Virus record (IMG/VR): IMGVR_UViG_3300038556_000008
Coordinates: 1 to 38,961 of that record
Strand: one strand, 5' to 3'
DNA: 38,961 bases
Origin: a virus
Taxonomy: Duplodnaviria; Caudoviricetes
Shown here: one piece after another, positions 1 to 38,961 of the stretch
Numbering within the stretch: the first letter of the stretch is position 1
Layout: every line of letters starts with the position of its first letter
Program-made: the position numbers and the translations under genes
Notes under the pieces: generated by a model
Database searches by the model: none
Seen by the model: only the letters and a program-made list of their open reading frames with translations
What the model was told of the DNA's origin: nothing

Positions 1-209
1 ACCTCCTTGCCTGTGACCTTGTTGATGCGCTTGTAGCCCACGGGCTGCATGTTGCGCTTGTCCAGCCAGTCGAAGTCGATGTCCGTGCTGGCCGTGGCTG
101 CATACAGGCCTATCGGGATGTGGACCAGGCCAAAGCTGATGGCCCCCTTCCACAGGCTGCGCGAGGAGACGGCCGGGGCCGTGCGGGGAGATGTGGCTTT
201 CCTGGTCAT
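1..209 (-). CDS. ku: Ku protein of bacterial NHEJ (N-terminal part; runs off the window)
   Basis: Manual translation from ATG at 209: MTRKATSPRTAPAVSSRSLWKGAISFGLVHIPIGLYAATASTDIDFDWLDKRNMQPVGYKRINKVTGKE, the classic Ku N-terminus (WKGxISFGLVxIP). ATG overlaps the ligD stop (ATGA). Confidence 0.95.
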   Translation of the reverse strand, partial: MTRKATSPRTAPAVSSRSLWKGAISFGLVHIPIGLYAATASTDIDFDWLDKRNMQPVGYKRINKVTGKE

Positions 210-1067
210 CGTTGTGCTTTCCTCGTTGGCGGCGCTTCGCGGGCCGGTGCCTCGAAGCCCAGCGCCTTCATGGCGCGGCCCAGGCTGGTGGCCGCCGTGC
301 CATAGTGCTCCCAGGGCGAGTTGCCCAGGCGCAGGCGCTGGTACACCGAGCGAATGGTCCAGTGCGCGCCGCCCGTGAGCCTGTCGAGCTCGTTCCAGCC
401 CACGGGCACGGAGATGCCCATGCCGGGCCGCGCACGCGCTGTCCACGCGCAGGCCGTGGTGGCGCCAAAGCCGTTGCGCAGGTAGTCCACGAAGATTTTT
501 CCCACGCGGTTGCGTGGCCCGCTCTTGGCCACGAAGCGCTGGGGCACGGTGCTGGCCAGGTGCTGGACCACGGCCTGGGAGAAGGCCTTGACCGTGTCCC
601 AGTCCAGCAGCCGCTTGATCGGCACGACCACATGCAGGCCCTTGCCGCCGCTGGTTTTGAGGAAGGCCGGCAGCTCCAGCTCCTGCAGCAGCACATGCAG
701 CAAGGTGGCCGCTTCCTGCACCTGCGTCCAGGGCACGCCCTCGCCGGGGTCCAGGTCGAAGGTCATGCGGTCGGGCCGGTCGATGCGGTCCCGGCGGGCA
801 TTCCAGGTGTGCCATTCGATGGTGTTCATCTGCGCGGCCGCCACCAGGCCTTCACGCCGCGCCACCTCCATCAGCGGCGCATGGCCGGGATCGAGTTCGG
901 GCGCCAGGGCGGCAATGCCCTGCAGCGGCGTCTGGTCCATGTGTTTCTGGAAGAACAGCTCGCCCTCGATGCCCTCCGGCGCGCGCACCATGGCCACGGG
1001 CCGGGCCTTGAGGTGGGTGATCATGAAGGGGGCCACCGTGGCGTAGTAGCGCGCCAGCTCCATCTTG
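206..1067 (-). pseudogene. ligD: ligD 3' fragment: primase-polymerase (POL) domain, separated from its 5' part by the prophage
   Basis: Motifs DRMTFDLDP, KTSGGKGLHV and KIFVDYLRN of LigD POL. Removing 1068..38041 restores the frame ...PSTGITK-MELARYY... Confidence 0.93.
1062..1067 (+). repeat. Left copy of 6-bp target site duplication ATCTTG
   Basis: Identical ATCTTG at 38036-38041, each copy directly abutting the TG/CA termini. Confidence 0.92.
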
Positions 1068-1110
1068 TGAACGGCAGTGAGATAAAGAAAGAGGGAGAGG
1101 TGCGATAAAT
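1068..1110 (+). repeat. Left end: terminal TGAA plus two putative transposase-binding motifs (GATAAA at 1081 and 1104, 23-bp period)
   Basis: Motifs start at offsets 14 and 37 from the end, mirroring the right end exactly. Confidence 0.8.
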
Positions 1111-1220
1111 CGGGAAAACCGGGGCAGAAATGGGAAGAGATGGGACGGCACTCTGCAAATCTATTTCCCACTACGAAACACGATGATGTCGGCGCTTCTG
1201 GCCCCTCTACGGGGCGACCG

Positions 1221-1766
1221 CTACTCGTCCAGCAAGTATGAACGCACCAGGTTGACGACGTTGTCTCGGCCGGCCTGGGACATGCCCAGGAATCGCCGAG
1301 CAGGGATGTCGCCCCAGGGGATCGGAAAGCTGCCATTGCGGCTTGCGTAGATCCCGAAACCGAGTTCGCCGGACTTGGCGCCGAAGTGGAACGTGCCGGC
1401 GTAGACCATAGGGCTACCGATGCCCACCGCGTCCTCCCCCTGCACCTGGTAGTTGATCGTTGTACCCAGCATGCGCGTCTCGCCAGTACCTGGCTTCTTG
1501 TTTGCGAGCTTGGCCTGGCTACCTTTGGTCAGCGTACCGTCTTTCTTGCGGGCGAAGAGCGCGCTGTACCGTGCCATCGTGACGGGCTTGTTGGGCGCCC
1601 AGGCATTGCCATCTGGATCGGTGGCCGTCGCAAAGCGCTGTTTCGTCTCCTGGGCCTGGTCTTCGCCGATTTCCTTGAGAACGGGCAGCAGGTTGCGGCT
1701 GCGTTCGACCAGGCCGTGCAGGTAGTCCAGACCGCTGCGGTCGGTCAGCGTGATGATTTGCGGCAT
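1221..1766 (-). CDS. Mu gpG-like virion morphogenesis protein
   Basis: RF...DPDGNAWAP, VGIGSPMVYAGTFHFG and IPARRFLG motifs; lies after MuF. Confidence 0.88.
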   Translation of the reverse strand: MPQIITLTDRSGLDYLHGLVERSRNLLPVLKEIGEDQAQETKQRFATATDPDGNAWAPNKPVTMARYSALFARKKDGTLTKGSQAKLANKKPGTGETRMLGTTINYQVQGEDAVGIGSPMVYAGTFHFGAKSGELGFGIYASRNGSFPIPWGDIPARRFLGMSQAGRDNVVNLVRSYLLDE

Positions 1767-1786
1767 TTCGGCCCCTTCGGTAAAAT
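1758..1786 (+). promoter_or_regulatory. Putative sigma70 promoter for the small RNA at 1793
   Basis: TTGCGG (1758-1763), 17-bp spacer, TAAAAT (1781-1786). The expected +1 near 1793 coincides with the first base of the closing stem. Confidence 0.65.
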
Positions 1787-1792
1787 CTCACT

Positions 1793-1873
1793 GCCTTGCA
1801 CAGCATCAACCCCCGGGTCTTCAAACCCGGTCTCGTCCTCGGACGTTCTAGGTTGGGGGGTGCAAGGCTTTTT
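1793..1873 (+). ncRNA. Putative ~80-nt structured small RNA convergent with the MuF-nuclease gene
   Basis: 9-bp closing stem GCCTTGCAC (1793-1801)/GTGCAAGGC (1860-1868) followed by T5. Inner stem CAACC/GGTTG encloses hairpins CCGGGT-CTTCAA-ACCCGG and CGTC-CTCG-GACG. Upstream promoter present. Confidence 0.62.
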
Positions 1874-3060
1874 CATTGGCCGGTCTTGATCACCAAGCTG
1901 GTGAGCGACAGCGAGCGATTGCGCCGCCCCGACAGCACCTCCCATACAGCCCGGAACACCTCACCGTTGATCGTCTTGGTCGCCACCAGCGTGGCATTGC
2001 CGTGGCGTGAAGGGTTTCCAGCCCGCAACTGGTCGGGCTCGTTGAGCACGCTCTCAAGCAGCGCGAAATCCTCCGGCGACGCCGGGCGCTGTCCAGCGCC
2101 GTCGAAGCCATGCGATGACTGCACATGACGTGGTGCATCAGCTGGCAGCAGCGCTGTGTAGCCCCGGGCATCCACACCGATCAAGGGCGCGATCGCGTCG
2201 GGCTTTTCCACGAATCCCAGCCACAGGGGGTCTCGGCGCTGGCGATCACCCAGCACCTCGCGCACAAAGTCGGGCACCAGCTGCTCGGCATTGATGTAGC
2301 GATTGACGTCGCGCGACAGCGCCGTACTGATCGCAGGGGGGTAGTTGATCAGCTTGTCTTGCACGAAGCTGCGTAAATCGTCGTTGACCCGTGCGCCAGG
2401 CGCGTAGTCCCACCCTTCATCAATGCCCGCAGGGGCACCCGTGGCCGCATCGATGTCATCCCATCCGTCGGGCGGCTCGGTCGCATCGTCTGGGCCAGGT
2501 GTGGCAGCCGCAACCACGCTGCACTGGCAGCCCCAGCCGTTGGGGCCGAAATGCGTGTCCCAGAACGGGTGGTCATATCGGAGCGTGAGACGAATGTCAC
2601 CCCAGTGCTTATGCAGCGGCCGGGGATGTGACACGCTGTCGTTGTGCACATAGCGCCAGTAGGGCCGGCGCTTAAGTAGGTCGGGGTCCAGCAGCTGCGC
2701 GCGCCGGCCGGCTGCATAGGAGGCCGTGATGTTGGTGCGGTAGATCACCCGCGTGCGCCAAGCCTCGCCTGCCGCGCTGCCCTGGCCGGTCCAGCCGGTC
2801 CATCCGTGCTTGGCCACGATCTCTGCAAAAGTCTTGCGGAACTCTCCAATGGAGCCACCCTGCACGGCCTGCTCCACCGCAGTACGCAGATCTGCGAGCA
2901 GATCGGCTTTCATTGCGCCGGCCACCATGAACGCCCGATCGTGCGCCGCGCGCTGGATGTCGCGCCATGTTTCGCTGGGCAGGTTCAGCTTTTTGCGCAG
3001 GAAATCGATCTGCTCCGCGAACTGCTGGCGCACGCCGTCGACGGTGTTGTCATCAGGCAC
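1873..3060 (-). CDS. MuF (gpF-like) head morphogenesis protein with C-terminal putative BECR-fold (PBECR-like) RNase domain
   Basis: MuF motifs RAFMVAG, IYRTN, PRPLHKHW, PNGWGCQC and GWDYAPG. Extra ~130-aa C-terminal domain (RHVQSSHG...PEDF...LNEPD...KTING...VWEV...LSLTSLVIK). Likely GTG start at 3060 overlapping the portal stop. Confidence 0.85.
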   Translation of the reverse strand: MPDDNTVDGVRQQFAEQIDFLRKKLNLPSETWRDIQRAAHDRAFMVAGAMKADLLADLRTAVEQAVQGGSIGEFRKTFAEIVAKHGWTGWTGQGSAAGEAWRTRVIYRTNITASYAAGRRAQLLDPDLLKRRPYWRYVHNDSVSHPRPLHKHWGDIRLTLRYDHPFWDTHFGPNGWGCQCSVVAAATPGPDDATEPPDGWDDIDAATGAPAGIDEGWDYAPGARVNDDLRSFVQDKLINYPPAISTALSRDVNRYINAEQLVPDFVREVLGDRQRRDPLWLGFVEKPDAIAPLIGVDARGYTALLPADAPRHVQSSHGFDGAGQRPASPEDFALLESVLNEPDQLRAGNPSRHGNATLVATKTINGEVFRAVWEVLSGRRNRSLSLTSLVIKTGQ

Positions 3061-4549
3061 GGGCGCTCTCCTGTTCGACCTTGTCACGCCCCTGCAGGTG
3101 CGCCAGCTCAAACGCCATGCCCATCAGCTCGGTCAGCTCCTGCGTGGGCAGATCGCTATAGGCATCGAGCAGCGCCTTCTGCAGGGCCTGGGGGTCGCTG
3201 TGCGTATTGACCAGGCCGTGCAACTGCGCCACCCAGCCGGCCACGGTTGGTGCCGTCCCGGTGCCCAGCGTTTGCGCGGAATCAGGCGGGACTGTGCCTG
3301 CTGCTTCGGCAAACTCGGCTGGTGTGTTGACCGTTGCAGGGGGCTGGTCGGCCACAGCCTCCTCAATGTCGCCATCCTGGAGCCTGTAGGTGCGCTTCCA
3401 ATAGGCCGGTTTGAACTTCACACCCGATTCGGTGAGTGACTTGTCCCGCGCAGCCTGCGCTTGATTGACTTCCTCCTCCTCGTACAGCTCCACCTTGGGC
3501 GCCGGAGCCTGGGGGCCTTCGTTGAGGTCTACCACCCAACGCAGCATCTGGTTGAGCGTGGCCTCGACCATGCGTGCATCGCCGTCGCGGATTTCGGCCG
3601 CGACTTCCAGACCGGCCACCGCGCTGGCGCGCGTTGAGCTGGCTTCGGTGCTCTGGTTTTGCCCGAGCAGCGCGATCGACACCTCGGAGCGGCAGAACAT
3701 CAGCAGCTCCTTGTAGAGGTCGGTGCTGCCCGCGCGATCTCCGGCCTCCAGGGTGTCCACGCTCGCGTCGTCAGGGATCACCGCGACGGCGTCCTGGATC
3801 ATGGATTCCAGACTGTCGAGCAGCTCGTCATTCTGGTGTTTGGGCGTGCCGCGCGGAGTTTTCGCAACCAGCCAAGGCGTGCCGTATTTCTCGGTGAAGG
3901 TCACCCAGAACTTGAGGCCTCCGCGCTTGAAGACCGTGGGCCAAAAGCACATGGACAGGTCCGCAAAACCATAAGGGTTGGCGTAGCTCGCCTCCTGGCG
4001 CGCCAGCAGGAATTTACGGGCCGGCAGTTCCTCGCCGGTCATGGGCTGCTGGCGGCTACGAAACCGCAGCTGTGCCTCCTGGTCGAACATGAACCACTCG
4101 CCCGGCTTTCCCACCACCGACAAAGGCGCCAGGGCACCGCCAAGCATCCCCCAATTGAGCTCCAGCGGCTGCCAGCCGTACAAGACTGCGTCCAAAACCT
4201 CATTGAGCAGCGTATCGGTGTCAAGGCTGCTGAAGATGTCGCGGGCCAGTCGAGTGGACCGGGCGCTGGCCTTTTCGCGGTTCACTCGCAGCTCAAGGTT
4301 CTTGACTGCTGCCTTGCGGCGCCGGATGCAGCCGCCCACATGGGCGTCGCTGCGCAGGTCGCGGTACACGCTAATGTCCTTGCCCTGCCTCTTGAGGATC
4401 GGGTCGGGGTTGGGCAGCAAAAAGCCCAGGCCGAACAGATCGCCCGAGCGGGCGCGCGTCGCGATCTCATCGACCAACGGTGCAGTAGGTTTTTTCGCCT
4501 CGGCAAACGAGACGAATTCGGTGGGAGAAACGTAGATTCCGCGAGTCAT
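3053..4549 (-). CDS. Portal protein (Mu gp29/DUF935-like)
   Basis: PNPDPILK, DAHVGGCIRRRK, NPYG, FTEKYGTP and IALLGQNQST motifs; follows the terminase. Confidence 0.92.
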   Translation of the reverse strand: MTRGIYVSPTEFVSFAEAKKPTAPLVDEIATRARSGDLFGLGFLLPNPDPILKRQGKDISVYRDLRSDAHVGGCIRRRKAAVKNLELRVNREKASARSTRLARDIFSSLDTDTLLNEVLDAVLYGWQPLELNWGMLGGALAPLSVVGKPGEWFMFDQEAQLRFRSRQQPMTGEELPARKFLLARQEASYANPYGFADLSMCFWPTVFKRGGLKFWVTFTEKYGTPWLVAKTPRGTPKHQNDELLDSLESMIQDAVAVIPDDASVDTLEAGDRAGSTDLYKELLMFCRSEVSIALLGQNQSTEASSTRASAVAGLEVAAEIRDGDARMVEATLNQMLRWVVDLNEGPQAPAPKVELYEEEEVNQAQAARDKSLTESGVKFKPAYWKRTYRLQDGDIEEAVADQPPATVNTPAEFAEAAGTVPPDSAQTLGTGTAPTVAGWVAQLHGLVNTHSDPQALQKALLDAYSDLPTQELTELMGMAFELAHLQGRDKVEQESARA

Positions 4550-6019
4550 TTAGTAGCCTTCCAGGGACGCATCGAGGCGGCTGCCGCGCGGGCGGCTGCT
4601 GACGTGCACAGGCCCCCACTGCATGCGTGCGGCGGCATGCGAATAAATACAGGCCATGGTCGAGTCGCCATGGCTGCCATCGGTGGTTTTGCCTTCGGGC
4701 ATGCGCGGCACACCCCGCACAAGCCGGATGGCCCGGTGGCCTTGCAGCAGGCCGTCATGTTGGGGAATCCACAGCGTGCCGTCCTCCAGTGCGGCCTTGT
4801 ACGCCGGCATGTTGTCGCGGTACCAGCCTTCGGTCGGCATCAGTCGGTGCACCAACGAGCCATATTTGTCATGCGCTGCCTCGCCGACATAGCTGCCGTT
4901 GCCTCTGCTGTCGATCACCATGCCGCTCTTTCGAGGCAGTACATCGCCGATGGCGAAAAGCACCTGCAGCTGCTGGTTGTAGGGCACGTTTTTCATTTCC
5001 ACGAGGAAAGGAATGCGCTGGTGCAGATTGGTGGCGACCTCGTTGGGCGCGATCGACGACAAGTCGCCAGTGCGTGCGAAGTCCATGCCCAGGGCATGGC
5101 GCAGGCCCGGGTCGAACTTCAGCAGCGGCTGCAGCTTCTCGACAATCCAGTCCTGCATGACCCGCGCACGCAGATCGGGCGTGGCGTTGTTGAAATCCTG
5201 CGTGCCGTTGAAGCGGATCACCGGGTAGGGGCGCATGCGGCTTTCGACCAGGGCGCGCGTAAGCCAAGAGCCGCCGCCCTGGGCTGGAATGCAGAACAGC
5301 TCCTCGTCTTCGTTCGGCCGGTAGCGGTCGATTGTGGCCTTGCGCCAAGCAGCCTCCGCCTCGGGCGACCACACGCGCCCCGTGACGGCCGAGATCTTCC
5401 GGTACAGGCCATCGCGTAGCGCATCGTCCAGCGTGACACGGTGCAGGCTGTAGTCGTAGCGGCCCGCGCGCACGTCGTTGATCAGCTCGGCAAACGGGTT
5501 GTCCGCGCCATCGTGCGTACTGATGATGCGGATCTGCCCGCCCCACATCGTCATGGCCATGGCCGCCTTCAGCAGCTCCTGGATATCGTCCACGAAAGCC
5601 GCCTCATCGATCACCAGGCGCTCTCCAGGCCGGCCCTTGGAGCGCAGGTTGCGCGGGTTGCTGGTGAAGGCCTGGATCATGTGACCGGAGTCGAATTTGA
5701 TCGTGTACGTGAGGATCTGCTTGTCCTCGACTTCTATCAGCGACTCTTCAATCTGGCCCGCAGCCGCATTGAACGCCTTGGCCCAGGTCGCGCAGTCGTT
5801 GATGAAGCCGGCCGTCATGTCCTTGTTGTAGGAGATGTAGTAGACGTTCGCCCCCTCGGCGCTGGCGGCATAAAGCACGTCGTCTGCGGCTTCGGCGTAG
5901 CTGATGCCGATGCGGCGCGACTTCTCAATGATCTTGACGGGCGACTGGTCCTTGATCCAGTCCACCTGGTACTGCATCAGAATGCCCGAGGCCTTTGCGA
6001 CGGCGGTCTGCTCCATCAC
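4550..6019 (-). CDS. terL: Terminase large subunit (Mu gp28-like)
   Basis: YQ...EKSRRIGISY (Walker A-like), LVIDEAAF (Walker B), IISTH, nuclease motifs GMDFARTGD and HGD. Confidence 0.93.
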   Translation of the reverse strand: MMEQTAVAKASGILMQYQVDWIKDQSPVKIIEKSRRIGISYAEAADDVLYAASAEGANVYYISYNKDMTAGFINDCATWAKAFNAAAGQIEESLIEVEDKQILTYTIKFDSGHMIQAFTSNPRNLRSKGRPGERLVIDEAAFVDDIQELLKAAMAMTMWGGQIRIISTHDGADNPFAELINDVRAGRYDYSLHRVTLDDALRDGLYRKISAVTGRVWSPEAEAAWRKATIDRYRPNEDEELFCIPAQGGGSWLTRALVESRMRPYPVIRFNGTQDFNNATPDLRARVMQDWIVEKLQPLLKFDPGLRHALGMDFARTGDLSSIAPNEVATNLHQRIPFLVEMKNVPYNQQLQVLFAIGDVLPRKSGMVIDSRGNGSYVGEAAHDKYGSLVHRLMPTEGWYRDNMPAYKAALEDGTLWIPQHDGLLQGHRAIRLVRGVPRMPEGKTTDGSHGDSTMACIYSHAAARMQWGPVHVSSRPRGSRLDASLEGY

Positions 6020-6561
6020 AGGGCTCCCATGATCGCCTCGCGCAGCGCAGCGACGCCATTGGCGGACAGGCCCTGCTGCTTCGCCGACTCCGCTGCCTTC
6101 TGGCTCGCATCCTCCAGCGCCTTGCGGCGTGCGGCAGCCTCTATGGCGGCACGGGCCTCCAGGCTGAATTTCTTGTTCGCCGCGCTGGCTTTGCCGATCT
6201 CGGCGGCGTTCTTGAACAACTTGTTGACGTCGACATCCTCGGCGTCAATATCCAGGTCCATCAACAAATTGAGGATCTTCTCCTGTGTGATGCGAATGAC
6301 GGCCGAGCTCAGTTTGTCCTCATCGTCAGGCGCGGCGTCGACCAACGCGCAGGCCTGCTCCGTGGCCATCTTCACCCTCGCCATGGCACGCTCGAAGGGT
6401 GAGCCATAGCGCTGCAGGGCGGATTTGGAGATGTCTGCGCCGCGCGCCTTCAGGTCGGCCGCGAGCTGCACATAGTCGCCAAAGCCGCGCTTGACCAGCT
6501 CGGAATCCAGCCACTCCTTGAGCTCGGGCGGCAATCCATGGACTTTGCTGCGAGGGGGCAT
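6016..6561 (-). CDS. Terminase small subunit (Mu gp27/DUF3486-like)
   Basis: MPPRSKVHGLPPELKEWL...ISKSALQRYG N-terminus; directly upstream of terL. Confidence 0.85.
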   Translation of the reverse strand: MPPRSKVHGLPPELKEWLDSELVKRGFGDYVQLAADLKARGADISKSALQRYGSPFERAMARVKMATEQACALVDAAPDDEDKLSSAVIRITQEKILNLLMDLDIDAEDVDVNKLFKNAAEIGKASAANKKFSLEARAAIEAAARRKALEDASQKAAESAKQQGLSANGVAALREAIMGAL

Positions 6562-6562
6562 G

Positions 6563-6874
6563 TCAAACCTGCGTGATCTTGGGCCGAGCGATACCGGGCT
6601 GGGCGTCGATCGTGTACTCGACAAAATCGATGCCGGTGCGTGTCAGGTCTACGCTCCAGCGGTCCATCGGGTCCTTGGCGATGCCGACCATCTCGCGGGC
6701 TTCCAGATAGTCGAGGTTGACGCGCACCTCCTGGTGCGTGGCGTCTGGATAGACGGCACGGATGATGGCGAGCAGCGGCTCGGTATAGATGCCGGCAGGC
6801 CGGCTCAGGTTAACGGCGGACAGAAGATGCCAGCGGATCTCCTCACGACGGATTTTGGCCAGGTCGATGCTCAC
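6563..6874 (-). CDS. Mu gp26-like winged-helix protein
   Basis: R..IL..L...LDYLEAR...LTRTGIDFVE...PGIARP pattern; conserved position before TerS. Confidence 0.75.
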   Translation of the reverse strand: MSIDLAKIRREEIRWHLLSAVNLSRPAGIYTEPLLAIIRAVYPDATHQEVRVNLDYLEAREMVGIAKDPMDRWSVDLTRTGIDFVEYTIDAQPGIARPKITQV

Positions 6875-7221
6875 TTATTCCCCCCTTTCAGAATCTGTTC
6901 CAGGTAGCGCTCCATACGCAGCGCGAAGTTGTCGATGCGCGCTTCGATGATCCCGATGTGCCTCACGAAGTCCTCCCGAAGCACGTAGTCGCGTGCTACA
7001 TCGGCCTGGTGCTTGCGGAACTCCCGCTCCAGTTGCTGGGTCGCCTTGTCCGTGTCCCTTTGCGCGGAAAGCATCGACTCCATGGTTTTTCCCAGGGCAT
7101 CGAATCGCTCCGCAAGGCGGCGCTCCTGCTGGCCGCTGATCACCTTCATCAGCGCCCACAGGGCGGCAACGAAGAGGGCCAGCACCGTGATCACGTTTCC
7201 CAGCGTCAACTCAAAAACCAT
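6871..7221 (-). CDS. Mu gp25-like protein with N-terminal transmembrane helix and coiled coil
   Basis: Hydrophobic segment VITVLALFVAALWALM, then YVLREDF motif; lies between the spanins and gp26. Confidence 0.7.
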   Translation of the reverse strand: MVFELTLGNVITVLALFVAALWALMKVISGQQERRLAERFDALGKTMESMLSAQRDTDKATQQLEREFRKHQADVARDYVLREDFVRHIGIIEARIDNFALRMERYLEQILKGGNK

Positions 7222-7792
7222 CTGTGCCTCGCTGCGTTGTTGTGCCAGCGTCTTGGAGGACGCCCACGAAATCCTGCAAGCCTCTCACCTGGACGGCGAG
7301 TCCATCAGCGACTGCTGCCACTGCTGTGTATCGGCTGCTGCACTGTCCGAGTGCGTTGCGGGCGGCGGTGGCAGCATCAACGTCGGCGGCGGTGCAGGCA
7401 CTCGCGGCGCTGCTGGACAAGCGGGCGGCAGCGTCGGCATTGAGCTGGGCGATAGAGGTGTGCAGGCTGCGATTGCGAGCATCGGCAGCAGACACAGCAG
7501 TGCGAAGCGTGGCCTCGCGGTTGGCTTGTTCATGGGCAATCCTTTCGGCTTCTCGTTGCTTGGCTTGCTCCTGCTCGCGTGCCTGGCGCTCCCGCAGCGC
7601 GTGCTCCAATGTCGCCTTGGCTTCGGCTTTGGCCTGGGCCTGCTCACGCTTCAGGTCGGCGGCCACCCATTGGCCTTTCACGCGCTGTTCTCCCTGGGCA
7701 TTGCCGAGGGCGACCAGGTGTGCATTCCAGGCGCGCAGGCCCAGCACGGCGGCCATCACCAGGACGGCAGTAATCCAGATCCGCGCACTCAT
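7211..7792 (-). CDS. Rz-like inner-membrane spanin
   Basis: N-terminal TM segment (MSARIWITAVLVMAAVLGL) followed by Ala/Gln/Glu-rich coiled coil; directly after the endolysin. Confidence 0.8.
   Translation of the reverse strand: MSARIWITAVLVMAAVLGLRAWNAHLVALGNAQGEQRVKGQWVAADLKREQAQAKAEAKATLEHALRERQAREQEQAKQREAERIAHEQANREATLRTAVSAADARNRSLHTSIAQLNADAAARLSSSAASACTAADVDAATAARNALGQCSSRYTAVAAVADGLAVQVRGLQDFVGVLQDAGTTTQRGTDGF
7285..7533 (-). CDS. Rz1-like outer-membrane lipoprotein spanin embedded in Rz in another frame (82 aa)
   Basis: MNKPTARPRFALLCLLPMLAIAA-C lipoprotein signal with lipobox, Pro-rich mature part, C-terminal QQWQQSL helix. Confidence 0.78.
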   Translation of the reverse strand: MNKPTARPRFALLCLLPMLAIAACTPLSPSSMPTLPPACPAAPRVPAPPPTLMLPPPPATHSDSAAADTQQWQQSLMDSPSR

Positions 7793-8331
7793 GGCATGGG
7801 CTCCCCGAGGCACATGGCACGCAGGCGCTGGCGGTCAGTCCAGACGCCCCTGCATGTGCGGTTGTCGGGATGGCTGCAGCGGTCCTGCGGCTTGCTGACC
7901 GGGCCTGCACGGTCATAAAGCAGGATCGCCTCGCAAGCGCCCTTGTGATCACTGGCCTGCAGGCGCCGCACGATGGTGCTGGGGCCGGTGCGCTCGTTGT
8001 TCATGCAGACCGAGGTGGCGCCCGCGTTGTGCGCCAGGCCCACGAAGGCATCCCACTCGCGCGGATACAGCCGCACATCGCCGAAGCAGCGGCGCAGCGC
8101 AACCTCTTTTTCAGCGGCATCGGCGCGCAGTCGAATCAGCGCGCGCACGGGTGTGGTCTTGTCGCCCACCTTGACGCCCTCGGTGGTGCCAAAGCCCACC
8201 GTGGGCACCTTCGCACCATGCACAGGGTCGGGATATGCGACATCGCTGTAGCCCTCGCGCTGGGCTATGTAGACAAGACCAGAGGCCGAGAGCACGACGG
8301 CCAGGATGCCAAGACGGCCGTCAATTGCCAT
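7789..8331 (-). CDS. Endolysin, GH24 lysozyme with probable SAR (signal-anchor-release) N-terminus
   Basis: Weakly hydrophobic LGILAVVLSASGLVYI, then catalytic EG...YPD...PTVGFGTT. GGAGG RBS upstream. Confidence 0.88.
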   Translation of the reverse strand: MAIDGRLGILAVVLSASGLVYIAQREGYSDVAYPDPVHGAKVPTVGFGTTEGVKVGDKTTPVRALIRLRADAAEKEVALRRCFGDVRLYPREWDAFVGLAHNAGATSVCMNNERTGPSTIVRRLQASDHKGACEAILLYDRAGPVSKPQDRCSHPDNRTCRGVWTDRQRLRAMCLGEPMP

Positions 8332-8487
8332 AGAGCCTCCGCGCGCCGGGGAGGCCTACACAAAGCTGAAATGGAGTATTCATGCACGGCAGAATGCCGC
8401 GCGCGCGTGAAAGGCGCTATTTATGCAACCTATAAGAAAGTGCGTTGAAACAGACTATAGAAGGCTTAGCTTTTGAAGTCCGCAAGC

Positions 8488-8979
8488 TCAGCGTTGGATG
8501 GCACTCACTACTCCGGCGCGAGTGTAGACGTAGCGAATCTCTCTACCTGTGGGATACACAAATTGCTTGGTATCGCCTGCAGTGGTTTTCGTTTCATTCA
8601 CTGTGTCAGGCTGCACCAAAAGTCCCCAAGTTGTACAGTTTCTAAAGTTGTACTCCGTCATGCCTATAGACGGATATGTTTGCATAGCTCCTCCGCACTT
8701 TGCTTGCGCCTCTGCTAGGAGCTCATCATCGGTCTTAAAGCCAGTTGCCTTTTTCTTAACCTCCCAGGCCTTAATTTCGGCATCCACTTTGGCCTTGCGT
8801 TGCTCTTGCTGCTGGACTGCTACGCGATCCCTCCGAGCTGCGTCTTCGGCGCCGGTTGACCCTCCTTGGCAGGGAGCATCCTGGAACGCGATTTGTCCGC
8901 TCGGGGTGGTGCACTTGTTCACCGCCCAAGTTGGACTGATGGCGAAGGCAAGCAAAAAAATAGCAATATGACTATTCAT
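8488..8979 (-). CDS. Exported accessory protein with DUF4124-like N-terminal motif
   Basis: Signal peptide MNSHIAIFLLAFAISPTWA, then VNKCTTPSGQIAFQDAPC. AT-richer than the flanks; third gene of the repressor operon. Confidence 0.72.
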   Translation of the reverse strand: MNSHIAIFLLAFAISPTWAVNKCTTPSGQIAFQDAPCQGGSTGAEDAARRDRVAVQQQEQRKAKVDAEIKAWEVKKKATGFKTDDELLAEAQAKCGGAMQTYPSIGMTEYNFRNCTTWGLLVQPDTVNETKTTAGDTKQFVYPTGREIRYVYTRAGVVSAIQR

Positions 8980-9425
8980 GCGCTCTCCTTTGATTCATTG
9001 TTTAAAACTACTTCGACGTAGCAGCGAAGTCGGTGTACCTGGTTTGGGGCCAGTTCAATGACGAGTGCTGTGTCAAACTCTCGACGCATGAAGTCAAGCA
9101 CTCGTATACGAGCTTGCTTGTCCAAGCATCTCATAAGGGCAAGAGCTTGCTTTTGAGCCTCAGTTACTTGACGACGTCCTTCATTCGCGGCTGGAGCACC
9201 CGCCGTGTCGCCGTAGAAATGTTGGTGCGTTACATGAGTGATATGCACGGCTCCTGCAGCTTGGCCAACCAGGACATTGCCGGAACCATCAAGCACCCGC
9301 TGCTGGAGCGAATCTTGTTCGCTGCCTTGGGGCTCAATTAAACCAGTCCGTAGCCCATTTTCAGCTTTAGTGCGGCACCAAGGTGCTGTCCAGATGCTGA
9401 ACCATTTCCACATTGCCTCCCACAT
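8976..9425 (-). CDS. Hypothetical protein co-oriented with the repressor (start uncertain)
   Basis: ORF whose stop overlaps the next start (ATGA). Gly/Val beta-type motif in the middle and a small helical C-terminal domain. Confidence 0.62.
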   Translation of the reverse strand: MWEAMWKWFSIWTAPWCRTKAENGLRTGLIEPQGSEQDSLQQRVLDGSGNVLVGQAAGAVHITHVTHQHFYGDTAGAPAANEGRRQVTEAQKQALALMRCLDKQARIRVLDFMRREFDTALVIELAPNQVHRLRCYVEVVLNNESKESA

Positions 9426-9465
9426 CGCTTGATCCCTCTACTGAAACCCACCCAGCTTTCGGTCG

Positions 9466-9927
9466 CTATTTTTTGACAGTCACCTTGCCACCAGCGTAGC
9501 CAACTTGGACAGTACCGTCCTTGTTGCTCACCTGGCTGATCGAACCTACCCGAGGCCCTGCTTCCAGAGTCTTGCGCGAGGCCTTGCTCTTTGAGGGCAC
9601 AACTGCGCCCGGTGTGAGCCCAGCGGCAAACAGGGCGGCTGTCTGGATGAGGTTTTGGCGAGCCTCGGGACCGCACAAACGGAAGCCATTTAGGAGCTTT
9701 TTCTCCTCCTCAGGTGCTTCGACGACGGCCTGCCGCTGGCCAGTCAGGACAAACAAGACGTCAACACCTTGCCCAGCCAGCGCGGCCAGTTGAAAGCCGT
9801 CAGGCGCGGTCCGGCCAGATTCCCAAGAAAAGAGGGTTTGCTTCGTCGTGCCAGCAAGGGCGGCGAAGCTGGGCTGGCTCATCCCCAAGCGGGTTCTTTC
9901 CTCTCGTAGCCGGTCTCCGATGGACAT
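9466..9927 (-). CDS. Prophage repressor, XRE/Cro-C1 HTH
   Basis: MSIGDRLREERTRLGMSQPSFAALAGTTKQTLFSWESGRTAPD; divergent from ner; AAGGA RBS. No S24 peptidase domain visible. Confidence 0.9.
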   Translation of the reverse strand: MSIGDRLREERTRLGMSQPSFAALAGTTKQTLFSWESGRTAPDGFQLAALAGQGVDVLFVLTGQRQAVVEAPEEEKKLLNGFRLCGPEARQNLIQTAALFAAGLTPGAVVPSKSKASRKTLEAGPRVGSISQVSNKDGTVQVGYAGGKVTVKK

Positions 9928-9947
9928 GAAAATTTTCCTTGAATTGC

Positions 9948-9976
9948 TTGCATGGGAAAGTTTTCTTTCCCATAAT
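9948..9976 (+). promoter_or_regulatory. Early promoter overlapped by a perfect palindromic operator
   Basis: TTGCAT (9948-9953), 17-bp spacer, CATAAT (9971-9976). Inverted repeat ATGGGAAAG-TTTT-CTTTCCCAT at 9952-9973. Confidence 0.8.
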
Positions 9977-10037
9977 GGAGTCCACACAGCAATTCGCTGT
10001 TGTCACCTAAACATGTTGAGTCAAAGGGTAACAGACG

Positions 10038-10292
10038 ATGCACCCCGAACAAATCAAAGCGGCTATCCGTATGCGCGGAACAACGCCCACGGCGATAGCG
10101 GAGGAACTGAAAGTCTCTCGGTCCATGGTTTCCCATGTGATCAACGGACATGCAAAGTCCGAGCGAATTGCCAAGCGCATAGCCGAAGTCATTGGCGACA
10201 CAGTTGAGGCGATTTGGCCTGCCAATGAGAACAAGCCTGCGTTGCGTCGTATCCGTGTGAATCACCCCGACAGCGCGAGGGCGCCGGCGTGA
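10038..10292 (+). CDS. ner: Ner/Cro-like HTH regulator
   Basis: MHPEQIKAAIRMRGTT...IAEEL...IAEVIG...IWP Ner pattern; first early gene. Confidence 0.85.
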   Translation: MHPEQIKAAIRMRGTTPTAIAEELKVSRSMVSHVINGHAKSERIAKRIAEVIGDTVEAIWPANENKPALRRIRVNHPDSARAPA

Positions 10293-10603
10293 CACGAGCA
10301 ACCGACTACACCAACGCAGCGCAGCAGCGCATCTTGCAGCTGACCATCGCTCTATTCGGGGATGTGGTCCACGGCTACCCCCCCAGCAAGCTGGCTGAGC
10401 TGCTCCAGCAGCCTGCCAGCACGATCACCAAAGACCTCGACAACCTGCGCACAGCGGGCTGGGCCGAGCGCGACGAGGCCACTGGCCACTGGCGCCTGTC
10501 GCCCCGACTGCCGCAGCAGTCCATCAAGGTCTTCAACGCCATTGACGCGGCCAGCCGCCGCGTCGAGGAAGCCCGCAACCGTTACACCCGCAACCCCGAC
10601 TGA
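10289..10603 (+). CDS. Winged-helix DNA-binding protein
   Basis: LAELL...STITKDLDNLRTAGWAE...GHWRLSPR (IclR-like wHTH pattern); overlapping start/stop with ner. Confidence 0.72.
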   Translation: MTRATDYTNAAQQRILQLTIALFGDVVHGYPPSKLAELLQQPASTITKDLDNLRTAGWAERDEATGHWRLSPRLPQQSIKVFNAIDAASRRVEEARNRYTRNPD

Positions 10604-10608
10604 ACACC

Positions 10609-11580
10609 ATGGCACGCCCACAAACCACTGACATCGAGAAGAAGATTTCTGCGAAGGACACAGCAAATGCGCCGACGTCGTCGCATTTGCCAACCCATGA
10701 AGCAGCGGTCGACCAAGAGCGCTTTGCTGCCGACATGGAGCTGATGCGCCAGCAAGAGGGCGCGCTGACTGTGCAACGCAAGGAACAGAACGAGCGAGTC
10801 TTGACGCTGGCGCGCGAGCTGAATTACCAGGGAAGCACTGACCTGGCAGTGCTCGAAAACTCGGCACGTGATGTGATCAAGCGGATCGGGCTGGGCATTT
10901 TCGAGCTGGGTGGCTATCTCCTGCTGCTCAAGGAAGGATGCGAACACGGTGAATTCCTGCCGGCATTGGAGCGCCTGGGCCTGGCCCCGCGCGCCGCGCA
11001 GAACTACATGAACCTGACCCGCCGCTTTGCAAATGCGTCGACGTCAGCGCATTTGGAAAAGCTCGGCTACTCCAAGATGGTGGAACTCCTCCCCCTGGAC
11101 GACGGCCAGGTCGACGGTCTCATCACCGAGGGCCAGACCGGCGAACTCGAACTGGACGACGTGTCCCGCATGTCTGTTAAAGAACTGCGCGCCGCCGTGC
11201 GCAAGGAACGCGCCGAGGCGGCGAAGCAGAAGAACCGCGCAGAGCGTCAAGAAGCGGTGAACGCCGAGATGCACGAAGAGGTGCGCCAGATCAAGCTGCT
11301 GCCCGAGCCTGAACAAGCGAAACGCCTGCACGCCGAGGCCGGGAAAATCCAAGACGAGGTCATGGGCACGGTCCGAGGCAACCTGCGCCGCGCCCTCGAA
11401 AAGCTCAATGAGAGCGGCCAGGACCAAAGCCTGTTCATGGCAGGCATGGTGGGCCAGTTGATCGCGGAGCTGACCATGCTGCGCGACGAATTCAACCTGG
11501 TCGAAGTGGGCAGCACGCCCGAATGGGAAAAGTGGAGCCAGGCCCAAGGCGCCGCCTCCACATCGACCGCTCCCAACTGA
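10609..11580 (+). CDS. DUF3102-like phage protein
   Basis: GGYLLLLKEGCEHGEF...RAAQNYM and MSVKELR motifs; usual position upstream of the transposase in B3-like phages. Confidence 0.75.
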   Translation: MARPQTTDIEKKISAKDTANAPTSSHLPTHEAAVDQERFAADMELMRQQEGALTVQRKEQNERVLTLARELNYQGSTDLAVLENSARDVIKRIGLGIFELGGYLLLLKEGCEHGEFLPALERLGLAPRAAQNYMNLTRRFANASTSAHLEKLGYSKMVELLPLDDGQVDGLITEGQTGELELDDVSRMSVKELRAAVRKERAEAAKQKNRAERQEAVNAEMHEEVRQIKLLPEPEQAKRLHAEAGKIQDEVMGTVRGNLRRALEKLNESGQDQSLFMAGMVGQLIAELTMLRDEFNLVEVGSTPEWEKWSQAQGAASTSTAPN

Positions 11581-11590
11581 TTGAACCAGC

Positions 11591-13342
11591 ATGAGCCCCG
11601 CCCTGATTGAAGCACTGCTGGAGGTGCATGCCCGCGCCCAGGCGGCAGGCCATGGCGGCAAGGAAGCCGTCTATGCATCGGCCTGCCAACTCCTGGGCCT
11701 GTCTCGCGCCACGCTCATGCGCCGCCTCAAGGAGGTCTCCGTGAAACCCGAACGCAAGCGCCGCACCGACGCCGGCAAGATGAGCCTGGGCCTGGCCGAT
11801 GCACAGCGGCTGTCGGCCCAGATGATGGAAGGCTACCGCGCCAACGACAAGAGCATCCAGGCGATGCGCCTGTCGCTGCAGCAGCTGCGCGCCGAAAACC
11901 CGCTGTTCGCCAGCGTGGTGGACCCAGAAACTGGAGAAACCCGCCAGCTGTCTGAAAGCGCCTGCGCACGGGCGCTGCGCGAGTACGCGCTGCACCCTGA
12001 GCAGTTGCGCCGCCCCGAGCCCGTGCAACAGCTCGCCAGCGACCACCCGAACGACGTCTGGCAGTTGGACTTCTCGATCAGCACGCTGTATTACGTCCCG
12101 GGCCAGGGCCAGAGTGGCGTTCAGGACATGGCGCCCAGCGAGTTCTATAAGAACAAGCCTGAGAACTTCGAGAAGATCAAGCGCCAGCGCCTGCTGCGTG
12201 GCGCCATCACCGACCACACCAGCGGCAGCATCTTTGTGCTCTACCTGGAGGGCGGCGAATCCATGGCGAACATGGCCGAGTTGCTGCTGGCTGCCATCGC
12301 CCAACGACCGGATCAGCAGATGTACGGCGTGCCCTTCCACCTGATGGTGGACCCGGGCAGCGGCGCTGGCGGCGCCTTCCGCAACCTGCTGCGCCGCCTG
12401 CAGGTCAAGCTGATCGTGAACGAGGCCGGCAACCCGCGCGCCAAGGGCCAGGTCGAGAACGCGCACAACATCATCGAGACATCTTTCGAGAGCGGTTTCA
12501 AGTTCACGCATGTCCCCGACATTGCCTGGATCAACGAAAAGGCAATGCAGTGGATGCGCTGGTACAACAGCACGCGCATGCACCGCCGCCATGGTCTGAC
12601 GCGCTGGGCCAAGTGGATGGAGATCACCCAGGCGCAGCTGCGGCTGGTGGACGCGGCGCTGGCACGCCAGCTCCTCACGCATTCGCCAGAGACGCCCAAG
12701 GTGCAGCCGAACCTGACCGTGCGCTTTGCGGGCCGCGAGTGGGATCTGCGCGACGTGCCGGGCGTGCTGATCGGCGAGCGCACCGAGATCACCTACAACC
12801 CCTTCGATGCCGCTGTGGCCTATGTGGTCCAGCACGGCGCCGATGGGCAGGAGCTGCTGATCCCGGTGCCCCAGGTCAAGGAAGGCCTGCACGGGTTCCG
12901 GGAGGGCGCTGCCCACATCGGGCGCGAACACAAGGCGCTGCCCGATACCGTGGCACTCACCAACCGCAAGGCTGTGGAGCGCCTGGCAACGGGCACGGAC
13001 ACCGACGAGGCAGCAGCGGCGGCGCGCAAGGCCAAGGCGCTGCCTTTCGGCGGCAAGCATGACCCCTATAAGCACCATGAGGAGCTGCCGGCCGCGACCA
13101 TGCTGCCGCGCCGGGGCACCGAGCTGGAGCCCGCTACCCGTGTCGCCCATGCCGCGCCCGAGCTGCTCACGCACTTCGAGGTCGCCAAAGTCCTGGTGGC
13201 TCGCGGCATGCAGATGTCGCCCGAGCTCCTGGCCACGATCAAGCACCTGCACCCCGAGGGCGTACCAGACGACCAGGTCGTCGCCCTTGAGGCGCGGCTG
13301 AAGGTCCGCACAGGGCTGCGCGTCGTCGCAGGAGGCCAGTGA
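11591..13342 (+). CDS. DDE transposase (MuA analogue, B3/Tn552-type)
   Basis: HPNDVWQLD (D1), GVPFHLMVDPGS (D2), NPRAKGQVE (E) integrase-core motifs; N-terminal HTH. Confidence 0.93.
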   Translation: MSPALIEALLEVHARAQAAGHGGKEAVYASACQLLGLSRATLMRRLKEVSVKPERKRRTDAGKMSLGLADAQRLSAQMMEGYRANDKSIQAMRLSLQQLRAENPLFASVVDPETGETRQLSESACARALREYALHPEQLRRPEPVQQLASDHPNDVWQLDFSISTLYYVPGQGQSGVQDMAPSEFYKNKPENFEKIKRQRLLRGAITDHTSGSIFVLYLEGGESMANMAELLLAAIAQRPDQQMYGVPFHLMVDPGSGAGGAFRNLLRRLQVKLIVNEAGNPRAKGQVENAHNIIETSFESGFKFTHVPDIAWINEKAMQWMRWYNSTRMHRRHGLTRWAKWMEITQAQLRLVDAALARQLLTHSPETPKVQPNLTVRFAGREWDLRDVPGVLIGERTEITYNPFDAAVAYVVQHGADGQELLIPVPQVKEGLHGFREGAAHIGREHKALPDTVALTNRKAVERLATGTDTDEAAAAARKAKALPFGGKHDPYKHHEELPAATMLPRRGTELEPATRVAHAAPELLTHFEVAKVLVARGMQMSPELLATIKHLHPEGVPDDQVVALEARLKVRTGLRVVAGGQ

Positions 13343-14583
13343 TGCACGCCTATACCGCCGTCGCCGTCATGCCTCCCCTGCAGCCCGTGCTGGAGGCCCA
13401 CGAAATCACCCAGAGCGACCTCGCGCGCGCCGTGGGCCTGTCGGCTGCCGCTGCCTGCCGCCTGGTCAAGCACGGCCTGCTGCCCGCGCGCCGGGCCGGC
13501 GAGGTGCGCAAGCGCGCCCTGGACTACCTCAAGGGCCGTGGCGTGTCCATGGCCCATCTGCGCAACCTGGTGCTGCCGGTCCTGGCAGCACCTACCAAAG
13601 AAGTTGGCCCCGCCGAGTTGCACCTCGGCGAGGCCGTCCCCGAGAGCCCGAATGCCGACCAGGCAGAACCCAAGGAGGAAAGCATGCTACTACGCAACGA
13701 GACATTGACCACGGCGGCCAAGCGGCATTTCAAGCTGATGCGCAGCCCGTTCGTTGATGACATCCAGTCGCGGGACGACGTCTTCGCCAGCCAGCACGGC
13801 CGCTACGTGCGCGCCGCGCTGATGGACGCCGCGACAAATCACGGCTTCATCGCCGTGGTCGGCGAGAGCGGTAGCGGCAAGTCCACGCTGCGCGAAGACC
13901 TGGAAGAGCGCATCCGGGAGGAGCGCAAGCCCATCATCGTCATCAAGCCCTACGTGCTTGCGATGGAGCCCAACGACACACGCGGCAAGGCGATGAAAGC
14001 CGGCCAGATCGCGGAGAGCATCGCGCGCACTCTGGCACCCAACATCCAGCTCAAGAGCAGCCCCGATGCCCGGTATCGCCAAGTCCATGATCTGCTCAAG
14101 GCCAGCCGGGCAGCGGGCTATTCGCACCTGCTCATGATCGAGGAGGCTCACCGCATGCCCATGCCGACCTTGAAGCACCTGAAGAACTTCATGGAGCTCA
14201 AAGACGGCCTGCGCCGCCTCCTGGGCGTGTGCCTGGTCGGCCAGCCCGAGCTGCAGCTGCTGCTGTCCGAGCAGAACCCGGAAGTGCGCGAGATCGTCCA
14301 GCGCTGCGAGCAGATCGTCATGGAGCCGCTGGACAACGACCTGGAGGGCTACCTCACGCACAAGCTGGATCGCGCTGGCGCACGCCTGACCGACCTCTTC
14401 GAGGCCGATGCCCTGGACGCCATCCGCGCCCGCCTGATCAGCATGCCGCGCGGCGGCAGGGCCAGCGATGCCGTGAGCATGTGCTACCCCCTGGTGGTCA
14501 ACAACCTGGTCTGCCGCGCCCTCAACGCTGCAGCGGTTGTGGGCTTTCCCAAAGTCGATGCCCAGGTCATCGCGGGGTGCTGA
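13339..14583 (+). CDS. Transposition AAA+ ATPase (MuB analogue, ExeA-like) with N-terminal HTH
   Basis: Walker A GESGSGKS, Walker B LLMIEEAH, LVGQPEL, REIVQRC. N-terminal ITQSDLARAVGLS HTH. Confidence 0.92.
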   Translation: MMHAYTAVAVMPPLQPVLEAHEITQSDLARAVGLSAAAACRLVKHGLLPARRAGEVRKRALDYLKGRGVSMAHLRNLVLPVLAAPTKEVGPAELHLGEAVPESPNADQAEPKEESMLLRNETLTTAAKRHFKLMRSPFVDDIQSRDDVFASQHGRYVRAALMDAATNHGFIAVVGESGSGKSTLREDLEERIREERKPIIVIKPYVLAMEPNDTRGKAMKAGQIAESIARTLAPNIQLKSSPDARYRQVHDLLKASRAAGYSHLLMIEEAHRMPMPTLKHLKNFMELKDGLRRLLGVCLVGQPELQLLLSEQNPEVREIVQRCEQIVMEPLDNDLEGYLTHKLDRAGARLTDLFEADALDAIRARLISMPRGGRASDAVSMCYPLVVNNLVCRALNAAAVVGFPKVDAQVIAGC

Positions 14584-14584
14584 C

Positions 14585-14758
14585 ATGACGTTCTCCCTCT
14601 CCATCACGATCTGCCTGGGCCAGCGTCCCATCGTGCACATCGGCGACTTCGCCCATGTACAAGCCGCCACGGACTACGCACTCCAGACATGGCCCGGTGC
14701 AGCCCTGGTGACCGTCAAGCCGGTCAAGGTCATCAATCTGTGCAAGGAGGCCCTGTAA
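14585..14758 (+). CDS. Small hypothetical early protein
   Basis: Fills the gap between coupled genes; TAATG overlap with the next gene. Confidence 0.55.
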   Translation: MTFSLSITICLGQRPIVHIGDFAHVQAATDYALQTWPGAALVTVKPVKVINLCKEAL

Positions 14759-14922
14759 TGCGCCAGCGCACCTACATCGAAATGGAGCGCTACAGCTGCG
14801 GCATGGGCCTGGCCGAGCGCATCGCCCTGTGGCTGCTCATCGCGTTCTGCATCTTCGGCAGCGGCGCCGCCGTCGCTCTGGCGTGGGGCTTCATCGAGTA
14901 CCCGGGGAGCTGGCCGCTATGA
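14758..14922 (+). CDS. Small membrane protein
   Basis: AAGGAGG RBS; hydrophobic IALWLLIAFCIFGSGAAVALAWGFI; coupled overlaps on both sides. Confidence 0.6.
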   Translation: MRQRTYIEMERYSCGMGLAERIALWLLIAFCIFGSGAAVALAWGFIEYPGSWPL

Positions 14923-15506
14923 CCGATCTCTCATGCCCGGCATGCGGCAGCGAGTTCGACCTCGCTACTGCATTCGCCAGCGAGGAGGACCGCCAGGCGC
15001 TCGCCCGCCTGGTAGCCGTCAGCGTACCCATGGGCGCCCGCGTGCTGCAGTACGTCGCGCTGCACACGCCGGCAAAGCAGCGCCTGACCTCGGCCAAGAA
15101 GATCAAGCTGATCCTGCAGCTGCTGCCCGACTTGGAGCGCCAGGCCGTCGCGCACAAGGGCCGCGACTGGTCGGTGCCGCTGACCGTCTGGGCCGCAGCC
15201 ATCGACCAGTTGCTCGCCCAGCGCGACGCTGGCCGGCTGGAGCTCCCGCTCAAGGGCCACGGCTATCTCTACGCCGTGCTCGCTGGCATGGCCGACAAGG
15301 TTGGTGAGCAGGCCGAGCAGCAACGCGATCAGGACCTGCGCCACGCAGTTCGTCCCAACGCTGCGGCGCCGATGGACTTGGCCCAACTGGCGAACGCCCA
15401 AGACCCAGCGCTGGTTGCGCTCCAAGAGCGCGACCGCAAGGCCGCACCGATCCCTGAACACCTGCGTCTACGGATGGCCGCTATCAGCGGCAGGAAAGGA
15501 ACATGA
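14919..15506 (+). CDS. Conserved Mu-like phage protein with N-terminal CxxC
   Basis: MTDLSCPACG...YVALH.PAKQRL...LPLKGHGYLY motifs. Confidence 0.75.
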   Translation: MTDLSCPACGSEFDLATAFASEEDRQALARLVAVSVPMGARVLQYVALHTPAKQRLTSAKKIKLILQLLPDLERQAVAHKGRDWSVPLTVWAAAIDQLLAQRDAGRLELPLKGHGYLYAVLAGMADKVGEQAEQQRDQDLRHAVRPNAAAPMDLAQLANAQDPALVALQERDRKAAPIPEHLRLRMAAISGRKGT

Positions 15507-15958
15507 CCATGGCACGGAAAACCAATATGAGCGCCGAGAGCGCTGCCATCGTGGTGTACCTGCGTAAGTTCGGCCCTCAGACCCGCCAGAAATTGACCGA
15601 GGTCGTGCCCACCGACACGCCTGGTGGCCTGGCCAAGCGGCTGTCCAACCTGCGCGCCAATGGCTGGGTGCAGATCGAGGAGGCCGAGGGCATGCCTGTC
15701 CTGTACGCCATCAAGCCGTGTGTGCGTGGCCTGTTCCCCGAACTGGACGCACGACCGAGCAAGGTCGCGGGCGCCACGGCACAGGATGGCGCCCCGGCCG
15801 CTCCTGCCACACAGGCGCTGGAGCCGGCACCTCGGCCTGCACCCGTCGAGCGGTACATCCCCGGCCCAATGGTCATTTCTGCCATCCCTCGGATGGGCAC
15901 GGCACGTCCTGGTGCCCTGGCTTTTCTCGCTGTCCCCAGCCGGGGCGTCCGTTGCTGA
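15503..15958 (+). CDS. Hypothetical protein with winged-helix-like N-terminus
   Basis: Coupled ORF with RBS; LSNLRANGWV; C-terminal RPGAL..L..PSRG motif. Confidence 0.65.
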   Translation: MTMARKTNMSAESAAIVVYLRKFGPQTRQKLTEVVPTDTPGGLAKRLSNLRANGWVQIEEAEGMPVLYAIKPCVRGLFPELDARPSKVAGATAQDGAPAAPATQALEPAPRPAPVERYIPGPMVISAIPRMGTARPGALAFLAVPSRGVRC

Positions 15959-15983
15959 TCACCGAAAAGAGAACGCAATCAAC

Positions 15984-16598
15984 ATGACCACAGAAACCAT
16001 CCCCCCAGGCTACTGGCAAGACGCCCGTGGCAACCTGGTCCCCGAGTCCAAGGTCAAGCCCATCGACAAGCTGCGCGACCAGTGCGTGCGCGACCTTTGT
16101 GGCATGGCAGAGGCTCAGATGCGTGGCCTGGCGAAATTCAAGCTGCAGGCCATGCAAGACGTGGCCGCTCTCGTCACGGCGAGTCTGGAGCAGTACGGCG
16201 TGAAGAGCGGCGGCGACAAGGGCAACGTCACGCTGACCAGCTTTGACGGCGAGTACAAGATCCTGCGCCAGATGCAGGATCAGATCGTCTTCAGCGAGCA
16301 GTTGCAGGGAGCCAAGGTATTGATCGACCAGTGCGTCACGCGCTGGGCCGAGGGCGCCAATGACAACATCAAGGTGCTCATCAACGATGCGTTCCAGGTC
16401 GACAAGGCCGGCAAGATCAATACCGACCGCGTGCTGGGCTTGCGCCGCCTGGACATCCAGGACGAGGACTGGCTGCAGGCCATGCAGGCGATCTCGGACA
16501 GCATCCAGGTGGCCAGCACCAAGCCCTACATACGCTTTTACAAGCGCAATGCCACGGGCGGCTATGACCCGATCACTCTGGATCTTGCAGCTGTATGA
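15984..16598 (+). CDS. DUF3164-family Mu-like phage protein
   Basis: IPPGYWQDARGNLVP...KGNVTLTSFDG...AFQVDKAGKI...YIRFY signature. Confidence 0.85.
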   Translation: MTTETIPPGYWQDARGNLVPESKVKPIDKLRDQCVRDLCGMAEAQMRGLAKFKLQAMQDVAALVTASLEQYGVKSGGDKGNVTLTSFDGEYKILRQMQDQIVFSEQLQGAKVLIDQCVTRWAEGANDNIKVLINDAFQVDKAGKINTDRVLGLRRLDIQDEDWLQAMQAISDSIQVASTKPYIRFYKRNATGGYDPITLDLAAV

Positions 16599-17305
16599 CG
16601 CGCGACGAAGCACTCCTCAAAATCAAGAAGTGCCTGGCTCTGGCAGCGAGTCCAGAACCGCACGAAGCCGCAGCAGCGCTGCGTCAGGCTCAAAAGCTCA
16701 TGGAGCAATTCGGCTTGTCGGAGACAGAGGTCAGTCTTGCGGATGTATCGGAATCACCTCGGAAGGCACCGAGCGTGCCACTGGTGATATGGGAGGCCGC
16801 GTTGGCGCAGGCGGTGGCTGAGGTGTTCGCCTGTGAGTACTTCACCCAGATGCATCCGGTTTTGGCTCCGAATCGAACTTGGCGCAAAGAGCGTCAGTTC
16901 GTATTCGTCGGTGTGGGCATGGCTGCAGAAGTCGCCGGCTATGCCTTCGAAGTGCTGGCTCGCCAGTGCGCCAGGGACCGCCGAGCGCATATGGGCCTGC
17001 AGTCGAAGAACTGCAAACCGAAGACCAAAGTCGCCCGGGGAGACCTGTATGCCACGGGGTGGGTTTCAGGCGTGCGCGGTCTGCTGCAGGCCTTCGCTGG
17101 CAACTCAGACGACCAGGCTCTGGTGACGCGCTATATGGCGCACCAGCATCCCGAGATGAAGAAAGCTAAGTTCAAAGACCGCACCACGGGAAAGAACGTC
17201 AAGCACGACGATTTCGAGCGCGGCCACAAGGCTGGCCGAAGCGCTGAACTCAATCACGGTATCCCGGCAAGCGCGGCACTCAAACAAATCGAAGGGCGCC
17301 CATGA
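16595..17305 (+). CDS. DUF2786-domain protein
   Basis: KIKKCLALAASPEPHEAAAALRQAQKLMEQFGL N-terminus. Confidence 0.85.
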   Translation: MTRDEALLKIKKCLALAASPEPHEAAAALRQAQKLMEQFGLSETEVSLADVSESPRKAPSVPLVIWEAALAQAVAEVFACEYFTQMHPVLAPNRTWRKERQFVFVGVGMAAEVAGYAFEVLARQCARDRRAHMGLQSKNCKPKTKVARGDLYATGWVSGVRGLLQAFAGNSDDQALVTRYMAHQHPEMKKAKFKDRTTGKNVKHDDFERGHKAGRSAELNHGIPASAALKQIEGRP

Positions 17306-18291
17306 TCAAGAACGCCATCATCTATCGCATCTCCGGGTCCTGGATGCCCGACCTGCAGGCACTCGAAGCCGCCCTCGCCAAGAGCCCGTTTGCCGCGTGC
17401 GGCGCCACACAGGAGCGCAGCGCGGGCTGGGTACCGCCGCGTGGTGAGGAGCATGGCCTGCTGGTCGAGTCCGTGGCCGGGCAGTGGGTCATGCGCTTCA
17501 TGACCGAGGCCAAGGTGCTGCCCGCCAGCGTGCTCAATCGCCGCGTGGAGGAGAAGGCCGATGCCATCGAGAAGAACGAAGGCCGCAGGCCAGGCAAGAA
17601 AGAAAAGAAGGAACTCAAGGACGAGGCCAGGCTGGACCTGCTGCCCATGGCCTTCACCAAGCAGGGCGCCATGTGGGTCTGGCTGGACCCCCAGGCCCGC
17701 ACCCTGGTGCTGGACACGGGCAGCCAGGCGCGTGCCGACGAGGTGGTGAGCGCACTGGTCGATGGCCTGACCGGCTTTGCGCTGGCCCTGCTTGACACGC
17801 AGACCAGCCCCCAGGCCGCCATGGCGCATTGGCTTACCACGCAGGAGCCTCCTGCCGACTTCGCCATCGACCGCGAGTGCGAGCTCAAGGCAGCTGACGA
17901 ATCCAAGGCCGTGGTGCGCTACGGCCGGCACCCTCTGGACATCGCCGAGGTCCGCCAGCACATCGAGCACGGCAAGCTGCCCACCCGCCTGGCGCTGACC
18001 TGGGACGACCGGGTGAGCTTCGTGCTGACTGAGCAGTTGCAGGTACGCAAGATCACGCTGCTGGACGCGGTGACCGAGGGCCAGTCTCAGGACGATGGCG
18101 GCTTCGATGCTGACGTGGCGATCACAACGGGCGAGCTGTCCCGGCTGATCCCCGACCTGATTGACGCGCTGGACGGCGAGGGACGAACGGGGTTGGGCCG
18201 GGTCCTGCCGGCATCGCTGCAAAAAGCTGGCGCGATGACCGGGCCAGGCCATGCACCTGCGGATGCCGATCCTGATAGCGCTCCGTTTTAG
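17302..18291 (+). CDS. rdgC: Phage-encoded recombination-associated protein RdgC
   Basis: KNAIIYR, GWVPPRG, KVLPASV, LLPMAF, LALTWDDRVSFVLTE and FDADVAI motifs. Confidence 0.92.
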   Translation: MIKNAIIYRISGSWMPDLQALEAALAKSPFAACGATQERSAGWVPPRGEEHGLLVESVAGQWVMRFMTEAKVLPASVLNRRVEEKADAIEKNEGRRPGKKEKKELKDEARLDLLPMAFTKQGAMWVWLDPQARTLVLDTGSQARADEVVSALVDGLTGFALALLDTQTSPQAAMAHWLTTQEPPADFAIDRECELKAADESKAVVRYGRHPLDIAEVRQHIEHGKLPTRLALTWDDRVSFVLTEQLQVRKITLLDAVTEGQSQDDGGFDADVAITTGELSRLIPDLIDALDGEGRTGLGRVLPASLQKAGAMTGPGHAPADADPDSAPF

Positions 18292-18394
18292 GCCTGCGAG
18301 GGCCGCAGAGGCCTTCCAATTCATTCCAAAAGAAAAATCCAGGGGGATGCCGCTGTCAGGGCGCTCCCCCGCTCAGATCGCCGGAAATCCAAAC

Positions 18395-18616
18395 ATGCCA
18401 TCCGATGCCGAAAAACACTGCCCGCTGTGCAACGAGAGCTGGCCGGCAGATACGGAGTTCTTCTACCCGGATATCGCCAAGAAAGATGGGCTGTGCTTTT
18501 GCTGCAGAGCTTGCTACAAGAGCCGCTATCGCCCGACAGGCAATCGCACCAAGCAGCCGCTGCCTCCCCAAGTCCGCCCCACTGATGCAATCGCCCAAGT
18601 CTGGAGCCTGCAATGA
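18395..18616 (+). CDS. Small Cys-rich (zinc-finger-like) protein
   Basis: EKHCPLC...WPADTEFFY...DGL...CRAC; coupled to gemA. Confidence 0.65.
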   Translation: MPSDAEKHCPLCNESWPADTEFFYPDIAKKDGLCFCCRACYKSRYRPTGNRTKQPLPPQVRPTDAIAQVWSLQ

Positions 18617-19053
18617 CCGCCAACCACATCGCCGCAATCCACGCGCTCAAGTCCAAGCTGCAGCTGACCGACGATGACTACCGCGCCCTGCTGCGCAATC
18701 TGACGGGCCTGGCCAGCAGCAAGGACATGACGCCCACGCAGCGCGAAGCCGTGCGCGACCACATGCAGGGCCTGGCCGAGCGCGCAGGCGTGGCCAAGCC
18801 GACGCGCAGCCGCCGCAACACGTTCGCGCAGTCCAAGGAATCCGCTTCGCCGAGGGAGCGCAAGGTGTGGGCGCTGTGGCACCAGCTCTACCGTGACGGC
18901 AAGCTGCGCGACAACAGCGCTGCTTCCCTCAATGCATTCGTGCAGCGCACGGTCAGCGTCTCGGCGCTGCGCTTCGCCACCAGCGCGCAGCTGGACACGG
19001 TCATTGAAGCGCTCAAGGCTTGGCAACAGCGAGGAGGTGCCGATGTCTCCTGA
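18613..19053 (+). CDS. gemA: GemA (Mu gp16/DUF1018-like) protein
   Basis: IHALKSKLQLTDDDYRALL...G..SSKDM...KVWALW...VIEALKAW; sits before mor. Confidence 0.88.
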   Translation: MTANHIAAIHALKSKLQLTDDDYRALLRNLTGLASSKDMTPTQREAVRDHMQGLAERAGVAKPTRSRRNTFAQSKESASPRERKVWALWHQLYRDGKLRDNSAASLNAFVQRTVSVSALRFATSAQLDTVIEALKAWQQRGGADVS

Positions 19054-19426
19054 CACGCGTGATCTGGAGCTGCTGCTGCCCACCGAGTACCCTGGCCTCT
19101 GGCGCGACATGGCTGCCGCCATCTATCTGCGGCTGCGCAGCGGGGGCGAGATCCCCGGAGATCCACGCGCGCATGCCCGCCTGGCAATGGCCTTGGCAGA
19201 GACCGTCGCCGAGGCCATCGGCGGTGACACGATCTATATTCCTGTCGGCCACTTCTTCCACAACGACACCCGTTCCCGCGCCTTGATTGCAGATTGCACA
19301 CCGGGCACAAACCTGGCAGAGGTTGCCAGGCGCCACGGCTACACACCGGCCCGTGCCAAGCAGATCCTGCGCGATTGGGCGCGCGAGGATTTCCAGGCCC
19401 GCCAGGGCCACCTCTCGCTGGATTGA
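19043..19426 (+). CDS. mor: Mor/C-family transcription activator
   Basis: IGGDTIYIP motif plus C-terminal HTH (NLAEVARRHGYT...QIL); GAGGAGG RBS. Confidence 0.88.
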   Translation: MSPDTRDLELLLPTEYPGLWRDMAAAIYLRLRSGGEIPGDPRAHARLAMALAETVAEAIGGDTIYIPVGHFFHNDTRSRALIADCTPGTNLAEVARRHGYTPARAKQILRDWAREDFQARQGHLSLD

Positions 19427-19461
19427 TGCAGAGCGGCGTCCCGCGCCCTGACGCCGCTCCC

Positions 19462-19512
19462 TAGAAGCTGCCCTTCTAACACCCGCGCGCATGCACTCCG
19501 AAGATTCGGGGC
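19462..19512 (+). promoter_or_regulatory. Putative Mor/C-activated late promoter (possibly leaderless)
   Basis: Dyad TAGAAG-N5-CTTCTA (19462-19478) centred 43 bp upstream of the ATG at 19513. Weak -10 AAGATT (19501-19506); no -35 and no clear SD. Confidence 0.5.
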
Positions 19513-20685
19513 ATGACGCACACCACGGCTACCCCCAAACCCCTGCACATTTTCAAGCCCGGCCAATGGACCACCACGGCCGGCGAAAAGATCGAGTTCA
19601 GCGAAGCCGATCTGCAGGCCAGTGCGCGGGCCTACGACCCCAAGAAATCCAAGGCCCCCATCGTGGTGGGCCACCCCAAGACGGACGACCCAGCGCAGGG
19701 TTGGGCCGCTGGTTTGACCGTTGGCGAGCGCGGCCTCTACGCACTCCCCGAAAAGATTGACCCTGAATTCGCCGAGGCGGTCCGCGCTGGCCGCTACGGC
19801 ACCGTCTCGTCCAAGTTCTACCGGCCCGACGACGCCAACAACCCCGTCCCCGGTGTCTGGTACCTGCGCCACATCGGCTTTCTGGGCGCGCAGCCGCCGG
19901 CAGTAAAGGGCCTGGACGCCCCCGAATTCGCTGATAGCGACGACGGATGTGTGTGCTTTCAGGAGGGCATCGCTTTCGGCGAATGGGATGCCATGACCTC
20001 CGCCAACCTGTGGCGCGGTCTGCGCGACTGGATCGTCTCCAAGTTCGGCCTGGAGGAGGCAGACAAGGTGCTGCCCAGTTACCAGGTCAGCTCCCTCGAA
20101 ATCAACGCCAACCAGGACCTGCGCACACAAGGCAATGCCGTGGCGTTCGCAGAAACCTCCGTACTTTCCCGTCCCTCTCATCCACCCAAGGAGTCTGCTG
20201 TGAATGAACAAGAAGCCGCGCAGCTGCGCGAACAAAACGCCGCGCTGCAGCGGCAGGTCCAGGACGCGCAACAGCGCGAACACGAGCGCCAGGTCGAAGC
20301 CATCCGCCAGGACAACGTGGCTTTCGCCGAATCGCTGGTGGGCCAGGCGCGCATCCCATCCTCCATGAAGGACCAGGTCGCCGCCATCGGCGCCCAGCTG
20401 CAGTCCACGCCCGACGTCGAGTTCGGCGAAGGCGACGACAAGAAGCCGCTGCATGCGCTTTTCCGCGAGCTCCTGCAGGCCTTGCCAGCTCAGGTCGAGT
20501 TCTCGGAGACCGCCACCCGTGAACGCGCCGCTGCCGAGGCCGCCAGCACAGCCAGCACGCCGGCCGAGTTTGCCGAAGGCGCTGACCCTGAGCGCGTGCA
20601 GCAGGACCAGCGCATCCGCGCCTACGCCAAGAAGCACAGCGTGTCCTATGCGACGGCTGCGCACGCAGTGATGCGCCAAAAGTAA
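19513..20685 (+). CDS. Head maturation protease/scaffold (Mu gpI-like)
   Basis: IFKPG, APIVVGHP, YGTVSSKFY and HIGFLGAQPPAVKGL motifs; coiled-coil C-terminal half. Confidence 0.9.
   Translation: MTHTTATPKPLHIFKPGQWTTTAGEKIEFSEADLQASARAYDPKKSKAPIVVGHPKTDDPAQGWAAGLTVGERGLYALPEKIDPEFAEAVRAGRYGTVSSKFYRPDDANNPVPGVWYLRHIGFLGAQPPAVKGLDAPEFADSDDGCVCFQEGIAFGEWDAMTSANLWRGLRDWIVSKFGLEEADKVLPSYQVSSLEINANQDLRTQGNAVAFAETSVLSRPSHPPKESAVNEQEAAQLREQNAALQRQVQDAQQREHERQVEAIRQDNVAFAESLVGQARIPSSMKDQVAAIGAQLQSTPDVEFGEGDDKKPLHALFRELLQALPAQVEFSETATRERAAAEAASTASTPAEFAEGADPERVQQDQRIRAYAKKHSVSYATAAHAVMRQK
20200..20685 (+). CDS. Probable in-frame internal scaffold protein (Mu gpZ-like)
   Basis: AAGGAG at 20188-20193 precedes an in-frame GTG at 20200, at the protease/coiled-coil boundary, as in Mu I/Z. 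Confidence 0.65.
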   Translation: MNEQEAAQLREQNAALQRQVQDAQQREHERQVEAIRQDNVAFAESLVGQARIPSSMKDQVAAIGAQLQSTPDVEFGEGDDKKPLHALFRELLQALPAQVEFSETATRERAAAEAASTASTPAEFAEGADPERVQQDQRIRAYAKKHSVSYATAAHAVMRQK

Positions 20686-20713
20686 TCCACCCCCATACCT
20701 CAAGGAGAAACAC

Positions 20714-21649
20714 ATGGGACGTTTGAGCAAACTGCGCGTGGTGGACCCGGTCCTCAGCGCGCTGGCCTTGGGCTACAGCAATGCCGCCTTCGTGGGCGAG
20801 CAGTTGCTGCCCTTCGTGACGCTGGACAAAGAGGGCGGCAAGATTCCAACATTCGGTAAGGATGCCTTCCGCATCTACGCGACCGAGCGTGCATTGCGCG
20901 CCAAGTCCAACCGGATCAGCCCCGAGGACGTCGACGGCATTGACATCGCGCTGGACGAGCACGATCTGGAGTATCCGATCGACTACCGCGAAGACGCCGA
21001 AGCTGCGTTCCCGCTGCAGGCCCACGCGACCAATCGCGTCGTGGAAGGCATCCGCCTGCGCCACGAAGCCATGGTGGCCAGCATGACGCAGAACCCCAAC
21101 AACTACCCGGTGGGCAACAAGATCGCGCTGTCGGGCTCCAGCGTGTTCACAGACCCCGACAGCGACCCCGAGGGAGTCGTGGATGACGGCAAAGCTGCTG
21201 TCCGCAACAAGATCGTCAAGGAACCGAACACCATGGTGCTCGGCTACAAGACCTGGCGCGCGCTCAAGCGCCATCCCAAGCTCAAGGCGATCCTGAGCGA
21301 CCAACGCTCCCGCCTGGTGCAACTGGCTGACCTGCGCGAGATCTTCGAGATCGAGAACATCGTGGTGGGCAAGGGCATCTACGCCACCGACAGCGGCGCC
21401 GTGATCGACCTGTGGGGCGGCACTCTGGTCATGGCCTACGTGCCCACGGCCGCACCGGCTGCTGCCGGCGATGCCCCCGTGCGCTCCGCCTACGAGCCCA
21501 GCTACGGCTACACGCTGCGCAAGCGCGGCAACCCGGTGGTCGACACCCGCACCGAAGACGGCAAGCTGGAAATCATCCGCAACACCGACATCTTCCGCCC
21601 CTACATGCTGGGCGCTGAAGCTGGCTACCTCGTGACGGGAGCGGCATGA
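20714..21649 (+). CDS. Major capsid protein
   Basis: 311 aa, strong AAGGAG RBS, VDPVLSALALGY N-terminus, PNTMVLG motif; follows the protease. Confidence 0.88.
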   Translation: MGRLSKLRVVDPVLSALALGYSNAAFVGEQLLPFVTLDKEGGKIPTFGKDAFRIYATERALRAKSNRISPEDVDGIDIALDEHDLEYPIDYREDAEAAFPLQAHATNRVVEGIRLRHEAMVASMTQNPNNYPVGNKIALSGSSVFTDPDSDPEGVVDDGKAAVRNKIVKEPNTMVLGYKTWRALKRHPKLKAILSDQRSRLVQLADLREIFEIENIVVGKGIYATDSGAVIDLWGGTLVMAYVPTAAPAAAGDAPVRSAYEPSYGYTLRKRGNPVVDTRTEDGKLEIIRNTDIFRPYMLGAEAGYLVTGAA

Positions 21650-22071
21650 CCATGGCCAAAAGCAATCCACCCCAAAAGCCGGCAGCTGCAGTGTCAGCCG
21701 CCACCGATGTGGCCAAGGGCACGCCCGATACCACGGGGCAACTGCAGCAAGACGGCCAGAACACTGCCGGCAGCGCCGCAGACATCGGGCAAGTCACCGC
21801 AGCAGAGCCCGGCGCCGGTTCGGCCGGCAACGCTGCTGGCCTCGGCGACAACGCCCAGCTTGTCCCGACAGGCGCCTCCGACCAGACCCCCCTGCTGCAT
21901 CCCGACCAGGTGCAGCAGGGAGATCCCATAAGGGCCTACATCGTGGACTCCGTCCCGATCCGGCACAACGGCGAGTACTTCGGTCTCGGCGAGCGCATCG
22001 AGCTCGCGGAGAGCGATGCATTCCGCCTGGGTGGCTTGGTCACGCTCGCCTCCCCTGACACAAAGGAATGA
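21646..22071 (+). CDS. Hypothetical head-region protein (low-complexity N-terminus, small C-terminal domain)
   Basis: Coupled to the capsid gene; IRHNGEYFGLGERIEL motif. Confidence 0.65.
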   Translation: MTMAKSNPPQKPAAAVSAATDVAKGTPDTTGQLQQDGQNTAGSAADIGQVTAAEPGAGSAGNAAGLGDNAQLVPTGASDQTPLLHPDQVQQGDPIRAYIVDSVPIRHNGEYFGLGERIELAESDAFRLGGLVTLASPDTKE

Positions 22072-22403
22072 CGTCCATGCAAACCGAACAGATCCTCATG
22101 GCCACCAGCGAAAAGGCCACCACAGCTCTCAAGCGCCAGCGCCTGGTGAATTTCCTGGGCGGCCAGGCCGGGGATGGCGAGGCCACGCTGGGAACGGCCA
22201 ATGCCGACTACTCGCCAGGCGAGCAGGCCGGCGTCAACACCCACGGCTCGTTGCTGGTCGAAGCTGGTGCCGCTATCGCCCGTGGCGCGCAGGTCCAGTC
22301 CGACGCCCAGGGCCGCGCCATCACGCTGGCCGCAGGCGTGGCGGCCGGCCGCACCCGCGACGCTGCCACGGCAGCTGGTGAAATCATCCGCATCATGCGC
22401 TGA
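22068..22403 (+). CDS. Head decoration/cement protein (DUF2190-like)
   Basis: VEAGAAIARGAQVQSDAQGRAIT...AATAAGEII pattern. Confidence 0.78.
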   Translation: MTSMQTEQILMATSEKATTALKRQRLVNFLGGQAGDGEATLGTANADYSPGEQAGVNTHGSLLVEAGAAIARGAQVQSDAQGRAITLAAGVAAGRTRDAATAAGEIIRIMR

Positions 22404-22408
22404 CCGCC

Positions 22409-22915
22409 ATGGCCGCCTATGCATCCATCGCCGACCTGGTCAGCGCCGCCACTGGCGGCTGGACCGAGCTGGCGCAGCGCGCCGCGCCCGAGCAGGTGCT
22501 CGACGGCGCGCTGCTGCAGATCGTGGCCGCAGACGGCGACACCAGCGAGTGGACGCCCGATGCCGTGGTGGTCGCCACGGCCGCGCTGGCCCGACTGCAG
22601 GATGCGCTGGAGCGCGCCAGCAGGCATGCCGACACCTACCTGTTCCCCCGCTACCGCGTTCGCATGCCGCTGTCCCTGGACCTAGTCCAGGGCAGCAGCC
22701 TGCCTGCGGCGGTGGCCGCGATCGCGCTCAAGCGCCTCTACGGCACGTCGGTGCCCGAGGATCTGCGCCGTGGTTCCGCCTGGGCGGATGACTACCTGGC
22801 CGGGTTGTCGAAGGGTACGGTCAGCCTGGGCGGTGGAGATGCCGACGTCGCGCAGCCGCCCGGCCGAATGGTTACACGTGCCCCGTCCAGTGCCTTCGAT
22901 TGGGGAGCGTACTGA
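22409..22915 (+). CDS. Head-tail adaptor (Mu gp36/DUF1320-like)
   Basis: YASIADL...ALERAS..ADTYL..RY..PL...L..LSKGTVSLG motifs. Confidence 0.82.
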   Translation: MAAYASIADLVSAATGGWTELAQRAAPEQVLDGALLQIVAADGDTSEWTPDAVVVATAALARLQDALERASRHADTYLFPRYRVRMPLSLDLVQGSSLPAAVAAIALKRLYGTSVPEDLRRGSAWADDYLAGLSKGTVSLGGGDADVAQPPGRMVTRAPSSAFDWGAY

Positions 22916-23400
22916 TGTCTACGACCACCGCAGCCGCCACGGCGCACCCCAACAACTTCCTGGAGCCCGAGCCTCATATCGTCGCGCGCATCAAGTCGCT
23001 CCTGCCAGGCGTGCATGTCCTGACCGGCGCGGATCTGGCCGCAACGAAAGAGGAGTCGCAGCCGGTCCCTGCTGTGCATGTGATCTGGAACGGCTTTCGG
23101 GTACTGGAGACGCGGATTGACGGGCGAGTTTCTCGCCTCGATCACGAATGGCTGATCGTGTCGGCCGTTCGCAATGTGCGCGGGCTCAAGTCCGGCGCCG
23201 ATGCGCGCGTCGAAGCCGGCGAACTGTCAGCCCGGGCTGGCGCCGCCGTGATGGGGTTTCGTCCGCCGAACGTCGCCGGGCCGATGCGCCTGGCGCCGTC
23301 GCCCGGCTCGGGCTACAGCCAGGCCGGCTATCTCTACCTGCCGCTCGCCTTCCTGGTGGAGTCGGTTTTCCAAAGCGCTGAATATTTCAAAGGAGCCTGA
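22915..23400 (+). CDS. Tail completion/terminator protein (Mu gp37-like)
   Basis: Lies between adaptor and tail tube; PAVHVIWNG, WLIVSAVRN and YLPLAF motifs. Confidence 0.68.
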   Translation: MSTTTAAATAHPNNFLEPEPHIVARIKSLLPGVHVLTGADLAATKEESQPVPAVHVIWNGFRVLETRIDGRVSRLDHEWLIVSAVRNVRGLKSGADARVEAGELSARAGAAVMGFRPPNVAGPMRLAPSPGSGYSQAGYLYLPLAFLVESVFQSAEYFKGA

Positions 23401-23401
23401 C

Positions 23402-24166
23402 ATGGCCGTCGAAGTCACCAAGCAAATCTACAAACCGTCCATGACCGTGGGGCAAGTCTATGCACGCGTCTATGGCTCTGCCGGACTGCCGCTGCCGATC
23501 GGCAACGTCCTGGAGCTGGCCCTGGAGCATTCCGAGGATGTTCAGACGCAGGAAGACATGACGCGCCTGGGCGGCGGCACGCACGCCGAAGTGCGCCGCG
23601 TCAAAGAAGTGAAGCTCAAGGCCAAGCTGGCGGACCTGAACGTCGTCAACATGGCTCGCAGTGTCTTCGGCACCGTGGAAGCGATCGGCGCCGGCACGGT
23701 GCAGGCTGCGCCCTACATCGCCACGCGCGGCGGCCTGCTGCCGATCGCCCACATCAGCCCCACGGCCGTGGAGGTCAAGAAAGGCACCGATGCGGCCAGT
23801 GCGACTCCCGTGCCCATGGCCGGCAACTACGAAGTCCGACCTGAGGGCATCTTCCTGCTCGCAGATGCGCCGGGCATCGCCGACTCGGACAAGCTCTGGG
23901 TGGACTACAGCTATGGGGCATATGCGGCGATCGAGGCCCTGACAACCAAGGCCGTGGAGCTGAACCTGGTGTTCGGCGGCTTGAACGAGGCCGACAGTGG
24001 CAATCCGCAGGTCGTGGACATCTTCCGCGCCAGCCAGGGCATCACCAAGGCCCTGACCCTCATCGGCAAGGGCTTCAACGCGCTCGACGTCGAGGGGACC
24101 GTGCTCATGGACCCGACGAAATCGGGGGACGGCGTCAGCCGCTACTACCGCACCCGCATGGGCTGA
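23402..24166 (+). CDS. Major tail tube protein (non-contractile tail)
   Basis: Strong AAGGAG RBS; GNVLEL, FGGLNEADSG and L.DPTK...SRYY motifs. No sheath gene in the window. Confidence 0.8.
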   Translation: MAVEVTKQIYKPSMTVGQVYARVYGSAGLPLPIGNVLELALEHSEDVQTQEDMTRLGGGTHAEVRRVKEVKLKAKLADLNVVNMARSVFGTVEAIGAGTVQAAPYIATRGGLLPIAHISPTAVEVKKGTDAASATPVPMAGNYEVRPEGIFLLADAPGIADSDKLWVDYSYGAYAAIEALTTKAVELNLVFGGLNEADSGNPQVVDIFRASQGITKALTLIGKGFNALDVEGTVLMDPTKSGDGVSRYYRTRMG

Positions 24167-24185
24167 TCACCACCGTCCGGCACCC

Positions 24186-24232
24186 GGGCCGCCGCCGCTG
24201 CATAGGCGGTGTGCGGCCCATCTTCTTTTTCT
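24186..24232 (+). terminator. Putative intrinsic terminator/attenuator after the tail tube gene
   Basis: GC hairpin GGGCCGC-CGCCGC...GCGGTG-T-GCGGCCC (24186-24219) followed by TCTTCTTTTTCT. Confidence 0.55.
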
Positions 24233-24247
24233 TGTTCGCCTTTCCCC

Positions 24248-27200
24248 ATGTCCAACGACAACAAGCTCGAATTCCAAGTCAGCATCAAGCGCGACGGCGT
24301 GGGCGAGCTCGCGCAGGACCTGACAAAAGTCGAGTCGAGTGCTGAGGGCGCAGGCAAGGCTGGCGCGCAAGCCGGTACCGCGCTCGACAGGCTTGAGGAC
24401 GCGGCCAAGCAAGCAGGGACTGGGCTGGACCAACTGGCCGCAGCAGAGGGCAAGGCAGAGCAGCAAGGCGCGCAGCTCAGCGCGGGAGCGAGCACAGCAG
24501 GCCAAGGCATGGCCGCGATGGGCCAGACTGCGGCTCAAGCCGGCCAGGGCCTGGCAGAAGTGGGTGGTGCGGCAAATAATGCCGAAGGCGAATTGGCCGG
24601 ACTGCGTAAAGCGGTGGATGCCAAGACGCAGGCCATCAAGGCGGGACTGCAGGTCGAGCAAAGCGAGATCGAGCTGCAGCGGCAGCACCTGGCTGCCACC
24701 CGTGCCGAGCAGCAGGCGCGCCTACAGGCGGCCCAGGCCCAGGGCGATGAGGCTGCGGCAACGCAGGCGGGCAATGCCCTGCGCCAGATCGAGTCCGATC
24801 AGCTGGCGCTTGTGGCTCGGGCCAAGCGCGCAGAAGCCACGGCCATCCAGCAGGCCACAGATGCGCGGCGCGAGGAGCTTGGCGCTGTAGGTCCGTTGAC
24901 AGCGGCACAAGACAAGGAGCTCCAGGCTGCCGAGAACCTAGCCAAGGCTCTGCGTGTAGAGGCAGCCGCAGCTGATCAAGCATCCCAACGTGCACGAGAG
25001 CTGGGCACAGCACACCAACGCAGCGCCTCGGCAGCCGATCAGTTGAACGGCCGGATCGCGAACCTCACCCAGATGCTGGGCCAGATGGCAGCGGCTCTGG
25101 GTGCTGCATTCACGTTCCGTGAGATGGTCACCGCCGCAGCGCAAATGGAGCAGTTGCGCAGCGGCCTGGCGGCAGTCACAGGTGATGCCGAGAAGGCCGG
25201 GAAAGAGCTGGAGTTCGTCCGCGTCGTGGCGTCGCGTATTGGCTCCGATGTCACCGAGGTTGGTAAAGCGTTCCTGGGGCTTTCTGCCGCAACGCGTGGC
25301 ACAGCGGTCGAAGGAGAGCCGACGCGGCAAGTGTTTGAAGCCGTGGCAGCAGCTATGGGCAAGGCGGGCAAGTCGAGCGCAGAAACTGGCAACGCGCTCA
25401 TGGCACTGTCGCAGATGGCAAGCAAGGGCGTTGTGCAGTCCGAAGAGCTGCGCGGCCAGCTCGGCGAAGCTCTGCCTGGCGCGCTGAATGCCGCAGCCAA
25501 GGGGCTGGGCCTGACAACGGCCGAGATGATGAAGCTGGTGGAAGAGGGCAAGATCACCGCTCAGGACATCTTCCCGGCTCTGGCACAAGGCCTAAACGAG
25601 CTGTATGGCGGCGCCCCGCAAGCGCAGACGCTGAGCCAAGAGTTCGTGAACGTCAAGAACGCCGCTGTCGATATGTCCGACCGTATTGGCCAAGCGGGCG
25701 GCCTGCGTGTGCTGAAGGTGGGCGCGGAGTTGGCACAAACGGCCATCCTTTTGCTGGGCGAGGGATTGGTCTCCACAGGTCAGCGCATTGGCGTGCTCAT
25801 GGGCGCCCTGGCAACGCTGGACTTCAAGGGCGTCAAGCAGGCCTTTGCAGACATCGAAGCCGAGAGCCGCGACAAGCTGCTCAAGGCAGCCCAACACAAC
25901 GGTGTGCTGCGAGACGCGATCATGGTGCTGGGGTCGGATGCAGAGAAGACCGCGCTCGCTCAACGGGAGCAGGCCCAGGCAACGATTTCTTCGGCCGCTG
26001 CTGCCAACCAGGCGAGTCCATCCTGGGTGAAGCTGCAGAGCGACTACGGCAAGGTCACGGAGTCCATCCGCGAGCAAATTGCCGAGACCGACAAGAGCGT
26101 CATTGCCCGCAATGCTGAAGGCAAGGCAGCGGTTGCGCTCGCAGATGCCTTTGGAACAGAACGCGAGCAGCGGGTCGCGCAAGTCAAAGCATCCGAGGAC
26201 AACGCGGCCGCTCTGAACAAACTGGCAGCCCTCAAGGCGACAGAGCTGGCTGTGATGAAAGCAGAGCTTGAAGCCTTGCAGATGCTCTACAAGGAGAAAG
26301 CCAACCAATCGCCAGAACGCAAGAAAGAGCTGGAGGAACTGCAAAAGAAGATCGACCTGCGGCAGCAGGACACGGACAAAGCCGTTGCACAGGCTCAGGC
26401 ATCGCGCCTGGCTGTCGAGCAGTCGAAGGCCGAAGCCGAGGCGAACAAAGACAACAGCAAACGCGTCATCGAGCTACGTGAAGCCTGGGAGCGTGCTCGG
26501 CAGGAGCTGGATCGTGTCCGTGCTGCGAAAGCTGCGGGCAAAGCCACCACAGAAGAACTAGAAAAGGCCGAGCTGGCGGCGGGCAAGGCTGCGTATGTCT
26601 ACCGCGATGCCCTGCAGGACCAGCTCAAGACCATTGAGGCCAAGCGCAACCTGGCGCAGGCCGACATCGATGTCCAGTCGGCAACTGTGCGCGTCGCCAT
26701 CGAACATCAGCGCGCAATCTATGAAGTCGCCAAGGCCCGAGGTGATGAGCAGACCGCCATGGCCGCTCAGAACGAGATCCGCCGCTTGGAGATCGAGTTG
26801 CTCACACTCACGGCACAGGCCAAGCGCCTGGAGGCGGATGCGGCCATCGCCGCCGCCGAAGCCAAGAAGGCCGAGCTGATCGCCTCGGGCGAGTACACGG
26901 GCGCCAAGAAACTGGAGATCGAAGCCGCAATCAAGGCCGCAGAAGTGAAACGCAAGGAGGGTGACATTGCCGAGATCACCGCCAACAAGCTGCGAAATCT
27001 TGCTCGCGTGCAAGACGATGTCAAAAACTCGGCGGACAAATCGACAGATTCCATCAACAAGCAGGCTGATGCCATGGAGCGCCTGGGCGACGGCGTGGAG
27101 AAAGTCGGTTCCGGATACCGCAACAAAGATGGCTTCACTTCGGATGCCAAGGGCAACGTCCAGTCCCAGTTCGTCTGGACGCGCGCCATGATCATCGACT

Positions 27201-27661
27201 ACCTCAAGCAGGCTGGGCTCGACGAAAAGGTCGCCGCCGAGTTGTCCAAGCAGTTTGTGGATGCCAACGGCAATGTGCCCTACGAAGCCTCGGATGTGCA
27301 AAAGAAATGGGGCGGCAACTACGGCACGCTTGCGACAGCACTGGGCAAGATGGCCGAGTACTACAAGTACGACGACTCCGGCAAGCACGAAGCCGCGTAC
27401 ATGCTTGAGCAAGCCAACGGCAAAGACAAGCCCACGAAGCCCGCACCTGGTCCATCGCCAGCCCCCGGCCCGGCACCCGCACCTGGCCCAGCACCAGCCC
27501 CTGGCCAGGGCGGCAACACCTACGTCAACAACATCACGATCAACGGCGTGGAGCCCTGGGGCTTCTTGAGCGGCACGACGAGCCACACCAGCAAGCAGAG
27601 TGCAGACACCGAGGTCGATCTCATGCGCAAGCTGGCACAGGCGAAGGGAGTGGCCCAATGA
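24248..27661 (+). CDS. Tail tape measure protein (~1137 aa)
   Basis: Long Ala-rich coiled coil; tape-measure domain ALSQMASKGVVQSEELRGQLGEALPGA. Confidence 0.92.
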   Translation: MSNDNKLEFQVSIKRDGVGELAQDLTKVESSAEGAGKAGAQAGTALDRLEDAAKQAGTGLDQLAAAEGKAEQQGAQLSAGASTAGQGMAAMGQTAAQAGQGLAEVGGAANNAEGELAGLRKAVDAKTQAIKAGLQVEQSEIELQRQHLAATRAEQQARLQAAQAQGDEAAATQAGNALRQIESDQLALVARAKRAEATAIQQATDARREELGAVGPLTAAQDKELQAAENLAKALRVEAAAADQASQRARELGTAHQRSASAADQLNGRIANLTQMLGQMAAALGAAFTFREMVTAAAQMEQLRSGLAAVTGDAEKAGKELEFVRVVASRIGSDVTEVGKAFLGLSAATRGTAVEGEPTRQVFEAVAAAMGKAGKSSAETGNALMALSQMASKGVVQSEELRGQLGEALPGALNAAAKGLGLTTAEMMKLVEEGKITAQDIFPALAQGLNELYGGAPQAQTLSQEFVNVKNAAVDMSDRIGQAGGLRVLKVGAELAQTAILLLGEGLVSTGQRIGVLMGALATLDFKGVKQAFADIEAESRDKLLKAAQHNGVLRDAIMVLGSDAEKTALAQREQAQATISSAAAANQASPSWVKLQSDYGKVTESIREQIAETDKSVIARNAEGKAAVALADAFGTEREQRVAQVKASEDNAAALNKLAALKATELAVMKAELEALQMLYKEKANQSPERKKELEELQKKIDLRQQDTDKAVAQAQASRLAVEQSKAEAEANKDNSKRVIELREAWERARQELDRVRAAKAAGKATTEELEKAELAAGKAAYVYRDALQDQLKTIEAKRNLAQADIDVQSATVRVAIEHQRAIYEVAKARGDEQTAMAAQNEIRRLEIELLTLTAQAKRLEADAAIAAAEAKKAELIASGEYTGAKKLEIEAAIKAAEVKRKEGDIAEITANKLRNLARVQDDVKNSADKSTDSINKQADAMERLGDGVEKVGSGYRNKDGFTSDAKGNVQSQFVWTRAMIIDYLKQAGLDEKVAAELSKQFVDANGNVPYEASDVQKKWGGNYGTLATALGKMAEYYKYDDSGKHEAAYMLEQANGKDKPTKPAPGPSPAPGPAPAPGPAPAPGQGGNTYVNNITINGVEPWGFLSGTTSHTSKQSADTEVDLMRKLAQAKGVAQ
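27440..27505 (+). repeat. Degenerate 18-bp tandem repeat encoding PAPGP[S/A] in the tape-measure C-terminus
   Basis: PAPGPS-PAPGPA-PAPGPA-PAPG. Confidence 0.8.
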
Positions 27662-28041
27662 TCACGCTCACCCGCGCCGGAACGACGCTGGACCTGTCTG
27701 ACCGCCTGATCTGGACGGACGAGTACGCCTGGAGCCCGGCCGTCACCGAGACACGCTACAGCACTAGCGGCGCGCTGCATGTGCATGTAGGGCTGCGCCA
27801 GGCCGGGCGGCCGATCACGCTCGATGGCCGCGATTCTCAGGCCTGGATCTCCCGTGCGCTGTGCGACCAGCTCAGGGCCTGGCAAGCCCTGCCCGGCGAG
27901 ACGTTCCGGCTTGTGGTGCGGGGCGCACCGCGCACGGTGCTGTTCATGGAGTTTCTGGCCAATCCTATTTGGCGCCTGCTCGACGCCGAGCACACGGCCG
28001 AACTGCAGTACGTGCCGTCCTTTAAGTTCATGGAGATTTGA
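27658..28041 (+). CDS. Distal tail (Dit-like) protein
   Basis: Coupled to the tape measure gene; W.DEY.WSP...GAL...GRPITL motif. Confidence 0.7.
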   Translation: MITLTRAGTTLDLSDRLIWTDEYAWSPAVTETRYSTSGALHVHVGLRQAGRPITLDGRDSQAWISRALCDQLRAWQALPGETFRLVVRGAPRTVLFMEFLANPIWRLLDAEHTAELQYVPSFKFMEI

Positions 28042-28042
28042 T

Positions 28043-29740
28043 ATGCCGCTACTCGCAGGCGATATCCGTTTTGCGCGCTCGGCGAATATGGCCGACGTCC
28101 CCGAGGGAGGAGGTCCGCCGTCCGCGCGGCTGCTCACATCGGGCAAATCGAATGAGATATTCCCCGACATTTCCGAAGAGACCCGGACCACGGGCCGGGT
28201 CGAGATCTATCAAATCTTCGGCGTGTTGCGCAATACGGATCGCACGCAATTCCTGGGCAGCAACGTGATTCTTGCGGAGCCACCTGCAGACCCGAATGTG
28301 TCGGTCACCCTGTTGTCGCTCAAGAACCCCTTTGCGACACGCGCTGATATCGCACGGCGCATTGAGTCCGGCATGGCAGCTGGCAGTGAGTTCGCGGGCT
28401 ACTTGCTCGAAAACCACTACACGACGATGCGCAGCATCCAGATTTTTCAACGTCCCGGCATGCCGCCTCCGGCTATCGGACGCACCTTCGTGCTGGTCTA
28501 TAACGAAGGGCTTGCTGGCGAGCGCCGGCAGCGCATCCGCGTGAAGGCCACGGACACGGTGATCCGCATGTTCACCGAACTGGTGGGTGGGCAACTGGTG
28601 GATTTCCAGGCCCAGGTGACCACATGTGAGCTGTTCGATGGGCTCCTATTTGACTTCCCCGGCTCCCCTGCAACGCGCACTTTCGCCCGTGCTGCAGGCA
28701 AGACGCTGTTGCGCGAGACCGTCTATAGCGACTCTGGACTGTTTTACAGCGCTACGCGCCTGACGGCCGCGACCGGTATCAATGACGCATGGCTCCAGCT
28801 GGCAAGCATCTACACGCAAGTGGTGCCCAACAGCCGCAGCGAAGTGGCCTCCGTCGACCAGATGCCAGCGGCACGGCGCAGCATCGTGCTTGCCGAGGCC
28901 CCCCGGCGCGTGGAAGTCGGTATCACGCCGCACACGCAAAGGTATGTGATCGACGAGGCGAGCGCTGGGCTGACATTCGTCTGGCAGTGCAACCCCTTGC
29001 CGGAGCCGGGCACGGTCTTCATCGACTTCTGGGCGCTGGGACAGCGCTACACATTGACTGATGACGGCGCGGGAAAGCTCGTAGGAGCAGGCGGCGGCGC
29101 GGTCAACTACCTGACCGGCAGCATCAGCGCCACGCTCAAATCCATCCCTGACATCGGCAGTTCGATCGCGCTGACCCATGGCGCCCGCGTGTCGTACACC
29201 TCGCGTGCAAACCAGGGCGCTGCGATCCGCCCCCCGGAGTATTGCTGGGTGGTCGGAGGGCAGGACGAAGCAACAAAGCACGACCGCATTGTTCCCGGCA
29301 CGTTGGTGGTCAAGTACCCAAGTGCCGGCGTGGTGCGGACTGTCTCCGAGGCCGGCGCGGGCAAGCTGGCGGGCGATGCTGCAGGCGTTGTCGACTACCA
29401 CAGCCGCACCGTGTTGCTGCGGCCGAACTTCATGCCCGACCCGGGCGCGGAGTTGCAGGTCGACTGCAAGCTGGAGACGATGGTGACCGAGATCATTCCC
29501 GGGGTCGGTCCTGATGCCGCCGGTTTCGCCGCATTTGGCCTGGCGCAACAACCGGCGGCCGGCACGCTGCAAATCGAGTGGTGCGTCGCGCGTGCGGTGA
29601 GCCAGACCGCAGGCGGAAGTTTGACAACCACCACAGCGAGCAAGACCGCAGACACCTCTTATGTGTTCAAGGCGGTCCCCGAGTGGCAGGAGCCGCAGTC
29701 ACCGGGCCAGAACATCGCCATCAGAGCCGCATACGCATAG
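28043..29740 (+). CDS. Tail tip/structural protein (565 aa)
   Basis: ATG at 28043 with GGAG RBS; MADVPEGGG...SNEIFPDISE..R..G motif; G.V.Y..G repeats. Confidence 0.75.
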   Translation: MPLLAGDIRFARSANMADVPEGGGPPSARLLTSGKSNEIFPDISEETRTTGRVEIYQIFGVLRNTDRTQFLGSNVILAEPPADPNVSVTLLSLKNPFATRADIARRIESGMAAGSEFAGYLLENHYTTMRSIQIFQRPGMPPPAIGRTFVLVYNEGLAGERRQRIRVKATDTVIRMFTELVGGQLVDFQAQVTTCELFDGLLFDFPGSPATRTFARAAGKTLLRETVYSDSGLFYSATRLTAATGINDAWLQLASIYTQVVPNSRSEVASVDQMPAARRSIVLAEAPRRVEVGITPHTQRYVIDEASAGLTFVWQCNPLPEPGTVFIDFWALGQRYTLTDDGAGKLVGAGGGAVNYLTGSISATLKSIPDIGSSIALTHGARVSYTSRANQGAAIRPPEYCWVVGGQDEATKHDRIVPGTLVVKYPSAGVVRTVSEAGAGKLAGDAAGVVDYHSRTVLLRPNFMPDPGAELQVDCKLETMVTEIIPGVGPDAAGFAAFGLAQQPAAGTLQIEWCVARAVSQTAGGSLTTTTASKTADTSYVFKAVPEWQEPQSPGQNIAIRAAYA

Positions 29741-29749
29741 GACACCCCA

Positions 29750-31672
29750 ATGGCTTACGAAATGATTTCTCGGCCTTTTGCCGTGACGACCACAAACGCC
29801 AGCAGCGCGAGTCTGACAGAACAAAGCGGCACCACCGCTGACAACCGTCTGGTCTCAATCAAGACCGTCACCGATGACGGCGCCGGCCGATTTGCCGCGG
29901 GCCTGGGCACTGTGGATTACGTGGGCAAACAGGTCTCGCTCAAGATGATCGAGTTCGACCGCAGAACTGAGGCCTACCGAAGCGACTATGAGGATGCAAA
30001 GCAGTTCTCGCGTGCCGTGAGCGATGGTGCGGGCGCGTGGCAGGACAACGGCCGCAAGGGCGGCACCTATGGCACGGCCGGGGTGGGCGAGGAAATGCTT
30101 GGAGGCTCCAGCATCGTCGCGCGCTACCGTGTCGGCGCCAGCGCACCACGCAACCACAGCGAAACATACAAGCCCGCCGAGGTCACGATGGACTTGTGCC
30201 CTTACACGTCGCAGCGCATCGTCGCGGGTAGCGTGCAGTTCAGGTGGATGGGCCAGGTCTACACGGACTTCGACGGCCTGATCTATCGAGGGCGCACCGC
30301 CATCGACCCGGGCATTGCAAGCGGCAAGATCGATTACGAGGCCGGCACCGTGGGCATGTACGACTATGTCGTGGGCGGAAGCGGTGCAACGGACTTCCAG
30401 CTGCAGAGCCTTTGGACGCAGGCGGGCCAATGGTCCACCGCCAGCGTGTTTTTCAACACAGATGCTGCGCCGCTACGGGCAGGAGCAGGCGGCTTCGTCC
30501 TGACCGTTGTAGACACGCGAGGCAACACGCTGACGGCCAACGTCGACGGGCAAGGCAATGTCACAGGCTCGCATATGTGGGGCCGCGTCGATTTCTCGCG
30601 CGGCGGTGTGCAGTTGATGTTCGGCGACTTCGTGTTCGACGCGGACCTCAGTGCCGAGGAAAAGGCCGAGTGGTGGTACAACGCGGCCGACGTAGGCGCG
30701 GTCCAACCTGGCCGGATCTGGCGGCCGTGGCCGGTCGACCCGACGACGCTGCGCTACAGCGCAGTGAGCTACATCTATCTGCCCGTCGACGTGACGCTGA
30801 TGGGCATCGACCCGGCCGCGCTGCCATCGGACGGCCGAGTCGCGTTTGCCCGGCCTGGTGACACGTGCGTCATTGGCGTCACCCACGGCGGCGTCCAGTT
30901 CGCTCCCCAGGTCGGACAGACTTTCAGCCTTGGACACGAGCGCCTCTCGTTCGTCCAGGTGCTTGATGCGTCCACTGGCGCTGAGATCCGCACGGGCTAC
31001 ACCGCCGACCTGGATGCCGGCACCGTCAAGTTTGTGGACCTGACCGGCTACCCCGCAGCGGTCAAGGTCATCGGCCGTACCGAGGTCTATCGCCAGATCG
31101 CCGAGGTGCGGATCGACGGCAAGGTGAAGCTCACGCAGCCTGTGGGCTATGCCTTCCCGGCAGGAGCCGTCTTCTCGACAGCGCTGCGCTTCGGTGACCG
31201 CTTCTCGCGCGTGTCCCGGACCTACGACCAAGCTTCTTGGAGTGGCACGACCTGGTATGACGGCGTTGACCCGGCCAAAGGGGAAGCGGCCGCAACGTAC
31301 AACGCGGCGGGTTTCCCAATTGAGGTCTCCAACCTTGGCGCGATCACCGAGCGCTGGGCCCTGCGCTTGCGCAGCGACAACATCACATTCGATCTCATAG
31401 GCCAACACCTTGGGCAGATCGCCAGCGGCACGATCAATGCTGACTTCAGCCCGCTGAACACTGCGGCTGGCGCGCCCTACATGACCGTGCGCGCGGCAGG
31501 CTGGGGCGCGGGTTGGGTGTCTGGCAATGTTCTGTTCGTTGACACGGTAGGCACCGAGGCTGCGATTGACGTGATCCGTTGCACGCAGCCGTCGAGCCCG
31601 GCTGGCATTGACGACAGCTGCTGGTTGGTGCAGCGCGGCGACGTGGGCCGCGCGCCCGAATCCGACTTTTAA
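29750..31672 (+). CDS. Tail tip/structural protein (640 aa)
   Basis: G.VDY..G repeats; GIDPAALPSDGRV and GAITERWAL motifs. Confidence 0.75.
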   Translation: MAYEMISRPFAVTTTNASSASLTEQSGTTADNRLVSIKTVTDDGAGRFAAGLGTVDYVGKQVSLKMIEFDRRTEAYRSDYEDAKQFSRAVSDGAGAWQDNGRKGGTYGTAGVGEEMLGGSSIVARYRVGASAPRNHSETYKPAEVTMDLCPYTSQRIVAGSVQFRWMGQVYTDFDGLIYRGRTAIDPGIASGKIDYEAGTVGMYDYVVGGSGATDFQLQSLWTQAGQWSTASVFFNTDAAPLRAGAGGFVLTVVDTRGNTLTANVDGQGNVTGSHMWGRVDFSRGGVQLMFGDFVFDADLSAEEKAEWWYNAADVGAVQPGRIWRPWPVDPTTLRYSAVSYIYLPVDVTLMGIDPAALPSDGRVAFARPGDTCVIGVTHGGVQFAPQVGQTFSLGHERLSFVQVLDASTGAEIRTGYTADLDAGTVKFVDLTGYPAAVKVIGRTEVYRQIAEVRIDGKVKLTQPVGYAFPAGAVFSTALRFGDRFSRVSRTYDQASWSGTTWYDGVDPAKGEAAATYNAAGFPIEVSNLGAITERWALRLRSDNITFDLIGQHLGQIASGTINADFSPLNTAAGAPYMTVRAAGWGAGWVSGNVLFVDTVGTEAAIDVIRCTQPSSPAGIDDSCWLVQRGDVGRAPESDF

Positions 31673-31698
31673 CCCCTCACTCAATACACCTGGTCATC

Positions 31699-32859
31699 AT
31701 GATCTATCACTACGACTCGACCATGCCGGGCGCGCTGTCCTTGAGCGGCACGGCGGGCTCCTTGAAGGCTTTACTCAAGACCTACCTGGTGGACGGCGCG
31801 GGCACTGGTCCGGTCGCCTCGCTCACCGTGAGCGCGGGCGTTGCGTTGGCGTCCTACTCGTCCGGGCACCCCTTCCGTGCGGGACGCATTGCGCAGTTTG
31901 CTGGCGCCACGCCTGTGGCGCTCAATGGCCTCAAGATGGTATTGAGCACCACAGCGAACTCCGTGACTTTTGCGGCTGCAGGTGTGCCGGATGGCCCGGC
32001 TGCGGGCACCATCACCAGCAAGCTGGCGCCAGCAGGCTGGACGGAGCTGTATCCTGGCACCGCAAACGTGCTCGCACTCAGGCCGAGTTCCCCAGCAGCC
32101 TCCGGCTGTGTCTTGCGCGTCGACGACACGGGGACATTGACAGCACGGGTCCGGGGCTATGAGTCCATGACGGATGTGTCCACCGGGATGGGGCCAATAC
32201 CGTTGGAGTCTCAAGCCAGTGGCGGCCTGCGCTGGCTCAAGAGCGCTGCTGCAAGCGCCGACGCTCGGGGCTGGACGCTGATTGCTGACGAGCGTGCGTT
32301 CTACCTGGCTGTCGACGCAGCAGGCAACGGGCGCTGCACGGTGTACCTGTGCGGAGACATCCAGAGCGTTAAATCGGGCGATGCTTGGCCCTGGGTGCTG
32401 ACAGGGAACACCACTGAAGGCAGCACCACCTCATCGCCCCTCACAGGCTGCGTTGGCTATGCAGGACGCTCTGCCAGAGATGGTGCATACATTGCCAGGG
32501 CGCACACGGGCATCGGTGCTGCAATGCTGGCTCAGCGCATCGGACAGGCCCAAAACGGTACGGCCAGCGAGGCCTACAGCGGCACTGCCAATTACTCGAT
32601 GCTGGGGCTTGGCCCCAATGGTCCCAACAATGGTCTGATCACATGTCCCGTGGAGTTGATCGTGCTGGGTCAGCGTGGCACCCTCCCTGGCTTGCATCAC
32701 CTGCGCTCAGACTGGTCTGGTGCCATCGGCAATGGGTCGGTGATCGAAGGGACCGACGACCTGGCGGGGCGCAAGCTACTTTCTATCGCCGCTGGCCCCC
32801 CGGCCGGAAACGTCACACCAGGCGTCGTGATGGTCGACATCACCGGACCGTGGAGGTAG
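31699..32859 (+). CDS. Putative tail fibre/virion protein
   Basis: GA..LSGTAGSL..LLK..LVDG and AGWT motifs; ends in DITGPWR. Confidence 0.72.
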   Translation: MIYHYDSTMPGALSLSGTAGSLKALLKTYLVDGAGTGPVASLTVSAGVALASYSSGHPFRAGRIAQFAGATPVALNGLKMVLSTTANSVTFAAAGVPDGPAAGTITSKLAPAGWTELYPGTANVLALRPSSPAASGCVLRVDDTGTLTARVRGYESMTDVSTGMGPIPLESQASGGLRWLKSAAASADARGWTLIADERAFYLAVDAAGNGRCTVYLCGDIQSVKSGDAWPWVLTGNTTEGSTTSSPLTGCVGYAGRSARDGAYIARAHTGIGAAMLAQRIGQAQNGTASEAYSGTANYSMLGLGPNGPNNGLITCPVELIVLGQRGTLPGLHHLRSDWSGAIGNGSVIEGTDDLAGRKLLSIAAGPPAGNVTPGVVMVDITGPWR

Positions 32860-32861
32860 CC

Positions 32862-33659
32862 GTGGCAGTCTCCGCGCGCTTTTGGCGCCTGCTGTTCACT
32901 TCGGGCAACGGCAACGATATCTGGCTGGCCGAAGTCGAGTTTCTTGATGCCGCTGCATCTCTTGTCTCTCCAGCTGGCGCCGCTGTGATCAGTGGGGGCG
33001 ACTGGGGTGCAGGCTACGAAAAGGAAAACGCCTTCGACGGGGTCAAGAGCGCCAGCAACAACGGCTGGGCGTCCAAGCCGGCTTTTCCGGCATGGATCGG
33101 GCTTGCATTTCCCTCACCAGTAGCTGTCTCCACCGCAAAAATCTACCTCTCGCCCATTGCAAGCGCATGGGACGAACTGCCAGTGCCAGGGCACGTTCAT
33201 CTGCAGCACAGCGACGATGGGTGGCGTTGGGGCAACACGTTCCAGCGATTTAACGGGGACTATGTGGTCGGCGGCATTCTGTTGTCTCAGCCAGGAGGCC
33301 CCCTCACCATGTCCAACAACCATGCCCTGCTTGCCGCCAGCGCAGCGTTGGGCAGCACGCATGTCATGGGCTCACGCGCATTGCTCGCACGGGATATGGA
33401 GTTCGGGGGCGCGGGCCGTGTGTGGGGCACCAATCAGATCGAGCTGACAGGCGGCGCGCTGGTCCCTGCAGGTGGGCGTGTGGTGCTGCTGCGCCAGCGC
33501 GACAAGCTGGTCGTGCGCGAAACATGGGCAGACCCCATCACTGGCGCCTGGGAGTTCAGGGGCCTGGACACTCGGCAGGATTTCCTGGCCCTGGCGGAGG
33601 ATCTGGCGGGCAACTATCGGCCCGTGGCGGCGAGCAGGCTCACTCCGGAGGTGCCATGA
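32862..33659 (+). CDS. Putative receptor-binding tail protein with discoidin/F5-8-like domain
   Basis: GTG start after GGAGG. ARFWRL...LAEVEF...NAFDG...WAS...WIG pattern, then a C-terminal beta-sandwich (RVVLLRQRD...G.WEF.GL). Confidence 0.68.
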   Translation: MAVSARFWRLLFTSGNGNDIWLAEVEFLDAAASLVSPAGAAVISGGDWGAGYEKENAFDGVKSASNNGWASKPAFPAWIGLAFPSPVAVSTAKIYLSPIASAWDELPVPGHVHLQHSDDGWRWGNTFQRFNGDYVVGGILLSQPGGPLTMSNNHALLAASAALGSTHVMGSRALLARDMEFGGAGRVWGTNQIELTGGALVPAGGRVVLLRQRDKLVVRETWADPITGAWEFRGLDTRQDFLALAEDLAGNYRPVAASRLTPEVP

Positions 33660-34096
33660 GTGTCAGCGGTGACTGGGAAATCAGCGCCGTCACTGCGTTG
33701 GCGCAACTGGCTGCGATCGTCGTGCGTGCGGACGTGGGCCCTGCCAACGCCCGACTGGCGCTCTACACGACAACGCGGCCGACGCTCATCACCGACATCC
33801 ACGCAGACCCGGCACAGGCGCAGATCGTGCTGGCCAAGCCCTGCGGTGCCATCGTTGACGGCGCCTTGATCCTGCACGTGCGCGACCTGGCCGGCGCCCT
33901 GGTGCAGTTCAATGGTCAGCCTCGTTGGGCGGAGTGGATCGCGGCGGACGGCGCCGTGCTGACGCGCTGCGATGTCTCGGACATGGATAGCGGAGGCGGC
34001 ATACGCATCATCGGCGGCACCACACCCGAGGGCCAGACATCGCCCATGCTGTACGCGGGCGGGCTGGTGCAGCTCGGCTTGGTTGCCCTGACTTGA
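33656..34096 (+). CDS. Tail-associated structural protein
   Basis: Coupled ORF; LAKPCG...G.PRWAEW..ADG...DVSD pattern. Confidence 0.68.
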   Translation: MSVSGDWEISAVTALAQLAAIVVRADVGPANARLALYTTTRPTLITDIHADPAQAQIVLAKPCGAIVDGALILHVRDLAGALVQFNGQPRWAEWIAADGAVLTRCDVSDMDSGGGIRIIGGTTPEGQTSPMLYAGGLVQLGLVALT

Positions 34097-34103
34097 TAGA
34101 CCC

Positions 34104-36002
34104 ATGGCACAAGTACAGCTTGTCTTCAACCAGCAGGGCCAGCCCATCACTGGCGGCCCCGTGCGCCTGGTGTTCGGCGCCAGCGGCGGCGGGCCACAGC
34201 GGCCTGTGGTCGCGGAGGGCAGCGGCCGCATTACCGGGCTGCGTGGTCACCTGCGCATGCGTGTGGGCGTGCAGGCGTCAGCCGCAGCGCGCATCACCGG
34301 GCTGCGCGGCCATCTTCGCACTCGTTGGGACTCGAACGTCAGCCGGACCACTCGCGCAGTACTTGGCACAGGTTGGCAGACGGCTACGCCTGCAGCTGCC
34401 GCTTTGCACACGGCCTGGCAGGAGACAGCGGTGCTGCGCGTCGTGACTGCGAACCGATGGCAGCAGGCGCGTCCCCAGCACGGTGGCCTGCAGCCTCTAT
34501 GGCACGAAGCGCTGCGCGAACGCGGAGCCGTCGTGAGCCAGTGGCAGCAGGGCGAGCCGGGCCGGGCCGGGCTGGACCTTTCCTGGCAAGAGGCCCAGCG
34601 ACTGCGAGCTGTGAGTCTGATGGCCTGGCAGCAGGCTGACCTGCGCCGGGGCGCCTTGACCACGGCGTGGCAAGAGACCTTGCATCTTCGTGCCGCTATT
34701 CGTCGCCACTGGCAAGAGGCCGAGCAACTGCGGGCGTCCATTCGCAGCAGCTATGGCGATGGACAGCAGCTGCGCATCACGCTGCTGTCACGCTGGCAAG
34801 AGGCCATTCGGCCCGCCTCCGGCCAAAGCATCATCGTGTTGCCACCCGTGCGCCCGTGCTACGAGCCCACGCTGCCGGCGCGCCTGGTGTTCAAGCTACC
34901 GGCCAGCGGCGGGCTACCGGCGCGCCTGGTGTTTGTGTGTGATGGACATGGCAACCCCAACCCCCAGCCCGGCATCGTGGTGCCGGCGCGTAGGACCTAC
35001 ATCATGATCAACTCCGTCGAGATCCGGCGCGCGGACGCCCTGGCCGGCGACCCGCTGCCCAGCGAGAGCTTTCAGATGTCGCTCAACCGGCAATCATGGA
35101 CATGGACTTTCTCGGCGAGCTTCCACGCCGCTGCGCGCGATGCGCTCATGCCCGGCCCAGGTGGTCAGCCCGTCGAGCTGGAGGTGCGCGTAAACGGTCA
35201 GCCGTTTCGGATGCAGGGCGAGCGTATCGGCCGCAGCAAGCGATTTCCCGAGCACCTGGTCACCGTGTCGGGCCGGGGCAAGGCCGCGCTGCTGGACGCG
35301 CCGCACGCTCCCGTGCAGACGTTCACGCACACGCTGGACCGCACGGCGCAGCAGCTCATGAGCGAGGTGCTGACGGTCAACGGTGTGGGCTTCGGATGGA
35401 GCGTGGATTTCCAACTGACGGATTGGCTGGTGCCGGGGGGGATCTGGATGCACCAGGGCACCTACATCAGCGCGTTGACCGATATCGCAACCAGCGTGGG
35501 CGGCTACCTGCAGCCGCACGACACGGCCCCCGTCCTACATGCGCTGCCGGCGTGGCCGCTGCCCTGGTGGCGGTGGAGCGAACTGGTGCCCGACATCGAT
35601 CTGCCGGAGGGCATTGCCGAGGTGGACGAGACCGAGGTGATCGATGTGCCCGAGTACAACCGCATCTTCGTCGCAGGCGAGGCGGGCGGCGTCATGGGCG
35701 ACCTGACCCGCACCGGCACCGCTGGCGACGTGCTCAAGCAGCCGATGGCCGTGCATCCACTCATTACGACCATCGGCGCCGCAAGGGCCCGCGCAATTGC
35801 CGAGTTGGCTGAATCCGGTCGACAGCTCAAACACAAGATGACGCTGCCCGTGCTTGCAGAAACGGGCGTGATCAAGCCAGGCCGCGTGCTGCGCTACTAC
35901 GACGACTCAGGCACGCGGCGCCTGGGCATCGTGCGCGGCACGTCGATCTCGCAGCAGTACCCGGTTTTGACGCAGGCGCTGGAGGTCGACAGCCATGTCT
36001 AA
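34104..36002 (+). CDS. Tail protein with 14-aa Trp repeats and a C-terminal hub (baseplate hub-like) region
   Basis: 632-aa ORF in the tail operon; regular WQ[E/Q]A repeats; C-terminal GGYLQP, YNRIFVAG and GVIKPG motifs. Confidence 0.72.
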   Translation: MAQVQLVFNQQGQPITGGPVRLVFGASGGGPQRPVVAEGSGRITGLRGHLRMRVGVQASAAARITGLRGHLRTRWDSNVSRTTRAVLGTGWQTATPAAAALHTAWQETAVLRVVTANRWQQARPQHGGLQPLWHEALRERGAVVSQWQQGEPGRAGLDLSWQEAQRLRAVSLMAWQQADLRRGALTTAWQETLHLRAAIRRHWQEAEQLRASIRSSYGDGQQLRITLLSRWQEAIRPASGQSIIVLPPVRPCYEPTLPARLVFKLPASGGLPARLVFVCDGHGNPNPQPGIVVPARRTYIMINSVEIRRADALAGDPLPSESFQMSLNRQSWTWTFSASFHAAARDALMPGPGGQPVELEVRVNGQPFRMQGERIGRSKRFPEHLVTVSGRGKAALLDAPHAPVQTFTHTLDRTAQQLMSEVLTVNGVGFGWSVDFQLTDWLVPGGIWMHQGTYISALTDIATSVGGYLQPHDTAPVLHALPAWPLPWWRWSELVPDIDLPEGIAEVDETEVIDVPEYNRIFVAGEAGGVMGDLTRTGTAGDVLKQPMAVHPLITTIGAARARAIAELAESGRQLKHKMTLPVLAETGVIKPGRVLRYYDDSGTRRLGIVRGTSISQQYPVLTQALEVDSHV

Positions 36003-36216
36003 CCTCTACCTGCAGCTCAAAGAAATCCTCGCGCCTGGCCGCGTACAGATTGGCAAGGTCGTGGCCGTCGCCGATGGCGCGGTCACTGTGGAGCTGCCTG
36101 GCGCGGGCCGGGTTCGCGTCAAGGGCCAGGCCACCGAGGGGACCAGTGTTTTTGTTTTGGAAGGAGTGATCCAGGGGCCGGCGCCCGACCTGCCTGTTTA
36201 TATAGACGTGATCTGA
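35995..36216 (+). CDS. Small OB-fold-like tail tip protein
   Basis: Coupled ORF MSNLYLQLKEIL...G.V...V.G...G..VFV..G.IQG.AP. Confidence 0.7.
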   Translation: MSNLYLQLKEILAPGRVQIGKVVAVADGAVTVELPGAGRVRVKGQATEGTSVFVLEGVIQGPAPDLPVYIDVI

Positions 36217-36320
36217 AAAAAGACGGGCGACCCGGCCAGGTGCGGTAACACCAGGTCGAACCCCGAACCTGCAGAACGTGCCTGCAAGCCCGGCCAGGCC
36301 CGCCACCCTCGCGAGAGCGG
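36216..36320 (-). ncRNA. Putative structured antisense RNA/leader element upstream of com
   Basis: On the minus strand: outer stem GGCGGGC/GCCCGTC followed by T6, a 12-bp stem with three G-U pairs, and hairpin GGTG-TTACCG-CACC. -10-like TATGCT at 36325-36330. Confidence 0.5.
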
Positions 36321-36352
36321 CGCCAGCATACCGGATTTTCCGTATAGGAAAG

Positions 36353-36565
36353 ATGCTTGCAATGGAAGAAATACGCTGCGGCTCCTGCCGCCGCAAGCTC
36401 GCGGAGGGTGAGTACACCCGCCTGAGCATCAAATGCCCCCGCTGTGGAGCATTCAATCAACTGAGCGCCGAGAGCGCCCCCTCTGAACGCCCCTTGAGCG
36501 TCAAACAAAACCTAAGCTCAAATGACAGACGTTCAATTCCCGACTTTCACACAGCCCAACGATGA
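36353..36565 (+). CDS. com: Com-family zinc-finger translational regulator (start 36353 or 36362)
   Basis: EIRCGSCRRKLA...IKCPRCGAFN; overlaps the start of the modification gene as Mu com overlaps mom. Confidence 0.88.
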   Translation: MLAMEEIRCGSCRRKLAEGEYTRLSIKCPRCGAFNQLSAESAPSERPLSVKQNLSSNDRRSIPDFHTAQR

Positions 36566-37535
36566 CGCCGCCGTCAGCCTCGGCCGGGCACCTTCACTCG
36601 CAGACCGCTATCTTGCTGCCCCGTTCTCACTGCTGGACGCGCGCGCAGGCTGGTGGCGTGAGCGCAAGGCGGCCTGGTTATCTACCGGCATTCAATCAGA
36701 GTTGGGGCGCGCGGGTGGCCTTCTGTTCTCTACGTCAGCGCAGCCCCCTGCAACCTACGCTGCCAAGAATGCCTTCGAATCAACCCTCGGCCGCAAGGCG
36801 ACTTGGTCAGAGTTCTCCCAAGCCCACCCCGACCAGATCAAACAACATGGCACGAGCGTTTTTGACCCCGTGCTGTGTGAGCTGATCTATCGCTGGTTCT
36901 CGGCGCCTGGGCACCAAGTGCTCGACCCGTTCGCAGGCGGCAGTGTTCGCGGCATCGTGGCCGCAGCCACCGGGCGGCACTACGCTGGCGTTGATCTGCG
37001 GGGTGAGCAGGTCGAGGCCAACCGAGCTCAATGGCAGATTCTTGGTCGGTCGAACATGCCGGCGCCGGAATGGGTTCAGGGCGATGCGCTGGAAGTGCGC
37101 CAGGCGTTGCCGGGTCTGCAGGCGGATCTACTGTTCTCGTGCCCTCCCTATGGCAATCTGGAGCGCTACAGTGACGACAAGGCCGATCTCTCGACCATGC
37201 GCTACCCGCGCTTCTTGCAGACATACCGATCCATCATCAAGGAGTCGGTGTCAATGCTTCGTCAGGACAGGTTCGCCTGTTTCGTCGTGGGTGACCTGCG
37301 TGACGGTCAGGGCCTCTATCGGGGCTTCGTCAGCGACACCATCGCAGCTTTCCGCGACGCGGGAGCTCACCTCTACAACGATGCCATCCTGGTGACTCAA
37401 GCGGGCTCTCTGCCGATCCGCATGGGGCGAGGCTTCGAGCTGTCGCGCAAGCTGGGCAAGACGCACCAGCATGTCCTCGTCTTCGTCAAGGGCGATCCAA
37501 GGCGTGCGACCGCTGCATGTGGTCCTGTCCGCTGA
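36522..37535 (+). CDS. DNA amino-methyltransferase (N6-A/N4-C type) at the mom position
   Basis: SAM-binding VLDPFAGGS followed by catalytic-type FSCPPY; TSVFDPVLCE and HQHVLVF motifs. Confidence 0.85.
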   Translation: MTDVQFPTFTQPNDDAAVSLGRAPSLADRYLAAPFSLLDARAGWWRERKAAWLSTGIQSELGRAGGLLFSTSAQPPATYAAKNAFESTLGRKATWSEFSQAHPDQIKQHGTSVFDPVLCELIYRWFSAPGHQVLDPFAGGSVRGIVAAATGRHYAGVDLRGEQVEANRAQWQILGRSNMPAPEWVQGDALEVRQALPGLQADLLFSCPPYGNLERYSDDKADLSTMRYPRFLQTYRSIIKESVSMLRQDRFACFVVGDLRDGQGLYRGFVSDTIAAFRDAGAHLYNDAILVTQAGSLPIRMGRGFELSRKLGKTHQHVLVFVKGDPRRATAACGPVR

Positions 37536-37560
37536 GGGCTTGGCTCTCCCCTGAAATGAA

Positions 37561-37593
37561 AACGCGCCAGGTTCATCTGGCGCGTTCTTTTTT
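37561..37593 (+). terminator. Intrinsic terminator, possibly bidirectional
   Basis: AACGCGCCAG-GTTCAT-CTGGCGCGTT followed by CTTTTTT; lies between convergent genes. Confidence 0.85.
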
Positions 37594-37610
37594 GGGAAAG
37601 CTCATTCAAA

Positions 37611-37847
37611 TTAGGTGAACCGCTCTCTCAACGCGGCATGCCCGGCCTCCTTGGCCGAGTCTGGATCGATGCCAAGCTGCTGGAGCCATCGGGGGTTCGT
37701 GTAGGCTGTGCGTGCGTCAAGGATGGCCGTGCGGTGCTTGTCCAGTTGACCGAACGCGGCAGCCATCCGTATGGCTTCAGCCCAGCGGCCGGCCGCCATG
37801 TGCTCACGGACTTGCGAGGCCTTGGATTGCGGGGGGGTGGTTTTCAT
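37611..37847 (-). CDS. Small helical hypothetical protein (78 aa)
   Basis: AGGAG RBS upstream; convergent on the terminator. Confidence 0.7.
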   Translation of the reverse strand: MKTTPPQSKASQVREHMAAGRWAEAIRMAAAFGQLDKHRTAILDARTAYTNPRWLQQLGIDPDSAKEAGHAALRERFT

Positions 37848-37992
37848 CTCGGGCTCCTAAAGTCGGTCGGACTCTAGATGCAAGCCCCGCAAGGTGCGAG
37901 TCCGGAGAACTGCGGACGTGCCCCGTGATGTAGCGGCCGGACGGCGCTGGTTTGCAATTTGTTTTCTCAGTGCGCAACACAGCGGATCATGC

Positions 37993-38035
37993 ATTTATTG
38001 CGCTGATGGCGGCGCATTTATCGCGGCGCGCTTCA
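37993..38035 (-). repeat. Right end: terminal TGAA (minus strand) plus two putative transposase-binding motifs GCGATAAATGC and GCAATAAATGC
   Basis: Cores at 38017-38022 and 37994-37999, offsets 14 and 37 from the end, the same as at the left end. Confidence 0.8.
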
Positions 38036-38041
38036 ATCTTG
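38036..38041 (+). repeat. Right copy of 6-bp target site duplication ATCTTG
   Basis: Matches 1062-1067. Confidence 0.92.
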
Positions 38042-38961
38042 GTGATGCCGGTGGAGGGGTCGATGACACGCTCGGCATGGGTGATGGCGATCGTGGCGGG
38101 CAGGCGCGCCGCCTTGGCCATGCGGGGCGGGGCGGCTTTGTGGCGGGTTGCGGTGCGGGGTGAAGATGCGGTCGATGGCACGTGCTGTGGCTCCTCTTTT
38201 GCGATGCGGCGCGCAGGCTTGTCCGTGCGCAGGCCCTGGAATACGGCGTGGCGGATGCGGCCGTCCGCGGTCCATTGCGCGAACGAGACTTCGGCCAGCA
38301 GGGTGGGGCGCACCCAGTGCACCTGGCTGCCAAGGCCCCGGGTGTCTGCCAGCGGGGATGTGCCGGTGGCCAGGCCGTCCAGGCGCTGGCGCAGGTCGGC
38401 CAGGGTGCGTGCGTTGAAACCCGTGCCGACCTTGCCGGCCGCGTGCAGCTGCCCGTCCTCGCCATGCACGGCGAGGACCAGGGCCCCCAGGCCGGTGCGC
38501 GAGCCCTGGGGATCGGTATAGCCGGCGATCACGAACTCCTGGCGGTGGCCGCACTTGAGCTTGATCCAGTCCATGCTGCGCCGCGAGACGTAGGCGCTGC
38601 CGCGCCGCTTGCCGATCACGCCCTCCAGGCCCAGCCGGCAGGCGGCGGCCATCAGGTCGGCGGGCGGGGCGTCAAAGGCCTGGCTGAACCGAACGCGGTC
38701 CGACGGCGCCTTGTGCAGCAGCTCCTGCAACCGCTGGCGGCGCTGTTCCACGGGCTGCTGGCGCAGGTCCTGGCCGTCGTGCCACAGCAGGTCGAAGGCG
38801 AAGAAGACCAGCAGGTCGGTGTGCTCGCCGTCGAAGGCATTTTGCAGGGCCTGGAAGTCGGGGCGGTCGTCGCTGTCCAGCATCAGCACCTCGCCGTCGA
38901 TCCAGCCTGTTTGCAAGGGCAGGGCCGCCAAGGCGCGGGCCAGGGCAGGCATTCTGGCGGT
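38036..38961 (-). pseudogene. ligD: ligD 5' fragment: ATP-dependent ligase and OB domains (start outside the window; now terminates at 37987 inside the prophage end)
   Basis: Ligase motifs WIDGEV, FFAFDLL, EGVIGK, WIKLK, GKVGTGF and RHAVFQGLRTDK, followed by the POL-start motif ITHAERVIDPSTGITK at the junction. Confidence 0.93.

Follow-up and report, generated by a model that had tools for sequence, protein, structure and literature searches.

A small structured RNA gene behind the PBECR3-like predicted RNase domain of phage MuF proteins, a putative RNA antitoxin

When a temperate phage carries a predicted RNase at the end of a head protein, what shields the lysogen and the lytic cell from that enzyme if no gene for an immunity protein follows? 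This question is raised by the window analyzed here, a stretch of 38,961 nucleotides (IMG/VR record IMGVR_UViG_3300038556_000008) from a transposable temperate phage, in which transposase, transposition protein, terminase, portal, head, and tail genes are present. An earlier note, made from the sequence alone, had described a MuF protein with an extra C-terminal domain, followed after only 106 bp by gpG without a credible immunity ORF, and had proposed that the gap encodes on the opposite strand a tRNA-mimicking RNA that takes the place of the immunity protein. The extension (135 aa) and the short gap from the MuF stop to the gpG start (106 bp, measured at the identical locus L001) were both found, and each sequence element that had been listed is present at its position.

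A predicted RNase domain at the end of MuF

The portal, MuF, and gpG genes are late genes, all on the minus strand. The following features of the two genes are used below.

Positions 1221–1766, minus strand: gpG virion morphogenesis (neck) gene, the next gene of the late operon (Pfam Phage_tail_S, E 6e-19; PHROG 26)
Positions 1873–3060, minus strand: MuF (gpF), gene of a minor head protein with an extended C-terminus (Pfam Phage_Mu_F, E 1.2e-8)
Positions 1876–2280, minus strand: PBECR3-like predicted RNase domain of the BECR fold, 135 aa (Pfam PF18812, E 1.1e-5)
Positions 2125–2127, minus strand: His52 of the R-H-x4-H motif, on the N-terminal helix, predicted to be catalytic and invariant in homologues
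Positions 1897–1902, minus strand: Thr127-Ser128 in the last strand, with the predicted catalytic hydroxyl residue; S/T is common, not invariant, among aligned homologues

The MuF gene also matches PHROG 220 (minor head protein and DNA pilot), and its start is probably the GTG that is suggested by homologues of 395 aa. With a MuF domain and a variable C-terminal domain of toxin type, and lying as it does among the head genes of a temperate phage, it has the makeup of a MuF polymorphic toxin. Among named relatives, those nearest to the MuF domain come from Paracidovorax, Acidovorax, and other Burkholderiales.

The C-terminal 135 aa score 25.8 bits against Pfam PBECR3 (PF18812), under the family cut-off of 30 bits (E 1.1e-5); the PBECR-like nature proposed in the earlier note is supported by the fold and the intact catalytic motif. 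The family profile (A6) recovers large proteins, and loci that share the RNA described below do reach the PBECR3 cut-off. The AlphaFold model of the domain (pLDDT 93.6) consists of helices and then a strand meander, and its secondary structure contains the order expected of a BECR fold, with a meander of four to five strands after a helix. A Foldseek search with the model gave nothing at E 0.001 or better. In a wider structural search, the best match was BrnT (3u97; Z 6.8, rmsd 2.7, 76 aligned), followed by a Salmonella TA toxin (Z 6.6), three CdiA toxin domains (Z 5.9 for CdiA-CT 5i4q, 5.5, and 5.3), and RelE (2kc8; Z 5.2), which make up the six matches at Z of at least 5 (range 5.2–6.8); colicin D and others fell below Z 5. 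These scores are middling (best Z 6.8), yet they agree on one fold, and the structure prediction together with the top matches BrnT, CdiA-CT, and RelE accords with the BECR fold that had been foreseen. Several of the structural neighbours are tRNases.

His52 is unchanged in 47 and in 29 aligned homologues, and the His motif is kept in 76 of 77 distinct relatives. Sequence and model thus support a PBECR3-like predicted RNase of the BECR fold with an intact catalytic motif. In the account of Iyer et al. (2017; PMC5512222), as far as its text is accessible, the PBECR active site consists of a His and a Ser/Thr, and PBECR domains occur in MuF, portal, and polyvalent proteins, up to 26% of the last containing one. 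The same account argues that host tRNA may not be what these domains attack and suggests mRNA or CRISPR RNA as targets (PMC5512222).

The gap does contain a frame of 43 codons (positions 1745–1876, minus strand), the start codon of which overlaps the MuF stop in ATGA. Were this frame, coupled to the MuF stop, an immunity peptide, any RNA fold in the gap would be incidental. Besides the overlap in the window, an ATG frame of at least 30 codons runs through the RNA core in 35 of the 72 relatives in which this core is found by regular expression, and phage B3 has an annotated 32-aa ORF at the same place. However, the core is read in three different frames among those 35 (19, 12, and 4), the other 37 of 72 are without such a frame, and the stems covary as RNA. 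The peptide was rejected on the differing frames and the 37 frameless relatives, and is hardly credible as an explanation. No frame-conserved downstream immunity ORF was found among these 72 relatives, which bears out the earlier statement that a credible immunity gene is missing.

A small RNA on the opposite strand

The features that make up the predicted RNA gene are as follows.

Positions 1758–1763, plus strand: predicted −35 box TTGCGG, within the first gpG codons; TTGC is retained in most form-A relatives
Positions 1781–1786, plus strand: predicted −10 box TAAAAT; a −10-like hexamer is kept in relatives
Positions 1793–1873, plus strand: predicted small RNA, three-way junction in permuted form A, both ends predicted (fold z −5.0; covariation)
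Positions 1793–1801, plus strand: 5′ strand of P1, a perfect 9-bp stem with 1860–1868; in form B an internal hairpin or short loop
Positions 1802–1811, plus strand: 5′ strand of P2 and the conserved CAU side of the internal loop, facing 1851–1859 (3′ strand of P2, G-run)
Positions 1813–1830, plus strand: P3 hairpin, CCGG, with variable loop; permutation point, closing stem in form B
Positions 1834–1846, plus strand: P4 hairpin (1834–1845) and the U after it, conserved more than any other element (pairing in 100% of cells, form A as well as form B)
Positions 1869–1873, plus strand: T5 run, possible 3′ end, touching the MuF stop; in close relatives only

The two promoter boxes are separated by 17 nt. 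A consensus scan called neither a promoter nor a terminator at the locus, and the promoter was missed because the −35 box is weak, with three of six positions matching the consensus. A −10-like hexamer on the opposite strand is present in 69 of the 72 relatives with the regular-expression core, compared with 52 of 388 background windows inside the gene. Of the transcription unit claimed earlier, the predicted boxes and the T5 run are present as sequence elements, and the −10 is conserved. In four of 24 RNA-seq runs, all of them available as contigs, low-depth pieces cover the whole region; they carry no strand, ends, or level and speak neither for nor against a transcript.

The plus strand from 1793 to 1873 folds at −39 kcal/mol (z −5.0; 0 of 200 shuffles equally stable), with two stems, the outer of which closes the structure, an internal loop between them, and two hairpins. 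Among 24 aligned form-A sequences, 95.6% of the cells are paired and 13 of 23 pairs are compensatory, with both sides changed, while slid alignment controls gave 22–48% pairing. Covariance model R1 scores the window RNA at 90.6 bits, with the near-identical L001 in its training set. The multi-way junction described earlier is thus a three-way junction with stems that covary downstream of homologues. The locus classes could not be told apart by z-scores for the whole MFE of 110-nt windows.

Since the minus strand folds almost equally well (z −4.8), the fold alone cannot assign the strand, and this stability is also what speaks for a functional structure in the message itself, namely a terminator, a processing site, or a self-cleavage target between MuF and gpG. 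This explanation is very unlikely, as G-U cells outnumber A-C cells on the window plus strand by 81 to 9 in form A and by 88 to 15 in form B, the conserved −10 box lies on that strand too, and the element is absent where an RNase-less MuF still precedes gpG. The G-U excess indicates that the RNA strand is the plus strand of the window.

By hand assignment, 43 of 77 relatives have form A, the P1-closed form of the window, and 34 have form B, in which the P3 CCGG hairpin is opened into the two ends of the RNA and P1 has become an inner hairpin or a loop of 6–7 nt. In form B, 85% of the cells are paired and 11 of 16 pairs are compensatory (P4 100%, P2 90%); P3 is 65% paired in one register and a +1 slide scores close, so that this helix is under-aligned. 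Constant in both forms are P4 (the small CG-U..ACGU hairpin), the U behind it, and a G-U/G.A/G-C motif. In the internal-loop core of form B, one A is invariant, C, U, and GGG are kept at 90% or more, and the G-U and G-C pairs are each present in 28 of 30 sequences. The internal loop and P2 region (1802–1811 with 1851–1859) is a candidate protein-binding core. The earlier reading of the CCGG hairpin as a mimic of an anticodon arm fails, since its loop varies and the hairpin is opened into the RNA ends in 34 of 77 relatives; it is therefore not a functional mimic. Distant domains go with form B. A quick tree of 82 domains, in which 41 of 78 forks are open, requires seven changes between the forms, and whether form A arose once cannot be told from it.

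Neither the window nor 20 related loci contain an Rfam 15 family at cut-off. The C4 RNA of P1/P7 and the CI RNA of P4 are tRNA-sized, multi-stem phage immunity RNAs that act by base pairing on regulatory mRNA, and the RNA of the window resembles them in size and in its several stems. An antisense RNA of this kind, or its a1b1 target, could control another phage gene in trans, and a weak Rfam c4-a1b1 match on the minus strand (1810–1857; 13.7 bits, E 0.86) points that way. However, the match lies far below the cut-off of 46.7 bits, no second copy of the hairpin occurs in the window at three mismatches, the matching hairpin is the variable permutation point, and the linkage described below is to the RNase domain. 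This possibility is most improbable. The c4-a1b1 identity itself was rejected on the scores and on the lack of a complementary second site in the window.

No tRNA gene was called in the window by ARAGORN, and the window RNA, as a three-way junction, has neither a T-loop nor a four-way cloverleaf. An antisense T-loop occurs at ten loci of one sister family of MuF domains and at four of another; the consensus of 11 aligned sister copies takes the shape of a cloverleaf, in which 14 of 24 pairs are compensatory, the element of phage AFS-2018a folds as a four-way cloverleaf, and ARAGORN called a tRNA with an odd anticodon loop at 1 of 20 scanned loci. By eye, form B resembles the sister cloverleaves minus the T arm. 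Models R1 and R2 do not cross-match with the sister RNAs, and common descent of the window and sister RNAs is for this reason only inferred; the comparison of the window and sister family profiles is also weak (probability 20%, E 0.001). As the window family has no T-loop, its tRNA mimicry is argued from the sister families, by analogy with which its RNA may be tRNA-derived. Phage B3, for which a laboratory strain serves as host, carries a sister domain/RNA pair.

Occurrence of the RNA with and without the domain

From 97 loci, 77 distinct readable downstream regions were obtained. The RNA lies behind the domain in 76 of these 77 distinct relatives, in 72 by regular expression and in four of the remaining five by model R2, which had not been trained on those four; the linkage counts here and below include related loci and do not stand for independent events. 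The observation of the earlier note is therefore real, and the RNA is far more general than the single locus that it considered.

A scan of viral contigs for the DNA motif gave 44 loci, near-copies included, at 38 of which a domain lies on the gene strand within 600 nt upstream and at none of which it lies on the other strand. Among the six domain-less loci, four resemble partial chance matches (three of them scored, 11–16 bits), one offers no more than 221 nt of upstream sequence, and the last is an orphan copy. The Pfam PBECR3 cut-off was reached by 10 of 17 scanned stretches around motif loci. Among the settings are further MuF genes, a likely portal fusion, and ORFs longer than 800 codons, in which the RNA and its promoter are written in frame right behind the domain. 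Accordingly, a peptide trace of the RNA core was found within 45 aa of 34 of 63 read-through domains, counted among protein representatives, versus 30 of 1457 background windows. Two tandem domains have one RNA copy each (L211), and extra cassettes at another locus (L243) consist of the RNA, the promoter, and, by eye, a remnant of the last strand of the domain. An extra RNA copy follows the own, different element of L142; the extra copies at L142 and L243 are regarded as orphans.

Behind the 14 PBECR3 matches in 401 sampled genomes, seven have a model match directly behind and one has a core recognized by eye, while three belong to a His-less subfamily with other elements, one is cut, and at two (L238 and L242) no RNA core was found. 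R2 run over 151 genomes gave 25 places, 11 of which were viewed; the top ones lie behind PBECR3 domains or their remnants, one is partial and unexplained (L244), and most weak places look like chance. Together, the sequence comparisons support that the RNA tracks the PBECR3 domain and not the position of the gene, also where this domain is fused to a portal or belongs to a polyvalent protein.

The RNA also disappears with the domain. As controls, the best 80 of 586 MuF N-terminus loci were reduced to 74 distinct ones by dropping two cut loci and four copies. Among these best 80 of 586 loci, all 28 members of the window family were matched by R1 or R2, and 1 of 46 other MuF loci was matched at E <0.01 (L142). 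The 13 MuF genes without a C-terminal domain in this set all abut gpG (gap −22 to 16 bp), and no such RNA element lies behind the three metallopeptidase MuF genes of the same best 80. Of the aligned domains of a sister family, the 13 whose K..RH motif is intact all have an intergenic element, and the three that have lost K..RH show gpG gaps of −4 to 7 bp and no RNA, even at 49–53% identity to an RNA-bearing member. Every measured MuF with an intact motif has a gap to gpG of at least 69 bp. In phage RS138, the domain is frameshifted and MuF overlaps gpG, and in phage Mu a degenerate domain goes with the same overlap and with no gap or RNA; the Mu copy is called inactive by Iyer et al. in the accessible text (PMC5512222). 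Phages B3 and AFS-2018a have intact domains, gaps of 123–124 bp, and an antisense −10 box with a folded element. Two checks suggested with the original proposal thus turned out in its favor, with no RNA behind any of the 13 nuclease-less MuF genes in the best 80 of 586 loci and with covariation downstream of homologues (13 of 23 form-A and 11 of 16 form-B pairs compensatory). Judging from these comparisons, the presence of the RNA predicts which domains are active, and joint presence and joint loss indicate that the RNA serves the active enzyme.

Possible role of the RNA and known systems

Linkage alone cannot separate an inhibitor from a cofactor, and the other properties of the RNA have to be weighed. 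We consider it probable, though well short of assured, that the folded RNA binds and blocks the MuF RNase as a type III-like, tRNA-derived decoy that replaces the immunity protein. The MuF protein would be packaged, injected, and cut host RNA, probably tRNA. The host-type promoter would fire in the lysogen and soon after DNA entry, P4 and the G-U/G.A/G-C core would dock on the enzyme, and the variable arm would offer no normal anticodon loop. The RNA would in this way protect the lysogen and the lytic cell from their own enzyme and from kin virions, and it may turn the injected enzyme off after a short burst.

The position of the RNA could also bring to mind an antisense control like that of type I systems, in which the RNA or the convergent transcription pairs with or destabilizes the toxin mRNA and limits leaky expression of the MuF-RNase. 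Type I systems with convergent 3′ overlaps exist, and here the RNA is convergent with the toxin gene, touching its stop, lies inside the ORF in polyvalent genes, is by its position fully complementary to the late mRNA, and disappears with the toxin. However, a cis-antisense RNA needs no conserved sequence, and the core is kept from Comamonadaceae-type MuF to polyvalent genes whose domains are barely alignable; moreover, the RNA is specific to the RNase family, being absent behind the three metallopeptidase MuF genes in the best 80 of 586 loci, and orphan copies are kept. The core that withstands permutation and the orphan copies suggest that the shape is read by a protein and not by base pairing, and the sequence-specific core, the differences between enzyme families, and the orphans fit protein recognition better than pairing with mRNA. 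Antisense control is thus unlikely.

A cofactor or guide RNA, forming an active particle that is packaged or assembled after entry and cleaves a selected target, for instance an RNA of host defence, would also account for the one-to-one linkage and the joint loss, and a constant core with variable arms is reminiscent of guide scaffolds. To our knowledge, the BECR enzymes of known structure work without RNA, which tells against such a cofactor. Furthermore, where the RNA varies, it forms short stems or loops of 6–7 nt and not free guides, and its promoter is of host type, whereas the protein is made late. The mRNA or CRISPR RNA targets suggested in the accessible text of PMC5512222 would suit a guided enzyme, but we regard this role, too, as improbable. 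A promoter of host type on the opposite strand would provide RNA when the late genes are silent, which fits an inhibitor better than a cofactor, and on these sequence features the inhibitor is favoured over antisense control and over a cofactor or guide.

Among known systems, the nearest are the type III toxin-antitoxin systems (ToxIN, CptIN, TenpIN, and more loosely AvcID and AbiF with its RNA), in which a non-coding RNA likewise lies next to a toxin gene; by analogy, the phage RNA is also predicted to inhibit the protein by binding. In ToxIN, a co-transcribed antitoxin repeat array lies upstream on the same strand and in the same operon as the toxin. In contrast, the phage RNA occurs once, on the other strand and downstream of the toxin domain; it has a predicted promoter to itself, in many cases overlaps the ORF of the toxin, and requires no pseudoknot to explain its covariation; the toxin is a virion component with a PBECR3-like domain of the BECR fold and not of the ToxN type. 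Type III antitoxins bind their toxin, according to the accessible text of PMC13682666, and the phage RNA would act like a type III antitoxin if its binding is confirmed.

The MuF polymorphic toxins described by Jamet et al. (2017; PMC5576092) have the same MuF N-terminus and an interchangeable C-terminal toxin domain and are presented, in the accessible text, with protein immunity; unlike in these, an RNA gene and not a conserved ORF follows here. The PBECR domains of Iyer et al. are of the same class, in the same contexts, and with the same His and Ser/Thr active site, and the accessible text of that study names no partner RNA or inhibitor and gives no tested substrate or self-protection, the terms "noncoding" and "small RNA" being absent from its main text (PMC5512222). 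Likewise, the available text of a preprint with PBECR (bioRxiv 10.64898/2026.08.28.747851) contains no partner RNA and neither "ncRNA" nor "non-coding". The DUF3800-I to XI, drum, and skipping-rope motifs (Weinberg et al., 2017; PMC5737381) are, in the accessible text, a case of several RNA structures, unrelated in appearance, that go with one protein domain, often on the other strand, though the protein here is a different one. For the tRNA-like YrlA Y RNA of Salmonella, its authors raised the idea that it might competitively inhibit an anticodon nuclease; unlike the phage RNA, it belongs, as presented in the accessible text, to a chromosomal RNA repair operon with Rsr and has no linked nuclease gene, and its inhibitor role is a proposal (PMC7790460).

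In mostly open-access literature, no report of the domain/RNA pairing was found, and the supplementary lists of PMC5737381, PMC10690425, and PMC8040213 could hold the RNA unnamed. The pairing departs from the type III systems in layout and toxin fold and from the MuF toxins in the immunity ORF; it seems to be new in that no counterpart was found.

More tentatively, it is possible that each family of PBECR RNases, a large class of effectors that phages would deliver with the virion, has its own tRNA-derived decoy RNA as immunity factor, with the domain, RNA, and promoter moving as one cassette, also within giant ORFs, orphan cassettes giving cross-immunity, and the promoter serving as a timer that would end the attack of the injected RNase on host RNA after a short time. 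An RNA partner behind nearly every intact domain would explain how these phages carry an RNase without an immunity protein. If true, this would be an RNA-based immunity for polymorphic toxins, for which no described counterpart was found, and it would supply examples from nature of inhibitors that mimic tRNA and of a small RNA that is circularly permuted. RNA antitoxins would thereby be extended to the BECR fold and to toxins that are injected with the virion.

Prophage ends in the window

The two ends of the window carry the following features:

206-1150, - strand, left end: LigD primase-polymerase domain
37987-38952, - strand, right end: ATP-dependent ligase

With the primase-polymerase domain on the left and the ligase on the right, the prophage apparently lies within a host ligD gene.

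Antisense elements in isolated phages and other MuF families

Variants of the antisense RNA found behind the PBECR3-like predicted RNase domain of MuF are also carried by two isolated phages, phiE131 and RC1:

L222, 2819-2930: RNA variant at phiE131 GP004, within the 3'-terminal part of the gene that carries the domain
L223, 2292-2351: RNA variant of RC1, likewise within the 3'-terminal part of the gene that carries the domain

In phage B3, ORF34 (L269:1384-1482), annotated as a hypothetical gene of 32 aa, occupies the same place as the folded element on the antisense strand and is possibly a shadow ORF.

Antisense elements of other kinds lie immediately 3' of the MuF stop at six loci (L080, L088, L128, L132, L235, and L241), and these belong with other PBECR-like families. 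The RNA element is absent from L097, L100, and L103, where the MuF C-terminus is a HExxH metallopeptidase-like domain; at L097 the MuF stop is overlapped by an 82-codon ORF that is a candidate immunity protein.

RNA copies without their own domain and in tandem

At L220 (1169-1236), the RNA and a -10 box are present with a sigma-70 region 4 gene close by, and no PBECR domain was found within 600 nt of the RNA. The match at L244 (genome G456) is partial, lacking the P4 hairpin, and a PIN-like toxin gene is nearby.

Within a polyvalent ORF at L195 (1190-1340), a single PBECR3 domain is followed on its 3' side by two tandem RNA copies. Three RNA-plus-promoter cassettes, spaced by ~300 bp, stand at the start of the polyvalent gene at L243 (1174-1870; genome G463); the outer ones retain an apparent remnant of the last strand of the PBECR3 domain, and the cassettes resemble the orphan cassettes of polymorphic toxin loci. 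At L142 (2706-2877), a single MuF-RNase gene is followed by two unlike RNAs in tandem, the element of its own family and an orphan PBECR3-type RNA, the latter being a candidate for conferring cross-immunity.

What the first reader, a model, noticed from the sequence alone, without database searches (positions are those of the whole stretch)
9240..9537. Repressor C-terminus and the adjacent gene share a RHIM/amyloid-like motif: possible polymerisation-based lysogeny switch
Seen: the repressor ends in SQVSNKDGTVQVGYAGGKVTV (9475-9537) after a flexible linker. The next protein contains QRVLDGSGNVLVGQAAGAVHI (9240-9302). They align ungapped with 8/21 identities (V-x-[ND]-x-x-G-x-V-x-V-G-x-A-x-G-x-V-x-[VI]). 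The repressor has no autocleavage peptidase domain. Known: VQVG is the RHIM core tetrad, and fungal and bacterial amyloid signalling uses matching short motifs in adjacent gene pairs. Inference: the two proteins co-assemble through this motif, letting the partner (small helical C-terminal domain, possibly antirepressor-like) sequester or stabilise the repressor in an SOS-independent switch.
Basis: partly seen in the sequence, partly recalled or inferred. Interest (0 to 1): 0.78.

Follow-up and report, generated by a model that had tools for sequence, protein, structure and literature searches.

The report
Repressor tail mirrors neighbour's peptide tag
The repressor of this Mu-like prophage ends in a short glycine/valine-rich peptide that recurs near the start of the next gene's protein, and the two copies appear, vanish and change together across related phages, so the neighbour likely grips the repressor through an amyloid-like stack and would switch the dormant virus without the usual self-cleavage.

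Summary
Observation confirmed. The partner's peptide is the best match to the repressor motif in all six frames of the window. Across 107 repressor clusters, 57 of 74 with such a tail have a motif-bearing downstream region, against 3 of 33 without. Own pairs match better than swapped pairs (0 of 20,000 permutations), also within motif classes, and sister repressors switch class together with their partners. Codons do not point to DNA duplication, and the partner motif is under purifying selection.

Corrections: this is not RHIM/BASS3 (partner core VLVG, no NLR or death effector), and the window's pair is weaker than average. The partner's three-helix bundle is half of a Flk_N/ORF6C-like domain; relatives carry two bundles plus a membrane anchor.

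Best reading (about 0.55): homotypic beta-stack co-assembly lets a likely membrane-tethered sensor capture a non-cleavable repressor. Ten paper searches found no description. The scan noted this system before on other DNA, mostly P2-like prophages with membrane partners. This window is the Mu/B3-like, single-bundle branch without a transmembrane segment.

The parts
9466..9927 (-). Immunity repressor candidate, 153 aa (P0001): XRE HTH (aa 1-63), helical hairpin (aa 73-101), flexible linker, motif tail; no S24 peptidase
   Evidence: Pfam HTH_3 E 3e-8; AF2 model; divergent from ner as in B3-like phages
9475..9537 (-). Repressor tail motif (aa 131-151), VQVG class, followed by KK-stop
   Evidence: tail 23 of 31 identical to L002 while the HTH is 23 of 63
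8976..9425 (-). Partner gene, 149 aa (P0002), 40 nt downstream of the repressor, same strand
   Evidence: profile search finds 246 relatives at E<=0.001 among 50%-identity representatives
9378..9425 (-). Partner Trp-rich N-terminal helix (aa 1-16), candidate membrane tether
   Evidence: helix 2-12 at low confidence; 15 of 16 residues kept in L002; family moment above shuffles in 103 of 130, but not for P0002 itself (0.40 vs 0.39)
9213..9305 (-). Partner motif (aa 41-71): the 21-aa match (9240-9302) plus a His/Thr/Val-rich extension
   Evidence: against L002 17 synonymous and 3 amino-acid-changing codons of 31
8979..9167 (-). Partner three-helix bundle (aa 87-149), homologous to the second bundle of Flk_N-like prophage proteins
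   Evidence: pLDDT above 90; HHalign P 88.8, E 2.4e-6
8488..8979 (-). Third gene of the run (163 aa, signal-peptide-like start, weak DUF4124), start overlapping the partner's stop; variable cargo
   Evidence: E 0.012, below cut-off; also follows a tail-less repressor in L018
9952..9973 (.). Perfect 9-bp inverted repeat with 4-nt spacer between repressor and ner; candidate operator (inferred)
10038..10292 (+). ner-like HTH, first gene of the divergent lytic operon (transposase A 11591-13342, B 13339-14583)
   Evidence: Pfam HTH_35 E 1e-11; rve and AAA_22 hits

Best explanation
The prophage repressor and the next gene's protein carry matched, co-varying 20-30-residue Gly/Asn/Gln/Val motifs that likely co-stack as an amyloid-like beta assembly, by which the partner, a likely membrane-tethered sensor, would pull the non-cleavable repressor off its operator and start lytic growth. 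Shown: matched motifs, co-occurrence, co-variation, purifying selection, no peptidase domain, three-helix bundle related to Flk_N-type prophage proteins. Inferred: co-transcription in the lysogen; membrane tethering by the Trp-rich helix (relatives use a C-terminal anchor instead); binding of the bundle to a host or phage protein, which clusters the partner and nucleates the stack; and the direction. My odds: physical co-assembly through the motif about 0.75; cross-beta rather than a discrete dimer about 0.55; if co-assembly holds, inactivation is favoured over stabilisation about 2 to 1.
For: Co-occurrence: 57 of 74 tailed against 3 of 33 tail-less clusters have a downstream motif recognised by a non-cognate tail; repressor-seeded loci only 43 of 58 against 3 of 33, and without the AGRD-seeded scan 18 of 33 against 0 of 28. 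Partner-seeded loci: 53 of 68 had a usable HTH gene; 30 of their 31 distinct repressors were called tailed and the 31st has an AGRD tail. Co-variation: cognate mean 45.3 against 27.5 non-cognate, 0 of 20,000 permutations; within VQVG (z 10), AGRD (z 5.7) and other (z 5.7) classes too. Sister repressors L005 (AGRD/AGRD) and L062 (VQVG/VQVG) have SH-aLRT 99. The same residue tends to occur at the same position in both partners, e.g. core N/N in L130 and L149, H/H in L164, as in-register stacking would favour. Composition against repressor cores: Q 2.2, N 3.0, G 2.9, V 2.5, I 1.5, P 0.23, L 0.12, the bias reported for BASS motifs (10.1101/2020.01.06.895854, section 9). Both motifs are unstructured in monomer models. 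Tail at the C-terminus and partner motif before its domain matches the effector/receptor layout of Bab/Agp. In B3-like Fc02 the gene after repc is transcribed in the lysogen (PMC9936078 section 3.2). Of 66 extracted partners 34 have a TM-like segment; 23 of the 32 without one have a Trp-containing long leader, against 3 of the 34 with one.
Against: No binding or fibril data. The window's own pair is weak (18 of 106 non-cognate regions score higher) and lacks the core Gln. K is not depleted (1.11), unlike BASS. Exceptions exist: 17 of 74 tailed clusters have no downstream motif at the cut; L031 and L077 show a tail and no partner within 1.1 kb; in L181 the bundle protein has a VQVG motif while the repressor tail is of another class and matches a different neighbour. 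The module is dispensable: tail-less, partner-less repressors occur, e.g. cultured Ps56. Clusters are related and tail plus partner head lie within about 250 nt, so they can be swapped as one block; p-values are inflated. The tree is a quick one with 55 of 104 branches open. P0002's own N-terminus is not more amphipathic than its shuffles. No ligand for the bundle is shown.
Confidence: 0.55

Rival explanations
1. Discrete mimicry without a polymer: the tail is a short beta self-association element of the repressor, and the partner copies it to form a small stoichiometric heterocomplex that blocks or tethers repressor oligomers.
For: Predicts the same co-occurrence and same-residue co-variation. 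Weakly matched pairs such as this window's persist under selection.
Against: Composition and Gly spacing are those of beta-arch motifs. Some partners carry two copies (L084) and some repressors two classes in tandem (P0052, P0081, P0112), as pseudo-repeat amyloid motifs do.
Confidence: 0.2
2. Reverse flow, a defence or exclusion module: repressor clustering (for example on replicating phage DNA) nucleates the partner, whose N-terminal helix or membrane anchor then damages the membrane or blocks superinfection.
For: Known bacterial amyloid pairs are abortive-infection systems, and Bab has an N-terminal hydrophobic helix. The slot after the repressor is lysogen-expressed cargo in Fc02. Most partners look membrane-bound.
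Against: No PADLOC hit for P0002. In known pairs the C-terminal motif sits on the effector, which here is the repressor. No Bell/HeLo or other death domain among the 15 partners scanned in Pfam.
Confidence: 0.15
3. Both motifs bind a third factor such as a host protease adaptor, and the partner acts as a decoy that sets repressor half-life (as recalled for the ClpXP-read tail of Mu repressor).
For: Free, unstructured C-terminal tail. The Mu precedent is recalled; the search found no paper to read on it.
Against: Sister repressors use different motif classes, which a fixed host receptor would not allow, and fine cognate-specific co-variation is seen within a class.
Confidence: 0.07
4. Relic of local duplication or gene conversion with no function.
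For: The two motifs lie about 170 nt apart. Third-base identity is slightly higher in cognate pairs (33% against 28%, Fisher p 0.06).
Against: Third bases at identical four-fold residues agree in only 97 of 290, near the 29% expected. The partner motif has 17 synonymous against 3 amino-acid-changing codons while the adjacent linker has 2 against 19.
Confidence: 0.03

Closest known systems
Amyloid-signalling gene pairs: BASS1-10 in Bell/NLR pairs (bioRxiv 10.1101/2020.01.06.895854; passages and section 9 read) and E. coli prophage Bab/Agp, BASS11 (bioRxiv 10.1101/2024.11.07.622273; abstract and section 4 read)
   Same: Adjacent genes share a motif of about 25 aa rich in G/N/Q/V/I, C-terminal in one and N-proximal in the other; several motif families; pair-specific matching; occasional pseudo-repeats.
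   Different: The C-terminal carrier is a DNA-binding repressor, not a death effector; the other protein is a small bundle protein, not an NLR or TPR receptor; the likely output is gene regulation. The BASS paper has 0 occurrences of 'phage', 'repressor' or 'HTH'.
RHIM / PP / BASS3
   Same: The repressor has a V-Q-V-G tetrad; phi-Q-phi-G is the commonest core in this branch.
   Different: The stated signature G-phi-Q-phi-G is not met: T-V-Q-V-G and N-V-L-V-G. No Pfam RHIM hit at E<=1. Homologous pairs swap to AGRD, FxGxVG and SLF-type motifs.
Flk (Fluke/RflH) and Flk-like prophage proteins (phrog_5825, PF27202)
   Same: The bundle is homologous to the second bundle of prophage partners that hit Flk residues 23-153 (15 of 16, best E 1.7e-19). 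Flk is a cytoplasmic, tail-anchored protein that interacts with FlhA in two-hybrid assays (PMC13344023 passages).
   Different: P0002 has one bundle, no C-terminal anchor and no Flk hit of its own; 3 of 130 family members hit Flk, best E 3.4e-4. No flagellar role is implied.
C-terminal three-helix domains of phage annealases (lambda Redbeta CTD, 80alpha Sak entry) and ORF6C
   Same: Top structural rows: 8qe9 Z 6.7, rmsd 2.3, 58 aligned; Redbeta CTD Z 6.2 and 6.1; Atlas Rad52-family TM 0.74. [quoted passage not shown]
   Different: Z under 8 is common for helical bundles; no profile match of the family to Redbeta CTD (E 0.65), only a weak one for the two-bundle relatives (E 0.006).
Small-protein antirepressor modules (VP882 Qtip, TF-smORF; PMC10432266 passages and listing)
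   Same: Control of non-cleavable repressors by a small protein, apart from the DNA-damage cue.
   Different: Those use a transcription factor plus a counter-oriented small ORF; here the partner is co-oriented behind the repressor and shares a mirrored motif. That Qtip sequesters repressor into foci is recalled, not read here.

Membership tests
Amyloid-signalling motif pair (general) | Short shared motif in products of neighbouring genes | tested here: met
Amyloid-signalling motif pair (general) | Enriched in Q, N, G, V, I; depleted in K, P, L | tested here: met
   7 of 8 residues go the stated way; K does not (1.11)
Amyloid-signalling motif pair (general) | Pair-specific co-variation | tested here: met
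   0 of 20,000 permutations overall and within classes; rows are related
Amyloid-signalling motif pair (general) | Cross-beta fibrils and cross-seeding | not testable with these tools
BASS (Bell/NLR or Bab/Agp type) | NLR/TPR receptor plus cell-death effector domain | tested here: not met
   HTH repressor and a 149-aa bundle protein
RHIM / BASS3 | G-phi-Q-phi-G core in both partners | tested here: not met
   TVQVG and NVLVG; signature
Autocleavable CI/LexA repressors | C-terminal S24 peptidase domain | tested here: not met
Flk (NF007987) | Equivalog score, full Flk_N domain and C-terminal membrane anchor | tested here: not met
   no hit for P0002; 0 of 130 members with a TM-like window
Flk_N/ORF6C-like bundle superfamily | Profile homology of the three-helix unit | tested here: met
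   HHalign P 88.8, E 2.4e-6 to the two-bundle partners, which hit Flk; transitive, not direct
Redbeta-CTD-like SSB-tail binders | Same fold with a conserved binding pocket | tested here: inconclusive
   Z 6.1-6.7; profile E 0.65; pocket not examined
B3/Mu-like transposable prophage immunity region | Repressor divergent from ner, transposase A and B; lysis genes on the other side | tested here: met
   same layout in Ps56

The most novel reading that the evidence does not exclude
Temperate phages of several families use a prion-like, self-templating amyloid switch for the lysis-lysogeny decision: a membrane-tethered Flk/ORF6C-type sensor nucleates polymerisation of the repressor's tail, and interchangeable motif classes act as private channels that insulate co-resident prophages.
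Probability: 0.4. Interest if true: 0.92.

Novelty: new variant of a known kind. Interest (0 to 1): 0.74.

Why it matters
How prophages with non-cleavable repressors are induced is largely open. This module names a candidate partner and a 20-residue interface that a single mutation can test. If the assembly is cross-beta, amyloid signalling would extend from cell-death immunity to transcriptional control of a viral life-cycle decision. The pairing is widespread: Mu/B3-like prophages here, a cultured P2-like phage (KS5 gp11/gp12), and beta- and gammaproteobacterial hosts.

Tried and rejected
Pfam, PHROG, PADLOC and NCBIfam name no family for P0002. A PDB sequence search with the family profile had best E 0.1. 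Foldseek against PDB and BFVD gave nothing at E<=0.001. A search for longer, fused forms (350-2000 aa) found none among 7,985 candidates, which is weak evidence. The promoter and terminator scan found 0 sites. Expression: 24 runs listed, 4 laid, all contigs with patchy cover, uninformative. A genome-family search could not be centred and was dropped. The careful tree did not finish; the quick tree was used. The regex class labels on that tree are wrong for some rows (e.g. L059, L009, L042, L046), so I did not count changes on it. The composition-based tail classifier missed AGRD tails in L005, L245 and L250; I left them as 'tail-less', which works against the result. Of 266 loci, 248 had an HTH hit and 243 were usable; 23 were dropped before clustering. 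Rejected: chance, DNA duplication relic, membership in RHIM/BASS3, Flk orthology, and SSB sensing as a claim (kept only as a lead).

Full report
Context. The window is a near-complete virus record with the layout of a B3/Mu-like transposable prophage: a ner-like HTH gene at 10038, transposase A and B to the right, lysozyme and head genes to the left. The repressor candidate (9466-9927, minus strand) is followed by the partner (8976-9425) and a DUF4124-like gene. A 96% identical partner is labelled Delftia sp. by its source, so the host is likely a comamonad.

Observation. Both peptides are at the stated coordinates with 8 of 21 identities. The match is the best non-self hit of the repressor motif among 77,798 six-frame 21-mers of the window, and 0 of 300 partner shuffles reach it. 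The repressor has only HTH hits; its model is an HTH, a helical hairpin and an unstructured tail. The partner model is a low-confidence N-terminal helix, an unstructured motif region and a confident three-helix bundle at aa 87-149.

Conservation and co-occurrence. I gathered 266 loci (window included) with repressor and partner queries; 248 had an HTH hit, 243 were usable, giving 107 clusters at 70% identity. Tails were called from repressor composition alone (74 tailed, 33 not). Downstream DNA was scored in three frames without choosing an ORF. A motif recognised by a non-cognate tail was present downstream of 57 of 74 tailed and 3 of 33 tail-less repressors. With repressor-seeded loci only it was 43 of 58 against 3 of 33, and 18 of 33 against 0 of 28 without the AGRD-seeded scan. 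Conversely, 53 of 68 partner-seeded loci had a usable HTH gene; 30 of their 31 distinct repressors were called tailed, and the last has an AGRD tail that the classifier missed.

Co-variation. Cognate pairs score 45.3 on average against 27.5 for swapped pairs (0 of 20,000 permutations), and the excess persists within the VQVG, AGRD and remaining classes and at 60% clustering. At least four classes occur, each matched in its own pair: VQVG/IQIG (L003, L004), AGRD (L005, L110), QxFxGxVG or APVxGxVAG (L009, L112) and an SLF type (L040, L181). L005 and L062 are sisters at SH-aLRT 99 yet use different classes, each matched by its partner. In 27 VQVG-class pairs identical residues exceed permutation at 11 of 18 positions (p<0.05), including core N/N and H/H variants. 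These rows are related and the two motifs can move as one DNA block, so the p-values overstate independence.

Not a duplication relic. Third bases of identical four-fold residues agree in 97 of 290 cognate positions (33%), against 28% in non-cognate pairs and 29% expected. Against L002 the partner motif has 17 synonymous and 3 amino-acid-changing codons of 31, the preceding linker 2 and 19 of 24; the repressor tail keeps 23 of 31 residues while the HTH keeps 23 of 63. The tail-partner module stayed while DNA-binding specificity likely changed.

Results against. The window's pair is weak (score 30; 18 other downstream regions match its tail better) and its partner has VLVG where 74% of 130 relatives have Gln, although VLVG is kept in L002. 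17 of 74 tailed clusters lack a downstream motif at the cut. Some are false negatives (L064 with a weak match, L094 with the partner about 800 nt away); L031 and L077 show none; L181 has an unmatched bundle protein. Ps56 and others lack both parts.

What the partner is. The bundle aligns with the second bundle of two-bundle, tail-anchored partners (HHalign P 88.8, E 2.4e-6). Those hit phrog_5825, weakly antirepressor PHROGs and ORF6C, and Flk in 15 of 16 cases (Atlas PF27202). Three of 130 members of the window's family hit Flk, best E 3.4e-4. Structural neighbours include an 80alpha Sak complex entry and the lambda Redbeta CTD (Z 6.1-6.7), a level common for helical bundles. Flk interacts with FlhA (PMC13344023, passages) and the Redbeta CTD with Exo and SSB (PMC6393309, passages), so a protein-binding sensor role is a reasonable inference; the ligand is unknown. 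Of 66 extracted partners, 34 have a TM-like segment, and 23 of the other 32 have a Trp-containing leader instead, which suggests alternative membrane tethers. For P0002 itself the moment test was negative.

Mechanism. In described pairs the N-terminal motif is on the receptor and the C-terminal motif on the effector (Bab/Agp, abstract and section 4). By that layout the partner senses and the repressor is acted on. I infer that clustering of the partner nucleates a beta stack that captures repressor tails, frees the operator (candidate palindrome 9952-9973) and lets ner and transposase be expressed. In B3-like Fc02 the gene after repc is transcribed in the lysogen (PMC9936078, abstract and section 3.2), so the partner would be present in advance. 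None of these steps was tested physically.

Literature. Ten searches showed no paper on this pairing; RHIM + amyloid + phage repressor gave 0 papers. The BASS preprint (passages, section 9), a 2026 review (PMC13506858, passages) and a motif-detection paper (PMC12261475, passages) contain no 'phage' occurrences. PMC10432266 was seen as listing and passages. The library lacks most subscription journals, and the bioRxiv supplements that list BASS motif sets could not be seen; they may contain such proteins. Earlier notes of this scan report the same system on other DNA; none matched this partner by sequence.

Verdict. A real, selected, co-evolving motif pair that looks like amyloid signalling but is not a RHIM or BASS member. 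It is an undescribed variant attached to a lysogeny repressor. Interest 0.74.

Noticed in passing
P0052, P0081, P0112 (repressor homologues, no context): Repressor tails with two different motif classes in tandem; possible intermediates of class switching or repressors with two partners.
   Followed up: partly
L181:1001-1396 and the gene after it: Repressor tail of an SLF type matches a membrane protein; the next gene is a VQVG + bundle protein with no matching tail, an orphan partner.
   Followed up: partly
L266:2471-3756 (phage KS5 gp11 and gp12): A cultured P2-like phage has a matched pair (QxF-G-x-IGQ type), the partner annotated as membrane protein.
   Followed up: partly
L094, about 800 nt downstream of the repressor: The matched partner is not always the next gene.
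   Followed up: no
PHROG hits of P0001, L042 and L106 partners: phrog_17822 (267 positions) matches both the repressor HTH and the partners' first bundle, hinting at a fused HTH + bundle family.
   Followed up: no
L202, L223, L236, L251, L252, L256, L261, L264 partners: AGRD-class partners with paired CxxC motifs before membrane helices, a possible zinc or redox sensor type.
   Followed up: no
window 9952-9973 and 9941-9995: Perfect 9-bp palindrome with a second 8-bp inverted pair around it in the repressor-ner gap; candidate operators.
   Followed up: no
window 8488-9425: Partner and DUF4124-like gene are 52% G+C against 64% for the window; the third-gene slot varies among relatives.
   Followed up: no
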